From contig DATKKT010000022.1 in assembly GCA_035542795.1 (NCBI GenBank), forward strand, positions 3,679-67,678: a stretch of 64,000 nt of DNA, given 5' to 3'. Within the stretch, counting starts at the first letter, position 1. Each line of letters starts with the position of its first letter. Positions 1 through 64,000 of the stretch are shown piece by piece. Below the pieces are notes generated by a model. The model did not search any database, was not told the DNA's origin, and saw only the letters and a list, made by a program, of their open reading frames with translations. The DNA is from Burkholderiales bacterium (GTDB lineage Bacteria > Pseudomonadota > Gammaproteobacteria > Burkholderiales > SG8-39). A program made the position numbers and the translations under genes.

Positions 1-717
1 GTGAGCGAGCAAAGCGGCTTCGGCGAGCTGCTGGAGACGATCAGCAAGCAGCAGCTCGTCAAGCGCCGGCTCGACATGGCGAGCGGCGCGGTGACGCTGC
101 AGCCGGGCAGCACCGACGACGTGCTCGAGTTCGACGGCAAGGTGCTCGTCACGGTGCACGGGCCGCGCTGGCGGCTGTTCCTCATCGGCGCCGGCCAGCT
201 CACGCGCTACCTCGCCGAGATGGCGCGCATGCTCGACTACCAGGTGGTCGTGATCGACCCGCGCGAGGAGTACGCGAACGGCTGGGACCTGGCGGGCGCC
301 GCGCTCGACCGCGGCATGCCCGACGACGTCATCGCGGCGGCGAACCTCGACGGCCACAGCGCGGTGGTCGCGTTGACGCACGATCCCAAGCTCGACGACC
401 TCGCGCTCATGGAAGCGCTGAAGTCGCCCGCCTTCTACGTCGGCGCGATCGGCTCGAAGAAGAACAACGACGCGCGCCGCGTGCGGCTGCGGGAATTCGA
501 CGTTTCCGAAGGCGAGATCGCGCGCCTGCGCGGGCCGGTGGGCCTGTACCTCGGCTCGAAGACGCCGCCCGAGATCGCCGTGGCGATCCTCGCCGAGATG
601 ACCGCGGTGCGCCACGGCGTGAGCGAGCCCAGCTGGGCCGCCAAGACCGCGCGCCGCTTCGATCCTTCGGCCTGCGAAGTGCCCGCCGCCGCGGCGGCCT
701 CGAAACAGCAGGCCTGA
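1..717 (+). CDS. XdhC/CoxI-family molybdoenzyme maturation protein, C-terminal part (5' end lies outside the window)
   Basis: ORF is open from base 1. XdhC Rossmann-domain-like sequence FLIGAGQLTRYLAEMARMLDYQVVVIDPR...ALTHDPKLDDLAL...YVGAIGSKK. Strong G/C third-position bias. Confidence 0.75.
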   Translation: MSEQSGFGELLETISKQQLVKRRLDMASGAVTLQPGSTDDVLEFDGKVLVTVHGPRWRLFLIGAGQLTRYLAEMARMLDYQVVVIDPREEYANGWDLAGAALDRGMPDDVIAAANLDGHSAVVALTHDPKLDDLALMEALKSPAFYVGAIGSKKNNDARRVRLREFDVSEGEIARLRGPVGLYLGSKTPPEIAVAILAEMTAVRHGVSEPSWAAKTARRFDPSACEVPAAAAASKQQA

Positions 718-718
718 C

Positions 719-1300
719 TTGAACGTCGTCGCGATCCTGCTCGCGGCGGGATCGGCGACCCGCTTCGGGTCGGACAAGCTGCTGCACGCGCTGCCGCACG
801 AGGTGCCGATCGCGGCGCAGGCGGCGCGCCACCTGCGCGCGGTTTTCGGCAACGCGGTGTTCGCGGTTGTGCGCCCCGGGGCCGGTGCGCTCGAAGACCT
901 GCTGCGCGCGGAGGGCTGCCGGATCGTGCCCTGCGAGCATGCCGCCGAGGGCATGGGCGCGAGCCTCGCCTGCGGCGTGCGCGCCGCGGCCGCGGCGGAC
1001 GCCTTTCTCGTAGCGCTCGCCGACATGCCATTTATCCGTCCGTCCAGCATCGCGGCGGTGCGCGACGCGCTGCTCGAGGGCGCGGCGCTCGCGGCGCCCT
1101 ATTTCCGCGCGCGCCGCGGCCACCCGGTGGGCCTCGCGGCGAAATTCCGCGTGGAGCTGGAATCGCTGCGCGGCGACGAGGGCGCCAAGCGGCTGCTCGC
1201 CGAGCATGCGTCAGAGATTGTCAAAGTTCCGGTCGGCGATCCCGCCGTGCTGCGCGACATCGACCGGCCGGGTGACCTCGCGCCGCCGCTCGTCGTATAG
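719..1300 (+). CDS. MobA-like NTP transferase (MocA-type molybdenum cofactor cytidylyltransferase-like)
   Basis: N-terminus VAILLAAGSATRFGSDKLL matches the MobA/MocA nucleotide-binding motif. TTG start 1 nt after the xdhC-like stop. The XdhC + MocA pairing is typical. Confidence 0.7.
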   Translation: MNVVAILLAAGSATRFGSDKLLHALPHEVPIAAQAARHLRAVFGNAVFAVVRPGAGALEDLLRAEGCRIVPCEHAAEGMGASLACGVRAAAAADAFLVALADMPFIRPSSIAAVRDALLEGAALAAPYFRARRGHPVGLAAKFRVELESLRGDEGAKRLLAEHASEIVKVPVGDPAVLRDIDRPGDLAPPLVV

Positions 1301-1314
1301 TCCCGAACGCCGTC

Positions 1315-2217
1315 ATGGAAACCGCGCAGCGCGCGGTGCTGTTCGTGGACGTCACGGACAGCACCAAACTGTACGAATCGCTCGGCGACACGGTGGCGCT
1401 CGCGCTCATCAAGGGCGTGTTCGGGCGCCTCGCGACGATCGTCGCCAAGCACTCGGGCGCGATCGTGAAGACGCTCGGCGACGGCCTCATCTGCGCGTTC
1501 GAGGATCCGGATCACGCGTTCCGCGCCGCCTGCGAGATCCAGACCACGGTGCGCGCCGCCGCGCAGGGCACGAAGAACCGCCTGCAGCTGAAGATCGGCT
1601 TCACCTGGGGCCCGGTGATCCTGTCCCAGGGCGACGTGTACGGCGACACGATGAACGTCTGCTCGCGCCTGGTGGTGCTCGCGAACCCGGAGCAGGTCCT
1701 CACCTCGGCGCAGACCGTAGAGGCGCTCTCGCCCGGCCTGCGCGCGCGCTGCCGAGCGCTGTTTCCGACGCGCATCAAGGGCAAGGCGGAGGAGGTCGCG
1801 GTGAGCGAGGTGATGTGGCGCTACGACCCGGCGGTGACCGAGAGCAACCTCACGCGCGCGGACTTCGCCAAGGCCGTCGAACTGTCCTTGAAATTGATTT
1901 ACCGGGGCAACATCTTCATCGTCAACCGCAGCCGCCCGACGATCCAGATGGGGCGCGACGACTCGAACGACATCGTCATCGTGAGCCTGTTCGCCTCGCG
2001 CATCCACGCGCGCGTGCACTCGCGCGAAGGCCACTACGTGCTCACCGACCTGTCGAGCAACGGCACCTTCCTGATGGTGGACGAGCACTCCAGCGAGGTG
2101 CACCTGCGGCGCGAGGAGGCGGTGCTCTCCGGGCGCGGCTGGATCGGCCTCGGCAAGAACGCCACGCGCCACGGCGATCACTCGGTGCGCTACTCGCTGC
2201 AGGCCGAGGGGGTATGA
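1315..2217 (+). CDS. Class III adenylate/guanylate cyclase domain fused to a C-terminal FHA domain
   Basis: Cyclase motifs [23 protein letters not shown] and [10 protein letters not shown] (metal-binding Asp residues and Asn/Arg). FHA motifs GR...SRIHARV...SSNGTFL in the last ~100 aa. Confidence 0.75.
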
Positions 2218-2239
2218 CGCCCGGCTGGTAAAATCGGGC

Positions 2240-3499
2240 ATGTTCGCAACCCGATCCCAGCAGCACGCCGACGCCCTGGCGCAGGCCGATCCCGAGCTGT
2301 TCGACGCCATCCGCAAGGAGGAGCGCCGGCAGGAAGACCACGTAGAGCTGATCGCCTCCGAGAACTACGTCAGCCGCGCCGTGCTCGCGGCGCAGGGCTC
2401 GGTGCTCACCAACAAGTACGCCGAGGGCTATCCCGGCAGGCGCTACTACGGCGGCTGCGAGTTTGTCGACCTCGCGGAGACGCTCGCCATCGAGCGCGCG
2501 AAGCGGCTGTTCGGCGCGCCCTGGGCGAACGTGCAGCCGCACTCGGGCTCGCAGGCGAACCAGGCGGTCTACGGCGCGGTTCTCAAGCCCGGCGACACTT
2601 TCCTTGGCATGTCGCTCGCGATGGGCGGCCACCTCACGCACGGCTCGCCCGTGAACCTCTCGGGCAAGCTCTACCGCGTGGTGTCGTACGGGCTGGACCG
2701 GAATGAAGAAATCGATTATCACGAGGCAGAACGCATTGCTTTGCAGGAAAGACCCAGACTGATCGTCACGGGCGCCTCGGCCTACTCGCGCGTGATCGAC
2801 TGGCAGCGCTTTCGCGCCATCGCCGACAAGTGCGGCGCGCTGCTGATGTCGGACATGGCGCACTACGCGGGCCTGGTCGCCGCGGGCCTCTATCCCTCGC
2901 CCGTAGGCGTGGCCGATTTCGTCACCACCACCACGCACAAGACGCTGCGCGGCCCGCGCGGCGGCCTGATTCTCGGCAAGGCGGAGCAGGAGAAGGCGAT
3001 CAACTCGTCGATCTTCCCGGGCCTGCAGGGCGGGCCGCTGATGCACGTCATCGCCGCGAAGGCGGTGGCGCTCGGCGAGGCGCTCGCGCCCGGGTTCAAG
3101 GCCTACCAGCAGGCGGTGATCGCGAACGCGCGCGCGATGGCGCGCGCGCTGCAGCAGCGCGGCCTGCGCGTTGTCTCGGGCGGCACCGACTGCCACATGT
3201 TCCTGCTCGACCTGCGCGCGAAGAACATCACCGGCAAGGACGCCGAGGACGCGCTCGGGCGCGCGCACATGACCGTCAACAAGAACGCCATCCCGAACGA
3301 CCCGCAGAAGCCCGCGGTGACCTCGGGCATCCGCATCGGCTCGCCGGCGATGACCACGCGCGGCTTCGGCGAGACCGAGGCCGAGAAGCTCGCCGGCCTG
3401 ATGGCCGACGTGCTGGAGGATGCGCGCAACGAGCTCACGCTGCAGCGCGTGGCGCGCGAGGTGAAGGCGATGTGCGCGAAATTCCCGGTGTACGCCTAG
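2240..3499 (+). CDS. glyA: Serine hydroxymethyltransferase
   Basis: 419 aa. Motifs [21 protein letters not shown] and [14 protein letters not shown] (PLP-lysine region). Full length. Confidence 0.95.
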
Positions 3500-3511
3500 C
3501 CGCGTTCTTCC

Positions 3512-3976
3512 ATGCGCTGCCCGTTCTGCTCGAGCGAGGACACCCAGGTGGTGGACACGCGCTCGAACGAGGACAGCAACGTCATCCGCCGGCGCCGGCG
3601 CTGCCCGAAATGCGACAAGCGCTTCACGACCTACGAGCGCGTGGAGCTGCGCCTGCCGCGCCTCGTCAAGAAGGGCGGCGGCCGCACCGATTTCGACCGC
3701 GACAAGCTGGTCGGCAGCATGATGCTCGCGCTGAGGAAGCGCCCGGTGAAGACCGAGGATGTCGACGCGGCCGCCGACCGCATCGAGGAGAAGCTGCGCT
3801 CGCTCGGCGAGCGCGAGATCCCGACCAGCCGCGTAGGCGACCTCGTCATGCGCGAGCTCGCCAAGCTCGACAAGATCGCCTACATCCGCTTCGCCTCGGT
3901 GTACCGCAGCTTCGAGACGCCCGACGACTTCCGCGAGGCGGTCCAGGAAGTCAAGACCCGGAAGCGCAGGAAGTAG
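3512..3976 (+). CDS. nrdR: Transcriptional repressor NrdR
   Basis: [17 protein letters not shown]...[16 protein letters not shown] zinc ribbon plus ATP-cone. Conserved glyA-nrdR-ribD order. Confidence 0.95.
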
Positions 3977-3986
3977 GCAGCCGGTC

Positions 3987-5051
3987 GTGAGCTTCAGCGC
4001 CTTCGACCGCGCGATGATGGCGCGGGCTCTGGAGCTCGCCGCCAAGGGCCTCTACACGACCACGCCCAACCCGCGCGTGGGCTGCGTGGTCGCGCAGGGC
4101 GAGCGCGTGGTGGGCGAAGGCTGGCACGAGAAGGCCGGCGGGCCGCACGCCGAGGTCGTAGCCCTGCAGCGGGCGGGTGCGCAGGCCGAGGGTTCCACGG
4201 TCTATCTCAACCTCGAGCCGTGCAACCATCAGGGCAGGACACCGCCCTGTGCCGACGTGATTCTTTCAAGAAAGATCAAGAGAGTCGTCGCGGCGATGCT
4301 CGATCCGAATCCGCAGGCCGCGCACGGCGGCGCGAAGCTCGCCGCCGCCGGCATCGCCTTCGAGCACGGCCTGCTGGAGGCCGAGGCGCGCGAGCTCAAC
4401 CTCGGCTTCGTCTCGCGCATGACGCGCGGCCGGCCCTGGGTGCGCATGAAGATCGCCGCGACGCTGGACGGCCGCACGGCCCTCGCCGACGGCCGCAGCC
4501 AGTGGATCACGGGGCCGGAGGCGAGGAAGGACGGCCACCGCTGGCGCGCGCGCGCCTGCGCGATCCTCACCGGGATCGGCACCGTGAAGGCGGACGACCC
4601 GCGCCTCACCGTGCGCGAGGTCGACACGCCGCGCCAGCCGCTGCGCGTCGTCGTAGACAGCCGCCTCGAGATCCGGCACGACGCCAAGGTGCTCGATGGC
4701 GGCGGCGCGCTGATCTTCACCGCGATCGACGCCGACCGCGCCTTGAACGCGGAGACGCACCGGCTGCCCAACCCGCACGGCAAGGTCGAGCTGCCCGAGA
4801 TGCTCAACGAGCTCGCGCGCCGTGGCGTCAACGAGCTTCACGTAGAGGCCGGGTTCCGCCTCAACGGCTCGCTCGTGCGCGAGGGCTGCGTCGACGAATT
4901 CCTGATCTATCTGAATCCGAGCTTCCTGGGCGATGAAGCGCAGGGGATGGTTCAATTGTCCGGCATTGATTCTTTGGAAAAAAAACTAGAACTCAAGATT
5001 TCTTCCCTCGATCGCATCGGCGAAGACATCCGCATCCTCGCGAGGCTCTGA
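3987..5051 (+). CDS. ribD: Bifunctional riboflavin biosynthesis deaminase/reductase RibD
   Basis: Deaminase motifs HAEVVAL and LEPCNHQGRTPPC, followed by a reductase domain. GTG start. Contains two AT-rich islands (4257..4286, 4950..5003). Confidence 0.9.
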   Translation: MSFSAFDRAMMARALELAAKGLYTTTPNPRVGCVVAQGERVVGEGWHEKAGGPHAEVVALQRAGAQAEGSTVYLNLEPCNHQGRTPPCADVILSRKIKRVVAAMLDPNPQAAHGGAKLAAAGIAFEHGLLEAEARELNLGFVSRMTRGRPWVRMKIAATLDGRTALADGRSQWITGPEARKDGHRWRARACAILTGIGTVKADDPRLTVREVDTPRQPLRVVVDSRLEIRHDAKVLDGGGALIFTAIDADRALNAETHRLPNPHGKVELPEMLNELARRGVNELHVEAGFRLNGSLVREGCVDEFLIYLNPSFLGDEAQGMVQLSGIDSLEKKLELKISSLDRIGEDIRILARL

Positions 5052-5608
5052 TGTTCACCGGCATCGTTCAGGCCACAGGCCGCATCGAGAAGCTGCACCC
5101 GCATGTGGTCGCCACGCGCATGCCGCTACGCGACGTGAAGATCGGCGACTCGATCTGCGTGCAGGGCTGCTGCCTGACGGTGGTGAAGAAGGCGCGCGGC
5201 AGGCTCTGGTTCGATGTCTCGCGCGAGACGCTGCGCGTCACAGCGGGGCTCGACCGGCCGGGCGAGGTGAACCTGGAGAAGTCCCTCCGCCTCGGCGACC
5301 AGCTGGGCGGCCACCTCGTCACCGGGCATGTGGATGGGGTTGGAATTGTTTTGAAGTGTTCAAAAGGCATTCTCAAGATAAAAGCTCCCAAGGCGCTGTC
5401 GCGCTACATCGCGCGCAAGGGCTCGATCTGCGTAGACGGCGTGAGCCTCACCGTGAACCGCGTGCAGGGCGGCCGCTTCGAGGTGTTCCTGATCCCGCAC
5501 ACGATCAAGGTGACGACGCTCAAGCGCCTCGCGCGCGGCGCCAGGGTCAACCTTGAGGTCGATCTCGTAGCCCGCTACGTAGCGCGGCTGCGTGAGGCGG
5601 GCCGCTAG
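5051..5608 (+). CDS. ribE: Riboflavin synthase (alpha chain), compact 185-aa form
   Basis: MFTGIVQATGRIEKL N-terminus and duplicated barrel (GDSICVQGCCLTV / GSICVDGVSLTV). Its ATG overlaps the ribD TGA (TGATG). Confidence 0.85.
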   Translation: MFTGIVQATGRIEKLHPHVVATRMPLRDVKIGDSICVQGCCLTVVKKARGRLWFDVSRETLRVTAGLDRPGEVNLEKSLRLGDQLGGHLVTGHVDGVGIVLKCSKGILKIKAPKALSRYIARKGSICVDGVSLTVNRVQGGRFEVFLIPHTIKVTTLKRLARGARVNLEVDLVARYVARLREAGR

Positions 5609-6392
5609 GCGAGCCGTGCCGCGCCTCGGCCGGCCCAAGGCACTGCTCTTCGACTGGCACGGCACGCTCGCCGACACCTTCGAGGCGATGTATCGCGCCG
5701 TGGAGGAGACGCTCGCGGAGCTGGAGGCGCTAGGCCTCGAGGCGCGCCTGCGGCCGCCCGGCGGCGGCCGCCTGCCCGAGCACGAGGCGCTGGTCGCGCA
5801 CGTGCGCGAGCGGCGCGCGTTGCCGGCGGCGGTGAAGCGCGCGCGGCGCATCTCGCGCACCGAGATTTTCGAGATCCTGTTCGGCGCCGACGAGGAGGCG
5901 AAGCACCGGGCCCACGAGGCGTTCGACCTCCGCTATGCGGAGCACGCCGGCGATGCGCGGCCCTTCGAGCCGGACGTGCGCGGCATGGTCGGGCGGCTGC
6001 GGCGCGCCGGGCTGCGCACGGGGCTGCTCACCAACCGCAGGCGCGCGCTGCTCGGCTCGGAGCTGCGCCAGATCGACGGCGGCGGCTGGGAGGCGCTGTT
6101 CGACGTCGTGATGTGCGGCGACGACGTGCCGCGGCGCAAGCCCGCGCCCGACATGGTGGCGCGCGCGCTCGACGCCCTCGCCCTCGCGCCCGGGCCTGAC
6201 ACTTGGTTCGTGGGCGACAGCACCACCGACGTCGTAGCGGCGCAGCGCGCGGGCGTGCGCGCGATCTTCTTCAACGGCGCGCGCTGGGGCCCGGCAGATC
6301 TGGTGCGCATCTTTCCTCCGGGGCACGCGCCGGAGGCGATCGCCGGCGATTTCAGCGCGCTCGAGGCGCTCGCGCTGCCGCCGCGGCGCTGA
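5592..6392 (+). CDS. HAD-superfamily hydrolase with atypical motif I (FDWHGTL)
   Basis: Motif I LLFDWHGTLADT, motif II LLTNRRR, motif III RRKPAPD, motif IV VGDSTTDVVAA. GTG at 5592 overlaps the ribE end by 17 nt. An alternative GTG at 5616 is equally possible. Confidence 0.7.
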   Translation: MRRAARRAVPRLGRPKALLFDWHGTLADTFEAMYRAVEETLAELEALGLEARLRPPGGGRLPEHEALVAHVRERRALPAAVKRARRISRTEIFEILFGADEEAKHRAHEAFDLRYAEHAGDARPFEPDVRGMVGRLRRAGLRTGLLTNRRRALLGSELRQIDGGGWEALFDVVMCGDDVPRRKPAPDMVARALDALALAPGPDTWFVGDSTTDVVAAQRAGVRAIFFNGARWGPADLVRIFPPGHAPEAIAGDFSALEALALPPRR

Positions 6393-6410
6393 TCCGAGGG
6401 CGCGTCGCCT

Positions 6411-7283
6411 TCAGCGCGTGCGCGCGGCGTCGTTCAGCGACCAGTCGTAGTCGAGGAACTCGATCGGCGCCTTGCGCGCCTCGATGAGCGCGACGCCGGC
6501 CGGATCGTCCGCCAGCAGCTTGGCGTGGCCGGCGAAGAACTGCTCGAGCGACTGGATCGGCGCCGCGCTGCCGTCGAAATTGCGCGTGCCGCGCTGCCAG
6601 TCCTTTCCCGCCCAGTGGAAGATCTTGGACACCCCGAGCCGGCCGGTGCGCGCATCGAGCCGGTTGCGGCTGCGGTCGGTGAGGAACCGCGTTATCTGGT
6701 CGTCCAGCTGCGCGCCGAGCCGGTCCGCGACATAAGCCTCCGCGCGCAGCATCGGGCAGCCGAGCGACGCGCAGTTCAGCGCGAAATGGATGCGCACGTC
6801 GTCGTAGGCGCCGGGAACCCGCAGCATGTCGTTCTCGATGTCGTCGAGCGAGGCGGGGCGGCCGAGCAGCGTGAAGAACCGGTCCTTGAAGGGCTGGCCG
6901 AAGACGCGGCCGAAGTCCCAGATGGAGCGCAGGTCCGGATAGCGCGTGAGGATCTTCTCTACCGTGAACGCGTTGTAGGCGTTGAGCAGGAACGCCAGAC
7001 GCTGCGCGCGCGTCCAGCTTCGAAATTCGGCGGGCGCGACCTTCTGCAGCGTGTCGAGATAGCGCCGCAGCGATTCGCGATCCTTCGCGAGCTCGGCGTA
7101 GCGCACGCGCGAGGCGTGCCCGCGCTCGAGCACGATCACGTGCCGCGCGAGCAGCGCGCTCCAGGCGCCGTGCGTGTGATCGAACGCCGGCGCGGGGCTC
7201 TGCGCCCGGGCGGCGGGGCAGAATGCCAGCGCGGCGAGAAGGGTCAGCCGGATGGTTCGCATGGGCTCTTGCAGTAGACGCAC
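6411..7283 (-). CDS. DUF547 domain-containing secreted protein
   Basis: LAFLLNAYNAFTVEKIL and IHFALNCASLGCP are DUF547 hallmarks. Signal peptide MRTIRLTLLAALAFCPAARA. An alternative start at 7262 is possible. Confidence 0.75.
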   Translation of the reverse strand: MRLLQEPMRTIRLTLLAALAFCPAARAQSPAPAFDHTHGAWSALLARHVIVLERGHASRVRYAELAKDRESLRRYLDTLQKVAPAEFRSWTRAQRLAFLLNAYNAFTVEKILTRYPDLRSIWDFGRVFGQPFKDRFFTLLGRPASLDDIENDMLRVPGAYDDVRIHFALNCASLGCPMLRAEAYVADRLGAQLDDQITRFLTDRSRNRLDARTGRLGVSKIFHWAGKDWQRGTRNFDGSAAPIQSLEQFFAGHAKLLADDPAGVALIEARKAPIEFLDYDWSLNDAARTR

Positions 7284-7324
7284 CCGCGGCGGAATTTATT
7301 CCGCCAGGGGGCGTTTACGATCGC

Positions 7325-7927
7325 GTGCATCGTACTCTGAGCCTTCGCCGGTGCTTGACCCGGCTCCTGACGCTGGCGGTGCTCGCGTCCTGCGAGACGC
7401 GCGCGGCCGACAATGTCACGGTGGCCGCGCAGCGCGAGGGCGACGCGGTCCGGGTGAGCGCGCACGCGGTGCTCAGGGCCACGCCGCCCGTCGTCTGGCG
7501 CACGCTCACCGACTACGAGCACCTGGCCGAATTCATTCCCGGCATGCAGAAGAGCAAGGTCGTGGGGCACGAGGGCGCGGCGACGATCGTCGCGCAGACC
7601 GGGGAGGCGCATCTGCTGCTATTCTCGTACCCGATCGACGTCACCGTGGCCTCCGTGCTCCATCCGCCCAACGAGATCCGGATCCATCTCATCCGCGGCA
7701 ACCTGAAGCAGCTCGACGGCGGCTATCGCATCAAGCCCCTCGCCGGCGGCCGGCTAGCGCTCGATTGGAGCGGCCTGATCCGCCCGGAGCTCGCTCTGCC
7801 GCCGCTCATCGGCGAAGTCCTCGTGCGCCGGTCGATCGAGGACCAGTTCCTCGGCATGGTGCGCGAGATCGAGCGGCGCGTGGCGAGCGCGGACAAGGCC
7901 TCTGCAGAATGGCTGAATCTCCGCTAG
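7325..7927 (+). CDS. SRPBCC (polyketide cyclase/dehydrase-like) lipoprotein
   Basis: In-frame GTG at 7325 gives VHRTLSLRRCLTRLLTLAVLASC with lipobox LASC. WRTLTDYEHLAEFIPGM is SRPBCC-like. The longer ORF from 7223 would overlap the DUF547 gene. Confidence 0.6.
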   Translation: MHRTLSLRRCLTRLLTLAVLASCETRAADNVTVAAQREGDAVRVSAHAVLRATPPVVWRTLTDYEHLAEFIPGMQKSKVVGHEGAATIVAQTGEAHLLLFSYPIDVTVASVLHPPNEIRIHLIRGNLKQLDGGYRIKPLAGGRLALDWSGLIRPELALPPLIGEVLVRRSIEDQFLGMVREIERRVASADKASAEWLNLR

Positions 7928-8106
7928 CTGCGAACTCGCGCTGCAGCCGCTGCGGCGCGCCCTTTGCCTGCGGCGCCATTTCGAGCGCGGACAAATGCTG
8001 GTGCGCCGATGTGGTGCCCGTCCGCCCGGCGCCGGGCCAGACCTGCCTGTGCCCGGCGTGCCTGAAAGCAGAGTCGGCTCGCCCGCCTGCGGACCTGAAA
8101 GGCTAG
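7909..8106 (+). CDS. Cysteine-rich CWC family protein (65 aa)
   Basis: RCSRCGAPFACG...KCWCADV...CLCPACLK. The ATG at 7909 is codon 220 of the spurious 284-aa ORF 7252..8106. Confidence 0.6.
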   Translation: MAESPLAANSRCSRCGAPFACGAISSADKCWCADVVPVRPAPGQTCLCPACLKAESARPPADLKG

Positions 8107-8522
8107 CGGGGCGGCTTCGTCAGCAGCGGCAGCAAGCTCTGGGAAACCTGCTCGTACTCCGGCCCGCCCCGATCCCGCAGCGCCTTCACCTCCTGCGTCA
8201 GCCGCGCCGCCGCGCTCCCGTACTCGCTCGACTTGATGGCCTCGATCGAGGCCTGGATCTCCCGCAGCCGCTCCAGCGACTTCGCCGCCTCCGGCGAAAG
8301 CGCCTTCGCCTCGTCCGCCATCCCCAGCAGCACCTCCGTGATCAGCCCGAGCTGCCTCCCGTAGGACGCGACCTCGAACGCGCGCCGCTCGATCTCCGCG
8401 TTGCCCGCCTCCGGCTTGATCAGCGAAGAGAACCAGCTCGTGTTCGGCTCGATGTTCTGCGCCACCGCGCCGCTCCACGGAAAATGCACCTGCGGCGCCC
8501 AAAACCAAAGCCATGGATACAT
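8103..8522 (-). CDS. Hypothetical protein, Trp-rich N-terminus (139 aa)
   Basis: Internal ATG at 8522 is preceded by AGGAGG. N-terminus MYPWLWFWAPQVHFPWSG followed by a helical Ala/Glu-rich region. G/C third-position bias supports coding. I do not recognise a family. Confidence 0.5.
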   Translation of the reverse strand: MYPWLWFWAPQVHFPWSGAVAQNIEPNTSWFSSLIKPEAGNAEIERRAFEVASYGRQLGLITEVLLGMADEAKALSPEAAKSLERLREIQASIEAIKSSEYGSAAARLTQEVKALRDRGGPEYEQVSQSLLPLLTKPPR

Positions 8523-8745
8523 GTGACCTCCTATGAACCGCTGTGTGGCTATTCGGCGGACTCTGTACGTGCGTTCGTCAACGCGAAATAGGAAGAATTT
8601 CTGCCGTATAGCATGGCAGGCCGTGTGAGGCATTAGATGCAGATCAAAGACCTGCATCGACGCGTGCCGCGACGACCGGGGCACAGCAAGCTAAGCGCCT
8701 GACGATCTTCATCGCATCCGTTTTGGAGATGAGAACCGCCAAGAT

Positions 8746-9354
8746 TCAAGCGGCGATCCGAGACAGCACGACTGCGAGCTCGGCGAGGCCGCGGGGGTGG
8801 GTGGTGCGGGGGTAGGGCGGCTTGGGCCAGTGCCAGGGCGGGTCCGTGAAGAGGGCGCGCATGGCGTTGATGTCGCAGTGGTAGGGCGGGCCTTCGATAC
8901 GGCCTTCGGCGGCGCCGGGGCGCTGAAGCTGAACGAAAAGCGAAAACAGTTGGCCTTGCGGCACTAGCCAGCGGCGGAGCTGGTCCGCGTAGGCGCGCCA
9001 GTGGTCGGGGTAGAGGGCGCAGAGGCAGGTCTGCTCGTAGATCGCGTCGAAGGGGCGCTCGGGCTGCCAGGCGAGCGCGTCGGCTTGCACGAGCTCGGCC
9101 TTCGCGCCGGCAAGCTGCGTGCGCGTGCGCTCGATCGCGCTTGCCGCGTAGTCGAGGCCGGTGACTTCGAAGCCGCGGCGCGCGAGCTCGGCGACTTCGT
9201 AGCCCGAGCCGCAGCCCGGCACGAGGATGCGGCAGGGCTTGAGCGCGCCGGACTCCAGCCAGGCGTGCAGCTGCGGGCTCGCCTCGCCGCGGTCCCAGGG
9301 CATGTTGCCCTCGGCGAAGCGCTGCTCCCAGAAATCCCGCGTAGGGCCGGCCAT
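8746..9354 (-). CDS. SAM-dependent methyltransferase, TPMT/halide-thiol methyltransferase-like
   Basis: FWEQRFAEGNMPWD and the SAM motif ILVPGCGSGYEV. Start is at codon 96 of ORF 8746..9639. Confidence 0.75.
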   Translation of the reverse strand: MAGPTRDFWEQRFAEGNMPWDRGEASPQLHAWLESGALKPCRILVPGCGSGYEVAELARRGFEVTGLDYAASAIERTRTQLAGAKAELVQADALAWQPERPFDAIYEQTCLCALYPDHWRAYADQLRRWLVPQGQLFSLFVQLQRPGAAEGRIEGPPYHCDINAMRALFTDPPWHWPKPPYPRTTHPRGLAELAVVLSRIAA

Positions 9355-9388
9355 GGATGCGCAAATCTTATATCCTCGGCGGCGCCCC

Positions 9389-12300
9389 ATGCAGATCCGC
9401 TTCGATCCCGCGCTGCCGATCAACCAGAAGCGCGAGGAGATTGCGCGCGCGGTCGCGCAGCACCCGGTGGTGATCGTCTGCGGCGAGACGGGCTCGGGCA
9501 AGACCACGCAGATCCCGAAGATCCTGCTGGAGATGGGGCGCACCGAGGAGGGCATGATCGGCCACACGCAGCCGCGGCGCATCGCGGCGCGCTCGGTGGC
9601 CGCGCGCATCGCCGAGGAGCTGCAGGTGGAGCTTGGCACCGTCGTCGGCTATAAGGTGCGCTTCACCGACCGCGCGCAGCGCGACACCGCCGTGAAGCTC
9701 ATGACCGACGGCATCCTGCTCGCCGAGACGCAAGGCGATCCGCTCTTGCGCGCCTACGGCACGATCGTCGTCGACGAGGCGCACGAGAGAAGCCTGAATA
9801 TCGATTTCCTGCTGGGTTATTTGAAAGGCCTGTTGCTCAAGAGAAAAGATCTGAAATTGATCGTGACCTCCGCGACGATCGACGCGGAGAAGTTCTCCAG
9901 GCACTTCGGCGGCGCGCCGGTGATCGAAGTCTCGGGGCGCCTCTACCCGGTCGAAGTGCGCTGGCGGCCCGTGGGCGGCGACGAGGAGGACACCACGCGC
10001 GACGAGGAGGAGGCCGCGCTCGCCGGCGCCGTGGAGGAGGCCTGCCGCGAGGGCCCGGGCGACGTCCTCGTGTTCCTGCCCGGCGAGCGCGAGATCCGCG
10101 AGGCGGCCGAGGCGCTGCGCAAGCACCGCGTGGCCGCGGAGATCCTGCCGCTCTACTCGCGCCTCTCGAACGCCGAGCAGGATCGCGTGTTCCACCCCGG
10201 CGCCTCGAGGCGCGTGGTGCTCGCTACCAACGTCGCCGAGACCTCGCTCACGGTGCCGCGCATCCATTACGTGGTGGACACCGGCCAGGCGCGTGTCAAG
10301 CGCTACAGCTACCGCAACCGCGTGGAGATGCTGCGCGTGGAGAACGTCTCGCAGGCGGCGGCGCAGCAGCGCGCGGGCCGCTGCGGCCGCGTAGCGGACG
10401 GAATCTGCTTCCGGCTCTATTCCGAGGACGACTTCAACGCGCGGCCCGCGTTCACCGACCCGGAGCTGCTGCGCTCCTCGCTCGCCTCGGTGATCCTGCG
10501 CGCGTTGAGCCTGAATCTGGGCAAGGTGGAGGAGTTCCCGTTCCTCGACGCGCCAAGCCCCAAGGCGATCTCGGAAGGCTACGCGTTGCTCGCCGAGCTC
10601 GGCGCGGTGGACGAGGACAACGCGCTCACGCCCATCGGCCGCGAGCTCGCGCGCCTGCCGCTCGACCCGCGCGTGGCGCGCATGCTCGTCGCCGCGCGCG
10701 AGGAGGGCTGCCTCGAGCAGGTGCTCGTGATCGCCGCGGCGCTCTCGATCCAGGACCCGCGCGAGCGGCCGATGGACAAGGCCGCGGCCGCCGACGAGCG
10801 CCACAAGCCGTTCGATGACGAGCGATCGGATTTCGTCTCATTCCTGAAGCTCTGGAAGTTCCAGGCGCAGGGGGCCTCGCGGCGGCAATGCCGCGAGAAC
10901 TTCCTCTCCTACGCGCGCCTGCGCGAGTGGCGCGACGTGCACGCGCAGCTGCGCCAGGCGGTCGAGGAGCTCGGCTGGAAACCTTCCAGCGCGAACCTGG
11001 AGAAGCCCGACGGCTACCGCTCCGTTCACCGGGCCCTGTTGGCGGGTTTGTTGGGAAATACAGGTCTTAGGGATGAATCGGAAAACAATTACGCCGGCGC
11101 GCGCGGCATCAAGTTCTGGGTGCACCCGGGCTCGGGCACGAAGAAGCCCGGCAAGTGGATCATGGCGGGCGAGCTGGTGGAGACCACGCGCCTCTTCGCG
11201 CGCACGGTGGCGACGATCGAGCCGAAATGGCTCGAGGAGCTCGGCGCGCATCTGCTCAAGCGCCACCGCGAGCGGCCGCACTGGGAGAAGCAGCGCGCGC
11301 AGGTGGTGGCGGTCGAGCGCGGCACGCTCTACGGGCTGCCGGTCTACGCCGACCGGCGCGTGCACTACGGGCCGCACGATCCGAAGCTCGCGCGCGAGAT
11401 CTTCCTGCGCAGCGCGCTCGTGGAGGGCGAGCTCGAGACGCGCGCGCCGTTCTTCGCGCACAACCAGCGCCTCGTGAAGGAAATCGAGCGCCTCGAGCAC
11501 AAGTCGCGCCGGCCCGACATTCTGGTGGACGACGAGCTGATCTACGCCTTCTACGACGCGCGCGTGCCCGAGGGCATCCACAACGGCGCCGACTTCGAGA
11601 AATGGCGCAAGGAGGCCGAGCGTGCGCAGCCTAAGCTGCTCGAGCTGCGGCGCGAGGACCTCATGCGCCACGAGGCCGCGGGCATCACCACCGACAACTT
11701 CCCGCACGAGCTGCAGCTGGGCGCCAACCGCTTCGCGCTCGAGTACCACTTCGAGCCGCGCTCGCCGAAGGACGGCGTGACGATGACGGTGCCGGTGGCG
11801 CTGCTCAACCAGGTGCCGGCGGCTCGCTGCGAGTGGCTGGTGCCGGGGCTCCTCAAGGAGAAGGCGCAGGCCTACGCCAAGGCGATGCCGCAGCGCCTGC
11901 GCCACAAGCTGGGGCCGCTCGCGGAGTTCGCGCAGGGCTTCGCGGCGGCGGTTGCGCCCTCGGACACGCCGCTCGCAGCCGCGCTCGCGCGCTACATCCG
12001 CGCCGAGCTCAACCTGGAAGTGCCCGCCGACGCGTTCCGGCCGGACTCGGCGCCGCCGCATTTGCACATGAACTTCCGCGTGCTCGACGAGCATGGCCGC
12101 CAGCTCGCGATGGGACGGGATCTTGCGACACTGAAGGCGGAATTCGGTTCTCGCATTCAGGAAAGTCTTTCAAAGGAATTTTCGCAAGAACAAATCGAAA
12201 AATTCCACACCTGGAACTTCGGCGATCTCGAGGAGGTCATGGAAATCCGGCGCGGCGGGCAGACGCTCGTGGGCTACCCCGCGCTGCAGGATGCCGGGGA

Positions 12301-13024
12301 CGGCGTGACGCTGCAGGTGTTCGATTCGCCCGAGCGCGCGCGCGAGGTGCACCGCGCGGGCGTGCGCCGGCTCCTGGCGATCGCGTTCCGCGAGCGCGTG
12401 CGCGACCTGGAGAAGGGACTGCAGAAGGACATGAGCCTCGCCGCGCTGAAGGACGATGTCATCGCGGCGGCGCTCGAGCGCACGTTCCTCGCCGAGTCGC
12501 TGCCGATGCTGCAGGCGGATTTCACACGACGCGCGCACGAAGGCCGCAGCCGGTTGAACCTCATCGCGCAGGAGCTGCAGCGCCTCGCCGCCGCGATCCT
12601 CGCCGAGCAGGCGCAGGTGCAGAAGCGCCTCGCTGCGGTCCAGAAGGCCTTTCCGCAGGCGGCCGAGGACGTGAAGCAGCAGTGCGCGCGCCTGCTCGCG
12701 CCCGGCTTCCTCGCGCGCACGCCCTGGGAGCGGCTGCAGCACTTCCCGCGCTACCTCAAGGCGGCGGCCCTGCGCCTGGAGAAGCTGCGCTCAGGCCCCG
12801 CGCGCGACGCGCAGCGCGCGGCCGAGCTCGGCCCGCTGGAGCAGGGCTATCGCCGCGAGCTCGCCTCGCGACTGAAGCTGGGCGGATCGGTGAGCGCGGA
12901 GCTCGAGCAGTTCGGCTGGCTGCTCGAGGAGCTGCGCGTGTCGCTGTTCGCGCAGGAGCTGAAGACGCCGGTGCCGGTGTCGGCGAAGCGCCTCGCCAAG
13001 CTGTGGCACAGTATCCGCAAATAG
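9389..13024 (+). CDS. hrpA: ATP-dependent RNA helicase HrpA (DEAH-box)
   Basis: GETGSGKTTQ, VVDEAHERS, TSATID and QRAGRCGR motifs, plus a long HrpA C-terminal region. ATG at codon 55 of ORF 9227..13024. Confidence 0.9.
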   Translation: MQIRFDPALPINQKREEIARAVAQHPVVIVCGETGSGKTTQIPKILLEMGRTEEGMIGHTQPRRIAARSVAARIAEELQVELGTVVGYKVRFTDRAQRDTAVKLMTDGILLAETQGDPLLRAYGTIVVDEAHERSLNIDFLLGYLKGLLLKRKDLKLIVTSATIDAEKFSRHFGGAPVIEVSGRLYPVEVRWRPVGGDEEDTTRDEEEAALAGAVEEACREGPGDVLVFLPGEREIREAAEALRKHRVAAEILPLYSRLSNAEQDRVFHPGASRRVVLATNVAETSLTVPRIHYVVDTGQARVKRYSYRNRVEMLRVENVSQAAAQQRAGRCGRVADGICFRLYSEDDFNARPAFTDPELLRSSLASVILRALSLNLGKVEEFPFLDAPSPKAISEGYALLAELGAVDEDNALTPIGRELARLPLDPRVARMLVAAREEGCLEQVLVIAAALSIQDPRERPMDKAAAADERHKPFDDERSDFVSFLKLWKFQAQGASRRQCRENFLSYARLREWRDVHAQLRQAVEELGWKPSSANLEKPDGYRSVHRALLAGLLGNTGLRDESENNYAGARGIKFWVHPGSGTKKPGKWIMAGELVETTRLFARTVATIEPKWLEELGAHLLKRHRERPHWEKQRAQVVAVERGTLYGLPVYADRRVHYGPHDPKLAREIFLRSALVEGELETRAPFFAHNQRLVKEIERLEHKSRRPDILVDDELIYAFYDARVPEGIHNGADFEKWRKEAERAQPKLLELRREDLMRHEAAGITTDNFPHELQLGANRFALEYHFEPRSPKDGVTMTVPVALLNQVPAARCEWLVPGLLKEKAQAYAKAMPQRLRHKLGPLAEFAQGFAAAVAPSDTPLAAALARYIRAELNLEVPADAFRPDSAPPHLHMNFRVLDEHGRQLAMGRDLATLKAEFGSRIQESLSKEFSQEQIEKFHTWNFGDLEEVMEIRRGGQTLVGYPALQDAGDGVTLQVFDSPERAREVHRAGVRRLLAIAFRERVRDLEKGLQKDMSLAALKDDVIAAALERTFLAESLPMLQADFTRRAHEGRSRLNLIAQELQRLAAAILAEQAQVQKRLAAVQKAFPQAAEDVKQQCARLLAPGFLARTPWERLQHFPRYLKAAALRLEKLRSGPARDAQRAAELGPLEQGYRRELASRLKLGGSVSAELEQFGWLLEELRVSLFAQELKTPVPVSAKRLAKLWHSIRK

Positions 13025-13034
13025 GCACCGCCCG

Positions 13035-13802
13035 ATGAGCCGAATCTTCGCCGCAATCGCCGTCGCCTTCGTCAACCTGCTGCATCCGCGCATGCTGTGG
13101 CTGATGATCTGGCCGATCCTCGCGGCGCTCGCGGTCTGGGGACTCGCGGCGTTCCTGTTCTGGATGCGCAGCGCGCTCTGGCTTGCCGGGCACTTCCGGA
13201 GCTGGGCCGAGTCGGGCGTGTTCTTCATTCGCTTCGACACCGGGGATGCGGCGCTGATCGCCGCGCACGTGATCCTCGTGCTCACCTGGGTGCCGGCCGT
13301 CTACCTCACGGCGCTGATGCTGCTCAGCGTGTTCGGCATGCAGGAGATGGTCGAGCACGTCGCGCGGCGCCGCTTCCCGCAGCTCGAGCGCCGGCGCGGC
13401 GGCAGCATCGCCGGCAGCGCGTGGAACGGCGTGGTCGCGCTCGCCGGCATGGCCGGCCTTGCGCTCGTCACGCTGCCGCTCTGGGTGTTCCCGCCGCTCT
13501 GGGCGGTGATCCCGGTGGCGGTGTTCGCCTGGGTGAACCAGCGCGTGCTGCGCTACGACGCGCTCGCCGAGCATGCGAGCCCGGAGGAGATGCGCGCGCT
13601 GTTCGCCGCGCAGCGCAGGCCCCTCTACGTGCTGGGCCTGCTGCTCGCGCTCGTCGCCTTCGTGCCGCTCGCCGGCTTCATCGCGCCGGTGCTGTTCGGC
13701 CTGGCGTTCATCAATTTCCTGCTCGCGGAACTGCAGGCGCTGCGCCAGGCGCCGATCGACGGCCAGGTGGTCGGCCGCGAGACGCCGCTCGCGCGCCGCT
13801 AG
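13035..13802 (+). CDS. EI24/CysZ-like integral membrane protein
   Basis: Multi-pass membrane protein whose overall pattern resembles EI24-domain proteins of Burkholderiales. Family assignment is by recollection only. Confidence 0.5.
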   Translation: MSRIFAAIAVAFVNLLHPRMLWLMIWPILAALAVWGLAAFLFWMRSALWLAGHFRSWAESGVFFIRFDTGDAALIAAHVILVLTWVPAVYLTALMLLSVFGMQEMVEHVARRRFPQLERRRGGSIAGSAWNGVVALAGMAGLALVTLPLWVFPPLWAVIPVAVFAWVNQRVLRYDALAEHASPEEMRALFAAQRRPLYVLGLLLALVAFVPLAGFIAPVLFGLAFINFLLAELQALRQAPIDGQVVGRETPLARR

Positions 13803-13805
13803 CGC

Positions 13806-14705
13806 TCAGCTCGGGCGCACCGGCAGGTCGAGGCCGCGCACCGCCTCGGCGATCGCCGCGAGCGCCGCCGGGCGGTGGAAGCCGCGCCGCGAGGCGAGCA
13901 CGATGCGCCGCACGGGGCAGGGGTCGCTGAAGGGCACGGTTTTCACGAGCGGATTGGCGTAGCGCGCGGTGAGCGCGGTAGCCGGCAGCACCGTGACGCC
14001 GAGGCCCGAGGCCACCATGCTGCGCAGGGTCTCGAGCGAGTTGCCCTGCCGGCCGGGCTCGGGCGGGCGCGAGAACTCGCGGCAGGCGTCCAGCACCTGG
14101 TCGCGGAAGCAATGGCCCACCGGCAGCAGCAGCAGCTCGCCCGCATCGAGCTCTTCCACCGCTACCGTCTTCTTCTTCGCGAGCGGGTGCGCCGCCGGCG
14201 CGGCGACGCGGAAGCTCTCCTCGTAGAGCGGCACGGTCTCCAGGCCGGGGCCGCCATAGGGCAACGCGAGGATCACGGCGTCCAGCTCGCCCGCCTTGAG
14301 CATGCGGTCCAGATTCGCGGTGGTGTTCTCCTCCACGTCGAGCGGCATGCCGGGCGCGGAGCGGCGCAGCGCCGCGACCAGCTGCGGCAGCAGGTACGGC
14401 GCGATGGTGTGGATGATGCCCAGGCGCAGCACGCCCTGCAGCGGGTCGCGCCCCTGGCGCGCCACGCTCTTCACGCGCTCTGCCTCCTCGAGCGCGCGGC
14501 GCGCCTGCGCGACGATCTGCTCGCCCGCCTCGGTGACGAACACGCCGCGCTTGCCGCGCTCGAACAGCGTCACGCCGAGCTCCTCCTCCAGGTTCTTCAC
14601 CGAGGCGGAGAGGCTGGGCTGGCTGACGAAGCAGCGCTCGGCGGCGCGGCCGAAATGCCGCGTCTCGGCCACCGCCACGATGTACCTGAACTCAGTGAGT
14701 GTCAT
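13806..14705 (-). CDS. oxyR: LysR-family hydrogen peroxide sensor OxyR
   Basis: HTH MTLTEFRYIVAVAETRHFGRAAERCFVSQPSLS. Redox cysteine pair in GHCFRDQVLDAC. Divergent from a peroxiredoxin gene. Confidence 0.85.
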   Translation of the reverse strand: MTLTEFRYIVAVAETRHFGRAAERCFVSQPSLSASVKNLEEELGVTLFERGKRGVFVTEAGEQIVAQARRALEEAERVKSVARQGRDPLQGVLRLGIIHTIAPYLLPQLVAALRRSAPGMPLDVEENTTANLDRMLKAGELDAVILALPYGGPGLETVPLYEESFRVAAPAAHPLAKKKTVAVEELDAGELLLLPVGHCFRDQVLDACREFSRPPEPGRQGNSLETLRSMVASGLGVTVLPATALTARYANPLVKTVPFSDPCPVRRIVLASRRGFHRPAALAAIAEAVRGLDLPVRPS

Positions 14706-14740
14706 AGGGTAGGACTATTATACGCATGACGACAAAGTAT
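14704..14740. promoter_or_regulatory. Candidate OxyR operator
   Basis: ATAG-N7-CTAT-N7-ATGA-N7-GTAT, compared with the consensus ATAG-N7-CTAT-N7-ATAG-N7-CTAT. Lies in the 102-bp oxyR/peroxiredoxin spacer and abuts the oxyR ATG. Confidence 0.45.
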
Positions 14741-14807
14741 TGGAATAGAGGGGAGCAGACCTCTACATTGGCGGCATACATCGTTTCCACCAATCGAAAG
14801 GATCTCC

Positions 14808-15545
14808 ATGCATCCCCTCCGTGAAGGCCAGAAAGTCCCCCAGGTCACGTTTCGCACACGCCAAGGCGGCGACTGGCAGAACGTCACCAGCGAAGAGATC
14901 TTCAAAGACAAGACCGTGGTCGTGTTCTCGCTGCCCGGCGCGTTCACTCCGACCTGCTCCTCTACCCATTTGCCGCGCTACAACGAGCTCGCGCCCGCGT
15001 TCTTCGCCCACGGCGTAGACGCGATCGTCTGCGTCTCGGTGAACGACGCGTTCGTGATGAACGAGTGGGCGGCCGGCCAGGAATGCGACAACGTGCAGCT
15101 GCTGCCCGACGGCAACGGCGAATTCACCGCCGGCATGGGCATGCTGGTAGACAAGGCCGACCTCGGCTTCGGCAAGCGCTCCTGGCGCTACTCGATGCTC
15201 GTCCGGGACGGCGTGGTGCAGAAGATGTTCGTGGAGCCGCAGAAGCCCGGCGACCCGTTCGAGGTCTCGGACGCCGACACCATGCTCGCCTACGTAGCGC
15301 CCCAGGCGAAGAAGCCCGACCAGGTGGCGATCCTCACGCGCGAGGGCTGCGGCTACTGCGCGCGCGCGAAGAAGCTGCTGCAGGAGCTCGGCTACGACTA
15401 CGCCGAGATCTCGTTGCCGCACAAGAACCGCAGCCGTATCGTGGGCGCGATCACCGGCAAGGGGACGGTCCCGCAGGTCTTCGTCAACGGCAGGCTCATC
15501 GGCGGTTTCGAAGAACTGCAGTCCTGGTCGAAAAAGGCCGCCTAG
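14808..15545 (+). CDS. Hybrid peroxiredoxin-glutaredoxin (Prx5-Grx fusion)
   Basis: Prx5 motif [12 protein letters not shown] at the N-terminus. Glutaredoxin CGYC with [14 protein letters not shown] at the C-terminus. Confidence 0.9.
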
Positions 15546-15565
15546 GCCGCGCTTAGAATGCCGGC

Positions 15566-16306
15566 ATGGCATTCGGGGCGCTGGTGATCGGCGACGAGAT
15601 TCTGGTCGGCAAGCGCCAGGACAAGCATCTCGGCTTCCTCATCCAGGCACTGGCGAGCCGCGGCCTGCGGCTCGCCTGGGCCGAATACCACGGCGACGAC
15701 CCGGAGCGGCTGACGGCCGCGCTGCGGCGCACCTTCGGCTCGGGCGACGTGGTGTTCTCGTTCGGCGGCATCGGCGCCACGCCCGACGACCATACGCGCC
15801 AATGCGCGGCGGCGGCGCTCGGGCTCGAGGTCGCGCTGCATCCGGAGGCCGAACGCGAGATCCGCGGCCGCTTCGGCAGCGATACGACGCCGCAGCGCCT
15901 GAAGATGGGGGAGTTTCCCGCGGGCGCCGAGATCATCCCGAATCCCTTCAACCGCATCCCCGGCTTCGCGCTGCGCGAGCACTGGTTCGTGCCGGGATTT
16001 CCGCAGATGGCCTGGCCGATGACCGAATGGGTGCTCGACACGAAGTACCGGCATCTCTTCGACCGCGACCGCTGGGCCGAGGCCTCGGTGATCGTCTACG
16101 AGCTGCCCGAATCTACGATCGCGCCGCTCATGGAGGAGGTGAACGCCCGGTACAAGGGCTTGAAGGCCTTCAGCCTGCCCAGCATGGGCGAGGGCGGCAC
16201 GCGCCGGCACATCGAGCTCGGCGTGCGCGGCGCGCCCGCCGAGGTGGCGCCGGCGATGGACGACGTGCGCCGGGGCGTGGAGCGCCTGGGCGGGCGCTAC
16301 AAATAA
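15566..16306 (+). CDS. Molybdopterin-binding (MoCF_biosynth/CinA N-terminal-like) domain protein
   Basis: ALVIGDEILVGKRQDKH...FSFGGIGATPDDHT is typical of the MoaB/MogA/CinA-N fold. Confidence 0.65.
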   Translation: MAFGALVIGDEILVGKRQDKHLGFLIQALASRGLRLAWAEYHGDDPERLTAALRRTFGSGDVVFSFGGIGATPDDHTRQCAAAALGLEVALHPEAEREIRGRFGSDTTPQRLKMGEFPAGAEIIPNPFNRIPGFALREHWFVPGFPQMAWPMTEWVLDTKYRHLFDRDRWAEASVIVYELPESTIAPLMEEVNARYKGLKAFSLPSMGEGGTRRHIELGVRGAPAEVAPAMDDVRRGVERLGGRYK

Positions 16307-16330
16307 AAAGCCCCGCCGGAGCGGGGCTTT
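16307..16330. terminator. Bidirectional intrinsic terminator between convergent genes
   Basis: AAAGCCCCGC-CGGA-GCGGGGCTTT, a 10-bp stem with A/T flanks. Lies between the stop at 16306 (+) and the stop at 16351 (-). Confidence 0.7.
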
Positions 16331-16350
16331 CAGAAGCGACCTTGGAAAAC

Positions 16351-16893
16351 TCAGGCGGCTTTCTTCGACTTCGCGAGGCCCTTGACGGTCTCGGACGCGG
16401 CGGCGACGTTCGCTTCCGCGATCTCGGTCGCCTGCTTCGCGACCTTGTTGAAGTTGTCGTACGCCGAGTTGGCGGCGGCGATCATCTGCTTGACCGCGCT
16501 CACGGCGACGTCGGAGCCCGCGGGGGCGTTCTTCGCGGCCTTGTCCAGCAGCGTCACGAAGTTCTCGTTCCACTCGGACACGCGGCGCTCGGCGGCCTTG
16601 CTGAACTCGCTGTTGGTCTGCGTCGCCACCTCGTACACGCTCTTCGAGTAGGCGATCGCCTTCTCGATGGCCGGCTGGGCGAAGGTGCTCTGCAGGCTCA
16701 TCAGCTCCTGCACGTCCTTGGCGCCGGCGAGAGCGCGCGCGTTGGCGACGCCGTCTTCGAACGCCGCCTTGACGGCGTTGGCGTTCAGGCTCGCGAGCTT
16801 CTCGATCGCGGCGAACTGCGTGGTCGCGAGCGAGAGCAGCGCGTCTACATTGGCCTTGGCGGTGGCTTGGAGTTGCTCAGGGGTCACGTACAT
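16351..16893 (-). CDS. Phasin (PHA granule-associated protein)
   Basis: MYVTPEQLQATAKANVDALLSLATTQFAAIEKLASLN and an Ala-rich helical, low-complexity body. AAGGAG SD upstream of the ATG at 16893 (codon 48 of the listed ORF). Confidence 0.85.
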   Translation of the reverse strand: MYVTPEQLQATAKANVDALLSLATTQFAAIEKLASLNANAVKAAFEDGVANARALAGAKDVQELMSLQSTFAQPAIEKAIAYSKSVYEVATQTNSEFSKAAERRVSEWNENFVTLLDKAAKNAPAGSDVAVSAVKQMIAAANSAYDNFNKVAKQATEIAEANVAAASETVKGLAKSKKAA

Positions 16894-16945
16894 TTGAATC
16901 TCCTTAAGGTTCAGGTTCGTCTGGGTTGTCCGTTTGGGCGCGTTG

Positions 16946-17011
16946 TGCGCCGCAGCAAAATGGATTCTACCCCTAACCGCCTTTCTGTCAAGCACTTTGT
17001 GCAGTGCACAA
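16946..17011. promoter_or_regulatory. Two TGC-N3-GCA boxes (PhaR-like operator candidates) upstream of the phasin gene
   Basis: TGCGCCGCA (16946..16954) and TGCAGTGCA (17000..17008). The latter is the core of a perfect palindrome TTGTGCA-G-TGCACAA (16997..17011). Both fit TGCRNYGCA, as I recall it being reported for Paracoccus PhaR. Confidence 0.35.
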
Positions 17012-17084
17012 GACAAACCTGGTGTGTCGCACAATCCCGTTTCAATCGGCGCGGCAGGAATCAGAAGTTAGTGCTGGCTCACTA

Positions 17085-17978
17085 ATGCAGACTTCCTCCC
17101 AGGAGCACCTCCCGGCACGCCTCTGGTGGGTGCTCGCCGGCCTCACCCTGGTCTGGGGATTCAACTGGACCGCGATGAAGGTGGCGATCGCCGAGGTCAC
17201 GCCGTTCACCTTCCGCACGCTGTGCCTGGGGCTGGGCTCGGGCGTGCTGTTCGCGCTCCTGCGCGCGAGCGGCCAGCCGCTCGCCATCCCGCGCGACCAG
17301 TGGCCGCGCCTCGTGCTGATCGCCTTCTTCAACATCACCTGCTGGAACCTGCTGGTGGTCTTCGGCCTGACGATGCTGCCCTCGGGCCGCGCGGCGATCC
17401 TCGCCTACACCATGCCCGCGTGGTCGATCCCGCTTTCGGTGCTGCTGCTGGGCGAGCGCCTGACCGGCCGCAAGCTGCTGGGCCTCGCGCTCGGCATGGG
17501 CGGCATGGCGCTGCTGGTCTGGGACGAGTTCCACCGCCTCCAGGGCGCGCCGCTGGGCGCGCTGCTCGTGCTGTGCGCCGCGCTCACCTGGGCGATCGGC
17601 ACGATCCTGCAGAAGAAGTACCCGGTGCGCGCGCCGGTGGCGGGCTTCACGGCCTGGCTGATGCTGCTGGGCGGCGTGCCGATCTACCTCGGCGCCCTGC
17701 TGTTCGAGGACTTCCGCAAGCTCGCCGATCTGCGCCTGACGACGGCGCTCGCGGTCTCCTACAACGTGCTGCTCGCCTTCGCCTGGGCGCACTGGGCCTG
17801 GATCAAGATCGCCACCAGCGTCTCGGTTACGGTGTTCTCGCTGTCGATGCTGGTGATCCCCGTGGTGGGCGTGTTCAGCGGCATGCTGTTCCTCGGCGAG
17901 CGCCCCGGCTGGCAGGAGTACACGGCGCTCGCCTGCGTGTTGGGCTCGCTCGCGAGCGTCGTCGTGCCTAGAAAGTAG
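17085..17978 (+). CDS. DMT-superfamily (EamA) transporter
   Basis: Ten predicted TM segments and duplicated EamA-like halves. ATG at codon 28 of ORF 17004..17978. Confidence 0.8.
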   Translation: MQTSSQEHLPARLWWVLAGLTLVWGFNWTAMKVAIAEVTPFTFRTLCLGLGSGVLFALLRASGQPLAIPRDQWPRLVLIAFFNITCWNLLVVFGLTMLPSGRAAILAYTMPAWSIPLSVLLLGERLTGRKLLGLALGMGGMALLVWDEFHRLQGAPLGALLVLCAALTWAIGTILQKKYPVRAPVAGFTAWLMLLGGVPIYLGALLFEDFRKLADLRLTTALAVSYNVLLAFAWAHWAWIKIATSVSVTVFSLSMLVIPVVGVFSGMLFLGERPGWQEYTALACVLGSLASVVVPRK

Positions 17979-18831
17979 CCGCGGCGCGCGCGCGCGGGAT
18001 GCGCGCAGCGTCCCAGTGCCGCAGCGCCCAATCGAGCGACTCGCGCGGCGTCAGGTCGCCGGGCACGCCCTGGCCGAGAAAGCGCAACGCGCGCCCAAGG
18101 TCGCCCGGGCCCGCGGCGCCGGCGCCCGTTTGCTTGGAGAGCTTTTCGCCGTCGGCGTTGGTCGCCACCGGCACGTGCAGGTAGCGCGGCATCGCCGCGC
18201 CGAGCAGCCGCTGCAGGTGGATCTGCCGCGCCGTGGAATCGAGCAGATCGGCGCCGCGCACCACGTCGGTGATGCCCTGCGCATCGTCGTCCACGACCAC
18301 AGCGAGCTGATAGGCGATCACGCCGTCCGCGCGCCGGAGCACGAAATCGCCGACTTCGCTTTCGATCCGCTGCGCGATCTCGCCCTGCACGCGGTCGGTG
18401 AAGCGGATTTCCTCGTTCGTCGTGCGCACGCGCAGGGCGCGAGCCGCCCTGCCGGGGGCGAGGCCGGCGCGGCAGGTGCCGGGATAGATGCGCGAGCCGT
18501 CGATGGCGAGCGCCGAGTCCTCGAGCTCCTTGCGCGTGCAGGCACAGGCATAGGTATGCGCCTCAATTCTTTGAATCGATCTTTCATAGAGTTCAACCCG
18601 GTCACTCTGATGGACGATCGATCCGTCCCAGCGCAAGCCGAAGTCTTCGAGCTGCCGCAGGATCTCGTCCTCGGCGCCCGTCATGACCCTGGGCCGGTCT
18701 AGGTCTTCCACGCGCAGCAGCCAGCGGCCGCCGTGGTGGCGGGCGTCCAGCCAGCTCGCGAGCGCGGCCACGAGCGAGCCGAAGTGCAGCGGGCCGGTGG
18801 GCGAGGGCGCGAAACGGCCTACGTAATGCAT
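17968..18831 (-). CDS. gluQ: tRNA glutamyl-Q(34) synthetase GluQRS
   Basis: GRFAPSPTGPLHFGS (HIGH-like), a truncated GluRS catalytic domain, and KLSKQ. ATG at codon 23 of the listed ORF. Confidence 0.85.
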   Translation of the reverse strand: MHYVGRFAPSPTGPLHFGSLVAALASWLDARHHGGRWLLRVEDLDRPRVMTGAEDEILRQLEDFGLRWDGSIVHQSDRVELYERSIQRIEAHTYACACTRKELEDSALAIDGSRIYPGTCRAGLAPGRAARALRVRTTNEEIRFTDRVQGEIAQRIESEVGDFVLRRADGVIAYQLAVVVDDDAQGITDVVRGADLLDSTARQIHLQRLLGAAMPRYLHVPVATNADGEKLSKQTGAGAAGPGDLGRALRFLGQGVPGDLTPRESLDWALRHWDAARIPRARAAATF

Positions 18832-18896
18832 GCGCGGTTGAAGACCGGGATTGCGGCCCAATATACACTGCCACTTTCCCGAGCGAGGACGCGGCA

Positions 18897-19268
18897 ATGG
18901 CTACGGTCGAGCTGACCAAGGACAATTTCGAGCAGACGGTGAACGGCAACCCGATCGTCATCGTGGACTTCTGGGCGCCCTGGTGCGGCCCCTGCCGCGG
19001 CTTCGCGCCGGTGTTCGAAAAGGCCTCCGACACGCACCCGGACGTGGTGTTCGGCAAGATCAACTCCGACGAGCAGCAGGAGCTCGCCGCGGCGTTCAAC
19101 ATCCGCTCGATCCCTACGCTGATGGTGTTCCGCGAGAAGGTCCTCTTGTTCCAGCAGGCGGGCGCGCTGCCCGGCCAGGCGCTCGAGCAGGTGCTCACGC
19201 AGGCCAAGACGCTCGACATGACGAAGGTTCACGCCGAGATCGCTGCGCAGCAGCAGGCGAGCCAGTAG
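18897..19268 (+). CDS. Thioredoxin
   Basis: FWAPWCGPC active site and IRSIPTLMVF. 123 aa with a short C-terminal extension. Confidence 0.85.
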   Translation: MATVELTKDNFEQTVNGNPIVIVDFWAPWCGPCRGFAPVFEKASDTHPDVVFGKINSDEQQELAAAFNIRSIPTLMVFREKVLLFQQAGALPGQALEQVLTQAKTLDMTKVHAEIAAQQQASQ

Positions 19269-19278
19269 GGCGCGCGCG

Positions 19279-19977
19279 ATGATCGAACTGCGGCGCGCGG
19301 CCGAGCGCGGCCACGCCGGGCACGGCTGGCTCGACTCCTGGCATTCGTTCTCGTTCGCCGACTACCACGATCCGGCGCACATGGGCTTCGGCCCGCTGCG
19401 CGTGATCAACGAGGACCGCATCCAGCCGGGCACCGGCTTCGGCACGCACGGCCACCGCGACATGGAGATCATCAGCTACGTGCTCGCGGGCGCGCTCGGG
19501 CACAAGGACTCGATGGGCAACGGCTCCTCGATCGTGCCGGGCGACGTGCAGCGCATGAGCGCCGGAAGCGGCGTGATGCACAGCGAGATGAACCACGACC
19601 GCGCGGGCGTCACGCATTTCCTGCAGATCTGGATCGAGCCCAGCGTGCGCGGCATCGCGCCGGGCTACGAGCAGAAGCACTTCGACGCCGCCTCGAAGCG
19701 CGGCCGGCTGCGCCTCGTGGCCTCGCGCGACGGCGCCGAGGGCTCGGTGACGATCCACCAGGATGCGCGCCTTTACGCGGGCCTGTTCGACGGCGCCGAG
19801 CGCGCGGCGCTGCCGCTCGCGCCCGGGCGCCGCGCGTACCTGCACCTCGTGCGCGGCAAGCTCACGGTGAACGGCACGCCGCTCGGCGCGGGCGACGCGC
19901 TCAAGATGACGGGCGTATCTGAGGTGACGCTGGAGAAGGGCGAGGGCGCCGAGGCGCTGCTGTTCGACTTGCCCTGA
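19279..19977 (+). CDS. Pirin family protein
   Basis: GFGTHGHRDMEIISYVLAG and SAGSGVMHSE cupin metal-binding motifs. Confidence 0.9.
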   Translation: MIELRRAAERGHAGHGWLDSWHSFSFADYHDPAHMGFGPLRVINEDRIQPGTGFGTHGHRDMEIISYVLAGALGHKDSMGNGSSIVPGDVQRMSAGSGVMHSEMNHDRAGVTHFLQIWIEPSVRGIAPGYEQKHFDAASKRGRLRLVASRDGAEGSVTIHQDARLYAGLFDGAERAALPLAPGRRAYLHLVRGKLTVNGTPLGAGDALKMTGVSEVTLEKGEGAEALLFDLP

Positions 19978-19981
19978 TGCG

Positions 19982-21406
19982 ATGAGCGCCGGGCGCTCGA
20001 GCGCGCTGGTCTGGTTCCGGCGCGACCTGCGCGATCTCGACCATGCCGCGCTGTACGCCGCGCTCAGCGCGCACGATGCGGTGCACTGCGCGTTCGTCTT
20101 CGACCGCGAGATCCTCGATCCGCTGCCGAGGCGCGACCGGCGCGTGGAGTTCGTCCGCGAGTCGGTGCGCGAGCTCAAGGAGTCGCTCGAAGCGCGCGAC
20201 GGCGGGCTGCACGTCCTGCGCGGACGCGCGCGCGAGGAAATCCCGCGCCTCGCGCGCAAGCTCGGCGTTGATGCGGTATACGCCAATCGCGACTACGAGC
20301 CGCTGGCGCTCGAGCGCGACCGCGCCGTGGAACGCGCGCTCTACGAGGCGGGCGTCGCGTTCCGCACGCGCAAGGACCAGGTGATCTTCGAGCTGGACGA
20401 GCTGCGCACCGGCGCCGGCGCGCCGTACTCGGTTTTCACGCCTTACAAGAACGCCTGGCTGAAGAAGCTCGAGCCGTTCCATGTCGAGCCTTACCCGGTC
20501 GAAAAGCACGCACAGCGTCTCGCCCGGTCGCGCGGGCCGATGCCCTCGCTCGCCGAGCTCGGTTTCGAGCGCTCCGACCTCGCCACGCTGCCGGTGCCCA
20601 CCGGCATGAGCGGCGGCCGAAAGCTGTTCGCCGATTTCAAGCGCCGCATCGCGGGCTACGCCGAGCGCCGCGACTTTCCCGCGCTCAAGGGGCCGTCCCA
20701 TCTCTCGGTGCACCTGCGCTTCGGCACGGTTTCGATCCGCGAGCTCGCCCGCTATGCGTGGCGACACGCCGGTGCGGGCGCGGCAACCTGGCTCTCTGAG
20801 CTCGTCTGGCGCGACTTCTACTTCATGGTGCTCGCCGCGCGCCCGGACGTGGTCGAGCGTTGCTTCCGGCGCGAGTACGACGCGCTGCGCTTCGACGAAA
20901 GCGAGGCCGGCTGGCGCGCCTGGCGCGCGGGCGATACGGGCTATCCGCTCGTAGACGCGGCGATGCGCCAGCTGAACCAGACCGGCTACATGCACAACCG
21001 GCTGCGCATGGTGACCGCGTCGTTCCTCGTCAAGGACCTCGGCATCGACTGGCGGCGCGGCGAGCGCTACTTCGCCGAGAAGCTGAACGACTACGACCTC
21101 GCGGCCAACAACGGCGGCTGGCAGTGGGCCGCCTCCACGGGCTGCGACGCGCAGCCGTATTTCCGCATCTTCAATCCCGTGGCGCAGTCCGAGCGCTTCG
21201 ACCCGGAGGGTCGCTTTATCCGCAAGTACGTGCCGGAGCTCGCGCGCGTGCCGGCGAGCGCGATCCACGCGCCCTGGGAGATGGACCCCGATCAGCAGGC
21301 GGCGGCGAGGTGCCGCATCGGCCGCGACTATCCGGCGCCGATCTTGCGCCACGACGAGGCGCGCCGGCGCACGCTCGAGCGCTATGCAGCCGCGCGGCCG
21401 CGATAA
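19982..21406 (+). CDS. phrB: Deoxyribodipyrimidine photolyase / cryptochrome family protein
   Basis: LVWFRRDLRDLDH N-terminus. C-terminal FAD-binding motifs TGYPLVDAAMRQL and NNGGWQW. Confidence 0.85.
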   Translation: MSAGRSSALVWFRRDLRDLDHAALYAALSAHDAVHCAFVFDREILDPLPRRDRRVEFVRESVRELKESLEARDGGLHVLRGRAREEIPRLARKLGVDAVYANRDYEPLALERDRAVERALYEAGVAFRTRKDQVIFELDELRTGAGAPYSVFTPYKNAWLKKLEPFHVEPYPVEKHAQRLARSRGPMPSLAELGFERSDLATLPVPTGMSGGRKLFADFKRRIAGYAERRDFPALKGPSHLSVHLRFGTVSIRELARYAWRHAGAGAATWLSELVWRDFYFMVLAARPDVVERCFRREYDALRFDESEAGWRAWRAGDTGYPLVDAAMRQLNQTGYMHNRLRMVTASFLVKDLGIDWRRGERYFAEKLNDYDLAANNGGWQWAASTGCDAQPYFRIFNPVAQSERFDPEGRFIRKYVPELARVPASAIHAPWEMDPDQQAAARCRIGRDYPAPILRHDEARRRTLERYAAARPR

Positions 21407-21439
21407 AATGAGCGCCTCCGTTTTTCCTGGAGCGAGACG

Positions 21440-21916
21440 ATGGCAAAAGCAATGGATACCGGCATTTCCGCGAAGGACCGCAGCGCGATCGCCGGCGGGC
21501 TCTCGCGGCTGCTCGCCGACACCTACGTGCTGTACCTGAAAACGCACAGCTTCCACTGGAACGTCGAGGGGCCGATGTTCCAGACGCTGCACCAGATGTT
21601 CATGGACCAGTACACTGAGGCCTGGAACGCGATCGACCCGATCGCCGAGCGCATCCGCGCGCTCGGCCACTACGCGCCGGGCAGCTACAAGCAGTACGTG
21701 AAGCTCGCCACGGTGAAGGAATCCGAGGGCGTGCCGAAGGCCGAGAAGATGGTCGCCGAGCTGATCGCCGGCCAGGAAGCCGTGGCGCGCACGGCGCGCT
21801 CGGTGCTGCCGCTCGCCGAAGGCGCCAACGACCAGCCTACGCTCGACCTGCTCACGCAGCGCCTGGACATCCACGAGAAGAACGCCTGGATGCTCCGCAG
21901 CCTGCTGAAGAAGTAG
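21440..21916 (+). CDS. dps: Dps (DNA starvation/stationary phase protection protein)
   Basis: [17 protein letters not shown] and ferroxidase-centre residues. 158 aa. Confidence 0.9.
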
Positions 21917-21938
21917 GCGCGCGCCGCTCGCCGCCGCG

Positions 21939-23321
<1,383 letters not shown>

Positions 23322-23324
23322 CGC

Positions 23325-23942
23325 GTGCCGGTCGTCGTCCTCATCTCGGGCCGGGGCAGCAACCTGCAGGCGATCCTCGAAGCGCGCATTCCCGTGCAGG
23401 CGGTCGTCAGCAACGTCGCCGGCGCGGGCGGGCTGGCGGTCGCGGCGCAGCGCGGCATCGCCACGCGCGTCGTTCCGCATCGCGACTTTCCGACGCGCGA
23501 GGCCTTCGAGGCGGTGCTGATGCGCGAGATCGACGCCTTCTCGCCGCGCCTCGTCGTGCACGCGGGCTTCATGCGCATCGTCACGGCCGGTTACGTCGAG
23601 CACTACCGCTGGCGCTCGCTGAACATCCACCCCTCGCTGCTGCCGTCGTTCACGGGCCTGCATACGCACGAGCGCGCGCTCGCCGCGGGCGTGAAGCTGC
23701 ACGGCTGCACGGTGCACTTCGTCACCGAGGAGCTCGACGGCGGCCCGATCGTCCTCCAGGCGGCGGTGCCGGTGCTGGCGAACGACACGGCCGAGTCGCT
23801 GTCCAACCGCGTGCTGCGGCAGGAGCACCTCATCTATCCGCGCGCGATCCGCTGGTTCCTCGAGGACCGGCTCGTCATCGCCAACGGCAAGGTCAGCGTT
23901 AAAGGCAACGATGCGCAATATCTTCTTTCTGATCGCGTTTAG
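23325..23942 (+). CDS. purN: Phosphoribosylglycinamide formyltransferase
   Basis: VLISGRGSNLQAI, NIHPSLLP and HFVTEELDGGPI. GTG start. Confidence 0.9.
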   Translation: MPVVVLISGRGSNLQAILEARIPVQAVVSNVAGAGGLAVAAQRGIATRVVPHRDFPTREAFEAVLMREIDAFSPRLVVHAGFMRIVTAGYVEHYRWRSLNIHPSLLPSFTGLHTHERALAAGVKLHGCTVHFVTEELDGGPIVLQAAVPVLANDTAESLSNRVLRQEHLIYPRAIRWFLEDRLVIANGKVSVKGNDAQYLLSDRV

Positions 23943-24549
23943 CGCCTCGGCGGCGCTCGCCGCGCCGCCGCGGCACGTGGAGATCGTCTACGAGGTCGCG
24001 CGCAGCGGCCTCGCGCTGGCGGAGATCGCGCAGGTCCTGGAGCACGACGGCCGCTCGTACAAGCTGACCGAGCACTGGAAGGGCAAGGGGCTGCTTGCCC
24101 TGAAGGGCGACGCCATGCGCACTAGCGAAGGCGCGATCGCGGCCGACGGCCTGCGGCCGCGCCGGTTCGAGGACAAGCGCACGGGCCGCGATGCGCGCGA
24201 GGTGAAGTTCGACGCCGCGGCGAAGACCCCTACGCTCGAGCAGCAGGACCAGCTCAGCCTCGCCTGGAGCTTCGCGTTCGCGCCGCCGCGCAAGGCGGTG
24301 AGCGTGAGCGTCGCCGACGGCAAGCGCGTCAGCCACTACGGCTACGAGCCCGCGGGCCGGGAGCGCGTGAAGACGCCGGCGGGCGAGTTCGACGCGCTCA
24401 AGTTCGTGAAGAAGCGCGAGCGGCCGCAAGACAAGGTCACCGAGCTCTGGGTCACCGCCGACCGGCAGAACCTGCCGGTGCGCATCCTCGTGGTCGACAA
24501 AGACGGCGCGCAGTACGACCAGGTCGCCACCCGCATCGCCGTGAAATAG
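23911..24549 (+). CDS. DUF3108 domain-containing periplasmic protein
   Basis: Signal peptide MRNIFFLIAFSASAALA. Sits between purN and an RsmB-like gene, as is usual in betaproteobacteria. Overlaps the purN 3' end by 32 nt. Confidence 0.65.
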   Translation: MRNIFFLIAFSASAALAAPPRHVEIVYEVARSGLALAEIAQVLEHDGRSYKLTEHWKGKGLLALKGDAMRTSEGAIAADGLRPRRFEDKRTGRDAREVKFDAAAKTPTLEQQDQLSLAWSFAFAPPRKAVSVSVADGKRVSHYGYEPAGRERVKTPAGEFDALKFVKKRERPQDKVTELWVTADRQNLPVRILVVDKDGAQYDQVATRIAVK

Positions 24550-24556
24550 GGCCGGC

Positions 24557-25786
24557 GTGCGGCCAACCCCCGCCCTGCTCGCGCACGCCGCGGCGGCGCT
24601 CGGCGAGCTGCTCGGGCTCGCGCGGCCCGCCGATCAGGCCCTGTCGGCGTACTTCCGCCGCCACCGCAACCTCGGGCAGCAGGACCGCGCCTTCGTCGCC
24701 GAGACCGCGTTCGCGGTGCTGCGCCGGCGCCGCTCGCTGGAGGCGGCGGCCGGCAGCGCCGCGCCGCGCGACCTCGCGGTGGCGGCGCTGGTGCGCGTGT
24801 TCGGGCTCTCGGCGCGCGCGCTCGGCGAGGATGCCGAGCTCGCGGCGCGCGTGAAGGCGGCCTCGCTCGCGGAGCTCCCGGCCGCGGTGCGGGCGGACCT
24901 GCCCGACTGGCTTTGGGGGCGGCTCGTTGCCGCTTACGGCGAGCAGGAAGCCGCAGCGATTGCGCAGGGGCTGCTCGGGAGCGCGCCGCTCGACTTGCGA
25001 GTCAACCTGGAGAAGATGCCGCGCGAGGAGGCGCTCGCGCAGCTCGGCGCCGACGCCGCGCCGACGCCGCTGTCGCCCGCCGGCATCCGCTTGAAGGGCA
25101 AGCCGGCGATCAACCGTCACGCGCTGTTCCTCGCGGGCGCGCTCGAAGTGCAGGACGAGGGCAGCCAGCTGCTCGCCTATCTCGTCGCACCGCGCCGCGG
25201 CGAGATGGTCGCGGATTTCTGCGCGGGCGCCGGCGGCAAGACGCTCGCGCTCGCGATGCTGATGCACGGCACGGGGCGCGTCTACGCGATGGACGTGTCG
25301 GAAAAGCGCCTGCGCGAGCTCGCGCCGCGCGCCGCGCGCGCGGGCATCTCCAACGTGCACCCGATCGTGCTGTCGGGCGAGGGCGACGTGCGCGCCAGGC
25401 GCCTCGCCGGCAAGCTCGACCGCGTGCTGGTGGACGCGCCCTGCAGCGGCTTCGGCACGCTGCGGCGCAATCCGGATCTGAAATGGCGCCACGCCGAAAC
25501 GGCGATCGCCGAGCTCGCGGCGAAGCAGGCGCGCATCCTCGCCGCGGCGGCGCGGCTCGTGAAGCCCGGCGGGCGCCTCGTGTACGGCACCTGCAGCATC
25601 CTGCCCGAGGAGAACGAGGCGGTCGCCGACGCGTTCGCCACGGCACACCCCGAATTCGCGCCGCTCAGCTGCAGCGCGCTGCTCGCCGCGCAGCGCATCG
25701 CGCTCGACACCGGCGAGCGGCTGCGCCTCTGGCCGCACGTGCACGGCACCGACGGCTTCTTCGCCGCCGCCTTCGAGCGCGCCTGA
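24557..25786 (+). CDS. RsmB/NOP-family class I SAM-dependent RNA m5C methyltransferase
   Basis: DFCAGAGGKT, VLVDAPCSG and YGTCS catalytic-cysteine motifs. GTG start. Confidence 0.8.
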   Translation: MRPTPALLAHAAAALGELLGLARPADQALSAYFRRHRNLGQQDRAFVAETAFAVLRRRRSLEAAAGSAAPRDLAVAALVRVFGLSARALGEDAELAARVKAASLAELPAAVRADLPDWLWGRLVAAYGEQEAAAIAQGLLGSAPLDLRVNLEKMPREEALAQLGADAAPTPLSPAGIRLKGKPAINRHALFLAGALEVQDEGSQLLAYLVAPRRGEMVADFCAGAGGKTLALAMLMHGTGRVYAMDVSEKRLRELAPRAARAGISNVHPIVLSGEGDVRARRLAGKLDRVLVDAPCSGFGTLRRNPDLKWRHAETAIAELAAKQARILAAAARLVKPGGRLVYGTCSILPEENEAVADAFATAHPEFAPLSCSALLAAQRIALDTGERLRLWPHVHGTDGFFAAAFERA

Positions 25787-25824
25787 GTCGAATTTCGGCA
25801 GTCCGCCCTTGCTATATTCGGGCG

Positions 25825-27126
25825 ATGTCGCGCGCGCTCACGGTTGCGGCCGTACTGCTGGCGGCGGCGGGCGCCGCGGGTGCCGACGAGGGCGCGCTCG
25901 AAGTGCACGGGCAGGCGACCTACGCCTATCAGGCCAAGCCGGCCTTGCATTCGCCCTACGAGGGGCAGAACAGCCTGCGCGGCGCTCGGGAGCGCGGCTA
26001 TACCGTCACCGCGACGATGTTTCTCGGCGCGCGCCTGCCGCAGGGCACAGAGCTCTACCTCAACCCGGAAGTGGTCCAGGCCGTTGGGTTCTCGGGCCTG
26101 CACGGGCTGGGGGGCTTCGCCAACGGCGAGTTCCAGCGCGGCTCGGGCCCGGAGCTGAAGCTATACCGCGCGCGGCTGTTCCTCCGGCACGCATGGAATC
26201 TGGGTGGCGACCTCGAGGAGCAGGCCTCGGAGGCGAACCAGGTGCGCACCCGGTACAAGGCCGAGCGCCTGGTGCTCACCCTGGGCAACGTATCGGTGCT
26301 CGACGTATTCGATGCGCTCGACTACAGCCGCGATCCGCGCACGCAGTTCATGAACTGGTCCTCGCTCACCTACGGCGCCTGGGACTATCCGGCGGACGCG
26401 CGCGGCTATACCTGGGGCGCCGCCCTCGAGTACCTATCGCCGGGCTGGCAGCTGCGAGCGGGCCGCTTCCTGGTGCCCGTCGAATCCAACGGCCTGACGC
26501 TGGACCGCCATTTCACGCAGCGCTACGGCGACGTCGCGGAACTCGAGGTTCCTTACCGGCTCGGCGAACACCCGGCGGTCGTTCGGGCGCTGGTCTTTCG
26601 CAATCGGGTCCACGCGGGCGCATTCGGGGATGCGCTCGCGCTCGGCGCTGCGACCGGAGCGACGCCCGACCTGACCCTGGTGCGCAGGAACCAGTCGAAG
26701 TCGGGGATCGGCCTGAGCACTCAGGTCGAGATCACGCCCTCTTTAGGAGCCTACGCGCGCGCGGGATGGAACGACGGCAAGACCGAAACATTCATGTTCA
26801 CGGAGATCGACCGGTCGCTGTCGGGCGGGCTGCTCGCGAAGGGCGACGCCTGGGGACGGCCGCAGGACAGCGCCGGCGCCGCGGTCTACCTGAACGGGCT
26901 CTCGGGCGCGCACCGCAGCTACCTCGCGGCCGGGGGCCTCGGGTTCTTCCTCGGCGACGGGCGGCTGAGCTACGCGAGCGAGCGCATCTTCGAGACGTTC
27001 TACAGCCTCGGCGTCGCGCGCGGCGCCTGGGTCTCGCTCGGCTACCAGCGTATCGCGAACCCCGGCTACAACGCGGATCGCGGTCCGGCGAATTTCGTCG
27101 GCTTCCGCATCCACGGCGAGATTTGA
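25825..27126 (+). CDS. Carbohydrate-selective porin (OprB family)
   Basis: Signal peptide MSRALTVAAVLLAAAGAAGA. Beta-barrel-like alternating pattern ending ...FVGFRIHGEI. The in-frame ATG at 25825 lies inside the artefactual 737-aa ORF. Confidence 0.7.
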   Translation: MSRALTVAAVLLAAAGAAGADEGALEVHGQATYAYQAKPALHSPYEGQNSLRGARERGYTVTATMFLGARLPQGTELYLNPEVVQAVGFSGLHGLGGFANGEFQRGSGPELKLYRARLFLRHAWNLGGDLEEQASEANQVRTRYKAERLVLTLGNVSVLDVFDALDYSRDPRTQFMNWSSLTYGAWDYPADARGYTWGAALEYLSPGWQLRAGRFLVPVESNGLTLDRHFTQRYGDVAELEVPYRLGEHPAVVRALVFRNRVHAGAFGDALALGAATGATPDLTLVRRNQSKSGIGLSTQVEITPSLGAYARAGWNDGKTETFMFTEIDRSLSGGLLAKGDAWGRPQDSAGAAVYLNGLSGAHRSYLAAGGLGFFLGDGRLSYASERIFETFYSLGVARGAWVSLGYQRIANPGYNADRGPANFVGFRIHGEI

Positions 27127-27138
27127 TAGGCTGACCGC

Positions 27139-28440
27139 GTGAGCGAGAGTCAGATCGGCCGGCTGCTGACCGACCTCTGGGCGGACCTGCAGCGCCCGAG
27201 CATCCTCTGGCAGGCAGGCGTGCTCGCGCTGTGCCTCGGCCTCGCCTGGTGGCTCGGCCGGATGCTGCGCTGGCGCGCGCCCGAGGAAAGCGCCGAGGCC
27301 GTGAAGCGCGGCGCGGCGGCCGCTCGCCGCGTCGCGTTTCCGCTGCTGGCGACGCTACTGCTGCTGTCCGGCCGCGCCGCGCTCGCGCGCTGGCACAGCA
27401 CGCATCTGCTCTCGGTCGCGATCCCGTTGTTCGGCGCCCTCGCGGCGGTGCGCTTCGCGGTCTACCTGCTGCGCATCGCCTTCGCGCGCAGCGAGTGGCT
27501 CGACGCCTTCGAGCGCAGCATCGCGACGGTGATCTGGATCGCGCTCGCGCTGCATCTCACCGGCCTGCTGCCCGAAATGGTGCGCTGGCTCTCGGAAATC
27601 GAGTTCAGCGCGGGCAAGGCGAACCTGTCGCTCTGGACGCTGCTGAGCGCCGCCTTCTGGGTGATCCTGACGGTGCTGGTCGCGCTGTGGGCGGGCGCCG
27701 CGGTCGAAGCGCGGCTGATGCGCGCCGAGCGCCTGGACAGCAGCCTGCGCGCGGTGTTCGCGCGCCTCGCCAAGGCGCTGCTGCTGGTGGCCGCGGTGCT
27801 GATCGTGCTGCCGCTCATCGGCGTGGACCTCACCGTGCTGTCGGTGTTCGGCGGCGCGCTCGGCGTCGGGCTGGGGCTCGGCCTGCAGAAGATCGCCTCG
27901 AACTACCTGTCCGGATTCATCATCCTGCTCGACCGCTCGATCCGGCTGGGCGACCTCATCACTGCGGACGGGCAGCACGGGCAGGTCACGCGCATCACGA
28001 CCCGCTACGTCGTGGTGCGCGCGCTCACGGGCGTCGAGGCGATCATCCCGAACGACACGCTGGTCACCACGACGGTGCTGAACCACTCGTACACCGACAA
28101 GCGCGTCCGGCTGGCGGTGCGGGTGCAGGTCGGCTATGAAGCGGACCTGAAGCGGGCGTTCGAGATCATGCTCTCGGCCGCACGCGCGCACCCGCGCGTG
28201 CTGAAGGACCCCGCGCCGAGCGCGCTGCTGCTCGATTTCGGCGACAGCGGCATCAATCTCGAGCTCGGCTTCTGGATCGCCGATCCGGAAGCGGGCAGCC
28301 AGAGCGTGCGCTCCGAACTGAGCGTGGCGCTGCTGGAAGAATTCCGCGCCTCCGGCATTGAAATTCCCTATCCTCGCCGCGACATTATGGTGCTGCGGGG
28401 CAACAGCGCCGCAGGGCAGGGCAATAGTGCAGGAAACTGA
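27139..28440 (+). CDS. Mechanosensitive ion channel (MscS family)
   Basis: N-terminal TM helices, then an MscS core (GLGLQKIASNYLSGFIILLDRSIRLGD) and a beta domain. Confidence 0.8.
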   Translation: MSESQIGRLLTDLWADLQRPSILWQAGVLALCLGLAWWLGRMLRWRAPEESAEAVKRGAAAARRVAFPLLATLLLLSGRAALARWHSTHLLSVAIPLFGALAAVRFAVYLLRIAFARSEWLDAFERSIATVIWIALALHLTGLLPEMVRWLSEIEFSAGKANLSLWTLLSAAFWVILTVLVALWAGAAVEARLMRAERLDSSLRAVFARLAKALLLVAAVLIVLPLIGVDLTVLSVFGGALGVGLGLGLQKIASNYLSGFIILLDRSIRLGDLITADGQHGQVTRITTRYVVVRALTGVEAIIPNDTLVTTTVLNHSYTDKRVRLAVRVQVGYEADLKRAFEIMLSAARAHPRVLKDPAPSALLLDFGDSGINLELGFWIADPEAGSQSVRSELSVALLEEFRASGIEIPYPRRDIMVLRGNSAAGQGNSAGN

Positions 28441-28522
28441 CGCTTCTTCACCTTGCGCGAGAGGGCGGTTCGCGTAGAATGCCCCCCGCCCGTCCGCAAT
28501 TGGCGACATAAAAAGGAAACTG

Positions 28523-29698
28523 ATGCTTTTCAACGGCTTGCTGGATCTTCCGTGGTGGGGTTTGGTGCTCGTGGCCCTGGGCCTGACGCACGTCACCATC
28601 GCGTCGGTGACGATCTACCTGCATCGCAACCAGGCGCACCGCGCCCTCGACCTGCATCCGGCGGTCGCGCACTTCTTCCGCTTCTGGCTGTGGCTGACCA
28701 CCGGCATGGTGACCAAGGAGTGGACCGCGATCCACCGCAAGCACCACGCCAAATGCGAGACCGCCGAGGATCCGCACAGCCCGCAGGTCCATGGCATCAA
28801 CAAGGTGCTCTGGCTGGGTGTGATCCTGTACGTCAAGGAGTCGCACCATCCGGAGACCATGGAGCGCTACGGCCATGGCACGCCGGACGACTGGGTCGAG
28901 CGCAACCTCTATGCGCGCTATTCGGTGCAAGGCCTGTTCCTGATGGGTGCGCTGGACATCGCGCTGTTCGGCCTGCTGCCGGGCGGTCTGATCCTGCTCA
29001 CGCAAATCGTCTGGATCCCGTTCTGGGCCGCCGGCGTCATCAACGGCGTGGGCCACTTCTGGGGCTACCGCAACTGGGACGTGCCGGCGCCGGACGCGAG
29101 CCGCAACATCTCGCCGATCGGCATGCTGATCGGCGGCGAGGAGCTGCACAACAACCATCACGCCTTCCCGGCCTCGGCGAAGTTCTCGCTGAAGTGGTAC
29201 GAGTTCGACCTCGGCTGGCAGTACATCCGCGCGCTCGAGGCGCTCGGCCTCGCCACCGTGAAGAAGGTCGCGCCGACGCCGCGCTTCGCCGCCCCCAAGC
29301 CGGTCTGCGACGAGCAGACTCTGGAAGCGGTGATCGCCAACCGCTACGACGTGCTCGCCCGCTACGCCAAGTCGCTCAGCCACACCTACCACCAGGAGCT
29401 CGAGCGCCTCGGCCGCTGGTCGAAGGAGGCCGAGGCGCTGAAGCCCGCCAAGCGCTACATCGCGCGCCTGCAGCGGCTCAGCGAGACGGAGCGCGCGCGG
29501 CTCGCCGAGGCGCTGAAGAATTCCAAGGCGCTCGCCACGGCGGTCGCCATGCGGCACGAGCTCGCCGAGCTGTGGGCGCGCTCGAGCGCCTCGCGCGTGC
29601 AGCTCGTCGGCCAGCTGCAGGACTGGTGCCATCGCGCGGAGACGAGCGGGGTGGTGCCGCTCGCGGAGTTCAGCCAGCGGCTGCGCCGCTACGCCTGA
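28523..29698 (+). CDS. Membrane acyl-CoA/acyl-lipid (delta-9-type) fatty acid desaturase
   Basis: Histidine boxes HRNQAH, HRKHH and HNNHH, with a C-terminal helical extension. Confidence 0.85.
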   Translation: MLFNGLLDLPWWGLVLVALGLTHVTIASVTIYLHRNQAHRALDLHPAVAHFFRFWLWLTTGMVTKEWTAIHRKHHAKCETAEDPHSPQVHGINKVLWLGVILYVKESHHPETMERYGHGTPDDWVERNLYARYSVQGLFLMGALDIALFGLLPGGLILLTQIVWIPFWAAGVINGVGHFWGYRNWDVPAPDASRNISPIGMLIGGEELHNNHHAFPASAKFSLKWYEFDLGWQYIRALEALGLATVKKVAPTPRFAAPKPVCDEQTLEAVIANRYDVLARYAKSLSHTYHQELERLGRWSKEAEALKPAKRYIARLQRLSETERARLAEALKNSKALATAVAMRHELAELWARSSASRVQLVGQLQDWCHRAETSGVVPLAEFSQRLRRYA

Positions 29699-29715
29699 GC
29701 CGCGGATCCGGCAAT

Positions 29716-29746
29716 AAAAAAGCCCGCTGCAAGCGGGCTTTTTTTT
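29716..29746. terminator. Bidirectional intrinsic terminator
   Basis: AAAAAAGCCCGC-TGCAA-GCGGGCTTTTTTTT, lying between the desaturase stop and the rpmG stop. Confidence 0.75.
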
Positions 29747-29762
29747 CGTTCTGCGAAGGCGC

Positions 29763-29918
29763 CTACTTCAGCTTGCCTTCCTTGTACATCACGTGCTTGC
29801 GCGCCTTCGGATCGTATTTCATCATCTCGATCTTCTCTGGCTTGGTGCGCTTGTTCTTGGTCGTGGTGTAGAAGTGGCCGGTGCCGGCCGAGGACTCGAG
29901 CTTGATCTTCTCGCGCAT
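29763..29918 (-). CDS. rpmG: 50S ribosomal protein L33
   Basis: Not in the ORF track (51 aa). Hand translation gives [51 protein letters not shown]. It lies directly downstream of rpmB. Confidence 0.9.
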
Positions 29919-29929
29919 GGCGTCTCCTC

Positions 29930-30166
29930 TTAGGCGGCTTTCCGGCGCGCCTTGATCTCGGCGAGCACGGCTTCCAGGCCCAGCTTGTCGATGCGGCGCA
30001 GTCCCGAGGTCGACACGCGCAGGCGCACCCAGCGGCTCTCGCTCTCCAGCCAGAAGCGGCGGTAGTGCAGGTTCGGCTGGAACTTGCGGATGGTCTTATT
30101 GTTGGCGTGCGAAACCAGATGGCCTTTCATCGGTTTCTTGCCGGTCACATCGCAGACTCGGGACAT
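29930..30166 (-). CDS. rpmB: 50S ribosomal protein L28
   Basis: [33 protein letters not shown]. 78 aa. Confidence 0.95.
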
Positions 30167-30211
30167 TGCGGACTCCGGGACGACTTCGCTAAAGGGCGCG
30201 AATTATACTGA

Positions 30212-30283
30212 AAAATCGGGGTCAGAGCCCGATTTCGAGACACCAGCCGAATTGCCCCGAAATCGGGCTCTGACCCCGATTTT
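30212..30283. repeat. Perfect 26-bp inverted repeat with a 20-nt spacer; each arm is itself an 8-bp hairpin
   Basis: AAAATCGGGGTCAGAGCCCGATTTCG (30212..30237) pairs base-for-base with 30258..30283. Sub-hairpin AAATCGGG-GTCAGAG-CCCGATTT lies within each arm. It abuts the radC stop (30284) and is followed on the minus strand by TTTTT and TATAAT. Confidence 0.85.
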
Positions 30284-30949
30284 CTACAACAAGCCGCGCT
30301 CGGCGAACGAGAGCGCCTGCCGGCCGGCCACGATGAAGTGGTCGAGGACCTTGACGTCCACCAGCGCCAGGGCGTCCTTGAGGTTGCGCGTCAGCAGCTC
30401 GTCGGCCCGGCTGGGCTGGGCGGCGCCCGACGGGTGGTTGTGCGCAAAGATGACCGCCGCCGCGTTCGCGCGCAGGCCCGCCTTGACGATCTCGCGCGGG
30501 TACACCGAAGTCTGCGTGAGCGTGCCGCGGAACAGCTCCTCGCAGGCGAGCACGCGGTGCTGCGCGTCCAGCCACAGGCAGACGAACACCTCGTGCTCGA
30601 GCTCGGCGAGCGCCAGGCGCAGGTAGTCGCGCACGGCGCCGGGCGAGGTGAGCGCGTCGCCCGAGCGCAGGCCGTCGCGCAGGCTGCGGCGCGCCAGCTC
30701 GATGGCCGCCTCGAACTGCGCGCGCTTCGCCGGCCCCAGGCCCTTCACGCCGGAGAGGTCGGCGGCGAAGACGCCGGCGACGTCCTTGAAGCGCGCCAGC
30801 AGCTCCCGGCCGAGCTCCACCGCGCTCTTGCCGCGGATGCCCGTGCGCAGCACGACCGCGAGCAGCTCCGCGTCGCTCAGCGCCGCCGCGCCGCGCTCGA
30901 GCAGCCGCTCGCGTGGGCGCTCCGCGGCCGGCCAGTCCGTGATCGCCAT
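30284..30949 (-). CDS. radC: RadC-family (JAB/MPN domain, UPF0758) protein
   Basis: [16 protein letters not shown], HhH motif [14 protein letters not shown], and JAMM motif AHNHPSG. Only the last 221 codons of the 661-aa ORF are real. Confidence 0.85.
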
Positions 30950-31006
30950 AAGGTTTAGAATCCTCCTCCCATAACGCTTGTAGCGGCACTTGGGACGACC
31001 TGAGCG

Positions 31007-32197
31007 ATGTCTTTGAAGGGAAAGCGGATTCTGCTCGGCATGACCGGCGGCATCGCGGCCTACAAAGCCGCCGAGCTCACGCGCCTGCTCGTCAAGGCGG
31101 GCAGCGACGTGCGCGTAGTGATGACCGAGGCGGCGACCCGCTTCATTACACCGGTCACGATGCAGGCGCTGAGCGGGCAGACGGTCTGGACGGACCTGTG
31201 GGACCCGCGCGTGGCCGACAACATGGGCCACATCGAGCTGTCTCGCGACCGCGACGTCGTCCTGGTGGCGCCGGCGAGCGCGGATTTCATGGCGAAGGCG
31301 GCGCAGGGTCTCGCCGACGACCTGCTCTCGACGCTGGTGCTGGCGCGGCGCTGCCCGCTCATGCTCGCGCCCGCGATGAACGTCGAGATGTGGCAGAACC
31401 CGGCGACCCAGCGCAACGCGAAGCTGCTGCACGCCGACGGCGTGCTGCTCTCTGGGCCGGCCTCGGGGGGCCAGGCCTGCGGCGAGATGGGCATGGGGCG
31501 CATGTCCGAGCCGGCCGAGGTCGTGGCCGACCTGGAGTTTTTTTTTCAGCCCAAGCGCCTCGCCGGCCGTCGCGTCGTCGTCACCGCGGGGCCGACCGAG
31601 GAGCCGATTGACCCGGTCCGAGTGATCACGAACAGGAGCTCGGGGAAGATGGGCTACGCGGTGGCGCGCGCCGCGCAGGAGGCGGGCGCGCGCGTCACGC
31701 TGGTGAGCGGGCCGGTCGCGCTCGAGACGCCCGCCGGCGTAGAGCGCGTGAACGTGCGCACGGCGAAGCAGATGTTCGAGGCGGTGAGATCGTCCGTGAA
31801 GAGCAGCGATATCTTCATTTCCGTGGCCGCAGTGGCGGACTGGAGAGTCAAGAAGGCTTCGGACCGGAAGATCAAGAAGATCAATGGCCATGCGCCGACG
31901 CTCGAGCTGGAGGAAAACCCGGACATCCTCGCCTGGGTGGCGGCGCAGAAGAACGCGCCGTTCTGCGTCGGCTTCGCCGCCGAAAGCGAGAACGTGGACG
32001 CCAACGCGAGGCGAAAGCGCCTGCAGAAGGGTGTGCCGCTGATCGCCGCCAACCGCGCGCAGGATGCGCTCGGCGCCGACGAAAATGCACTCACGCTGTA
32101 CGACGGGCGCGGCCGGCACCCGCTCGGCCACGGGCCCAAGCTCGAGCAGGCGCGCAAGCTGGTGGCGCACGTCGCCGGCATGCTGAAGAAGCGCTAG
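31007..32197 (+). CDS. coaBC: Bifunctional phosphopantothenoylcysteine decarboxylase / phosphopantothenate-cysteine ligase
   Basis: [13 protein letters not shown] flavoprotein N-terminus, PAMNVEMW, and [10 protein letters not shown] in the CoaB domain. Confidence 0.9.
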
Positions 32198-32249
32198 CCA
32201 GGGGGATCTGAAGGGGGACGGAGACGTTTTGTCGGAGTCCCCCTTTCCT

Positions 32250-32699
32250 ATGAAGACGCTGGACGTCAAAATCCTCGACGCGAGGATCCGCGAGCTGCTG
32301 CCGCACTACGGCTCGCCGGGGGCGGCGGGCCTGGACCTGCGCGCCTGCCTGGAGGCGCCGCTCACGCTCAACCCGGGCGACAGCCAGCTCGTGCCCTCCG
32401 GCATCGCCATCCACATCGGCGACCCGGGCTATGCCGCGGTGATCCTGCCGCGCTCGGGCCTGGGCGCGAAGAACGGCATCGTGCTCGGCAACCTCGTCGG
32501 CCTCATCGACTCCGACTACCAGGGCCCGCTCATGGTCTCGGTCTGGAACCGCGGCCGCGCGGCCTTCACCATCCAGCCCCTGGACCGCATCGCGCAGCTC
32601 GTCGTGGTGCCGGTGCAGCAGGTGGAATTCAATATCGTAGAGGACTTCGCCGCCAGCGCACGCGGCGCCGGCGGCTTCGGCTCGACCGGGAAGAACTAG
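32250..32699 (+). CDS. dut: dUTP diphosphatase
   Basis: [27 protein letters not shown] and [10 protein letters not shown] motifs. ATG at codon 8 of the TTG-initiated ORF. Confidence 0.9.
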
Positions 32700-32700
32700 C

Positions 32701-33963
32701 CTAGCTCAGCGCATCCGCCCAGATGTTGCGGGCCCAGTCCCAGGCAAACGCGGCCTCGGCTTCGCTGCGCGCCGCGGAGACGCCGCCCGAGCCCGGCACC
32801 GTCAGTAGCGTGCCCTTCGCCGCGTCCCACTGGTGGACCGACGAGACGCGGATCGCCTCTTTCGGCGACACGAAGCTGTAGCAGGTATTGAGGATCTTCG
32901 GGTCCACCGGCGCGCGTCCGTTGAGCATTTCGATGATCGCGGCCGCGGCGATCTTGGCGTGGCCGTTCGCCATGCTGCCCGATTTCGGCATCAGCGCCGC
33001 CGACAGCGTCGCGTCGCCCAGCACATGCACGCCCGGCACCTTCTTCGATTCCATGCTGCGCCAGTCGACGTCGCACCAGCGGTTGTTGGTGGTGATGAGC
33101 CCCGCCTTCTGCGCCAAGTCGCCCGCGCGCTGCGGCGGCACGACGTTGAGCACGTCGCCTTTCACGTCCTCCACCTCGAGCTTCACGGTTCCGTTCGCCG
33201 CGTCGATGCCGACCGCCTTCGCGTTGCCGCGGTACTCGAGAGTCCCCTTGTAGAAGTCCGCCCAGGCCTTCTTGAACAGCGGGCCCTTCGAGGTGACGTC
33301 CGGGTTGGCGTCCAACACCAGCAGCTTCGAGCGCGGCTTGGCCTGCTTTAGGTAGGCCGCGATCAAGCTCGCACGCTCGTACGGGCCCGGCGGGCAGCGG
33401 TACGGCGCGAGCGGGATCGACAGCACCACCACGCCGCCGTCGCGCATTTCGACCAGCTGCTTGCGCAGGGCCTCGGTCTGCGGGCCGGCCTTCCAGGCGT
33501 GCAGCACGCGGCCGGACTGCATCGCCGCCTCATAGCCGTGGATCTCGCCGAAATTGAAGTCAATGCCCGGCGATACGACGAGCCGCTCGTAGGCGATGTC
33601 GCCGCCGCGTGCGAGGCGGACCGACTTCTTCGCCGCATCCACCGCGGCGACTTCGTCCTGCACGACCTGTACGCCGTGCCGGCGTAAGCCGTCGTAGTCT
33701 CGGCTGATGTCCTGCATCGAGGCGTAGCCGCCGAGCACCAGATTGGAGAGCGGGCAGGAGGTGAACCGGCTCTCGCGTTCGATCAGCACCACGTCGATCG
33801 AGGGGTCCCACAGCCGGAGGTACCTCGCCGCCGTGGCGCCGCCGAAGCCGCCGCCGACGACGACCACGCGCGCCCTGGTCGGAATCGAGGCGCAGCCGAG
33901 GCCGGCGAGCGCCGCCGCCGAGGCCGTGAGCTTGAGGAAATCCCGCCGCTTGAACTGGCTCAT
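32701..33963 (-). CDS. fccB: Flavocytochrome c sulfide dehydrogenase, flavoprotein subunit
   Basis: Tat signal MSQFKRRDFLKLTASAAALAG. FAD motif VVVVGGGFGGATAARY. FCSD-type C-terminal domain. Confidence 0.8.
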   Translation of the reverse strand: MSQFKRRDFLKLTASAAALAGLGCASIPTRARVVVVGGGFGGATAARYLRLWDPSIDVVLIERESRFTSCPLSNLVLGGYASMQDISRDYDGLRRHGVQVVQDEVAAVDAAKKSVRLARGGDIAYERLVVSPGIDFNFGEIHGYEAAMQSGRVLHAWKAGPQTEALRKQLVEMRDGGVVVLSIPLAPYRCPPGPYERASLIAAYLKQAKPRSKLLVLDANPDVTSKGPLFKKAWADFYKGTLEYRGNAKAVGIDAANGTVKLEVEDVKGDVLNVVPPQRAGDLAQKAGLITTNNRWCDVDWRSMESKKVPGVHVLGDATLSAALMPKSGSMANGHAKIAAAAIIEMLNGRAPVDPKILNTCYSFVSPKEAIRVSSVHQWDAAKGTLLTVPGSGGVSAARSEAEAAFAWDWARNIWADALS

Positions 33964-33975
33964 GTTCTCTCCTCC

Positions 33976-34278
33976 TCAGCGCTTCTGCGCGGCGTACCAG
34001 GCCGCGATGGCGTCGATCTGCGGGTCGGTATAGCCCTTGGCGATCTGGTGCATCACCGTCGCCGGCCGCTTGCCGTCGCGGAACGCCCGCATCTGCGTCG
34101 CGACGTAGTCGCGCGGCAGCCCGGCGAGCGAGGCGAGCGTCGAGTTCGGCGCGGTTCGCCCCTCGGTGCCGTGGCAGATGGCGCAGCCCGCGGCGAGATT
34201 CCTTCCGGTGATCGCATCCTGTGCGGTCGCCGCCAATGGCGCGGCGAGCAGGAGCGCGCTAACGAGAGCGGCTCGCAT
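33976..34278 (-). CDS. fccA: Monohaem c-type cytochrome (FccA-like partner of FccB)
   Basis: Signal peptide, a single CAICH haem-binding motif, and Met in VMHQIAKG. Lies immediately upstream of fccB. Confidence 0.7.
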   Translation of the reverse strand: MRAALVSALLLAAPLAATAQDAITGRNLAAGCAICHGTEGRTAPNSTLASLAGLPRDYVATQMRAFRDGKRPATVMHQIAKGYTDPQIDAIAAWYAAQKR

Positions 34279-34410
34279 TTGAGTTTTCTCCCCTTTATGG
34301 ACTACTGCGGGGAAGTCTCCGCTCGCAGCGCGCGAGGTGTCAAGCGCGCGCCGGAATGTTCGGCCGCGCCCGGCACAATGAGAATCGTTGCGGCGGCGCG
34401 GCGCGGACGC

Positions 34411-36696
<2,286 letters not shown>

Positions 36697-36697
36697 G

Positions 36698-37000
36698 TCA
36701 GGTCTTCTCCATCACGCACTGCAGCGGATGCTGGTGCTTGCGCGCGTAGTTCGACACTTGCTGGACCTTGGTGGAGGCGACGTCGTGCGGGTAGACGCCG
36801 CACACGCCCATGCCTTCGCGATGGACTTTCAGCATCACCTGGGTCGCCCGCTCCCGGTTCATGCCGAAGAATTTCTGCAGCACCAGCACCACGAACTCCA
36901 TCGGCGTGTAGTCGTCGTTGAGCAGCAAAACCTGGTACAGCGGCGGAAGCTTGACCTTCGCCTTCTTCGCCTCGACTACCGAGTCGTCCTTGTGTTGCAT
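36698..37000 (-). CDS. clpS: ClpS adaptor protein
   Basis: [17 protein letters not shown]...[10 protein letters not shown]. Its stop lies 1 nt from the clpA ATG. Confidence 0.9.
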
Positions 37001-37232
37001 GCATGTGCTGGCCGGCCATTTCTATCCTAATCAATGCGCTGCGTCAGCGCAAACCACTATTCCCGCGCCCGCGCGCCCGGATGCGCCCCCTTGACGGGGG
37101 GTGGGAAGGCGCGTAAAAGCCGCCGGATGTTTGGATTCAGGCTGGCTGCTATTTGAGGGCGGCGGGGTCGTGAAGTTCAGGCATGGCCCGGGGAGGGATC
37201 CCGGAATCGTCAACCAAGCGAAGAGGGATGGG

Positions 37233-37436
37233 ATGGCAACAGGCACCGTGAAGTGGTTCAACGACGCGAAAGGCTACGGGTTCATCACGCCGGACGACGG
37301 CAGCGAGGACCTGTTCGCGCATTTTTCCGCGATCAACATGCAGGGCTTCAAGAGCCTCAAGGAAGGCCAGAAGGTGAGCTTCGACGTCGTCCAGGGTCCC
37401 AAGGGCAAGCAGGCCTCGAACATTCAGAAGAGCTAG
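37233..37436 (+). CDS. cspA: Cold-shock protein (CspA family)
   Basis: [31 protein letters not shown] (RNP1/RNP2). 67 aa. ATG at codon 45 of the listed ORF. Confidence 0.9.
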
Positions 37437-37461
37437 CCGCCCGGGTTCCAGCAGGCAATAA

Positions 37462-37487
37462 AAAAAGCCGCCCTCGGGCGGCTTTTT
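37462..37487. terminator. Bidirectional intrinsic terminator
   Basis: AAAAAGCCGCC-CTCG-GGCGGCTTTTT, lying between the cspA stop and the icd stop. Confidence 0.7.
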
Positions 37488-37502
37488 ATTTCGCGAAACA
37501 AT

Positions 37503-38759
37503 TCACATCCGCTCGATCATCGCCTCGCCGAAGCCGGAGCAGGACACCTTCTTCGCGCCCTCCATCTGGCGCGCGAAGTCGTAGGTGACGATCCTGTCGC
37601 CGATCGCCTTCTCCATCGACTTGATGATCGCGTCGGCGGCTTCCGTCCAGCCCATGTGGCGCAGCATCATCTCGGCCGAGAGGATCTCCGAGCCCGGGTT
37701 GACCTGGTCCTTGCCCGCGTACTTGGGCGCGGTGCCGTGCGTCGCCTCGAACATCGCCACCGTGTCCGAGAGGTTCGCGCCCGGCGCGATGCCGATGCCG
37801 CCGACTTCGGCGGCGAGCGCGTCCGAGATGTAGTCGCCGTTGAGGTTCGTCGTGGCGAGCACGTCGTATTCCGCGGGCCGCAGCAGGATCTGCTGCAGCA
37901 TGGCATCGGTGATCACGTCCTTCACTACGATGTCCGGCCCGCCCTTCGGGTTCTTGAAGCTGCACCACGGCCCGCCGTCCAGGAGCTTGGCACCGAACTC
38001 CCTCTGCGCAAGCTGGTAGCCCCAGTCGCGGAAGCCGCCCTCGGTGAACTTCTGGATGTTGCCCTTGTGCACCAGCGTCACCGACTTCCTCTTGTTGTCG
38101 ATGGCGTACTGGTAGGCCCTGCGGATCAGGCGCTCGGAGCCCTCGATCGACACCGGCTTGATGCCGATCGCCGAGCTGTCGGGGAAGCGGATCTTCCTGA
38201 CCTTCATCTCCTTGATCAGGAAGTCGATCACCTTCTTCGCCTCGGCCGATTTCGCCGGCCACTCGATGCCGGCGTAGATGTCCTCAGCGTTCTCGCGGAA
38301 GATCACCATGTCGACGTCCTGCGGGCGCTTGAGCGGCGAGGGCACGCCGGTGAACCAGCGCACGGGCCGCAGGCACACGTAGAGGTCGAGCTCCTGGCGC
38401 AGCGCGACGTTGATCGAGCGGATGCCGCCGCCCACCGGCGTGGTGAGCGGGCCCTTGATCGACACCGCGAACTCCCTGGAGGCCTCCAGCGTCTCGTCGG
38501 GCAGCCAGACGTTCTCGCCGTAGACCTTGCAGGACTTCTCGCCGGCGTACATCTCCATCCAGACGATCTTCCGCTTGCCGCCGTAGGCCCTCTTCACCGC
38601 CGCGTCGACGACCTTGAGCATCACCGGCGTGATGTCGACGCCGGTGCCGTCGCCCTCGATGTAGGGGATGATCGGGTGGTCGGGAACGGAGAGCGAGAAA
38701 TCCTTGTTGACCTTGATCTTCTCGCCGCCGGAGGGAATCTTGATGTGCTGGTAGGCCAT
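37503..38759 (-). CDS. icd: NADP-dependent isocitrate dehydrogenase, homodimeric type
   Basis: 418 aa. [20 protein letters not shown] and [10 protein letters not shown] motifs. Confidence 0.95.
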
Positions 38760-38778
38760 GGGAGTTTGAGTGAGTTGA

Positions 38779-41016
<2,238 letters not shown>

Positions 41017-41272
41017 GGGAATTGCCTCTACAAAGGGGTAGAAAAGTGCGGGAAAGGCGACATTTTAATGCCGCGAATGGTGCCGGAAGGCGACGCGCTC
41101 CAAGCGGCGGCCGCCGGGAGTGCGGGGCATGTCGAACTCGAATGAAAAATGCGTCGGGTGTCCGCGCGCTCGGGTCGAGCACCAACAGAGCGTGACGGCC
41201 TCACTCTCCCTGTTGCCGCGGCAGCCCCAGCGTCGCTTGGACATGCCTGAAAAAACAGGAGCTTATTGTGCA

Positions 41273-41301
41273 TTGATCAGCATTCTTCTTTTGTTTACAA
41301 T
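41273..41301 (+). promoter_or_regulatory. Candidate sigma70 promoter of the Lys-rich peptide gene
   Basis: TTGATC-17 nt-TACAAT. Implies a ~140-nt leader beginning with the CGCAGG-GAAA-CCTGCG hairpin (41308..41323). Confidence 0.35.
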
Positions 41302-41450
41302 GACTTGCGCAGGGAAACCTGCGAGTGGGGGGTCATACCGGGAGGGTCAGTCAACCGCTCTTAGCGTCGCGCGTTGTTTCCAGCGGGGCGAGGCGGCAAC
41401 TCGTTGCGTCACCCCGTCATAACTTAAAAGCCAATCTGAGGAGACTGTAC

Positions 41451-41606
41451 ATGACCAAGCTGCTGTCGATGATCGTTGCCGCCATGTTCGCGGCTGTGAG
41501 CGTGTCCGCCATCGCCGCCGACAAGAAGGACGAGAAGAAGATGGAGAAGAAGGCGGACAAGAAGACGGAGAAGAAGAAGTCCGACAAGAAGATGGAAAAG
41601 AAGTAA
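41451..41606 (+). CDS. Small secreted Lys-rich tetrapeptide-repeat protein (51 aa)
   Basis: GAGGAG SD 7 nt upstream. Signal peptide [22 protein letters not shown], then [29 protein letters not shown], encoded by a 12-nt periodic repeat. Has its own terminator. Confidence 0.55.
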
Positions 41607-41629
41607 GTCTTCCTTACTTGCTTCGAGAC

Positions 41630-41652
41630 AAGGCAGGGGTGCACCCTGCCTT
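41630..41652 (+). terminator. Intrinsic terminator after the Lys-rich peptide gene
   Basis: AAGGCAGGG-GTGCA-CCCTGCCTT followed by TTCTTTTC. Confidence 0.65.
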
Positions 41653-41666
41653 TTCTTTTCCCCCCG

Positions 41667-42104
41667 ATGCGTAGCGTTCTCCTTCTCCTCGCCTGGCTGA
41701 CCGCGGCGTGCGCGTGGGCGCAGCAGCCGCCGTTGCCAGCGATCGACCTGACCGTCGGCATGTACCGCATCCACGCCGAAGTCGCCAACGACATGAACTC
41801 GCGCATGCAGGGCCTCATGTTCCGCAAGTCGATGCCGCAGAGCGCCGGCATGCTCTTCGTCTTCGAGGACAGCGCGGCGCAATGCATGTGGATGAAGAAC
41901 ACGCTGATCCCGCTGTCGGTCGCCTTCGTCGACGCGGCGGGAACGATCGTCAATATCGCCGACATGCAGCCGCAGACCGAGGACTCGCACTGTGCCGAGC
42001 GTCCCGTTCGCTACGCGCTCGAGATGAACAAAGGCTGGTTCGCGCAGCGCGGCATCAAGCCCGGCGCGAAGCTCGGCGGCCTGGAGAAGTTCGCGCCGCG
42101 CTAG
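41667..42104 (+). CDS. DUF192 domain-containing periplasmic protein
   Basis: Signal peptide plus MQGLMFRKSMPQSAGMLFVF...MWMKNTLIPLSVAFVD, a DUF192 hallmark. Confidence 0.8.
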   Translation: MRSVLLLLAWLTAACAWAQQPPLPAIDLTVGMYRIHAEVANDMNSRMQGLMFRKSMPQSAGMLFVFEDSAAQCMWMKNTLIPLSVAFVDAAGTIVNIADMQPQTEDSHCAERPVRYALEMNKGWFAQRGIKPGAKLGGLEKFAPR

Positions 42105-42712
42105 GCGAGGTTGCGGTACAGCAGTTGGAGCCCCAGCCCGACGCTGAAGGTGGCGATCGCTGCCTGCAGGACGCGGTTCAGCACGGCGAGTCGCGCGGCT
42201 GTCAGCCGCAGCGGCAACGCGATCGCTACGGAGAGCGTCGCCATGCCGGCGATGGAGCCGAGTCCGAACATCAGAATGTAGATCCCGCCCACCAGCGGCG
42301 AGCCCACCTGCTCCAGCGCCAGCAGGACCAGTGCCGCCGAGCCCGCGAGGCCGTGCATCATGCCGACGGCAATCGCACGCATCGGCATACGCGGCGCGCT
42401 GACCTGCGCGCTGCGCTCGCGCAGCAGCCGACGCAGCAGATCGGCGCCTAGCGCCACCAGCATCGCGCCGACTGTGGCTTCCAGCACCGCCGCAGTGCGC
42501 GTATCGATCACCGCTCCCAGCAGCAGCACTGCGCCGCCAAACGCGAGCAGTGTCAGCGCGTGGCCGGCGCCCCAGGCGACGCCTTGCCGCACTGTGCCGC
42601 GCAGCGTGCCGTCGCGTGCCGCCAGCGCCGCTACGGCAGCGAGGTGATCGGCCTCGAGGGCGTGCAGCATTCCGAATGCGGTGCCAAACAGGAGAACGGC
42701 AGGCAAACCCAT
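42101..42712 (-). CDS. Putative Ni/Co transporter-like multi-pass membrane protein (HX4DH motif)
   Basis: 203 aa and hydrophobic. HALEADH at aa 17-23 recalls the NiCoT/NicO signature, with a second MHGLAGS segment. Divergent from the TonB receptor across a NikR-box spacer. Family assignment is tentative. Confidence 0.5.
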   Translation of the reverse strand: MGLPAVLLFGTAFGMLHALEADHLAAVAALAARDGTLRGTVRQGVAWGAGHALTLLAFGGAVLLLGAVIDTRTAAVLEATVGAMLVALGADLLRRLLRERSAQVSAPRMPMRAIAVGMMHGLAGSAALVLLALEQVGSPLVGGIYILMFGLGSIAGMATLSVAIALPLRLTAARLAVLNRVLQAAIATFSVGLGLQLLYRNLA

Positions 42713-42740
42713 GTATGATGATTATGCACGTTTTGCATAC
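42713..42740. promoter_or_regulatory. Candidate NikR operator
   Basis: GTATGA-N16-GCATAC matches the E. coli nik operator GTATGA-N16-TCATAC at 11 of 12 positions. An extra GCATAC lies at 42742..42747. The site is inside the 55-bp divergent spacer. Confidence 0.6.
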
Positions 42741-42767
42741 CGCATACCATAAGCGAGCAAGGGGAGC

Positions 42768-44861
42768 ATGGGGAGCGCTAGGGTCCGCGTGGTCGCGACA
42801 ACGGTCGCGCTTGCGCTGGCGGGGATGGCGACGCCGAAGGCCGGTGCGCAGAGCACGAGCGCGCAACCGGCGCTCGACGCGATCGTCGTCGAAGGACATC
42901 GCGACAATGGCGTCGGCACGTCGGACGCCGCGAGCGAAGGCACGGCCACGCGCAAGCTCATCGAGGACCGGCCCACGCTGAGGCCGGGTGAGGTGCTCGA
43001 GTTCGTCTCCGGCATGATCGTTTCGCAGCACAGCGGCGATGGCAAGGCCAATCAGTACTACCTGCGCGGCTTCAACCTCGACCACGGCACCGACTTCGCG
43101 ACCTGGGTTGCGGGCATGCCCGTGAACATGCGCTCGAACGCGCACGGGCAGGGCTATACGGATCTCAATTTCATGATTCCCGAGCTGATCTCGCGCATCG
43201 ACTACCGCAAGGGGCCGTATTTCGCAGATGACGGCGACTTTTCCAGCACGGGTTCGGCGCGCATCGGTTACCTCGACCGCTTCGAGCGGCCGCTCGCCTC
43301 GCTCTCGCTCGGGCAGAACGGCTACCAGCGGCTGCTCGGGGCCGGCTCGATGGTCGCTGGCGCGGGCACGCTGCTGGGCGCGGTCGAACTCAACCACTAC
43401 GACGGGCCTTGGGAGGTGCCCGAGCACTTCCGCAAGCTGAACGCGGTGCTGCGCTGGTCCCTCGCGAGCGGCGACAACCGCGTCGGCCTGACCGCGATGG
43501 GCTACGACGGGCGCTGGACCTCGACCGACCAGATTCCGAGGCGCGCCGTGGGCGAGGGGCTGATCGGCCGATTCGGCTCGCTCGACCCGACCGACGGCGG
43601 CAAGAGCTCGCGCGCCAGCCTGTCGCTAGACTGGTCGCGCGCCTACGCCGACGGCGCGCTGCAGCTGAACGCCTATGCGGTGCGCTCCCGGCTCGACCTG
43701 TTCAGCAACTTCACCTTCTTCCTCGCGCATCCCTTCGACCTGGGCGATCCGGTCGACGGCGACCAGTTCAAGCAGTCGGAGAAGCGCAGCATGATGGGCC
43801 TGAACGTCGCGCGTACCTGGACCGGCAAATTGGGCGATGCTGCGATGGTGAACAAGCTGGGACTGCAGTTGCGATATGACCACGTCAATCCGCTCGGCCT
43901 GCAGGAAACAGTGCAGCGCGAGGTTGTCGATACGGTGCGTCTGGACGATGTGAAAGAGGGCAGCGCGGCCCTGTTTGCCGAGAACTCGGTGCAATGGACG
44001 GCCTGGCTGCGCAGCGTGCTGGGCCTGCGTTTCGACCGCTACAGCTTCGACGTGGCGAGCGACAACCCGGCGAACTCGGGGAAGGTTTCGGCGCACATCA
44101 CCTCGCCCAAGTTGTCGTTCATCCTGGGCCCCTGGTCGAAGACGGAGTTCTTCGTCAACTACGGCGAGGGCTTCCACAGCAACGACGCGCGCGGCACCAC
44201 GACGCACGTGAGTCCGTCGAGCGGCATGGCAGTCGATCCCGTCACGCCGCTGGTGAAGGCGCGCGGGGGCGAGCTAGGGGCGCGCACGGAGATCATTCCC
44301 GGCCTGCAGATCTCGCTTGCGCTGTGGCGGCTGCGGCTTGCCTCGGAGCTCGTCTTCAGCGGCGATGCCGGCGATACGGAGGCGAGCCGCCCGAGCCGTC
44401 GTCAGGGTGTGGAGTGGACGAACCAGTGGATCTTCAGCCGCTACCTGCTGCTCGACCTCAACCTCGCGGCCTCCAAGGCGCGCTTCACCGAGGACGACCC
44501 GGCCGGCAACTACATCCCGGGCTCGATCGACAAGGTCGCCTCGCTGGGGCTCACGTTGACCGACTGGCAAGGCTGGTTCGGTGCGCTGCAGTGGCGCTAT
44601 TTCGGCCCGCGCCCGCTCATCGAGGACAACTCGCAGCGCTCGGCCGCCACCTCACTCGCCTACCTGCGCGTCGGCCGGCAACTCGATGAACGTGTGCGGC
44701 TGAGCCTGGACGTCTTCAATCTCTTCAACCGCAGGGCGAGCGACATCGACTATTTCTACACGTCGCGCCTGCGAGGCGAGCCGGCTGCGGGCGCGGACGA
44801 CATCCATTTCCACCCCGTCGAGTCGCGCACGTTGCGGCTCGCGCTGCAAGTGCGCTTCTGA
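42768..44861 (+). CDS. TonB-dependent outer-membrane receptor
   Basis: Signal peptide, plug domain (LDAIVVEGHR...YYLRGFNLDHGTDF), a long beta-barrel, and a C-terminal ...LALQVRF. Confidence 0.85.
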   Translation: MGSARVRVVATTVALALAGMATPKAGAQSTSAQPALDAIVVEGHRDNGVGTSDAASEGTATRKLIEDRPTLRPGEVLEFVSGMIVSQHSGDGKANQYYLRGFNLDHGTDFATWVAGMPVNMRSNAHGQGYTDLNFMIPELISRIDYRKGPYFADDGDFSSTGSARIGYLDRFERPLASLSLGQNGYQRLLGAGSMVAGAGTLLGAVELNHYDGPWEVPEHFRKLNAVLRWSLASGDNRVGLTAMGYDGRWTSTDQIPRRAVGEGLIGRFGSLDPTDGGKSSRASLSLDWSRAYADGALQLNAYAVRSRLDLFSNFTFFLAHPFDLGDPVDGDQFKQSEKRSMMGLNVARTWTGKLGDAAMVNKLGLQLRYDHVNPLGLQETVQREVVDTVRLDDVKEGSAALFAENSVQWTAWLRSVLGLRFDRYSFDVASDNPANSGKVSAHITSPKLSFILGPWSKTEFFVNYGEGFHSNDARGTTTHVSPSSGMAVDPVTPLVKARGGELGARTEIIPGLQISLALWRLRLASELVFSGDAGDTEASRPSRRQGVEWTNQWIFSRYLLLDLNLAASKARFTEDDPAGNYIPGSIDKVASLGLTLTDWQGWFGALQWRYFGPRPLIEDNSQRSAATSLAYLRVGRQLDERVRLSLDVFNLFNRRASDIDYFYTSRLRGEPAAGADDIHFHPVESRTLRLALQVRF

Positions 44862-44862
44862 G

Positions 44863-45324
44863 CTAGCTGCGAGGCTTGAGGTGGTGGTGGGCGGCGCCGT
44901 GCGCGTGCCGGTGCGGCGCGGTCGGCTCGACGCTCACCGGGTGCAACCGGCCGTGCCGCACGCCGCGGATCGCGGTGAGCGCATCAGCGAATCGGCGCAC
45001 CTCTTCGGTATGTCCCCGCAGCATCACCGTCTCCATGCAGTTGTCGTGGTCAATGTGCATGTGCATCGCCGACACCACGAGGTCGTGATGCTCGTGTTGC
45101 AGGCCGGCGATGCGCTCGACCAGCTGCCGCTGGTGGTGCTTATAGACATAAGTCAGCGCCGCGACGCAATGCTCGGACTCTCCGGCAGCGGCGCGGTCCT
45201 CCTCGATGCGCGCGCGCAGGATGTCGCGCAGCGCCTCCGAGCGGCTCGCGTAGCCGAGCCGTCCCACCAGCCGGTCGAAATCGACCGCGAGCCTGTCGTC
45301 GAGCGATATCGTGAAACGTTCCAC
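44863..45324 (-). CDS. nikR: Nickel-responsive regulator NikR
   Basis: Ribbon-helix-helix MERFTISLDDRL...YASRSEALRDILR. Ni-binding His/Cys cluster (HCVAALTYVYKHH...HMHIDHDNC) and a His-rich tail. GTG start with AGGAGG. Confidence 0.9.
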   Translation of the reverse strand: MERFTISLDDRLAVDFDRLVGRLGYASRSEALRDILRARIEEDRAAAGESEHCVAALTYVYKHHQRQLVERIAGLQHEHHDLVVSAMHMHIDHDNCMETVMLRGHTEEVRRFADALTAIRGVRHGRLHPVSVEPTAPHRHAHGAAHHHLKPRS

Positions 45325-45340
45325 GTGCGCCTCCTGAAAT

Positions 45341-45369
45341 GCAACGGGGCCCGCGAAGGGCCCCGTTGC
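45341..45369 (-). terminator. GC-rich hairpin after the PuuD-like gene, upstream of nikR
   Basis: GCAACGGGGCCC-GCGAA-GGGCCCCGTTGC, a 12-bp stem. On the minus strand it is followed by ATTTCAGGAGG, with only a weak U-tract. Confidence 0.5.
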
Positions 45370-45393
45370 GGGTACGCGAGCGTTGGTCGTACC

Positions 45394-45978
45394 TTAGAAG
45401 CCGCCGTGCGACTGCGCCGCCATGCAGTACAGCATCGGGATGGACAGCATGGTGTTGATGCGCGAGGTCATCCCGGCCATCTTCGCAGCCGCGGCCTTGG
45501 CGGTCGCGTCCACGGTGACGATTCCGAGCACCTTCTTCTGGTTCGGCCAGATGATGAACCAGACGTTGAACGCCATGATGAGGCCCAGCCACATGCCGAA
45601 GCCGATCGCGCGCGCGCCCGGCGCGAGCGAGAGCGCCGGCGCGAGGAAGCCGAGCATCCAGGCGAGCAGCAGGCCGGTGACCACGGTCGACGCCGCCGCC
45701 CAGCGGAACCAGAACAGCGCGCGCGGCGCGATCACCTTGCTCACGGCGGGCTTCTGCTCGTCCGGGATCTGCGGCATCGACGGCGTCTGCACGAAGTTGA
45801 AGTACCAGAGCAGGCCGATCCACATGACACCGGAGAGGATGTGCAGCCAGCGCATGAAGAACGTCCAATAGGCGTGCCCGCCCATCATGCCGAAGGTGTT
45901 GGCGACCAGCATCATCGCGACGAGGATGACGATGCCGGCGATGATCGTGCGGCCGAGAGACTGGAAGAAAGCGCCCAT
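45394..45978 (-). CDS. Urate hydroxylase PuuD N-terminal-domain-like membrane protein (no cytochrome c domain)
   Basis: 194 aa. HILSGVMWIGLLWYFNFVQ pattern. AAGGAGG SD before the ATG at 45978 (codon 41 of the listed ORF). Confidence 0.55.
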   Translation of the reverse strand: MGAFFQSLGRTIIAGIVILVAMMLVANTFGMMGGHAYWTFFMRWLHILSGVMWIGLLWYFNFVQTPSMPQIPDEQKPAVSKVIAPRALFWFRWAAASTVVTGLLLAWMLGFLAPALSLAPGARAIGFGMWLGLIMAFNVWFIIWPNQKKVLGIVTVDATAKAAAAKMAGMTSRINTMLSIPMLYCMAAQSHGGF

Positions 45979-46021
45979 CAGTTCCTCCTTCTTGTGTTCT
46001 GTGCGGAGGGCGAAAAGTCTA

Positions 46022-47086
46022 TCACTCCCGGCGCAGGCCTGCCGCCGCGGCGCGCGCGGGCGCCGCCTCCAGGCCGCGGCTGTACGCCGACATCGCATAG
46101 CAAAACAGGAAATAGACGAGCGAGGCGATCAGGTAGGCCTCGACGCCGAAGCCGGACCAGGCCGGATCCTGCAGAGAGACCTTGATGGTGCTGAGGAAAT
46201 CAAACAGGCCAATGATCAGCACCAGCGAGGTGTCCTTGAAGAAGCCGATGAAGGTGTTCACGAGCGGCGCGATCGACAGGCGCAGCGCCTGCGGCAGCAC
46301 CACGTGCAGCATCGCCTGCCGGTAGGACAGGCCGAGCGCCTCGGCCGCCTCGACCTGGGGGCGCGGCACCGCCTGCAGGCCGCCTCGCACCACCTCGGCG
46401 AGATAGGCGGCCGCGAACAGCACCAGCGCCAGCTGCGCGCGCAGCAGCTTGTCGATCGTCGCGCCCGCAGGCAGGAACAGCGGCAGCATCACCGAGGCCA
46501 TGAACAGCACCGAAATCAGCGGCACGCCGCGGACGAGCTCGATGGTGCCGACGCAGGCGTAGCGCAGCACCGGCAGCCGCGAACGGCGCCCGAGCGCGAG
46601 CAGGATCGAGAGCGGAAACGCGAACGCGATGCCGAAGCTCGCGAGCAGCAGCGTCAGGATCAGCCCGCCCCAGCGCTCGTTCTCCACATAGGGCAGGCCG
46701 AGGACGCCGCCCCACATCAGCGCGCCGATGAGCGCGAGGCCGGCGAGCCAGACCGCCGCGAGCCACCAATGCCAGCATCTTCTGAATGACGAGCAAAACC
46801 AGAGAAGGATCAGCAGCACGCTCGCCGCCGCCGGCCGCCAGTGCTGCTCGAACGGGTAGGTGCCGAACAGGATGAAACGGTGCTTCTGGCCGATGAACGC
46901 CCAGCAGGCGCCGTGCGCCTCCCGGCAGGCGCGCGGGTCGGACGCCTGCCAGACCGCCTGCGCGAACGCCCAGTCGAGAAACGGCGGCAGCCAGCGCGCG
47001 GCGAGCCAAAGGATCGCCAGTGTCGCGAGCGCGCTCGGCCAGCTGGAGAACAGGCTGCGCCGGATCCAGTGCAGGGGACCGCTCAC
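46022..47086 (-). CDS. Polar amino acid ABC transporter permease (AapM-like)
   Basis: GVPLISVLFMASVMLP and the EAA loop EAAEALGLSYRQAMLHVVLPQAL. GTG start overlaps the upstream stop (GTGA). Confidence 0.8.
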   Translation of the reverse strand: MSGPLHWIRRSLFSSWPSALATLAILWLAARWLPPFLDWAFAQAVWQASDPRACREAHGACWAFIGQKHRFILFGTYPFEQHWRPAAASVLLILLWFCSSFRRCWHWWLAAVWLAGLALIGALMWGGVLGLPYVENERWGGLILTLLLASFGIAFAFPLSILLALGRRSRLPVLRYACVGTIELVRGVPLISVLFMASVMLPLFLPAGATIDKLLRAQLALVLFAAAYLAEVVRGGLQAVPRPQVEAAEALGLSYRQAMLHVVLPQALRLSIAPLVNTFIGFFKDTSLVLIIGLFDFLSTIKVSLQDPAWSGFGVEAYLIASLVYFLFCYAMSAYSRGLEAAPARAAAAGLRRE

Positions 47087-48030
47087 GGCGCCATCCCGCG
47101 CAGCGCGGCGCGGCGGTTGTACCAGTTCATGAACGCGGAGATCGACAAGCTGATGGTGAGGAACACCGCCATGATGACGGCGACGCCCTCGATCGCCTGG
47201 CCCGTCTGGTTCATCGTCGTGTTGGCGATCGAGACGAGATCCGGATAGCCGATCGCCACCGCAAGCGAGCTGTTCTTGGCGAGATTGAGGTACTGGCTGG
47301 TCAGCGGCGGCACCATCAGGCGCAGCGCCTGCGGCAGGACGACGTGGCGCAGCTCGGCGCGGCGTTCCAGCCCGAGCGAGCGCGCCGCGTCGCGCTGGCC
47401 GCGCGACACCGAAAGGATGCCGGCGCGCACGATCTCGGCGATGAAGGCCGCGGTGTAGGTGGCGAGGCCTGCGAGCAGCGCCGCGAACTCCGGGCTGAGG
47501 CCGGCGCCGCCGGCGAAATTGAAGCCGGAGAGCTGCGGCACGCTGCCGGGCAGCGGAAAGAAGATGCCGCGGTTGGACAGGAACAGCCCGGGCAGCGGCT
47601 GCAGCGCGTCGGCGGGCGCAGGCAGGCTTTCCGTGATCAGCGCGTACCAGAAGAACAGCTGCACGAGCAGCGGGATGTTGCGCAGCGTCTCGACGTAGGC
47701 GCTGGCGAGCCGGGCGAGCAGCCAGTTCGGGGCGAGGCGCGCGAGGCCGATCGCCGCGCCGAGCGCGGTGGCGAGCACGATGCCGAGCGCGGCGACGCGG
47801 AAGGTATTGGCGAGCCCGACCGCGAGCGCGCGCAGGTAGCTGTCCGCCGCGCTGTACGCGAGCAGGCCGGTCTCGCCGATCTCGAAGCCCGCCTCGCGCC
47901 GCAGGAACGCGAAGCCGCTCGCGATGCCGCGCGCGGTGAGGTTGGCCGCCGCGTTCGAATAGAGCCACCAGGCGAGCAGCGCAAGGGCGGCGGCGAGCGC
48001 CGCCTGCAGGGCGAGCCCGCGCGCTTTCAA
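47083..48030 (-). CDS. Polar amino acid ABC transporter permease (AapQ-like)
   Basis: RNIPLLVQLFFWY and the EAA loop DAARSLGLERRAELRHVVLPQAL. The TTG start as listed is uncertain. Confidence 0.75.
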   Translation of the reverse strand: MKARGLALQAALAAALALLAWWLYSNAAANLTARGIASGFAFLRREAGFEIGETGLLAYSAADSYLRALAVGLANTFRVAALGIVLATALGAAIGLARLAPNWLLARLASAYVETLRNIPLLVQLFFWYALITESLPAPADALQPLPGLFLSNRGIFFPLPGSVPQLSGFNFAGGAGLSPEFAALLAGLATYTAAFIAEIVRAGILSVSRGQRDAARSLGLERRAELRHVVLPQALRLMVPPLTSQYLNLAKNSSLAVAIGYPDLVSIANTTMNQTGQAIEGVAVIMAVFLTISLSISAFMNWYNRRAALRGMAP

Positions 48031-48031
48031 G

Positions 48032-49048
48032 CTACCGGACCGGCGGCGCGTACATCAACCCGCCCTGGGTCCAGAGCTTGTTCAGGCCGCGCTCGAAGCC
48101 GAGCGGCTTCAGGTTCGCGTCGAAGGACTCGCCGTAGTTGCCGACCTGCTTGACGATGTTGGCCGCCCAGCGGTTGTCCAGTCCCAGCATCTTGCCGATG
48201 TCGCCGGTGGCGCCGACGAAGCGCTGGATCGACGGATTCGGGCTGCCGGCCTGCTGCTCGATGTTCTTCGAGCTCAAGCCCAGCTCCTCGGCCTCGATCA
48301 TCGCGTAGAGCGACCACTTGACGATGTCGAACCAGCGGTCGTCGCCGTGGCGCACCGCGGGCCCGAGCGGCTCCTTGGAGATCACCTCGGGCAGGATGAC
48401 GTGCTCGGCGGGCCTGGGCGCGCGCGAGGCGCGCACCGCCACCAGGCCCGAGACGTCCGTGGTGTAGACGTCGCAACGCCCGCTGAAGTACGCGTTGAGC
48501 ACCTCCTCGAGCTTCTCGATCACCACCGGCTTGAACTTCATGTTGTGGGTGCGGAAATAGTCCGCGAGGTTGAGCTCGGTGGTGGTGCCGGGCTGCACGC
48601 AGACCGTGGCGCCGTTCAGCTGCCTCGCGCTCTTCACCTTCTTCTTCGCCGGCACCATGAAGCCCTGGCCGTCGTAGTAGATGATGCCGACGAAGTTGAG
48701 GCCGAGGCTCGTGTCGCGCGTGATCGTCCAGGTGGTGTTGCGCGAGAGGATGTCGACCTCGCCCGACTGCAGCGCGGTGAAGCGCTGCTGCGCGGTGAGC
48801 GGCGTGTAGCGCACCTTCGCGGCGTCGCCGAACACCGCAGCGGCGACCGCGCGGCACAGGTCGACGTCGATGCCCTTCCAGACGCCCTGCGAGTCCGGCT
48901 GCGAGAAGCCGGCGAGGCCGACGTTCACGCCGCACTGCACGTAGCCCTTCTTCTGCACCGCCTCCAGCGTCGATTGCGCGCGCGCCGCACCGGCACAGAG
49001 CACGGCGCCGAGAGCGAATGCGAGGGCGCGAGAGGGATTCATGGTCAT
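48032..49048 (-). CDS. Amino acid ABC transporter periplasmic binding protein (AapJ-like)
   Basis: Signal peptide MTMNPSRALAFALGAVLCAGAARA. KKGYVQCGVNVGLAGFS is typical of general L-amino-acid binding proteins. GGAGGAGG SD. ATGA overlap with the upstream gene. Confidence 0.8.
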   Translation of the reverse strand: MTMNPSRALAFALGAVLCAGAARAQSTLEAVQKKGYVQCGVNVGLAGFSQPDSQGVWKGIDVDLCRAVAAAVFGDAAKVRYTPLTAQQRFTALQSGEVDILSRNTTWTITRDTSLGLNFVGIIYYDGQGFMVPAKKKVKSARQLNGATVCVQPGTTTELNLADYFRTHNMKFKPVVIEKLEEVLNAYFSGRCDVYTTDVSGLVAVRASRAPRPAEHVILPEVISKEPLGPAVRHGDDRWFDIVKWSLYAMIEAEELGLSSKNIEQQAGSPNPSIQRFVGATGDIGKMLGLDNRWAANIVKQVGNYGESFDANLKPLGFERGLNKLWTQGGLMYAPPVR

Positions 49049-49464
49049 CCTCCTCCGATCGAGTTCAGCAGTCCGGACACGGCCAGCAGCATCACCGCGA
49101 TCTGCGCGGCCGCGAGCGCGGCATACAGCCGCTCGCCGCGGCGCAGAAAGCCGCGCAGCGCTTGCGCATAGCAGACGACGGTGATCGACGCGAGCAGCGC
49201 GATGCCGATGAAGTTCACGTAGTCGCCGCGGCCGGCAAGCGCCACCCAGCCCCAGCCCGAAGGCACGCGCGCCGCCGCGAGGTATTCCGCCATCGACATG
49301 TGCCACAGCCGCGGCAGCTCCTTGAGCGGCACGTAGGGCGAGAGCGCGCCCGAGAGGTAGGCGATCAGCTCGACGACGATCACCGCCAGCGCGACGCGCG
49401 CGCCGATGGCCGCGCAGCGCGCGTAATCGGCGCTCGCTGCCTGCTCGCGCTGATTCAGGTCCAC
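49045..49464 (-). CDS. DUF1634-like small membrane protein
   Basis: In-frame GTG at 49464 overlaps the TauE stop by 10 nt. Three or four TM helices. The usual genomic partner of TauE/SafE permeases. Start is uncertain. Confidence 0.5.
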   Translation of the reverse strand: MDLNQREQAASADYARCAAIGARVALAVIVVELIAYLSGALSPYVPLKELPRLWHMSMAEYLAAARVPSGWGWVALAGRGDYVNFIGIALLASITVVCYAQALRGFLRRGERLYAALAAAQIAVMLLAVSGLLNSIGGG

Positions 49465-50321
49465 AGGCCGAGTCCCTTCAGCAACACGCGCACGCCGGCA
49501 AACAGCAGCAGCGCGATCACCGCGAAGCGGATCTGCCGGGCCGGCATGACGCGGAACAGCCGGGCGCCGGCCTGCGCTCCCAGCATCACGCCGAGCAGCG
49601 ACGGCGCGACGATCACCGGCAGCATCGACCCCTTCAGGAAGTAGACCCAGGCGGCCGGCGCGTTCACGACCGAGATCACGAGGCCGCTCGTGCCCGCGGC
49701 GAGCTTGAGCGGCACGCCCATCAGCAGGTTGAACGCGGGAACGTTCGCCCAGCCCGCACCCAGCCCGAACAGGCCGCCGACGAAGCCGATGGCGCTGAAC
49801 GCGAGCAGGCCGGGCACGACGCGGCCCGCGTGCCAGGACGTGCGCTCGCCGGAGGCCGGATCGGTGTAGCTGCCGTGCAGGCCGAGCGCGGCCGCGAGCG
49901 GGTCGCTGCCGGGCGCGTGCGCGCGGGCGGACGGCGAGAGCAGCATGAGTCCGGTGATCAGCAGGATCAGCACGCCCAGCGAGGTCTCGAGCGCGTGCGT
50001 CGGCACGGCGAAGCTCGCGAGCGCGCCGGCGATCGAGAACAGCGAGCCGGCGAGCGACACCGGGATCGCCAGGCGCAGGTTCGCCAGCCCGTCGCGCAGC
50101 AGGCGCGGGGCCGCCGCGAGCGCGCCGGCGAGCGCGAGCAGCACGCCGGCGCCGCGCACGAAGTCGAGGTGAAACGGAAAAAAGCTGCCGACGATGGGCA
50201 CGAACAGCACGCCGCCGCCGACGCCGGCGATGACCGCGACGATGCCGAGAAGGAACGTCACGAAGAAGAGCGCGAGCGGCCAGATCCACCAGGCGATGGC
50301 GGCGGTGTTTGCAGCGTGCAT
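49455..50321 (-). CDS. TauE/SafE family (sulfite/organosulfonate exporter-like) permease
   Basis: GVGGGVLFVPI motif repeated in both halves. 288 aa and hydrophobic. Confidence 0.8.
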   Translation of the reverse strand: MHAANTAAIAWWIWPLALFFVTFLLGIVAVIAGVGGGVLFVPIVGSFFPFHLDFVRGAGVLLALAGALAAAPRLLRDGLANLRLAIPVSLAGSLFSIAGALASFAVPTHALETSLGVLILLITGLMLLSPSARAHAPGSDPLAAALGLHGSYTDPASGERTSWHAGRVVPGLLAFSAIGFVGGLFGLGAGWANVPAFNLLMGVPLKLAAGTSGLVISVVNAPAAWVYFLKGSMLPVIVAPSLLGVMLGAQAGARLFRVMPARQIRFAVIALLLFAGVRVLLKGLGLWT

Positions 50322-50340
50322 TTCGCGCTATGCTAACCCG

Positions 50341-51123
50341 ATGCCGAAGCTCGCCGCCAATCTATCGCTGCTTTTTCCGCAGCTGCCGTTCCTCGAGCGC
50401 TTCGCGGCGGCGCGCAAGGCGGGCTTTCGCTACGTCGAGTACCAGTTTCCGTACGCGCTCGGCAGCGCGCGCGAGGTGGCCGACGCCGCGCGCGCGGCGG
50501 GCGTCGAGGTCGTGCTGCACAATCTGCCGGCGGGCGACGCGGCCAAGGGCGACCGCGGCATCGCCTGCCAGCCCGAGCGCGCGAGCGAGTTTCGCGAGGG
50601 CGTCGAGCGCGCCATCGAATACGCCAAGGCCGCCGGCTGTCCGCGCCTGAACGCGCTGGCCGGCATTCCCGCCCAGGGACTGGACCGGGAACGGGCGAGG
50701 CAGACGCTGATCGAGAATCTTCGCCATGCCGCGGGAAAGCTCGAGGCCGCGGGCCTCACGCTGCTCACCGAGCCCTGCAACCCGCGCACGATCCCGGGCT
50801 TCTTCCTGACGAGCTCGCGCCAGGGCATCGAAGTGATCGACGCCGTCGGCGCCGGCAACCTCATGCTGCAATACGACCTGTTCCACATGCAGATCGTCGA
50901 GGGCGATCTCGCCAGGACGATGGAGCGCCTGCTCGCGCGCATCGGCCACATGCAGATCGCCGACGTGCCGGATCGCCACGAGCCCGGCACGGGCGAGCTC
51001 AACTTCGGCTTCCTGCTCGCGCACATGGACCGCATCGGCTACCGCGGCTGGGTCGGCGCCGAGTACGTGCCCAGGGGTGACACCCTCGAAGGCCTGAAAT
51101 GGGCAGCGGCTTACCTCAAGTAG
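50341..51123 (+). CDS. hyi: Hydroxypyruvate isomerase
   Basis: MPKLAANLSLLF...FRYVEYQFPY...HNLPAGD...GIACQP...HMQIADVPDRHEPGTGELN aligns by eye with E. coli Hyi. Confidence 0.85.
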   Translation: MPKLAANLSLLFPQLPFLERFAAARKAGFRYVEYQFPYALGSAREVADAARAAGVEVVLHNLPAGDAAKGDRGIACQPERASEFREGVERAIEYAKAAGCPRLNALAGIPAQGLDRERARQTLIENLRHAAGKLEAAGLTLLTEPCNPRTIPGFFLTSSRQGIEVIDAVGAGNLMLQYDLFHMQIVEGDLARTMERLLARIGHMQIADVPDRHEPGTGELNFGFLLAHMDRIGYRGWVGAEYVPRGDTLEGLKWAAAYLK

Positions 51124-52583
51124 ATCCTCTGCTTCAGGAGAGAGTCTCCAGTAAGCTCAGGGAGTTTCTGCCCGAGCGCGCCGTCCTCTGGCAGCCGGAG
51201 GACACGCGCCCCTACGAATGCGACGGCCTCACCGCCTACCGGCGCGTGCCGATGGTGGTGGCGCTGCCGGAGACCGAGGAGCAGGTGCAGCGCATCCTGC
51301 GCACCTGCCACGGGATGGACGTGCCCGTGGTGCCGCGAGGCGCGGGCACGGGGCTGTCGGGCGGCGCGCTGCCGCCCGGCGATGGCGTGCTGCTGTCGAT
51401 GGCAAAGTTCATGCGCGTGCTGCGCCTGGATCCCGTGGCGCGCATCGCGGTGGTGCAGCCGGGCGTGCGCAACGCGGCGATCTCCGACGTGGTGTCGCCC
51501 TTCGGCCTGTACTACGCGCCGGACCCTTCGAGCCAGATCGCCTGCTCGATCGGCGGCAACGTGGCGGAGAACTCCGGCGGCGTGCACTGCCTGAAGTACG
51601 GGCTCACCGTGCACAACGTGCTGCGCGTGCGCGGCTACACCATCGAGGGCGAGCCGGTGGACTTCGGCTCGGAGGCGCTCGATGCGCCGGGCTACGACCT
51701 GCTCGCGCTCGCGATCGGCTCGGAGGGCCTGCTCGCGGTCACGACCGAGGTCACGGTGCGGCTGCTGCCCAAGCCGGAAACCGCGCGCGTCATCATGGCC
51801 TCGTTCGACGACGTCGAGAAGGCGGGCGAGGCGGTTGCCGCGGTGATCGCCGCGGGCATCGTGCCGGCGGGCCTGGAGATGATGGACAAGCCGGCCACCG
51901 CCGCGGTCGAGCAGTTCGTGCACGCGGGCTACGACCTGGAGGCGGCGGCGATCCTCCTGTGCGAGTCGGACGGCACCGCCGAAGAGGTCGAGGAGGAAAT
52001 CGCGCGCGTGAAGGAGGTGCTCGCGAGGGCGGGCGCGACGCGCCTCGCCGTGTCGCGCGACGACGCCGAGCGGCTGCGCTTCTGGTCCGGGCGCAAGGCG
52101 GCCTTTCCGGCCGTGGGGCGCATCTCGCCCGACTACTACTGCATGGACGGCACGATCCCGAAGCGGCGCCTGGGCGAGGTGCTCAACTTCATCGGCGCGC
52201 TGGAGAAGAAGTACGGCCTGCGCTGCCCGAACGTCTTCCATGCCGGCGACGGCAACCTGCACCCGCTGATCCTGTTCGACGCCAACAGCGCGGACGAGCT
52301 CAAGCGCACCGAGGCGTTCGCCGCCGAGGTGCTGGAGAAGTGCGTCGAGGTGGGCGGTACGATCACCGGCGAGCACGGCGTCGGCGTCGAGAAGATCGAC
52401 CAGATGTGCGTGCAGTTCACGGCCGCCGAGCTGGAGATGTTCCGCGCCGTGAAGCGCGTCTTCGACGCCAAGGGGCTGCTCAACCCGGGCAAGGCGGTGC
52501 CCACGCTGCACCGCTGCGCGGAGTTCGGGCGCATGCACGTGAAATCGGGCACGCCGCCGCGCCCCGAGCTGCCGCGCTTTTGA
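51099..52583 (+). CDS. glcD: Glycolate oxidase subunit GlcD (FAD-linked)
   Basis: PYECDGLTAYR, RGAGTGLSGGALP, and PDPSSQIACSIGGNVAENSGGVHCLKYG (near-identical to the E. coli GlcD block). The ATG at 51099 overlaps hyi by 25 nt, so the start is uncertain. Confidence 0.9.
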   Translation: MGSGLPQVDPLLQERVSSKLREFLPERAVLWQPEDTRPYECDGLTAYRRVPMVVALPETEEQVQRILRTCHGMDVPVVPRGAGTGLSGGALPPGDGVLLSMAKFMRVLRLDPVARIAVVQPGVRNAAISDVVSPFGLYYAPDPSSQIACSIGGNVAENSGGVHCLKYGLTVHNVLRVRGYTIEGEPVDFGSEALDAPGYDLLALAIGSEGLLAVTTEVTVRLLPKPETARVIMASFDDVEKAGEAVAAVIAAGIVPAGLEMMDKPATAAVEQFVHAGYDLEAAAILLCESDGTAEEVEEEIARVKEVLARAGATRLAVSRDDAERLRFWSGRKAAFPAVGRISPDYYCMDGTIPKRRLGEVLNFIGALEKKYGLRCPNVFHAGDGNLHPLILFDANSADELKRTEAFAAEVLEKCVEVGGTITGEHGVGVEKIDQMCVQFTAAELEMFRAVKRVFDAKGLLNPGKAVPTLHRCAEFGRMHVKSGTPPRPELPRF

Positions 52584-53638
52584 GCCTAGAAGATCTCCGC
52601 GAGCGGGTTCGCGAGGCCGCCGGCCGCGGCCAGGCGCTGTGCATCCGCGGCGGCGGCAGCAAGGACTTCTACGGCAATGCGCCGCGCGGCGAAGTGCTCG
52701 ACACGCGGGGCTACGCGGGCGTGGTTTCCTATGAGCCGACCGAGCTCGTGATCACCGCAAGGTGCGGGACGTCCTTGCTTGAAATTCAGGATTTACTGGA
52801 GAAGCAAAATCAAGTTCTCCCGTTCGAGCCTCCTCACTTCGGCGCCGGTGCGACGCTCGGTGGCTGCGTCGCGGCCGGGCTCTCCGGCCCCCGGCGCGCG
52901 AGCGCGGGCGCCGTGCGCGACGCCGTGCTCGGCGCCAGGCTCGTCGACGGGCGCGGGCAGCTGCTCTCGTTCGGCGGCCAGGTGATGAAGAACGTGGCGG
53001 GCTACGACGTGTCGCGGCTGCTCGCCGGCTCGCTCGGCACGCTCGGGCTCATCGCAGAGGTGTCGCTCAAGCTGCTGCCGCGGCCGGCCGCAGAGCGCAC
53101 GCTGCGCTTCGAGATGACGCAGGCGAAGGCTCTCGAGAGCCTGAACCGCTGGGCGGGGCAGCCGCTTCCCGTGTCGGCGAGCGCCTGGTGCGAGGGCAGG
53201 CTCGCGCTGCGGCTTTCGGGCGCCGAGAGCGCGCTGCGCGCGGCGGCGCGCAAGCTGGGCGGCAAGGACGTCGCGGCCGAGGAGGCCGCGCGCTTCTGGG
53301 CGGGCGTGCGCGAGCACACCGATCCCTTCTTCGCGGGCGAGGCGCCGCTCTGGCGGCTGTCGCTGCCCTCGGGAGCGGGCGGGGTGGCGCTCGAGGGCGC
53401 GCAGCTCCTCGAGTGGGGCGGAGCGCTGCGCTGGCTGCGCACGGGCGCCGATGCCGGGCAGGTGCGCGCCGCGGCGGCGCGCGCCGGAGGCCACGCGACG
53501 CTGTTCCGCGCGCGCGACAAGTCGGCAGGCGCGTTCGCGCCGCTGCCGCCGCTGCTCGCGCGGCTGCACCGGGATCTCAAGCGCAGCTTCGATCCGGCGG
53601 GGATCTTCAATCCCGGCCGCCTGTACGCGGAGTTCTAG
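52580..53638 (+). CDS. glcE: Glycolate oxidase FAD-binding subunit GlcE
   Basis: YEPTELVITAR, GGQVMKNVAGYD and FNPGRLYAEF match the E. coli GlcE blocks. TTG start overlaps the glcD TGA (TTGA). This is the tail of the artefactual 806-aa ORF. Confidence 0.8.
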   Translation: MSLEDLRERVREAAGRGQALCIRGGGSKDFYGNAPRGEVLDTRGYAGVVSYEPTELVITARCGTSLLEIQDLLEKQNQVLPFEPPHFGAGATLGGCVAAGLSGPRRASAGAVRDAVLGARLVDGRGQLLSFGGQVMKNVAGYDVSRLLAGSLGTLGLIAEVSLKLLPRPAAERTLRFEMTQAKALESLNRWAGQPLPVSASAWCEGRLALRLSGAESALRAAARKLGGKDVAAEEAARFWAGVREHTDPFFAGEAPLWRLSLPSGAGGVALEGAQLLEWGGALRWLRTGADAGQVRAAAARAGGHATLFRARDKSAGAFAPLPPLLARLHRDLKRSFDPAGIFNPGRLYAEF

Positions 53639-54030
53639 GCCTTGGCGAGCTTCTTCTTTTCCGCCTCGACCCTCGCGCGCGCCTGGTCCGCGAAGCCCGA
53701 CGCCGGGAACCGCGCCAGCAGGCGCGCGTACAGCTGGATCGCGAGCGCGGGCTCGCCCGCTTCGCCCGCCTTGTGCGCGGCCTCGAACAGCAGCTTCTGC
53801 TGCGCAAGGCCCGCGGACGGAGCAAGCGCCGCGTTCGAGGCCGGCGCCGCGACCGGCTCGGCCGGAGCCGGGTCGGCCGGCTTGCCGTTCCCCTTGGCCG
53901 CCGCGAGAAAGGCGGCCATGCGGTCCTCCTGCGCGGCTTCCCGCGCCTGCCAGCGCTTCGCGCCGTACCAGACGAGACCGCCGGCGCCGAGCGCGATGAC
54001 GGCGATGACGAGCCAGAACATGGCGAGCAT
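53635..54030 (-). CDS. Single-pass membrane protein with Pro/Ala linker and TPR-like C-terminus (131 aa)
   Basis: MLAMFWLVIAVIALGAGGLVWYG TM helix, then a PADPAPAEPVAAPA linker, then ALAIQLYARLLARFPASGFADQARARVE. Strong G/C third-position bias. Stop codons of this gene and glcE overlap (CTAG). Confidence 0.5.
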   Translation of the reverse strand: MLAMFWLVIAVIALGAGGLVWYGAKRWQAREAAQEDRMAAFLAAAKGNGKPADPAPAEPVAAPASNAALAPSAGLAQQKLLFEAAHKAGEAGEPALAIQLYARLLARFPASGFADQARARVEAEKKKLAKA

Positions 54031-54063
54031 GCGAAAAGTATAGCGAGGCAGGCAGGCGCATCC

Positions 54064-55296
54064 ATGCAGACCCAGCTCGCCGACTTCATCCGCGATACGC
54101 CCGAGGGACGCGAGGCGGACGCGATCCTGCGCAAGTGCGTGCATTGCGGCTTCTGCACCGCGACCTGCCCGACCTACCAGCTGCTCGGCGACGAGCTCGA
54201 CGGCCCGCGCGGGCGCATCTACCTGATCAAGCAGCTCCTCGAGGGCGCGGCGCCGACCGTGAAGACGCAGCTGCACCTCGACCGCTGCCTCAGCTGCCGC
54301 TCCTGCGAGAGCACCTGCCCTTCGGGCGTGCAGTACGGGCGCCTCGCGGACATCGGGCGCGGCATCGTCGAGCAGAAAGTCGGCCGCGGCCTGCTGGCGC
54401 GATTGCAGAGAACCCTGCTGGGCGCGGTCATTCCGAACACCGCCTTGTTCTCGTTCCTGCTCTCGATCGGGCGGTTCTTCCGTTTCGCTGTTCCGGGAGG
54501 ACTCAAAGAGAAGATTCCCGTGAAAATCCCTGCGGGCGACTGGCCTCCTGCACGCCATGCCAGAAGGATGCTCGTGCTCGCGGGCTGCGCGCAGCCGGCG
54601 ATCGCGCCGCGCATCAATGCCGCCGCGGCGCGCGTGCTCGATCGGGCCGGCATCTCGCTCGTGGAAGCGTCCGGCGCGGGCTGCTGCGGGGCGGTGCGCT
54701 TTCACCTGAACGAGCAGGCGGCGGGCCGCAACGACATGCGAGCGCTCATCGATGCCTGGTGGCCGGCCGTCGAGCGCGGTGGAATCGAGGCGATCGCGAT
54801 CACCGCGAGCGGCTGCGGCAGCTTCATCAAGGAGTACGCGCACCACCTCGCGCAGGATCCCGCCTACCGCGAAAAGGCCGAGCGCATCGTCGGCTTGACG
54901 AAAGATCTCTCGGAAATCGTTCCGGAGGAGTGCATTCAGCAGGCCGATGCCTCCTCGCGGGTCGCCTTCCAGTCGCCTTGCTCGCTGCAGCACGGCCAGC
55001 AGATCCGCGGCAAAGTCGAAGGCCTGCTGGCGAAGGCCGGCTACGAGCTGACGCCCGTGCCCGATGCGCACCTGTGCTGCGGCTCGGCCGGCACCTACTC
55101 GATCCTGCAGCCCGAGCTCTCTGGCCGCTTGAAGGAGCGCAAGCTGGCCGCGCTCTCGGCGGGCGAGCCGCAGGCGATCGCCACCGCCAACATCGGTTGC
55201 CTCGCGCACCTGCAGGCAGGCGCGCGCGTGCCCGTGCGGCATTGGATCGAGCTGCTCGACGAGGCGGCCGCGACGGCGCAAAATTCCGGGCCATGA
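54064..55296 (+). CDS. glcF: Glycolate oxidase iron-sulfur subunit GlcF
   Basis: Two ferredoxin-type clusters, CVHCGFCTATCP and CLSCRSCESTCP, plus CCG domains (CCGSAG). Confidence 0.9.
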   Translation: MQTQLADFIRDTPEGREADAILRKCVHCGFCTATCPTYQLLGDELDGPRGRIYLIKQLLEGAAPTVKTQLHLDRCLSCRSCESTCPSGVQYGRLADIGRGIVEQKVGRGLLARLQRTLLGAVIPNTALFSFLLSIGRFFRFAVPGGLKEKIPVKIPAGDWPPARHARRMLVLAGCAQPAIAPRINAAAARVLDRAGISLVEASGAGCCGAVRFHLNEQAAGRNDMRALIDAWWPAVERGGIEAIAITASGCGSFIKEYAHHLAQDPAYREKAERIVGLTKDLSEIVPEECIQQADASSRVAFQSPCSLQHGQQIRGKVEGLLAKAGYELTPVPDAHLCCGSAGTYSILQPELSGRLKERKLAALSAGEPQAIATANIGCLAHLQAGARVPVRHWIELLDEAAATAQNSGP

Positions 55297-57392
55297 ACGC
55301 TCCCCGCTCCGCGCCGGGCCTTGCCGACGCCGATGCCGCCGTGAAGGTGGTGCGCGCGGCCTGCCCGCACGACTGCCCGGACACCTGCGCGATGCTGGTG
55401 ACGGTGAAGGACGGCGTCGCGGTGAAGGTGCAGGGCGATCCGCTGCACCCGTTCACCGACGGCACGCTGTGCACCAAGGTGAGCCACTACGCCGAGCGCA
55501 CCTACGCGCCGGACCGGCTGCTGCACCCGATGCGGCGCACGGGTCCGAAGGGCAGCGGCGAGTTCCGGCGCATCAGCTGGGACGAGGCGCTCGAGGAGAT
55601 CGCCGCGCGCCTGAAGGCGCTCGCGGCCGAAGATCCGCAGACCATCCTGCCGCTCAGCTACGCGGGCACCATGGGCATGCTGCAGTACATGTCGATGGAC
55701 CGGCGCTTCTTCCACAAGCTGGGCGCCTCGCAGCTGGAGCGCACGCTATGCTCGTCGGCGGGCAAGGCCGGCATCAAGGCGACGCTGGGCGGCAGCTACG
55801 GCATGGATCCCGAGCACTACCCGGATGCGAAGCTGATCCTGATCTGGGGCTCCAACCCGATCGCCTCCAACCTGCACTTCTGGTCGCGCGCGCAGGAGGC
55901 CAAGCGCCGCGGCGCGAAGCTCGTCGCGATCGATCCCTACCGCAGCCTGACCGCGGAGAAGTGCACCCAGCACATCGCGCCGCTGCCGGGCACCGACGGC
56001 GCGCTCGCGCTCGGCATGATGCACGTCCTGATCACGGAGAACCTGATCGACGAGGACTATGTTGCGCGCTTCACGCTGGGTTTTGATCTTTTGAAGGAAA
56101 AAATCAGAATCCATACCCCGGAGTGGGCGGCGCAGATCTGCGGTCTCGATGTCCAGGAGATCGTCCAGCTCGCGCGCGACTACGGCACGGCGAAGCCCGC
56201 GGCGATCCGTCTCAACTACGGCATGCAGCGGCATGCGGGCGGCGGCATGGCCGCGCGCACGATCGCCTGCCTGCCCGCGCTGGTGGGCGCCTGGCGCGAC
56301 CCGGCGGGCGGCCTGCTGCTCACGACCGCCGACAACTACCACTTCGACCATGCTGCGCTCGAGCGCCCGGACCTCATGCCGACGCCGCGTCCGCGCGTGA
56401 TCAACCACTCGCGGCTGGGCGAAGCACTCACCTCGGCCGAGCCGCCGGTGCGCGCCGTGATCGTCTACAACAACAATCCGGTCGCCGTCTGCCCGGATTC
56501 CAACCGGGTGCTCAAGGGCTTCGCGCGCGAGGACATGTTCTGCGTGGTGATGGATTCCTTTCTCACCGACACCGCGGACTACGCCGACATCGTCCTGCCG
56601 GCCACCACGCAGCTCGAGCATGCCGACATCCACAAGTCCTACGGGCACCTGTACGTGGTGGCGAACAACGCGGCGATCGCGCCCGTGGGCGAGTCGCTGC
56701 CGAACGCGGAGGTGTTCCGGCGCCTCGCCGCGCGCATGGGTTTTACAGAGCCGTGCTTTCGCGACAGCGACGACGACCTGGCGCGTCAGGCGATCGGCTC
56801 GGGGCACCCCAACCTCGCCGGCATCGACTGGGAGACGCTCCGGCAGAACGGCTGGCAGCGCCTCGCGCTGCCGAAGACCTTCGCGCCGTTCGCGAAGGGC
56901 GGCTTCCACACGCCCTCGGGCAAGTGCGAGTTCTACAGCGAGTCGCTCGCGAAGCATGGTTTCGACCCGCTGCCCGGCTACACGCCGCCCGCCGAGCTGC
57001 CCTCGAGCAATCCGGAGCTCGCGCGCAAGTACCCGCTCAATTTCCTCTCGCCGCCGGTTCGCAATTTCCTGAATTCCTCGTTCGCGAACCTGAAGCGCTT
57101 CCGCGACGCCGAAGGCGAGCCTGCGCTGGAGCTGCACTCCGCGGACGCCGCGCCGCGCGGCATCCGCGACGGCGACCGCGTGCGCGTATTCAACGACCGC
57201 GGCAGCGTCGAGCTGCGCGCGCGAGTGAACGACAGGCCGCGCCGCGGCGTCGTGGTGGCGCCCTCAGTCTGGTGGCGCAAGTTCACGCCCGACCGGCGCA
57301 ACGCGAACGATCTCACCTCGCAGCGCACCGCCGACCTGGGCGGTGCGGCCACGTTCTACGACTGCCTGGTCGAGGTCGAGCGCGCCGCGTAG
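55293..57392 (+). CDS. Cytoplasmic molybdopterin (MopB/DMSO reductase superfamily) oxidoreductase, substrate unknown
   Basis: N-terminal Fe-S cysteine group CPHDCPDTC...C. Typical MopB blocks (LILIWGSNP, KLVAIDPYRS). C-terminal barrel (RIRDGDRVRVFNDRG). No Tat signal. ATGA overlap with the glcF stop. Confidence 0.8.
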   Translation: MNAPRSAPGLADADAAVKVVRAACPHDCPDTCAMLVTVKDGVAVKVQGDPLHPFTDGTLCTKVSHYAERTYAPDRLLHPMRRTGPKGSGEFRRISWDEALEEIAARLKALAAEDPQTILPLSYAGTMGMLQYMSMDRRFFHKLGASQLERTLCSSAGKAGIKATLGGSYGMDPEHYPDAKLILIWGSNPIASNLHFWSRAQEAKRRGAKLVAIDPYRSLTAEKCTQHIAPLPGTDGALALGMMHVLITENLIDEDYVARFTLGFDLLKEKIRIHTPEWAAQICGLDVQEIVQLARDYGTAKPAAIRLNYGMQRHAGGGMAARTIACLPALVGAWRDPAGGLLLTTADNYHFDHAALERPDLMPTPRPRVINHSRLGEALTSAEPPVRAVIVYNNNPVAVCPDSNRVLKGFAREDMFCVVMDSFLTDTADYADIVLPATTQLEHADIHKSYGHLYVVANNAAIAPVGESLPNAEVFRRLAARMGFTEPCFRDSDDDLARQAIGSGHPNLAGIDWETLRQNGWQRLALPKTFAPFAKGGFHTPSGKCEFYSESLAKHGFDPLPGYTPPAELPSSNPELARKYPLNFLSPPVRNFLNSSFANLKRFRDAEGEPALELHSADAAPRGIRDGDRVRVFNDRGSVELRARVNDRPRRGVVVAPSVWWRKFTPDRRNANDLTSQRTADLGGAATFYDCLVEVERAA

Positions 57393-57454
57393 GCGGCGCG
57401 CGTCGGCCCCTGCGCGCCGCCCGTCGGCGCGACTGCAAGAAAAGGTCAGTCGCG
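57392..57454 (+). terminator. Two GC-rich hairpins after the molybdoenzyme gene (possible terminator or attenuator)
   Basis: GGCGGCGCGC-N10-GCGCGCCGCC (57392..57421) and CGCGACTG-N11-CAGTCGCG (57428..57454). Neither has a U-tract. Confidence 0.3.
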
Positions 57455-57502
57455 TGCGACAGTTCCAGCGGGCCGTGCCGACTGGGGGATAGCTTGGCGC
57501 CG

Positions 57503-59821
57503 ATGAACGACGAACGCCTGGTGACGGCGCGCATCGCCGCGCTGTTCAGCCTCGCCTGGCCGGCCTATTTCGCCTCGGTCGCGCTCGCGTGCCTGCTGCT
57601 GCTCGTGCTCTGGGGGGAATTCCCGGCGCCGCTGCTGCTCGGCTGGCTGGGCGCCATGATCGCGCTCACGGCCGTGCGCGTCGGCCTGCAGGGCGCGTAT
57701 CGCCGCGCGCCCGCCGCGCTCTCGGCGCGCGCCTGGGAGCGGTTCTTCGTGCTCGGGGCGTTCGGTGCCGGGGCGATCTGGACCTTCGCGCCCGCGGTGT
57801 TCCTGCCCGGGGCCGGGCCGCTGCTGCAGCTGCCGGTGGTGTTCGTGGTCGGCGGCACGATCATCGGCGCCGCGGGCGTGTACGCGGCGAGCCCGACCGC
57901 GTACTACGCGTTCAGCGCCCTGCCTCTGGTCGCGGTCGTGGCGCAGCTGCTCGCGCAGGGCGGCGGGACCTATCCGCTTCTCGCGCTCATGGTCGCGGTG
58001 TTCGGCGCGGCGATGATTTCCGTGTATCGCGGCATCCACGGCAACGTGCTCAGCGCGCTGCGCACGCGCATCGAGAACGAGGAGCTGCTCGCGCGCTTGG
58101 CGCGGAACGAGGCCAAGCTGCGCGAGGCCGTGGACGAGGCGGTCGGCAAGGTGACCGAGCTCGAGCAGGCGCAAGCGGCCTACCAGGAGCTCGCCGCCGA
58201 GGAGAAGCTGGTGTTCGACACGCTGCCGGTGGGCGTCGCGTTCTTCTCCGAGCGCGTCATCCTGCGCTGCAACCGCCGGCTGGAGCAGATGCTGGGCTAC
58301 GAGCCGGGCGAGCTCGCCGGACGCTCCTCGCGCGTGCTGTATCCGTCGGACGCGCTCTGGAACGAGGCGGGCGAGCGCTACAAGCTGCTGGCCGGCGGCC
58401 AGGTGCTCGAGGGCGAATTCAAGCTGCAGCGCAAGGACGGCAGCCAGCTCTGGTGCCACTCGGTCGGGCGCTCGATGAACCCGCACGAGCCGCGCGCGTC
58501 CACGATCGTCACCTACAGCGACACCAGCGCGCGCCACGCCGCCGAGCGCGCGCTGCGCAAGAGCGAGGCGATGTACCGCAACCTCGTCGAGACCTCGAAC
58601 GACCTCATCTGGGCGGTGGACGCGGAGGGGCGCTGGACCTACCTCAGCCCGGCCGCGGCGCGCCGCATCTACGGCTGCCAGCCCGGCGAGCTGCTCGGCC
58701 GCGCGTTCAGCGAGATGCTCGCGCCCGAGGTGGGCGAGCGCGACCTGGCGGTGTTCCAGCGCATCCTCGCCGGCGAGTCGGTGTTCGACTATCAGACGCG
58801 CCACCTGCGCCGCGACGGCGCGCACGTCGACCTGTCGTTCAACGCGGTGCCGATGCGCGACGCACGCGGCGCGGTGACCGGCGCGACCGGAACCGCGCGC
58901 GACGTCACCGCCGAGAAGGTCGCCGCCGCCGCGCAGTACGAGAACGTCGAGAAGCTGCGCCTCGCGGTGGACGCGGCCGAGCTCACGTACTGGGAATGGG
59001 AGCGCGACACCGATCAGCTGCACTGGGGCCGCGACCCCTCGACGCTGGTCGGCGACGCGGGCGGGCGCAATACGCGCTGGTCCGAGTACCTGCAGATCGT
59101 GCACCCGGAGGACCGCGAGCGGTACCTCGCGACGGTGAACGCCGCCTGGGAGCAGGCCGGCGCGTGCTCCAACGAGTACCGCGTGATCCGCGGCGACGGC
59201 CGCGTCGCCTGGCTGTCCTCTCACGGCAAGACGCTGGCCGACCCCACGGGGCGCGTCTACCGCATGATCGGCGTGTCGCAGGACATCACCGACCGCAAGC
59301 GCCAGGAGGAGGAGGCGCGCTTCCTCGCCTACCACGACACGCTCACCGGGCTGCCGAACCGCCGCCTGCTCGACGACCGGCTGCGCCAGGCGGTATTCCT
59401 CGCGCAGCGCCGCGACACGCGCGTCGCGGTGATGGTGATCGACCTGGACCGCTTCAAGCAGGTCAACGACGCCCTCGGCCACCGCGCGGGCGACGCCGTG
59501 CTGCGCGAAGCCTCGCACCGCATCGCCGGCTGTGTGCGCAAGGCCGACACGCTCGCGCGCCACGGCGGCGACGAGTTCGTCGTCGTGATCCCCGACCTGC
59601 GCCAGGACGGCGACAGCCAGGTGGTGGCCGAGAAGATCCTGCGCGCGCTGGAGCCGCCGTTCCGCGTCGACGGGCACGACTTCGCGATCGGCGCGAGCAT
59701 CGGCATCTCGCTCTATCCGACCGACGCGGGCGACGGCGAAGCCGTGCTGCGCAACGCCGACGTCGCCATGTACCGCGCCAAGCAGCTCGGCCGCAACAAC
59801 TACCGCTTCTACGGCCGCTAG
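57503..59821 (+). CDS. Membrane sensor diguanylate cyclase (multi-TM N-domain, three PAS domains, GGDEF)
   Basis: N-terminal ~190 aa hydrophobic. Three PAS-like repeats. GGDEF active site RHGGDEFVVV with I-site RKAD five residues upstream. ATG at codon 461 of the artefactual 1232-aa ORF. Confidence 0.85.
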   Translation: MNDERLVTARIAALFSLAWPAYFASVALACLLLLVLWGEFPAPLLLGWLGAMIALTAVRVGLQGAYRRAPAALSARAWERFFVLGAFGAGAIWTFAPAVFLPGAGPLLQLPVVFVVGGTIIGAAGVYAASPTAYYAFSALPLVAVVAQLLAQGGGTYPLLALMVAVFGAAMISVYRGIHGNVLSALRTRIENEELLARLARNEAKLREAVDEAVGKVTELEQAQAAYQELAAEEKLVFDTLPVGVAFFSERVILRCNRRLEQMLGYEPGELAGRSSRVLYPSDALWNEAGERYKLLAGGQVLEGEFKLQRKDGSQLWCHSVGRSMNPHEPRASTIVTYSDTSARHAAERALRKSEAMYRNLVETSNDLIWAVDAEGRWTYLSPAAARRIYGCQPGELLGRAFSEMLAPEVGERDLAVFQRILAGESVFDYQTRHLRRDGAHVDLSFNAVPMRDARGAVTGATGTARDVTAEKVAAAAQYENVEKLRLAVDAAELTYWEWERDTDQLHWGRDPSTLVGDAGGRNTRWSEYLQIVHPEDRERYLATVNAAWEQAGACSNEYRVIRGDGRVAWLSSHGKTLADPTGRVYRMIGVSQDITDRKRQEEEARFLAYHDTLTGLPNRRLLDDRLRQAVFLAQRRDTRVAVMVIDLDRFKQVNDALGHRAGDAVLREASHRIAGCVRKADTLARHGGDEFVVVIPDLRQDGDSQVVAEKILRALEPPFRVDGHDFAIGASIGISLYPTDAGDGEAVLRNADVAMYRAKQLGRNNYRFYGR

Positions 59822-59840
59822 CGGCGGAGGAGTAGAGTAC

Positions 59841-61601
59841 GTGCCCATGCGGCACATGCTCCGCCTCGCTCGCTTCGTCGCCCCCTACCGCCTGCGCATC
59901 GCGGCGGCCATGGTCGCGCTGCTGATCGCGGCGGGCTGCGTGCTCGTGCTCGGCCAGGGGCTCAAGCACGTCGTCGACGGCGGCTTCGGCAGCGGCGACC
60001 CGTCGCTGCTCAACGCCGCGCTCGCCGCGATCGTCGGCGTCGCGACGCTGCTGTCGGCGGCGACCTTCGTGCGCTTCACCCTGATGATGACGCTGGGCGA
60101 GCGCGTGGTCACCGACCTGCGGCGCAAGGTCTTCGATCACCTGCTCGGCCTCGAGCCCGGCTATTTCGAGGCGACGCGCACGGGCGAGGTGATCTCGCGC
60201 CTCACCAACGACACCACGCTGCTGCAGCAGGTGATCGGCTACGGCGTGTCGATGTTCGTGCGCAACGCCGTGATGATGCTGGGCTCCGTGGCGATGATGT
60301 TCGTGACGAGCTGGAAGCTCGCGCTGTTCGTGCTGCTCGGCATCCCGGCGACGCTGATCCCGATCCTGCTGCTGGGCCGGCGCGTGCGGCGCCTGTCGCG
60401 CGCCAACCAGGACCGCGTCGCCGACGTCTCGTCCTACGTGGACGAGGCGGTGCACGAGATCCGCACCGTGCAGGCCTACGCGCACGAGGAGGCGGACCGC
60501 GCGGCCTTCGCGACGCACGCCGAGGCCGCGTACCGCTCGGGCGTGCAGCGCATCGGCCAGAAGGCCTTCCTCATCGCCGCGGTCATGCTCATCGCGTTCT
60601 GCGCGGTCGGCGTGATCCTCTGGATCGGCGGCCACGACGTGTTCGCGGGCCGGCTGTCGGCGGGCGAGCTCACCGCGTTCGTGTTCTACGCTTTCGTCGC
60701 CGCGACCGGCGCCGGCACCGTCTCGGAAGTCTGGGGCGAGCTGCAGCGCGCCGCCGGCGCCACCGAGCGCCTCATGGAGATCCTCGACGCGCGCCCGGCC
60801 ATCGCCGCGCCCGCGCTGCCCGCGCCGCGCCCGCCGCACGTCGGCATCGCGTTCGAGCAGGTGACGTTCGCGTATCCGGCGCGCCCCGCGACGCCCGCGC
60901 TCGACCGCTTCGCGCTGGAGCTCGCGCCCGGCGAGCGCGTCGCGCTCGTCGGCCCGTCGGGCGCCGGCAAGACCACCGTGCTCGCGCTGCTGCTGCGCTT
61001 CTACGATCCGCAGCAGGGCAGCGTTCGCATCGGCGGCATCGACCTGCGCGAGTACGATCCGCAGGCGCTGCGCCGGCTGATCGCCGTGGTGCCGCAGGAC
61101 CCGGTGATCTTCGCCGCCAGCGTGCTCGAGAACGTGCGCTACGGGCGTCCGCAGGCGGGCCGCGCCGAGGTCGAGCGCGCCTGCGAGCAGGCCTTCGCGC
61201 TGGAGTTCGTCCACCGCCTGCCGCAGGGCCTGGACACCGCGCTCGGCGAGCGCGGCGTGACGCTCTCGGGCGGCCAGCGCCAGCGCCTGTCGATCGCGCG
61301 CGCGCTGCTCGCCGACCGGCCGATCCTGCTGCTCGACGAGGCGACCAGCTCGCTCGACGCGGCGAGCGAGCGCATGGTGCAGCAGGCGCTCGAGACGCTC
61401 GAGCGCGGCCGCACCACGCTCGTGATCGCGCACCGGCTGGCGACCGTGCAGCACGCCGACCGCATCGTCGTCCTGGACCGCGGCCGCATTGCCGCGCAGG
61501 GCACGCACGCCGAGCTGCTGCGCCAGGGCGGGCTCTACGCGAGCCTCGCCGCGCTGCAGTTTCTCGACGCCGGCGCGAGGCGGGCGGAACGCGCGGCGTG
61601 A
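59841..61601 (+). CDS. Exporter-type ABC half-transporter (fused TMD-NBD)
   Basis: Six-TM N-domain, Walker A GPSGAGKTT, signature LSGGQRQR, Walker B ILLLDEATS. GTG at 59841 or ATG at 59847. Confidence 0.85.
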   Translation: MPMRHMLRLARFVAPYRLRIAAAMVALLIAAGCVLVLGQGLKHVVDGGFGSGDPSLLNAALAAIVGVATLLSAATFVRFTLMMTLGERVVTDLRRKVFDHLLGLEPGYFEATRTGEVISRLTNDTTLLQQVIGYGVSMFVRNAVMMLGSVAMMFVTSWKLALFVLLGIPATLIPILLLGRRVRRLSRANQDRVADVSSYVDEAVHEIRTVQAYAHEEADRAAFATHAEAAYRSGVQRIGQKAFLIAAVMLIAFCAVGVILWIGGHDVFAGRLSAGELTAFVFYAFVAATGAGTVSEVWGELQRAAGATERLMEILDARPAIAAPALPAPRPPHVGIAFEQVTFAYPARPATPALDRFALELAPGERVALVGPSGAGKTTVLALLLRFYDPQQGSVRIGGIDLREYDPQALRRLIAVVPQDPVIFAASVLENVRYGRPQAGRAEVERACEQAFALEFVHRLPQGLDTALGERGVTLSGGQRQRLSIARALLADRPILLLDEATSSLDAASERMVQQALETLERGRTTLVIAHRLATVQHADRIVVLDRGRIAAQGTHAELLRQGGLYASLAALQFLDAGARRAERAA

Positions 61602-63079
61602 GGTGGTTTCTTGCGTTCTTGAGTTTGTTTTTTCTGATCGAAAAAGCAAATGCAGAACCGATTCGCGTGGGCTCCAAGCGCTTTACCGAGTCCTACATCC
61701 TCGGCGAGCTGATCGTGCGCACGGCGCGAGAGGGCGTCCACCGGCAGGGCCTCGGCAGCACCGGCATCGTCTTAGCGGCATTGAAGGCGGGCGAGATCGA
61801 TCTCTATCCCGAGTACACGGGCACGATTGCGAAGGAGATCCTCAAGCTGCCCGGCAATCCGCCGCTGGAGGAGATCAACCGGCACCTCGCGCCCTTGGGT
61901 CTCGCCGCCTCGGTGCCGCTCGGCTTCAACGACGGCTATGCGCTGGCGATGCGCGCCGATCGCGCCGACGCGCTCGGCATCCGCAGCCTGTCGGATCTCG
62001 CCAGGCATCCGGATCTGAAGCTGGGCCTGTCGCAGGAGTTCCTCGCGCGGGCCGACGGCTGGCCCGGAATGGCGAGCGCCTACGGGCTGCCGCCGGCCGC
62101 GCCGCAGGGCCTCGATCATGGCCTCGCCTACGAGGCGATCGCCGCCGGGCGCATCGACGTCATGGACGTCTACACCACGGACGCGAAGATCGAGCGCTAC
62201 GGGCTGCGGGCGCTCGCGGACGACCGCAATTTCTTCCCGCGCTACGACGCCGTGCTGCTGCACAGGCTCGACCTGCCGCAGCGCCACCCGGACGCCTGGG
62301 CGCGCCTGCGCACGCTGGCGGGCAGGATCGACGAGCGCGCGATGATCCGCATGAACGCGGCCGCCGAGCTGCAGGGAAAGAGCTTTTCCGAAGCCGCGGC
62401 CTTGTTCGAATCCGGTTTCTCCCCGAGCGCGGGCGCGCAGAGGCATTTCGTGCAGATGCTTTTCGGTCCGGATTTCCCGCGCCTCTCCGGGCAGCACCTG
62501 CTCCTGGTCTTCGTTTCCCTGGCGGCGAGCGTCGGCGCCGGCGTTCCCCTCGGAATTCTCTGCCAAAGGAAGAAGCGGCTGAGCCACGCGATTCTCGGCG
62601 CGGTAGGGGTCATCCAGACGATTCCGTCGCTGGCATTGTTCGCGTTCCTGATCGCGCTGCTCGGCACGATCGGCACGCTGCCGGCGCTGATCGCGCTGTT
62701 CCTGTATGCGCTGCTGCCGATCGTGCGCAACACGCACGCCGGGCTGCAGGCGGTCGGCCGCGGCATGCGCCAGGCCGCGCTCGCGCTCGGCCTGTCGCGG
62801 CGCGACCGGCTGCTGCGCATCGAGCTGCCGCTCGCGCTGCCCTCGATCCTCGCGGGCATCAAGACGTCCGCGGTGATCAACGTCGGCACCGCTACGATCG
62901 CCGCGTTCGTCGGCGCAGGCGGCTACGGCGAGCGCATCGTCTCGGGCCTCGCGCTCAACGACAGCATGACGATGCTCGCGGGCGCGATTCCCGCCGCGGC
63001 GCTCGCGCTGATCGTGCAGGGGCTGTTCGAGCTCGGCGAGCGCCGCCTGGCCTGGAGTCGCATTGGCGCTGAAGTATGA
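61598..63079 (+). CDS. Fused substrate-binding protein / permease of an osmoprotectant (glycine betaine/choline type) ABC importer
   Basis: Signal peptide MRWFLAFLSLFFLIEKANA. OpuAC-like binding domain (RVGSKRFTESYILGEL...IDLYPEYTGT). C-terminal permease with EAA loop RQAALALGLSRRDRLLRIELPLALP. GTGA overlap with the upstream gene. Confidence 0.8.
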   Translation: MRWFLAFLSLFFLIEKANAEPIRVGSKRFTESYILGELIVRTAREGVHRQGLGSTGIVLAALKAGEIDLYPEYTGTIAKEILKLPGNPPLEEINRHLAPLGLAASVPLGFNDGYALAMRADRADALGIRSLSDLARHPDLKLGLSQEFLARADGWPGMASAYGLPPAAPQGLDHGLAYEAIAAGRIDVMDVYTTDAKIERYGLRALADDRNFFPRYDAVLLHRLDLPQRHPDAWARLRTLAGRIDERAMIRMNAAAELQGKSFSEAAALFESGFSPSAGAQRHFVQMLFGPDFPRLSGQHLLLVFVSLAASVGAGVPLGILCQRKKRLSHAILGAVGVIQTIPSLALFAFLIALLGTIGTLPALIALFLYALLPIVRNTHAGLQAVGRGMRQAALALGLSRRDRLLRIELPLALPSILAGIKTSAVINVGTATIAAFVGAGGYGERIVSGLALNDSMTMLAGAIPAAALALIVQGLFELGERRLAWSRIGAEV

Positions 63080-63145
63080 TTTAGATCAAACGCCGAAAGT
63101 GATGGCGCGGCGATCATTCAGCCCTACCGCATAGAGGGGAATCCG

Positions 63146-64000
63146 ATGTCCCAGGTGATTGGGGTGCCGCGGGAGACCGCGGCGGAGGAGAAGCGCGTTG
63201 CCACCGTTCCCGAAGTGGTCGAGAAGCTGATCAAGCTCGGCTTCAAGGTGAAGGTGCAATCGGGCGCGGGCGACGCGGCCAACTTCGCCGACGACACCTA
63301 TCGCGCGGCGGGCGCCGAGATCGTCGCCGACGCGGCCGCGCTCTGGGCAGGCAGCGACATCGTCTTCAAGGTGCGCGGTCCGACGCCCGACGAGGTCGGC
63401 AGGATGCGAGAGGGACAAACCCTGATCAGCTTCATCTGGCCGGCGCAGAACCCCGAGCTGATGCAGAGCCTCGCCGCGCGCAAGGGCACGGTGCTCGCCA
63501 TCGATGCGCTGCCGCGCATGCTGAGCCGCGCGCAGAAGATGGACGCGCTCACGTCGATGGCCGGCATCGCCGGCTATCGCGCCGTGATCGAGGCGGCGCA
63601 CCACTTCGGCCGCTTCCTCACCGGACAGATCACCGCCGCGGGCAAGGTTCCCCCGGCCAAGGTGTTCATCGCCGGCGCCGGCGTCGCCGGCCTCGCCGCG
63701 ATCGGCACGGCCGTGGGCCTGGGCGCCATCGTGCGCGCCAACGACACGCGCGCCGAAGTCGCCGACCAGGTGGTGTCGATGGGCGGCGAGTTCGTGAAGG
63801 TCGACTACGAGGAGGAAGGCTCGGGCGGCGGCGGCTACGCCAAGGTAATGAGCGAGGGCTTCCAGAAGGCCCAGCGCGAGATGTACGCCAAGCAGGCGAG
63901 GGAAGTGGACATCATCATCACCACCGCGCTGATTCCCGGCAAGCCCGCGCCCAAGCTCATCACCGCGGAGATGGTGAAGTCGATGAAGCCGGGCAGCGTG
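63146..64000 (+). CDS. pntA: NAD(P) transhydrogenase subunit alpha (3' end lies outside the window)
   Basis: Not in the ORF track because no stop is reached. Hand translation gives MSQVIGVPRETAAEEKRVATVPEVVEKLIKLGF...KVFIAGAGVAGLAAIGTA (NAD Rossmann motif). The frame is open to base 64000. Confidence 0.85.
   Translation, partial: MSQVIGVPRETAAEEKRVATVPEVVEKLIKLGFKVKVQSGAGDAANFADDTYRAAGAEIVADAAALWAGSDIVFKVRGPTPDEVGRMREGQTLISFIWPAQNPELMQSLAARKGTVLAIDALPRMLSRAQKMDALTSMAGIAGYRAVIEAAHHFGRFLTGQITAAGKVPPAKVFIAGAGVAGLAAIGTAVGLGAIVRANDTRAEVADQVVSMGGEFVKVDYEEEGSGGGGYAKVMSEGFQKAQREMYAKQAREVDIIITTALIPGKPAPKLITAEMVKSMKPGSV

Follow-up and report, generated by a model that had tools for sequence, protein, structure and literature searches.

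Genes for the nickel-responsive regulator NikR, for a TonB-dependent receptor and for a small membrane protein (hereafter the permease) lie next to each other in a 64,000-nt stretch of DNA, here called the window, and raise the question of whether the three together serve nickel uptake across both membranes. NikR represses Ni import genes (PMC7055735), and an earlier note on this DNA had read the arrangement as a possible two-membrane uptake route for nickel (or cobalt) under NikR. That reading is supported by the conservation of an operator dyad, by an orthodox NikR and by receptor and permease families with links to nickel. We consider it likely that the locus is a compact NikR-controlled nickel-acquisition unit, in which the receptor and a UreH-like permease stand behind one operator.

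Layout of the locus and its regulator

The features are as follows; L numbers denote related loci.

42101..42712, minus strand: permease open reading frame, 203 aa
42713..42740, no strand: predicted NikR operator GTATGA-N16-GCATAC, common to both divergent genes
42721..42726, minus strand: -10-like hexamer CATAAT within the operator, with the permease ATG 8 nt downstream
42735..42748, plus strand: 7-bp tandem duplication GCATACC-GCATACC, origin of a second GCATAC
42760..42766, plus strand: Shine-Dalgarno sequence AGGGGAG of the receptor gene, kept in L082 and L085
42768..44861, plus strand: TonB-dependent receptor gene, 697 aa
44863..45324, minus strand: nikR, nickel-responsive ribbon-helix-helix repressor, 153 aa
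45341..45369, minus strand: perfect 12-bp, GC-rich hairpin between a Urate_ox_N-like gene and nikR

On recheck, the coordinates given earlier for the permease, receptor and nikR reading frames were all correct. The stop codons of the receptor gene and nikR are separated by 1 nt, and the spacer between the divergent permease and receptor genes measures 55 bp (42713-42767). The hairpin upstream of nikR is followed by AUUU and then by the nikR Shine-Dalgarno sequence AGGAGG, and an 81-nt segment containing it folds at -37.7 kcal/mol (z-score -2.9); a role as terminator or insulator, setting nikR apart from the upstream Urate_ox_N-like gene, is possible. The surroundings of the permease gene are a housekeeping region, with nikR and the receptor gene as its immediate partners; neither nickel enzyme genes nor TonB/ExbBD genes were found within the 64-kb window. 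The source is a metagenome-assembled genome of an uncultured member of the Burkholderiales.

Sequence analysis identifies the regulator as an orthodox NikR, with scores above the cut-offs for RHH_1 (PF01402, 30.1 bits, cut-off 20.5), NikR_C (PF08753, 105.3 bits, cut-off 22) and NCBIfam NF002815 (181.3 bits, cut-off 83), and with an E value of 1e-32 in the alignment to E. coli NikR (1q5v). In this alignment all four Ni ligands (H76, H87, H89 and C95, E. coli numbering) are kept, R3 and T5 are identical, and T7 is conservatively replaced by S. We take Arg3, Thr5 and Thr7 to be the beta-strand DNA-contact residues of E. coli NikR.

The operator in the divergent spacer

The dyad GTATGA-N16-GCATAC, which the earlier note had pointed out, was found at 42713-42740 with a spacing of exactly 16 nt, and it agrees with the E. 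coli site GTATGA-N16-TCATAC at 11 of 12 positions. Read directly from MG1655, the reference site is GTATGA-CGAATACTTAAAATCG-TCATAC, with 37 nt between its end and nikA downstream. Searching the window for GTATGA-N16-TCATAC with up to two mismatches returned this dyad alone, where 0.25 matches are expected; at up to one mismatch the expectation falls to approximately 0.016 per 64 kb, with a mean of 0.007 in 300 shuffles. Given that the window holds a single match, with one mismatch, against an expectation of approximately 0.016, the dyad is unlikely to have arisen by chance.

The operator is contiguous with the permease start codon, which is a minor new point, and occupies positions -55 to -28 counted from the receptor ATG. 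With one edge at the permease start and 27 nt separating the other from the receptor ATG, it is expected to cover part of both promoters; a scan of the spacer gave no match to a consensus sigma-70 promoter, so the argument for this overlap is a geometric one. The CATAAT hexamer has A/T-rich counterparts in L081, L082 and L085, and no Shine-Dalgarno sequence was found between it and the permease ATG. Its position 8 nt from that ATG, with no Shine-Dalgarno sequence after it, suggests that the permease mRNA may be leaderless or near-leaderless, although, given the negative consensus scan, the case for the hexamer is weak. The second GCATAC is present at 42742-42747 as described earlier, but it is a lineage-specific copy within the GCATACC duplication and does not stand as a second site: the duplication is missing from L085, a locus with 97% identity, as well as from L081 and L082, and is therefore not a conserved feature.

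Across orthologous spacers the dyad is conserved and tracks the presence of nikR. L081, L082, L084 and L085/L086, whose permeases are 67%, 72%, 100% and 97% identical to that of the window, share the 16-nt spacing and have 0-1 nt between the dyad and the permease ATG; the L085/L086 site is the perfect palindrome GTATGC-N16-GCATAC. Related dyads also occur at L108, L110/111, L116/117 (zero mismatches) and L119. With an adjacent nikR, a dyad precedes the receptor gene in 7/7 lineages (window/L084, L085/86, L081, L108, L110/111, L116/117 and L119), and none was found in the seven loci without nikR (L083, L087, L107, L109, L112, L118 and pHG1). The conserved blocks of the spacer coincide with the two NikR half-sites, 16 nt apart, and the inner sequence varies. 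L083 and L087 hold permease orthologues with 74% identity but have neither nikR nor a receptor gene nor a dyad, so regulation through a NikR site is dispensable for the permease. That the inner-membrane partner differs among relatives at the same chromosomal site is a further minor new point.

The receptor and the small membrane protein

The receptor has the Plug (PF07715, 45.3 bits) and beta-barrel (PF00593, 86.4 bits) domains, a signal peptide, a TonB-box-like segment (ALDAIVVEG) and a C-terminal Phe (...QVRF). It is 53% identical to a receptor on pHG1 that is encoded 4.4 kb from hoxN. Genes for NiFe-hydrogenase subunits, Fic, NikR and the receptor form one run in L116 and L119, and a HupE_UreJ_2 gene lies near receptor homologues in L107-L109 and directly upstream in L112. 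With NikR dyads in seven lineages and nickel genes as neighbours, the protein is predicted to be a nickel-type TonB-dependent transporter. PMC11247825, PMC3400609 and PMC7142613 trace the prediction that Daro_3944, Rgel01002199 and Bll6948 are receptors of this type to Rodionov et al. (2006, J Bacteriol 188:317) and Schauer et al. (2008), and the cited tables still mark Daro_3944-type nickel receptors as 'predicted' (PMC7142613).

For the permease, a family search points to UreH-like proteins within the NicO superfamily. Its own score on Pfam NicO is 17.9 bits, under the cut-off of 27.7, and it has no NCBIfam match; among 24 aligned relatives, NicO was matched by 23, DsbD_2 (PF13386) by 10 and HupE_UreJ_2, weakly, by three. 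The AF2 model (pLDDT 71.9) has six helices, at residues 3-19/22-34, 37-66, 71-98, 110-136 and 139-202, with a helical hairpin making up the final segment. The hydropathy profile agrees with this layout, and an internal 3+3 repeat is weakly supported (z 2.4). The motif HALEADH reported earlier is present as H17-A-L-E-A-D-H23, and His51 and His120 are conserved in addition to this HX4DH motif. UreH nickel permeases are described as having six helices with a His-rich cytoplasmic loop between helices III and IV (PMC4284471), and relatives at 50-60% identity have His-rich loops of 20-50 residues at this position. The window permease has no His in the corresponding loop (aa 96-112, LLRERSAQVSAPRMPMR) and is thus a loop-less variant; it and its closest clade are 203-205 aa long, without the His-rich loop. 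Approximately 20 of 80 genome loci of relatives adjoin hypD and hypE (in L054, the example checked, directly downstream of hypE), and some of these also carry hypF, hypC, hypB and NiFe-hydrogenase genes.

On the basis of family description and database names, we place the 203-aa protein as a short UreH-like member of the NicO superfamily. The earlier note had assigned it to a possibly poorly characterised family; little-studied it is, but the family is already named UreH, and the exact sequence is in NCBI as HVP08202.1 under the name 'urease accessory protein', which UniRef and NCBI also give to its relatives. Two other identities were rejected. NiCoT permeases have eight helices in about 330-380 aa. 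Their four signature motifs are (R/K)HAxDADH(I/L), FxxGHS(T/S)(V/I)V, LGx(D/E)T(A/S)(T/S)E and GMxxxD(T/S)xD (PMC7689651, Table 2), of which the window protein, with six helices in 203 aa, approximates the first (LHALEADHL), has a reduced second (WGAGHALTLL) and lacks the third and fourth. HupE/UreJ proteins have HPxxGxDH in helix I, where HALEADH is found here.

Nickel uptake, alternative readings and known systems

In the mechanism that we propose, the receptor would bring free nickel or a small nickel chelate over the outer membrane, and the permease would move the nickel over the inner membrane by means of its membrane-embedded H-x4-D-H motif together with His51 and His120. The single operator in the 55-bp spacer would govern both divergent genes: at sufficient cytoplasmic Ni(II), Ni-NikR would sit on the dyad and both genes would be off together, and when nickel is scarce both would be expressed. 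The nikR gene itself lacks an operator here, and its expression is probably nickel-independent. NikR binding and repression of both genes are inferred from the sequence, as are import, not export, and nickel, not cobalt.

Instead of free Ni(II), the imported substrate could be cobalt or a nickel-organic chelate, with NikR reporting a related signal. TonB-dependent receptors usually take chelates, and in L108 and L109 the partner of the receptor homologue is an EamA/DMT transporter, from a family that typically handles organic substrates; the NiCoT, UreH and HupE families include cobalt transporters (PMC2667541; PMC7689651). We nevertheless regard this as unlikely, given that the regulator has a complete NikR nickel site, an Rfam scan of the window gave no B12 riboswitch and no other match, and the contexts of the family are hydrogenase genes, not B12 genes. 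It is also quite improbable that the permease is an RcnA-like Ni/Co exporter, with NikR acting as an activator or with its pairing with the receptor being coincidental. The family profile does align full-length with E. coli RcnA (hhalign 94.9%, E 4.6e-8), the His-rich loop that the relatives carry being part of the alignment, and with HoxN only in the first two helices (71%, 63 columns), so homology alone would fit either direction of transport; many relatives carry the JGI label 'RcnA', and 5 of the 24 aligned relatives weakly match the RcnA NCBIfam model. However, for a repressor site common with an uptake receptor the simplest reading is repression at high nickel, which would be perverse for an exporter, and no RcnR- or CsoR-type regulator is encoded nearby. 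Furthermore, relatives are neighbours of hypD and hypE in hydrogenase maturation clusters, a setting that requires nickel, and the motif HAxEADH(L) resembles the HAxDADH(I/L) of NiCoT importers, unlike the HGLEPGH of RcnA.

A chance origin of the palindrome, or its use by another regulator such as Fur, seems very improbable indeed. Fur commonly controls TonB-dependent receptors, and the A/T-rich inner spacer contains ATGATGATTAT, which has a loose Fur-box likeness, but the best Fur-box match is 11/19 and was equalled in 128 of 1,000 shuffles. Both the confinement of conservation to the NikR half-sites and the co-occurrence of dyad and nikR across the lineages also argue against this reading.

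The preferred reading, a NikR-controlled nickel-acquisition unit, is built from parts already in the literature, which holds both NikR-regulated TonB-dependent receptors and UreH permeases. NikR-regulated receptors of Betaproteobacteria were predicted in 2006 by comparative genomics (Rodionov et al., as cited in PMC11247825), and the arrangement is therefore less novel than the earlier note implies. We see the locus as a clean but expected nickel-uptake arrangement.

One of the closest known systems is E. coli NikR with nikABCDE, with which the locus shares the regulator family, the Ni ligands, Arg3/Thr5 and the operator architecture. The target there is an ABC importer, whereas here it is a TonB-dependent receptor with a secondary permease; here, too, one operator serves two divergent genes, and nikR is convergent with its target instead of closing the regulated operon. 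Daro_3944-type receptors, likened here by description, are likewise betaproteobacterial TonB-dependent receptors with a NikR site upstream, but the receptor of the window is divergently paired with a UreH-like permease. In Helicobacter pylori, NikR with FrpB4/FecA3 and NixA similarly combines NikR-repressed TonB-dependent nickel uptake at the outer membrane with a secondary permease (PMC3856676, PMC7055735), although its NikR operator is different and AT-rich, its genes are scattered and NixA is an eight-helix NiCoT.

As for the permease, it has the six helices and the HX4DH-type motif in helix I of the UreH family (UreH of Bacillus sp. TB-90 and Rhodopseudomonas palustris, and cyanobacterial SodT), and likewise shares with it the name 'urease accessory protein' and, through its relatives, co-localization with NiFe-hydrogenase genes; it differs in lacking the His-rich loop and in lying beside nikR and the receptor gene, not a nickel enzyme. 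Its first motif (HALEADHL) is nearly identical to that of the NiCoTs HoxN and NixA, and a GH motif follows in the next helix, but three of the four signature motifs are absent and, as noted earlier, it is much smaller (203 aa and six helices, compared with about 350 aa and eight). E. coli RcnA is similar in full-length profile and in its six-helix layout with a central loop. RcnA differs, however, in its motif HGLEPGH and in being RcnR-controlled and induced by excess metal, whereas the permease here has a NikR site in common with an uptake receptor.

Operator and regulator

Comparative evidence indicates that the finding of the earlier note, a nickel uptake route under NikR, is real and was correctly interpreted. 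Its three open reading frames, HALEADH motif and dyad were all found at the coordinates it gave, and together with the flank of nikR the locus comprises:

42101-42712, minus strand: permease, 203 aa, a small, hydrophobic UreH-like membrane protein with H17-A-L-E-A-D-H23
42713-42740: dyad GTATGA-N16-GCATAC, which starts the 55-bp spacer (42713-42767) and abuts the permease start codon
42768-44861, plus strand: TonB-dependent receptor, 697 aa, Plug and TonB-dependent barrel domains
44863-45324, minus strand: nikR, 153 aa, RHH_1 and NikR_C domains
45341-45369, minus strand: perfect 12-bp GC-rich hairpin, GCAACGGGGCCC-uucgc-GGGCCCCGUUGC, between the Urate_ox_N-like gene and nikR
45394-46098: Urate_ox_N-like gene

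Judged by its sequence, the regulator is an orthodox NikR. It scores 181 bits against the NCBIfam NikR equivalog NF002815 (cut-off 83), and in the alignment to E. coli NikR (1q5v, E 1e-32) all four high-affinity nickel ligands (His76, His87, His89 and Cys95) are kept, as are Arg3 and Thr5 of the DNA-contacting strand, with Thr7 replaced by Ser. The E. coli reference operator, read directly from MG1655 upstream of nikA, is GTATGA-CGAATACTTAAAATCG-TCATAC, and the same consensus is given in the literature (PMC7055735). The window dyad is the sole match to it in 64 kb at up to two mismatches, and approximately 0.016 matches are expected in 64 kb at up to one mismatch. The second GCATAC that the earlier note had pointed out is present, but it should not be read as a half-site, given that it is copy two of a 7-bp tandem duplication (GCATACC-GCATACC) that is missing in the 97%-identical locus L085 and also in L081 and L082. 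Receptors of this kind are usually controlled through a Fur box, but this alternative was rejected for the spacer: the best match is 11/19, and 128 of 1000 shuffles were equally good.

Orthologous loci were gathered by exact-protein look-ups and a metagenome scan. In every locus with divergent permease and receptor genes the dyad recognized by the earlier note lies in the same place with the same 16-nt spacing; the half-sites are constant and the inner 16 nt are variable.

Table. Dyads at related loci with the permease divergent from the receptor or with an adjacent nikR
L084: permease/receptor divergent; identical to the window
L085/L086: permease 97% identical; GTATGC-N16-GCATAC, a perfect palindrome
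L082: permease 72% identical; same place and spacing
L081: permease 67% identical; same place and spacing
L108: nikR-EamA divergent from receptor; GTATGA-N16-TCTTAC
L110/L111: nikR divergent from receptor; GTATGA-N16-TCTTAC
L116/L117: hydrogenase-Fic-nikR-receptor; GTATGA-N16-TCATAC, zero mismatches
L119 (Methyloversatilis): hydrogenase-Fic-nikR-receptor; GTATGC-N16-TCATAC

At a threshold of three or two mismatches, varying by scan, no dyad was found at the loci without an adjacent nikR, namely L083 and L087 (permease only), L107, L109, L112, L118 and pHG1. An adjacent nikR is thus accompanied by a dyad in seven of seven lineages (window/L084, L085/L086, L081, L108, L110/L111, L116/L117 and L119), and a dyad is seen in none of the seven loci without one.

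Permease and receptor

The permease was rejected as a NiCoT transporter: it has six helices instead of eight and, of the four signature motifs given for NiCoT in PMC7689651, approximates the first alone. Its Pfam NicO score of 17.9 bits is under the cut-off of 27.7, and an NCBIfam search gave no match. Among its aligned relatives, however, NicO is matched by 23 of 24 and DsbD_2, which we take to be the UreH-like transmembrane domain of InterPro, by 10 of 24, and these matches place the permease in the NicO superfamily. In the source records the relatives are named ‘urease accessory protein’ or ‘RcnA’, and the NCBI entry identical in sequence to the window permease, HVP08202.1, is titled ‘urease accessory protein [Burkholderiales bacterium]’. 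Most relatives have 233-254 aa and a His-rich loop between helices III and IV, which fits the description of the UreH nickel-permease family (PMC4284471); the window permease falls in a small clade, with 203-205 aa, from which the loop has been lost. No fold-level assignment was made, given the moderate confidence of the AF2 model (pLDDT 71.9), a Foldseek search against PDB with nothing below E 0.1 (CcdA ranked 23rd) and a profile search of PDB sequences without a match. An internal 3+3 repeat is weakly supported (z 2.4).

The family comprises 803 cluster representatives at 50% identity (E 1e-30 or better). In about 20 of its best 80 genome loci (40-58% identical) a permease relative lies beside hypD and hypE, immediately downstream of hypE in L054, the example checked, and smaller subsets add hypF, hypC, hypB, maturation protease or hydrogenase large-subunit genes. 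None of these 80 loci has a receptor or nikR nearby; by the closer orthologues, which came from the exact-protein look-up and the metagenome scan, the permease-receptor-nikR arrangement is confined to the window's own clade. Some relatives of the permease are tandem fusions, single polypeptides in which the UreH-like module comes after a further NicO-type module (P0302, P0314, P0363, P0368, P0379 and P0380, 730-784 aa; P0317, 613 aa), a hint that small permease-type proteins work as dimers. The plasmid collection gave only two weak partial matches, 43% identical over 61% of the length, both sphingomonad (NZ_CP009295.1 77007-77471; NC_008036.1 22511-22975) and annotated ‘high frequency lysogenization protein HflD’, a label that is probably a misannotation.

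The direction of transport has to be weighed between import and export. The family profile aligns with the exporter RcnA over its full length (94.9%) and with the importer HoxN over the first two helices only (71%). In contrast, the HAxEADHL metal motif of the family is of the NiCoT type, and RcnA has HGLEPGH. We infer import rather than export, since the permease gene would be repressed together with that of an uptake receptor and its family occurs in a hydrogenase context.

The receptor has a signal peptide, a TonB-box-like ALDAIVVEG and a C-terminal Phe, and belongs to a very large betaproteobacterial family (>8000 proteins at E 1e-10 or better). Nickel-linked neighbours of its homologues are nikR, the small and large subunits of [NiFe]-hydrogenase (L116, L119) and HupE_UreJ_2 genes (L107-L109 and L112); the sole exception among the receptor-homologue loci inspected is L118 (Duganella), without a nickel-related neighbour. 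On the Cupriavidus necator megaplasmid pHG1 the nickel permease gene hoxN is followed, 4.4 kb downstream, by a receptor gene (L115 26821-28839) whose product is 53% identical to the window receptor, with neither nikR nor a NikR dyad nearby.

Several further arrangements were observed around these homologues. The pHG1 receptor sits in a hydrogenase region. L116 (83-7127) and L119 (1-7064) carry both NiFe-hydrogenase subunits, a Fic-domain protein, NikR and the receptor in one run; the Fic gene is directly upstream of nikR in both, and the dyad preceding the receptor is perfect in L116 and has one mismatch in L119. Near receptor orthologues we also found a conserved gene pair for a secreted protein of ~396 aa, without a Pfam match, and a HupE_UreJ_2 protein of 374-391 aa (L107 2744-5055; L108 1237-3554; L109 634-2930; L112 2405-4838). 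The pair, which was not found in the window by tblastn, may be a further nickel uptake module.

Proposed regulation and the variable slot

The most economical reading is that nickel would be imported across two membranes by a route turned off through one Ni-NikR operator. The operator abuts the permease ATG on one side, and on the other 27 nt separate it from the receptor ATG in the window (11 nt in L082), so that both transcription starts must be in or beside it, a geometry that supports co-repression of the two genes. The receptor gene has a strong Shine-Dalgarno sequence, AGGGGAG, and none was found upstream of the permease ATG. A -10-like CATAAT lies inside the operator, 8 nt upstream of that ATG, with A/T-rich equivalents in orthologues. 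Together with the missing Shine-Dalgarno sequence, it weakly suggests a leaderless or near-leaderless permease mRNA, weakly because the consensus promoter scan was empty. Scanning the spacer and locus for consensus sigma-70 promoters and for terminators gave nothing useful, and the promoter geometry is therefore drawn by eye. The entire window was scanned against Rfam and for tRNAs without a match, so it has no B12 riboswitch.

As arranged in the window, nikR lacks a dyad for itself; in L108 and L110 it has an operator in common with the receptor and would autoregulate. The hairpin, unique in the window, is followed by AUUU and then by nikR's own Shine-Dalgarno sequence; the 81-nt segment containing it folds at -37.7 kcal/mol (z-score -2.9). 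The receptor and nikR are convergent, with stop codons 1 nt apart (44859-44865) and no terminator detected at the junction. If transcription of the derepressed receptor gene reads through, the RNA would run antisense to nikR, and this may form a feed-forward switch.

The window is a housekeeping segment of a Burkholderiales MAG (with glyA, nrdR, ribD, hrpA, fmt, rsmB, coaBC, dut, clpSA and two isocitrate dehydrogenases among its genes) with an amino-acid ABC transporter downstream, and whole-window Pfam annotation of its 64 kb found no nickel enzyme, nikABCDE or tonB/exbBD. Relatives have a common backbone of IDH, a small gene, DUF192, a variable slot, the Urate_ox_N-like gene and the ABC transporter; L082 and L084-86 have the same permease-receptor-nikR module on shorter contigs.

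Table. Content of the slot
Permease, receptor and nikR: window, L081
Permease only: L083, L087
EamA-nikR and receptor: L108
EamA and receptor: L109
nikR and receptor: L110/L111
Receptor only: L107

By gene content, the slot appears to swap modules between relatives; among the by-products of the analysis this is the most interesting, and it lies outside the main finding. An EamA/DMT transporter takes the position of the UreH-like permease in L108 (4463-5919) and L109 (3879-4910). In L108 it shares an operon with nikR; this operon and the receptor gene diverge, with a NikR dyad in front. In L109 it accompanies the receptor without nikR or a dyad.

In this Burkholderiales lineage the DUF192/Urate_ox_N-like slot may be a small nickel-acquisition islet with one conserved receptor and interchangeable inner-membrane partners. 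The partner is a loop-less UreH-like permease in the window and an EamA/DMT transporter in some relatives; in others nikR is the only companion, or the receptor has none and a HupE_UreJ_2 pair lies in the vicinity. Should EamA and the UreH-like permease be functionally equivalent, a nickel chelate (nickelophore) may be what the receptor delivers, and the permease required would depend on what becomes of the chelate in the periplasm. The contact between operator and permease ATG, if it yields a leaderless mRNA, may be another unusual feature. The whole reading, an islet with interchangeable partners, a nickelophore receptor, a leaderless mRNA and an antisense switch, is improbable in its entirety.

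Elsewhere in the window, a single frame at 28478-29698 (plus strand) joins a fatty-acid desaturase domain (aa 26-253) to an ISL3-type DDE transposase fragment (aa 285-405), which suggests an insertion-sequence remnant fused to or truncating a desaturase gene. Two long frames, 54135-57392 and 56123-59821 (plus strand), overlap; their two products are a molybdopterin oxidoreductase and a PAS-GGDEF protein. In that stretch (GC3 0.78-0.80) no ORF passed the codon-position GC filter for likely genes (GC3 above 0.80, GC2 below 0.58).

Relation to known nickel systems

The locus is a minimal self-contained example, with a regulator, one operator and one transporter in each membrane. Given its clear comparative signal, it is suited to testing the prediction of receptor-mediated nickel uptake, and it could reveal whether the His-rich loop of UreH is dispensable. 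It leaves the understanding of nickel homeostasis unchanged.

To our knowledge, nickel uptake by TonB-dependent receptors outside Helicobacter is a prediction only, and very few members of the UreH family have been tested. The 2006 prediction by Rodionov et al. reportedly rested on upstream NikR sites. In later papers the prediction of TonB-dependent nickel receptors for Proteobacteria is attributed to Rodionov et al. (2006); it covers Daro_3944 (Dechloromonas) and Rgel01002199 (Rubrivivax), among others, and the tables of these papers still list the receptors as predicted (PMC11247825, PMC3400609, PMC7142613). UreH permeases are an established, thinly studied family of nickel transporters (PMC2667541). 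Compared with these systems, what appears to be new is modest: a receptor/UreH-like gene pair diverging from one operator, a UreH clade without the loop, an operator abutting a start codon and a variable islet at this chromosomal site.
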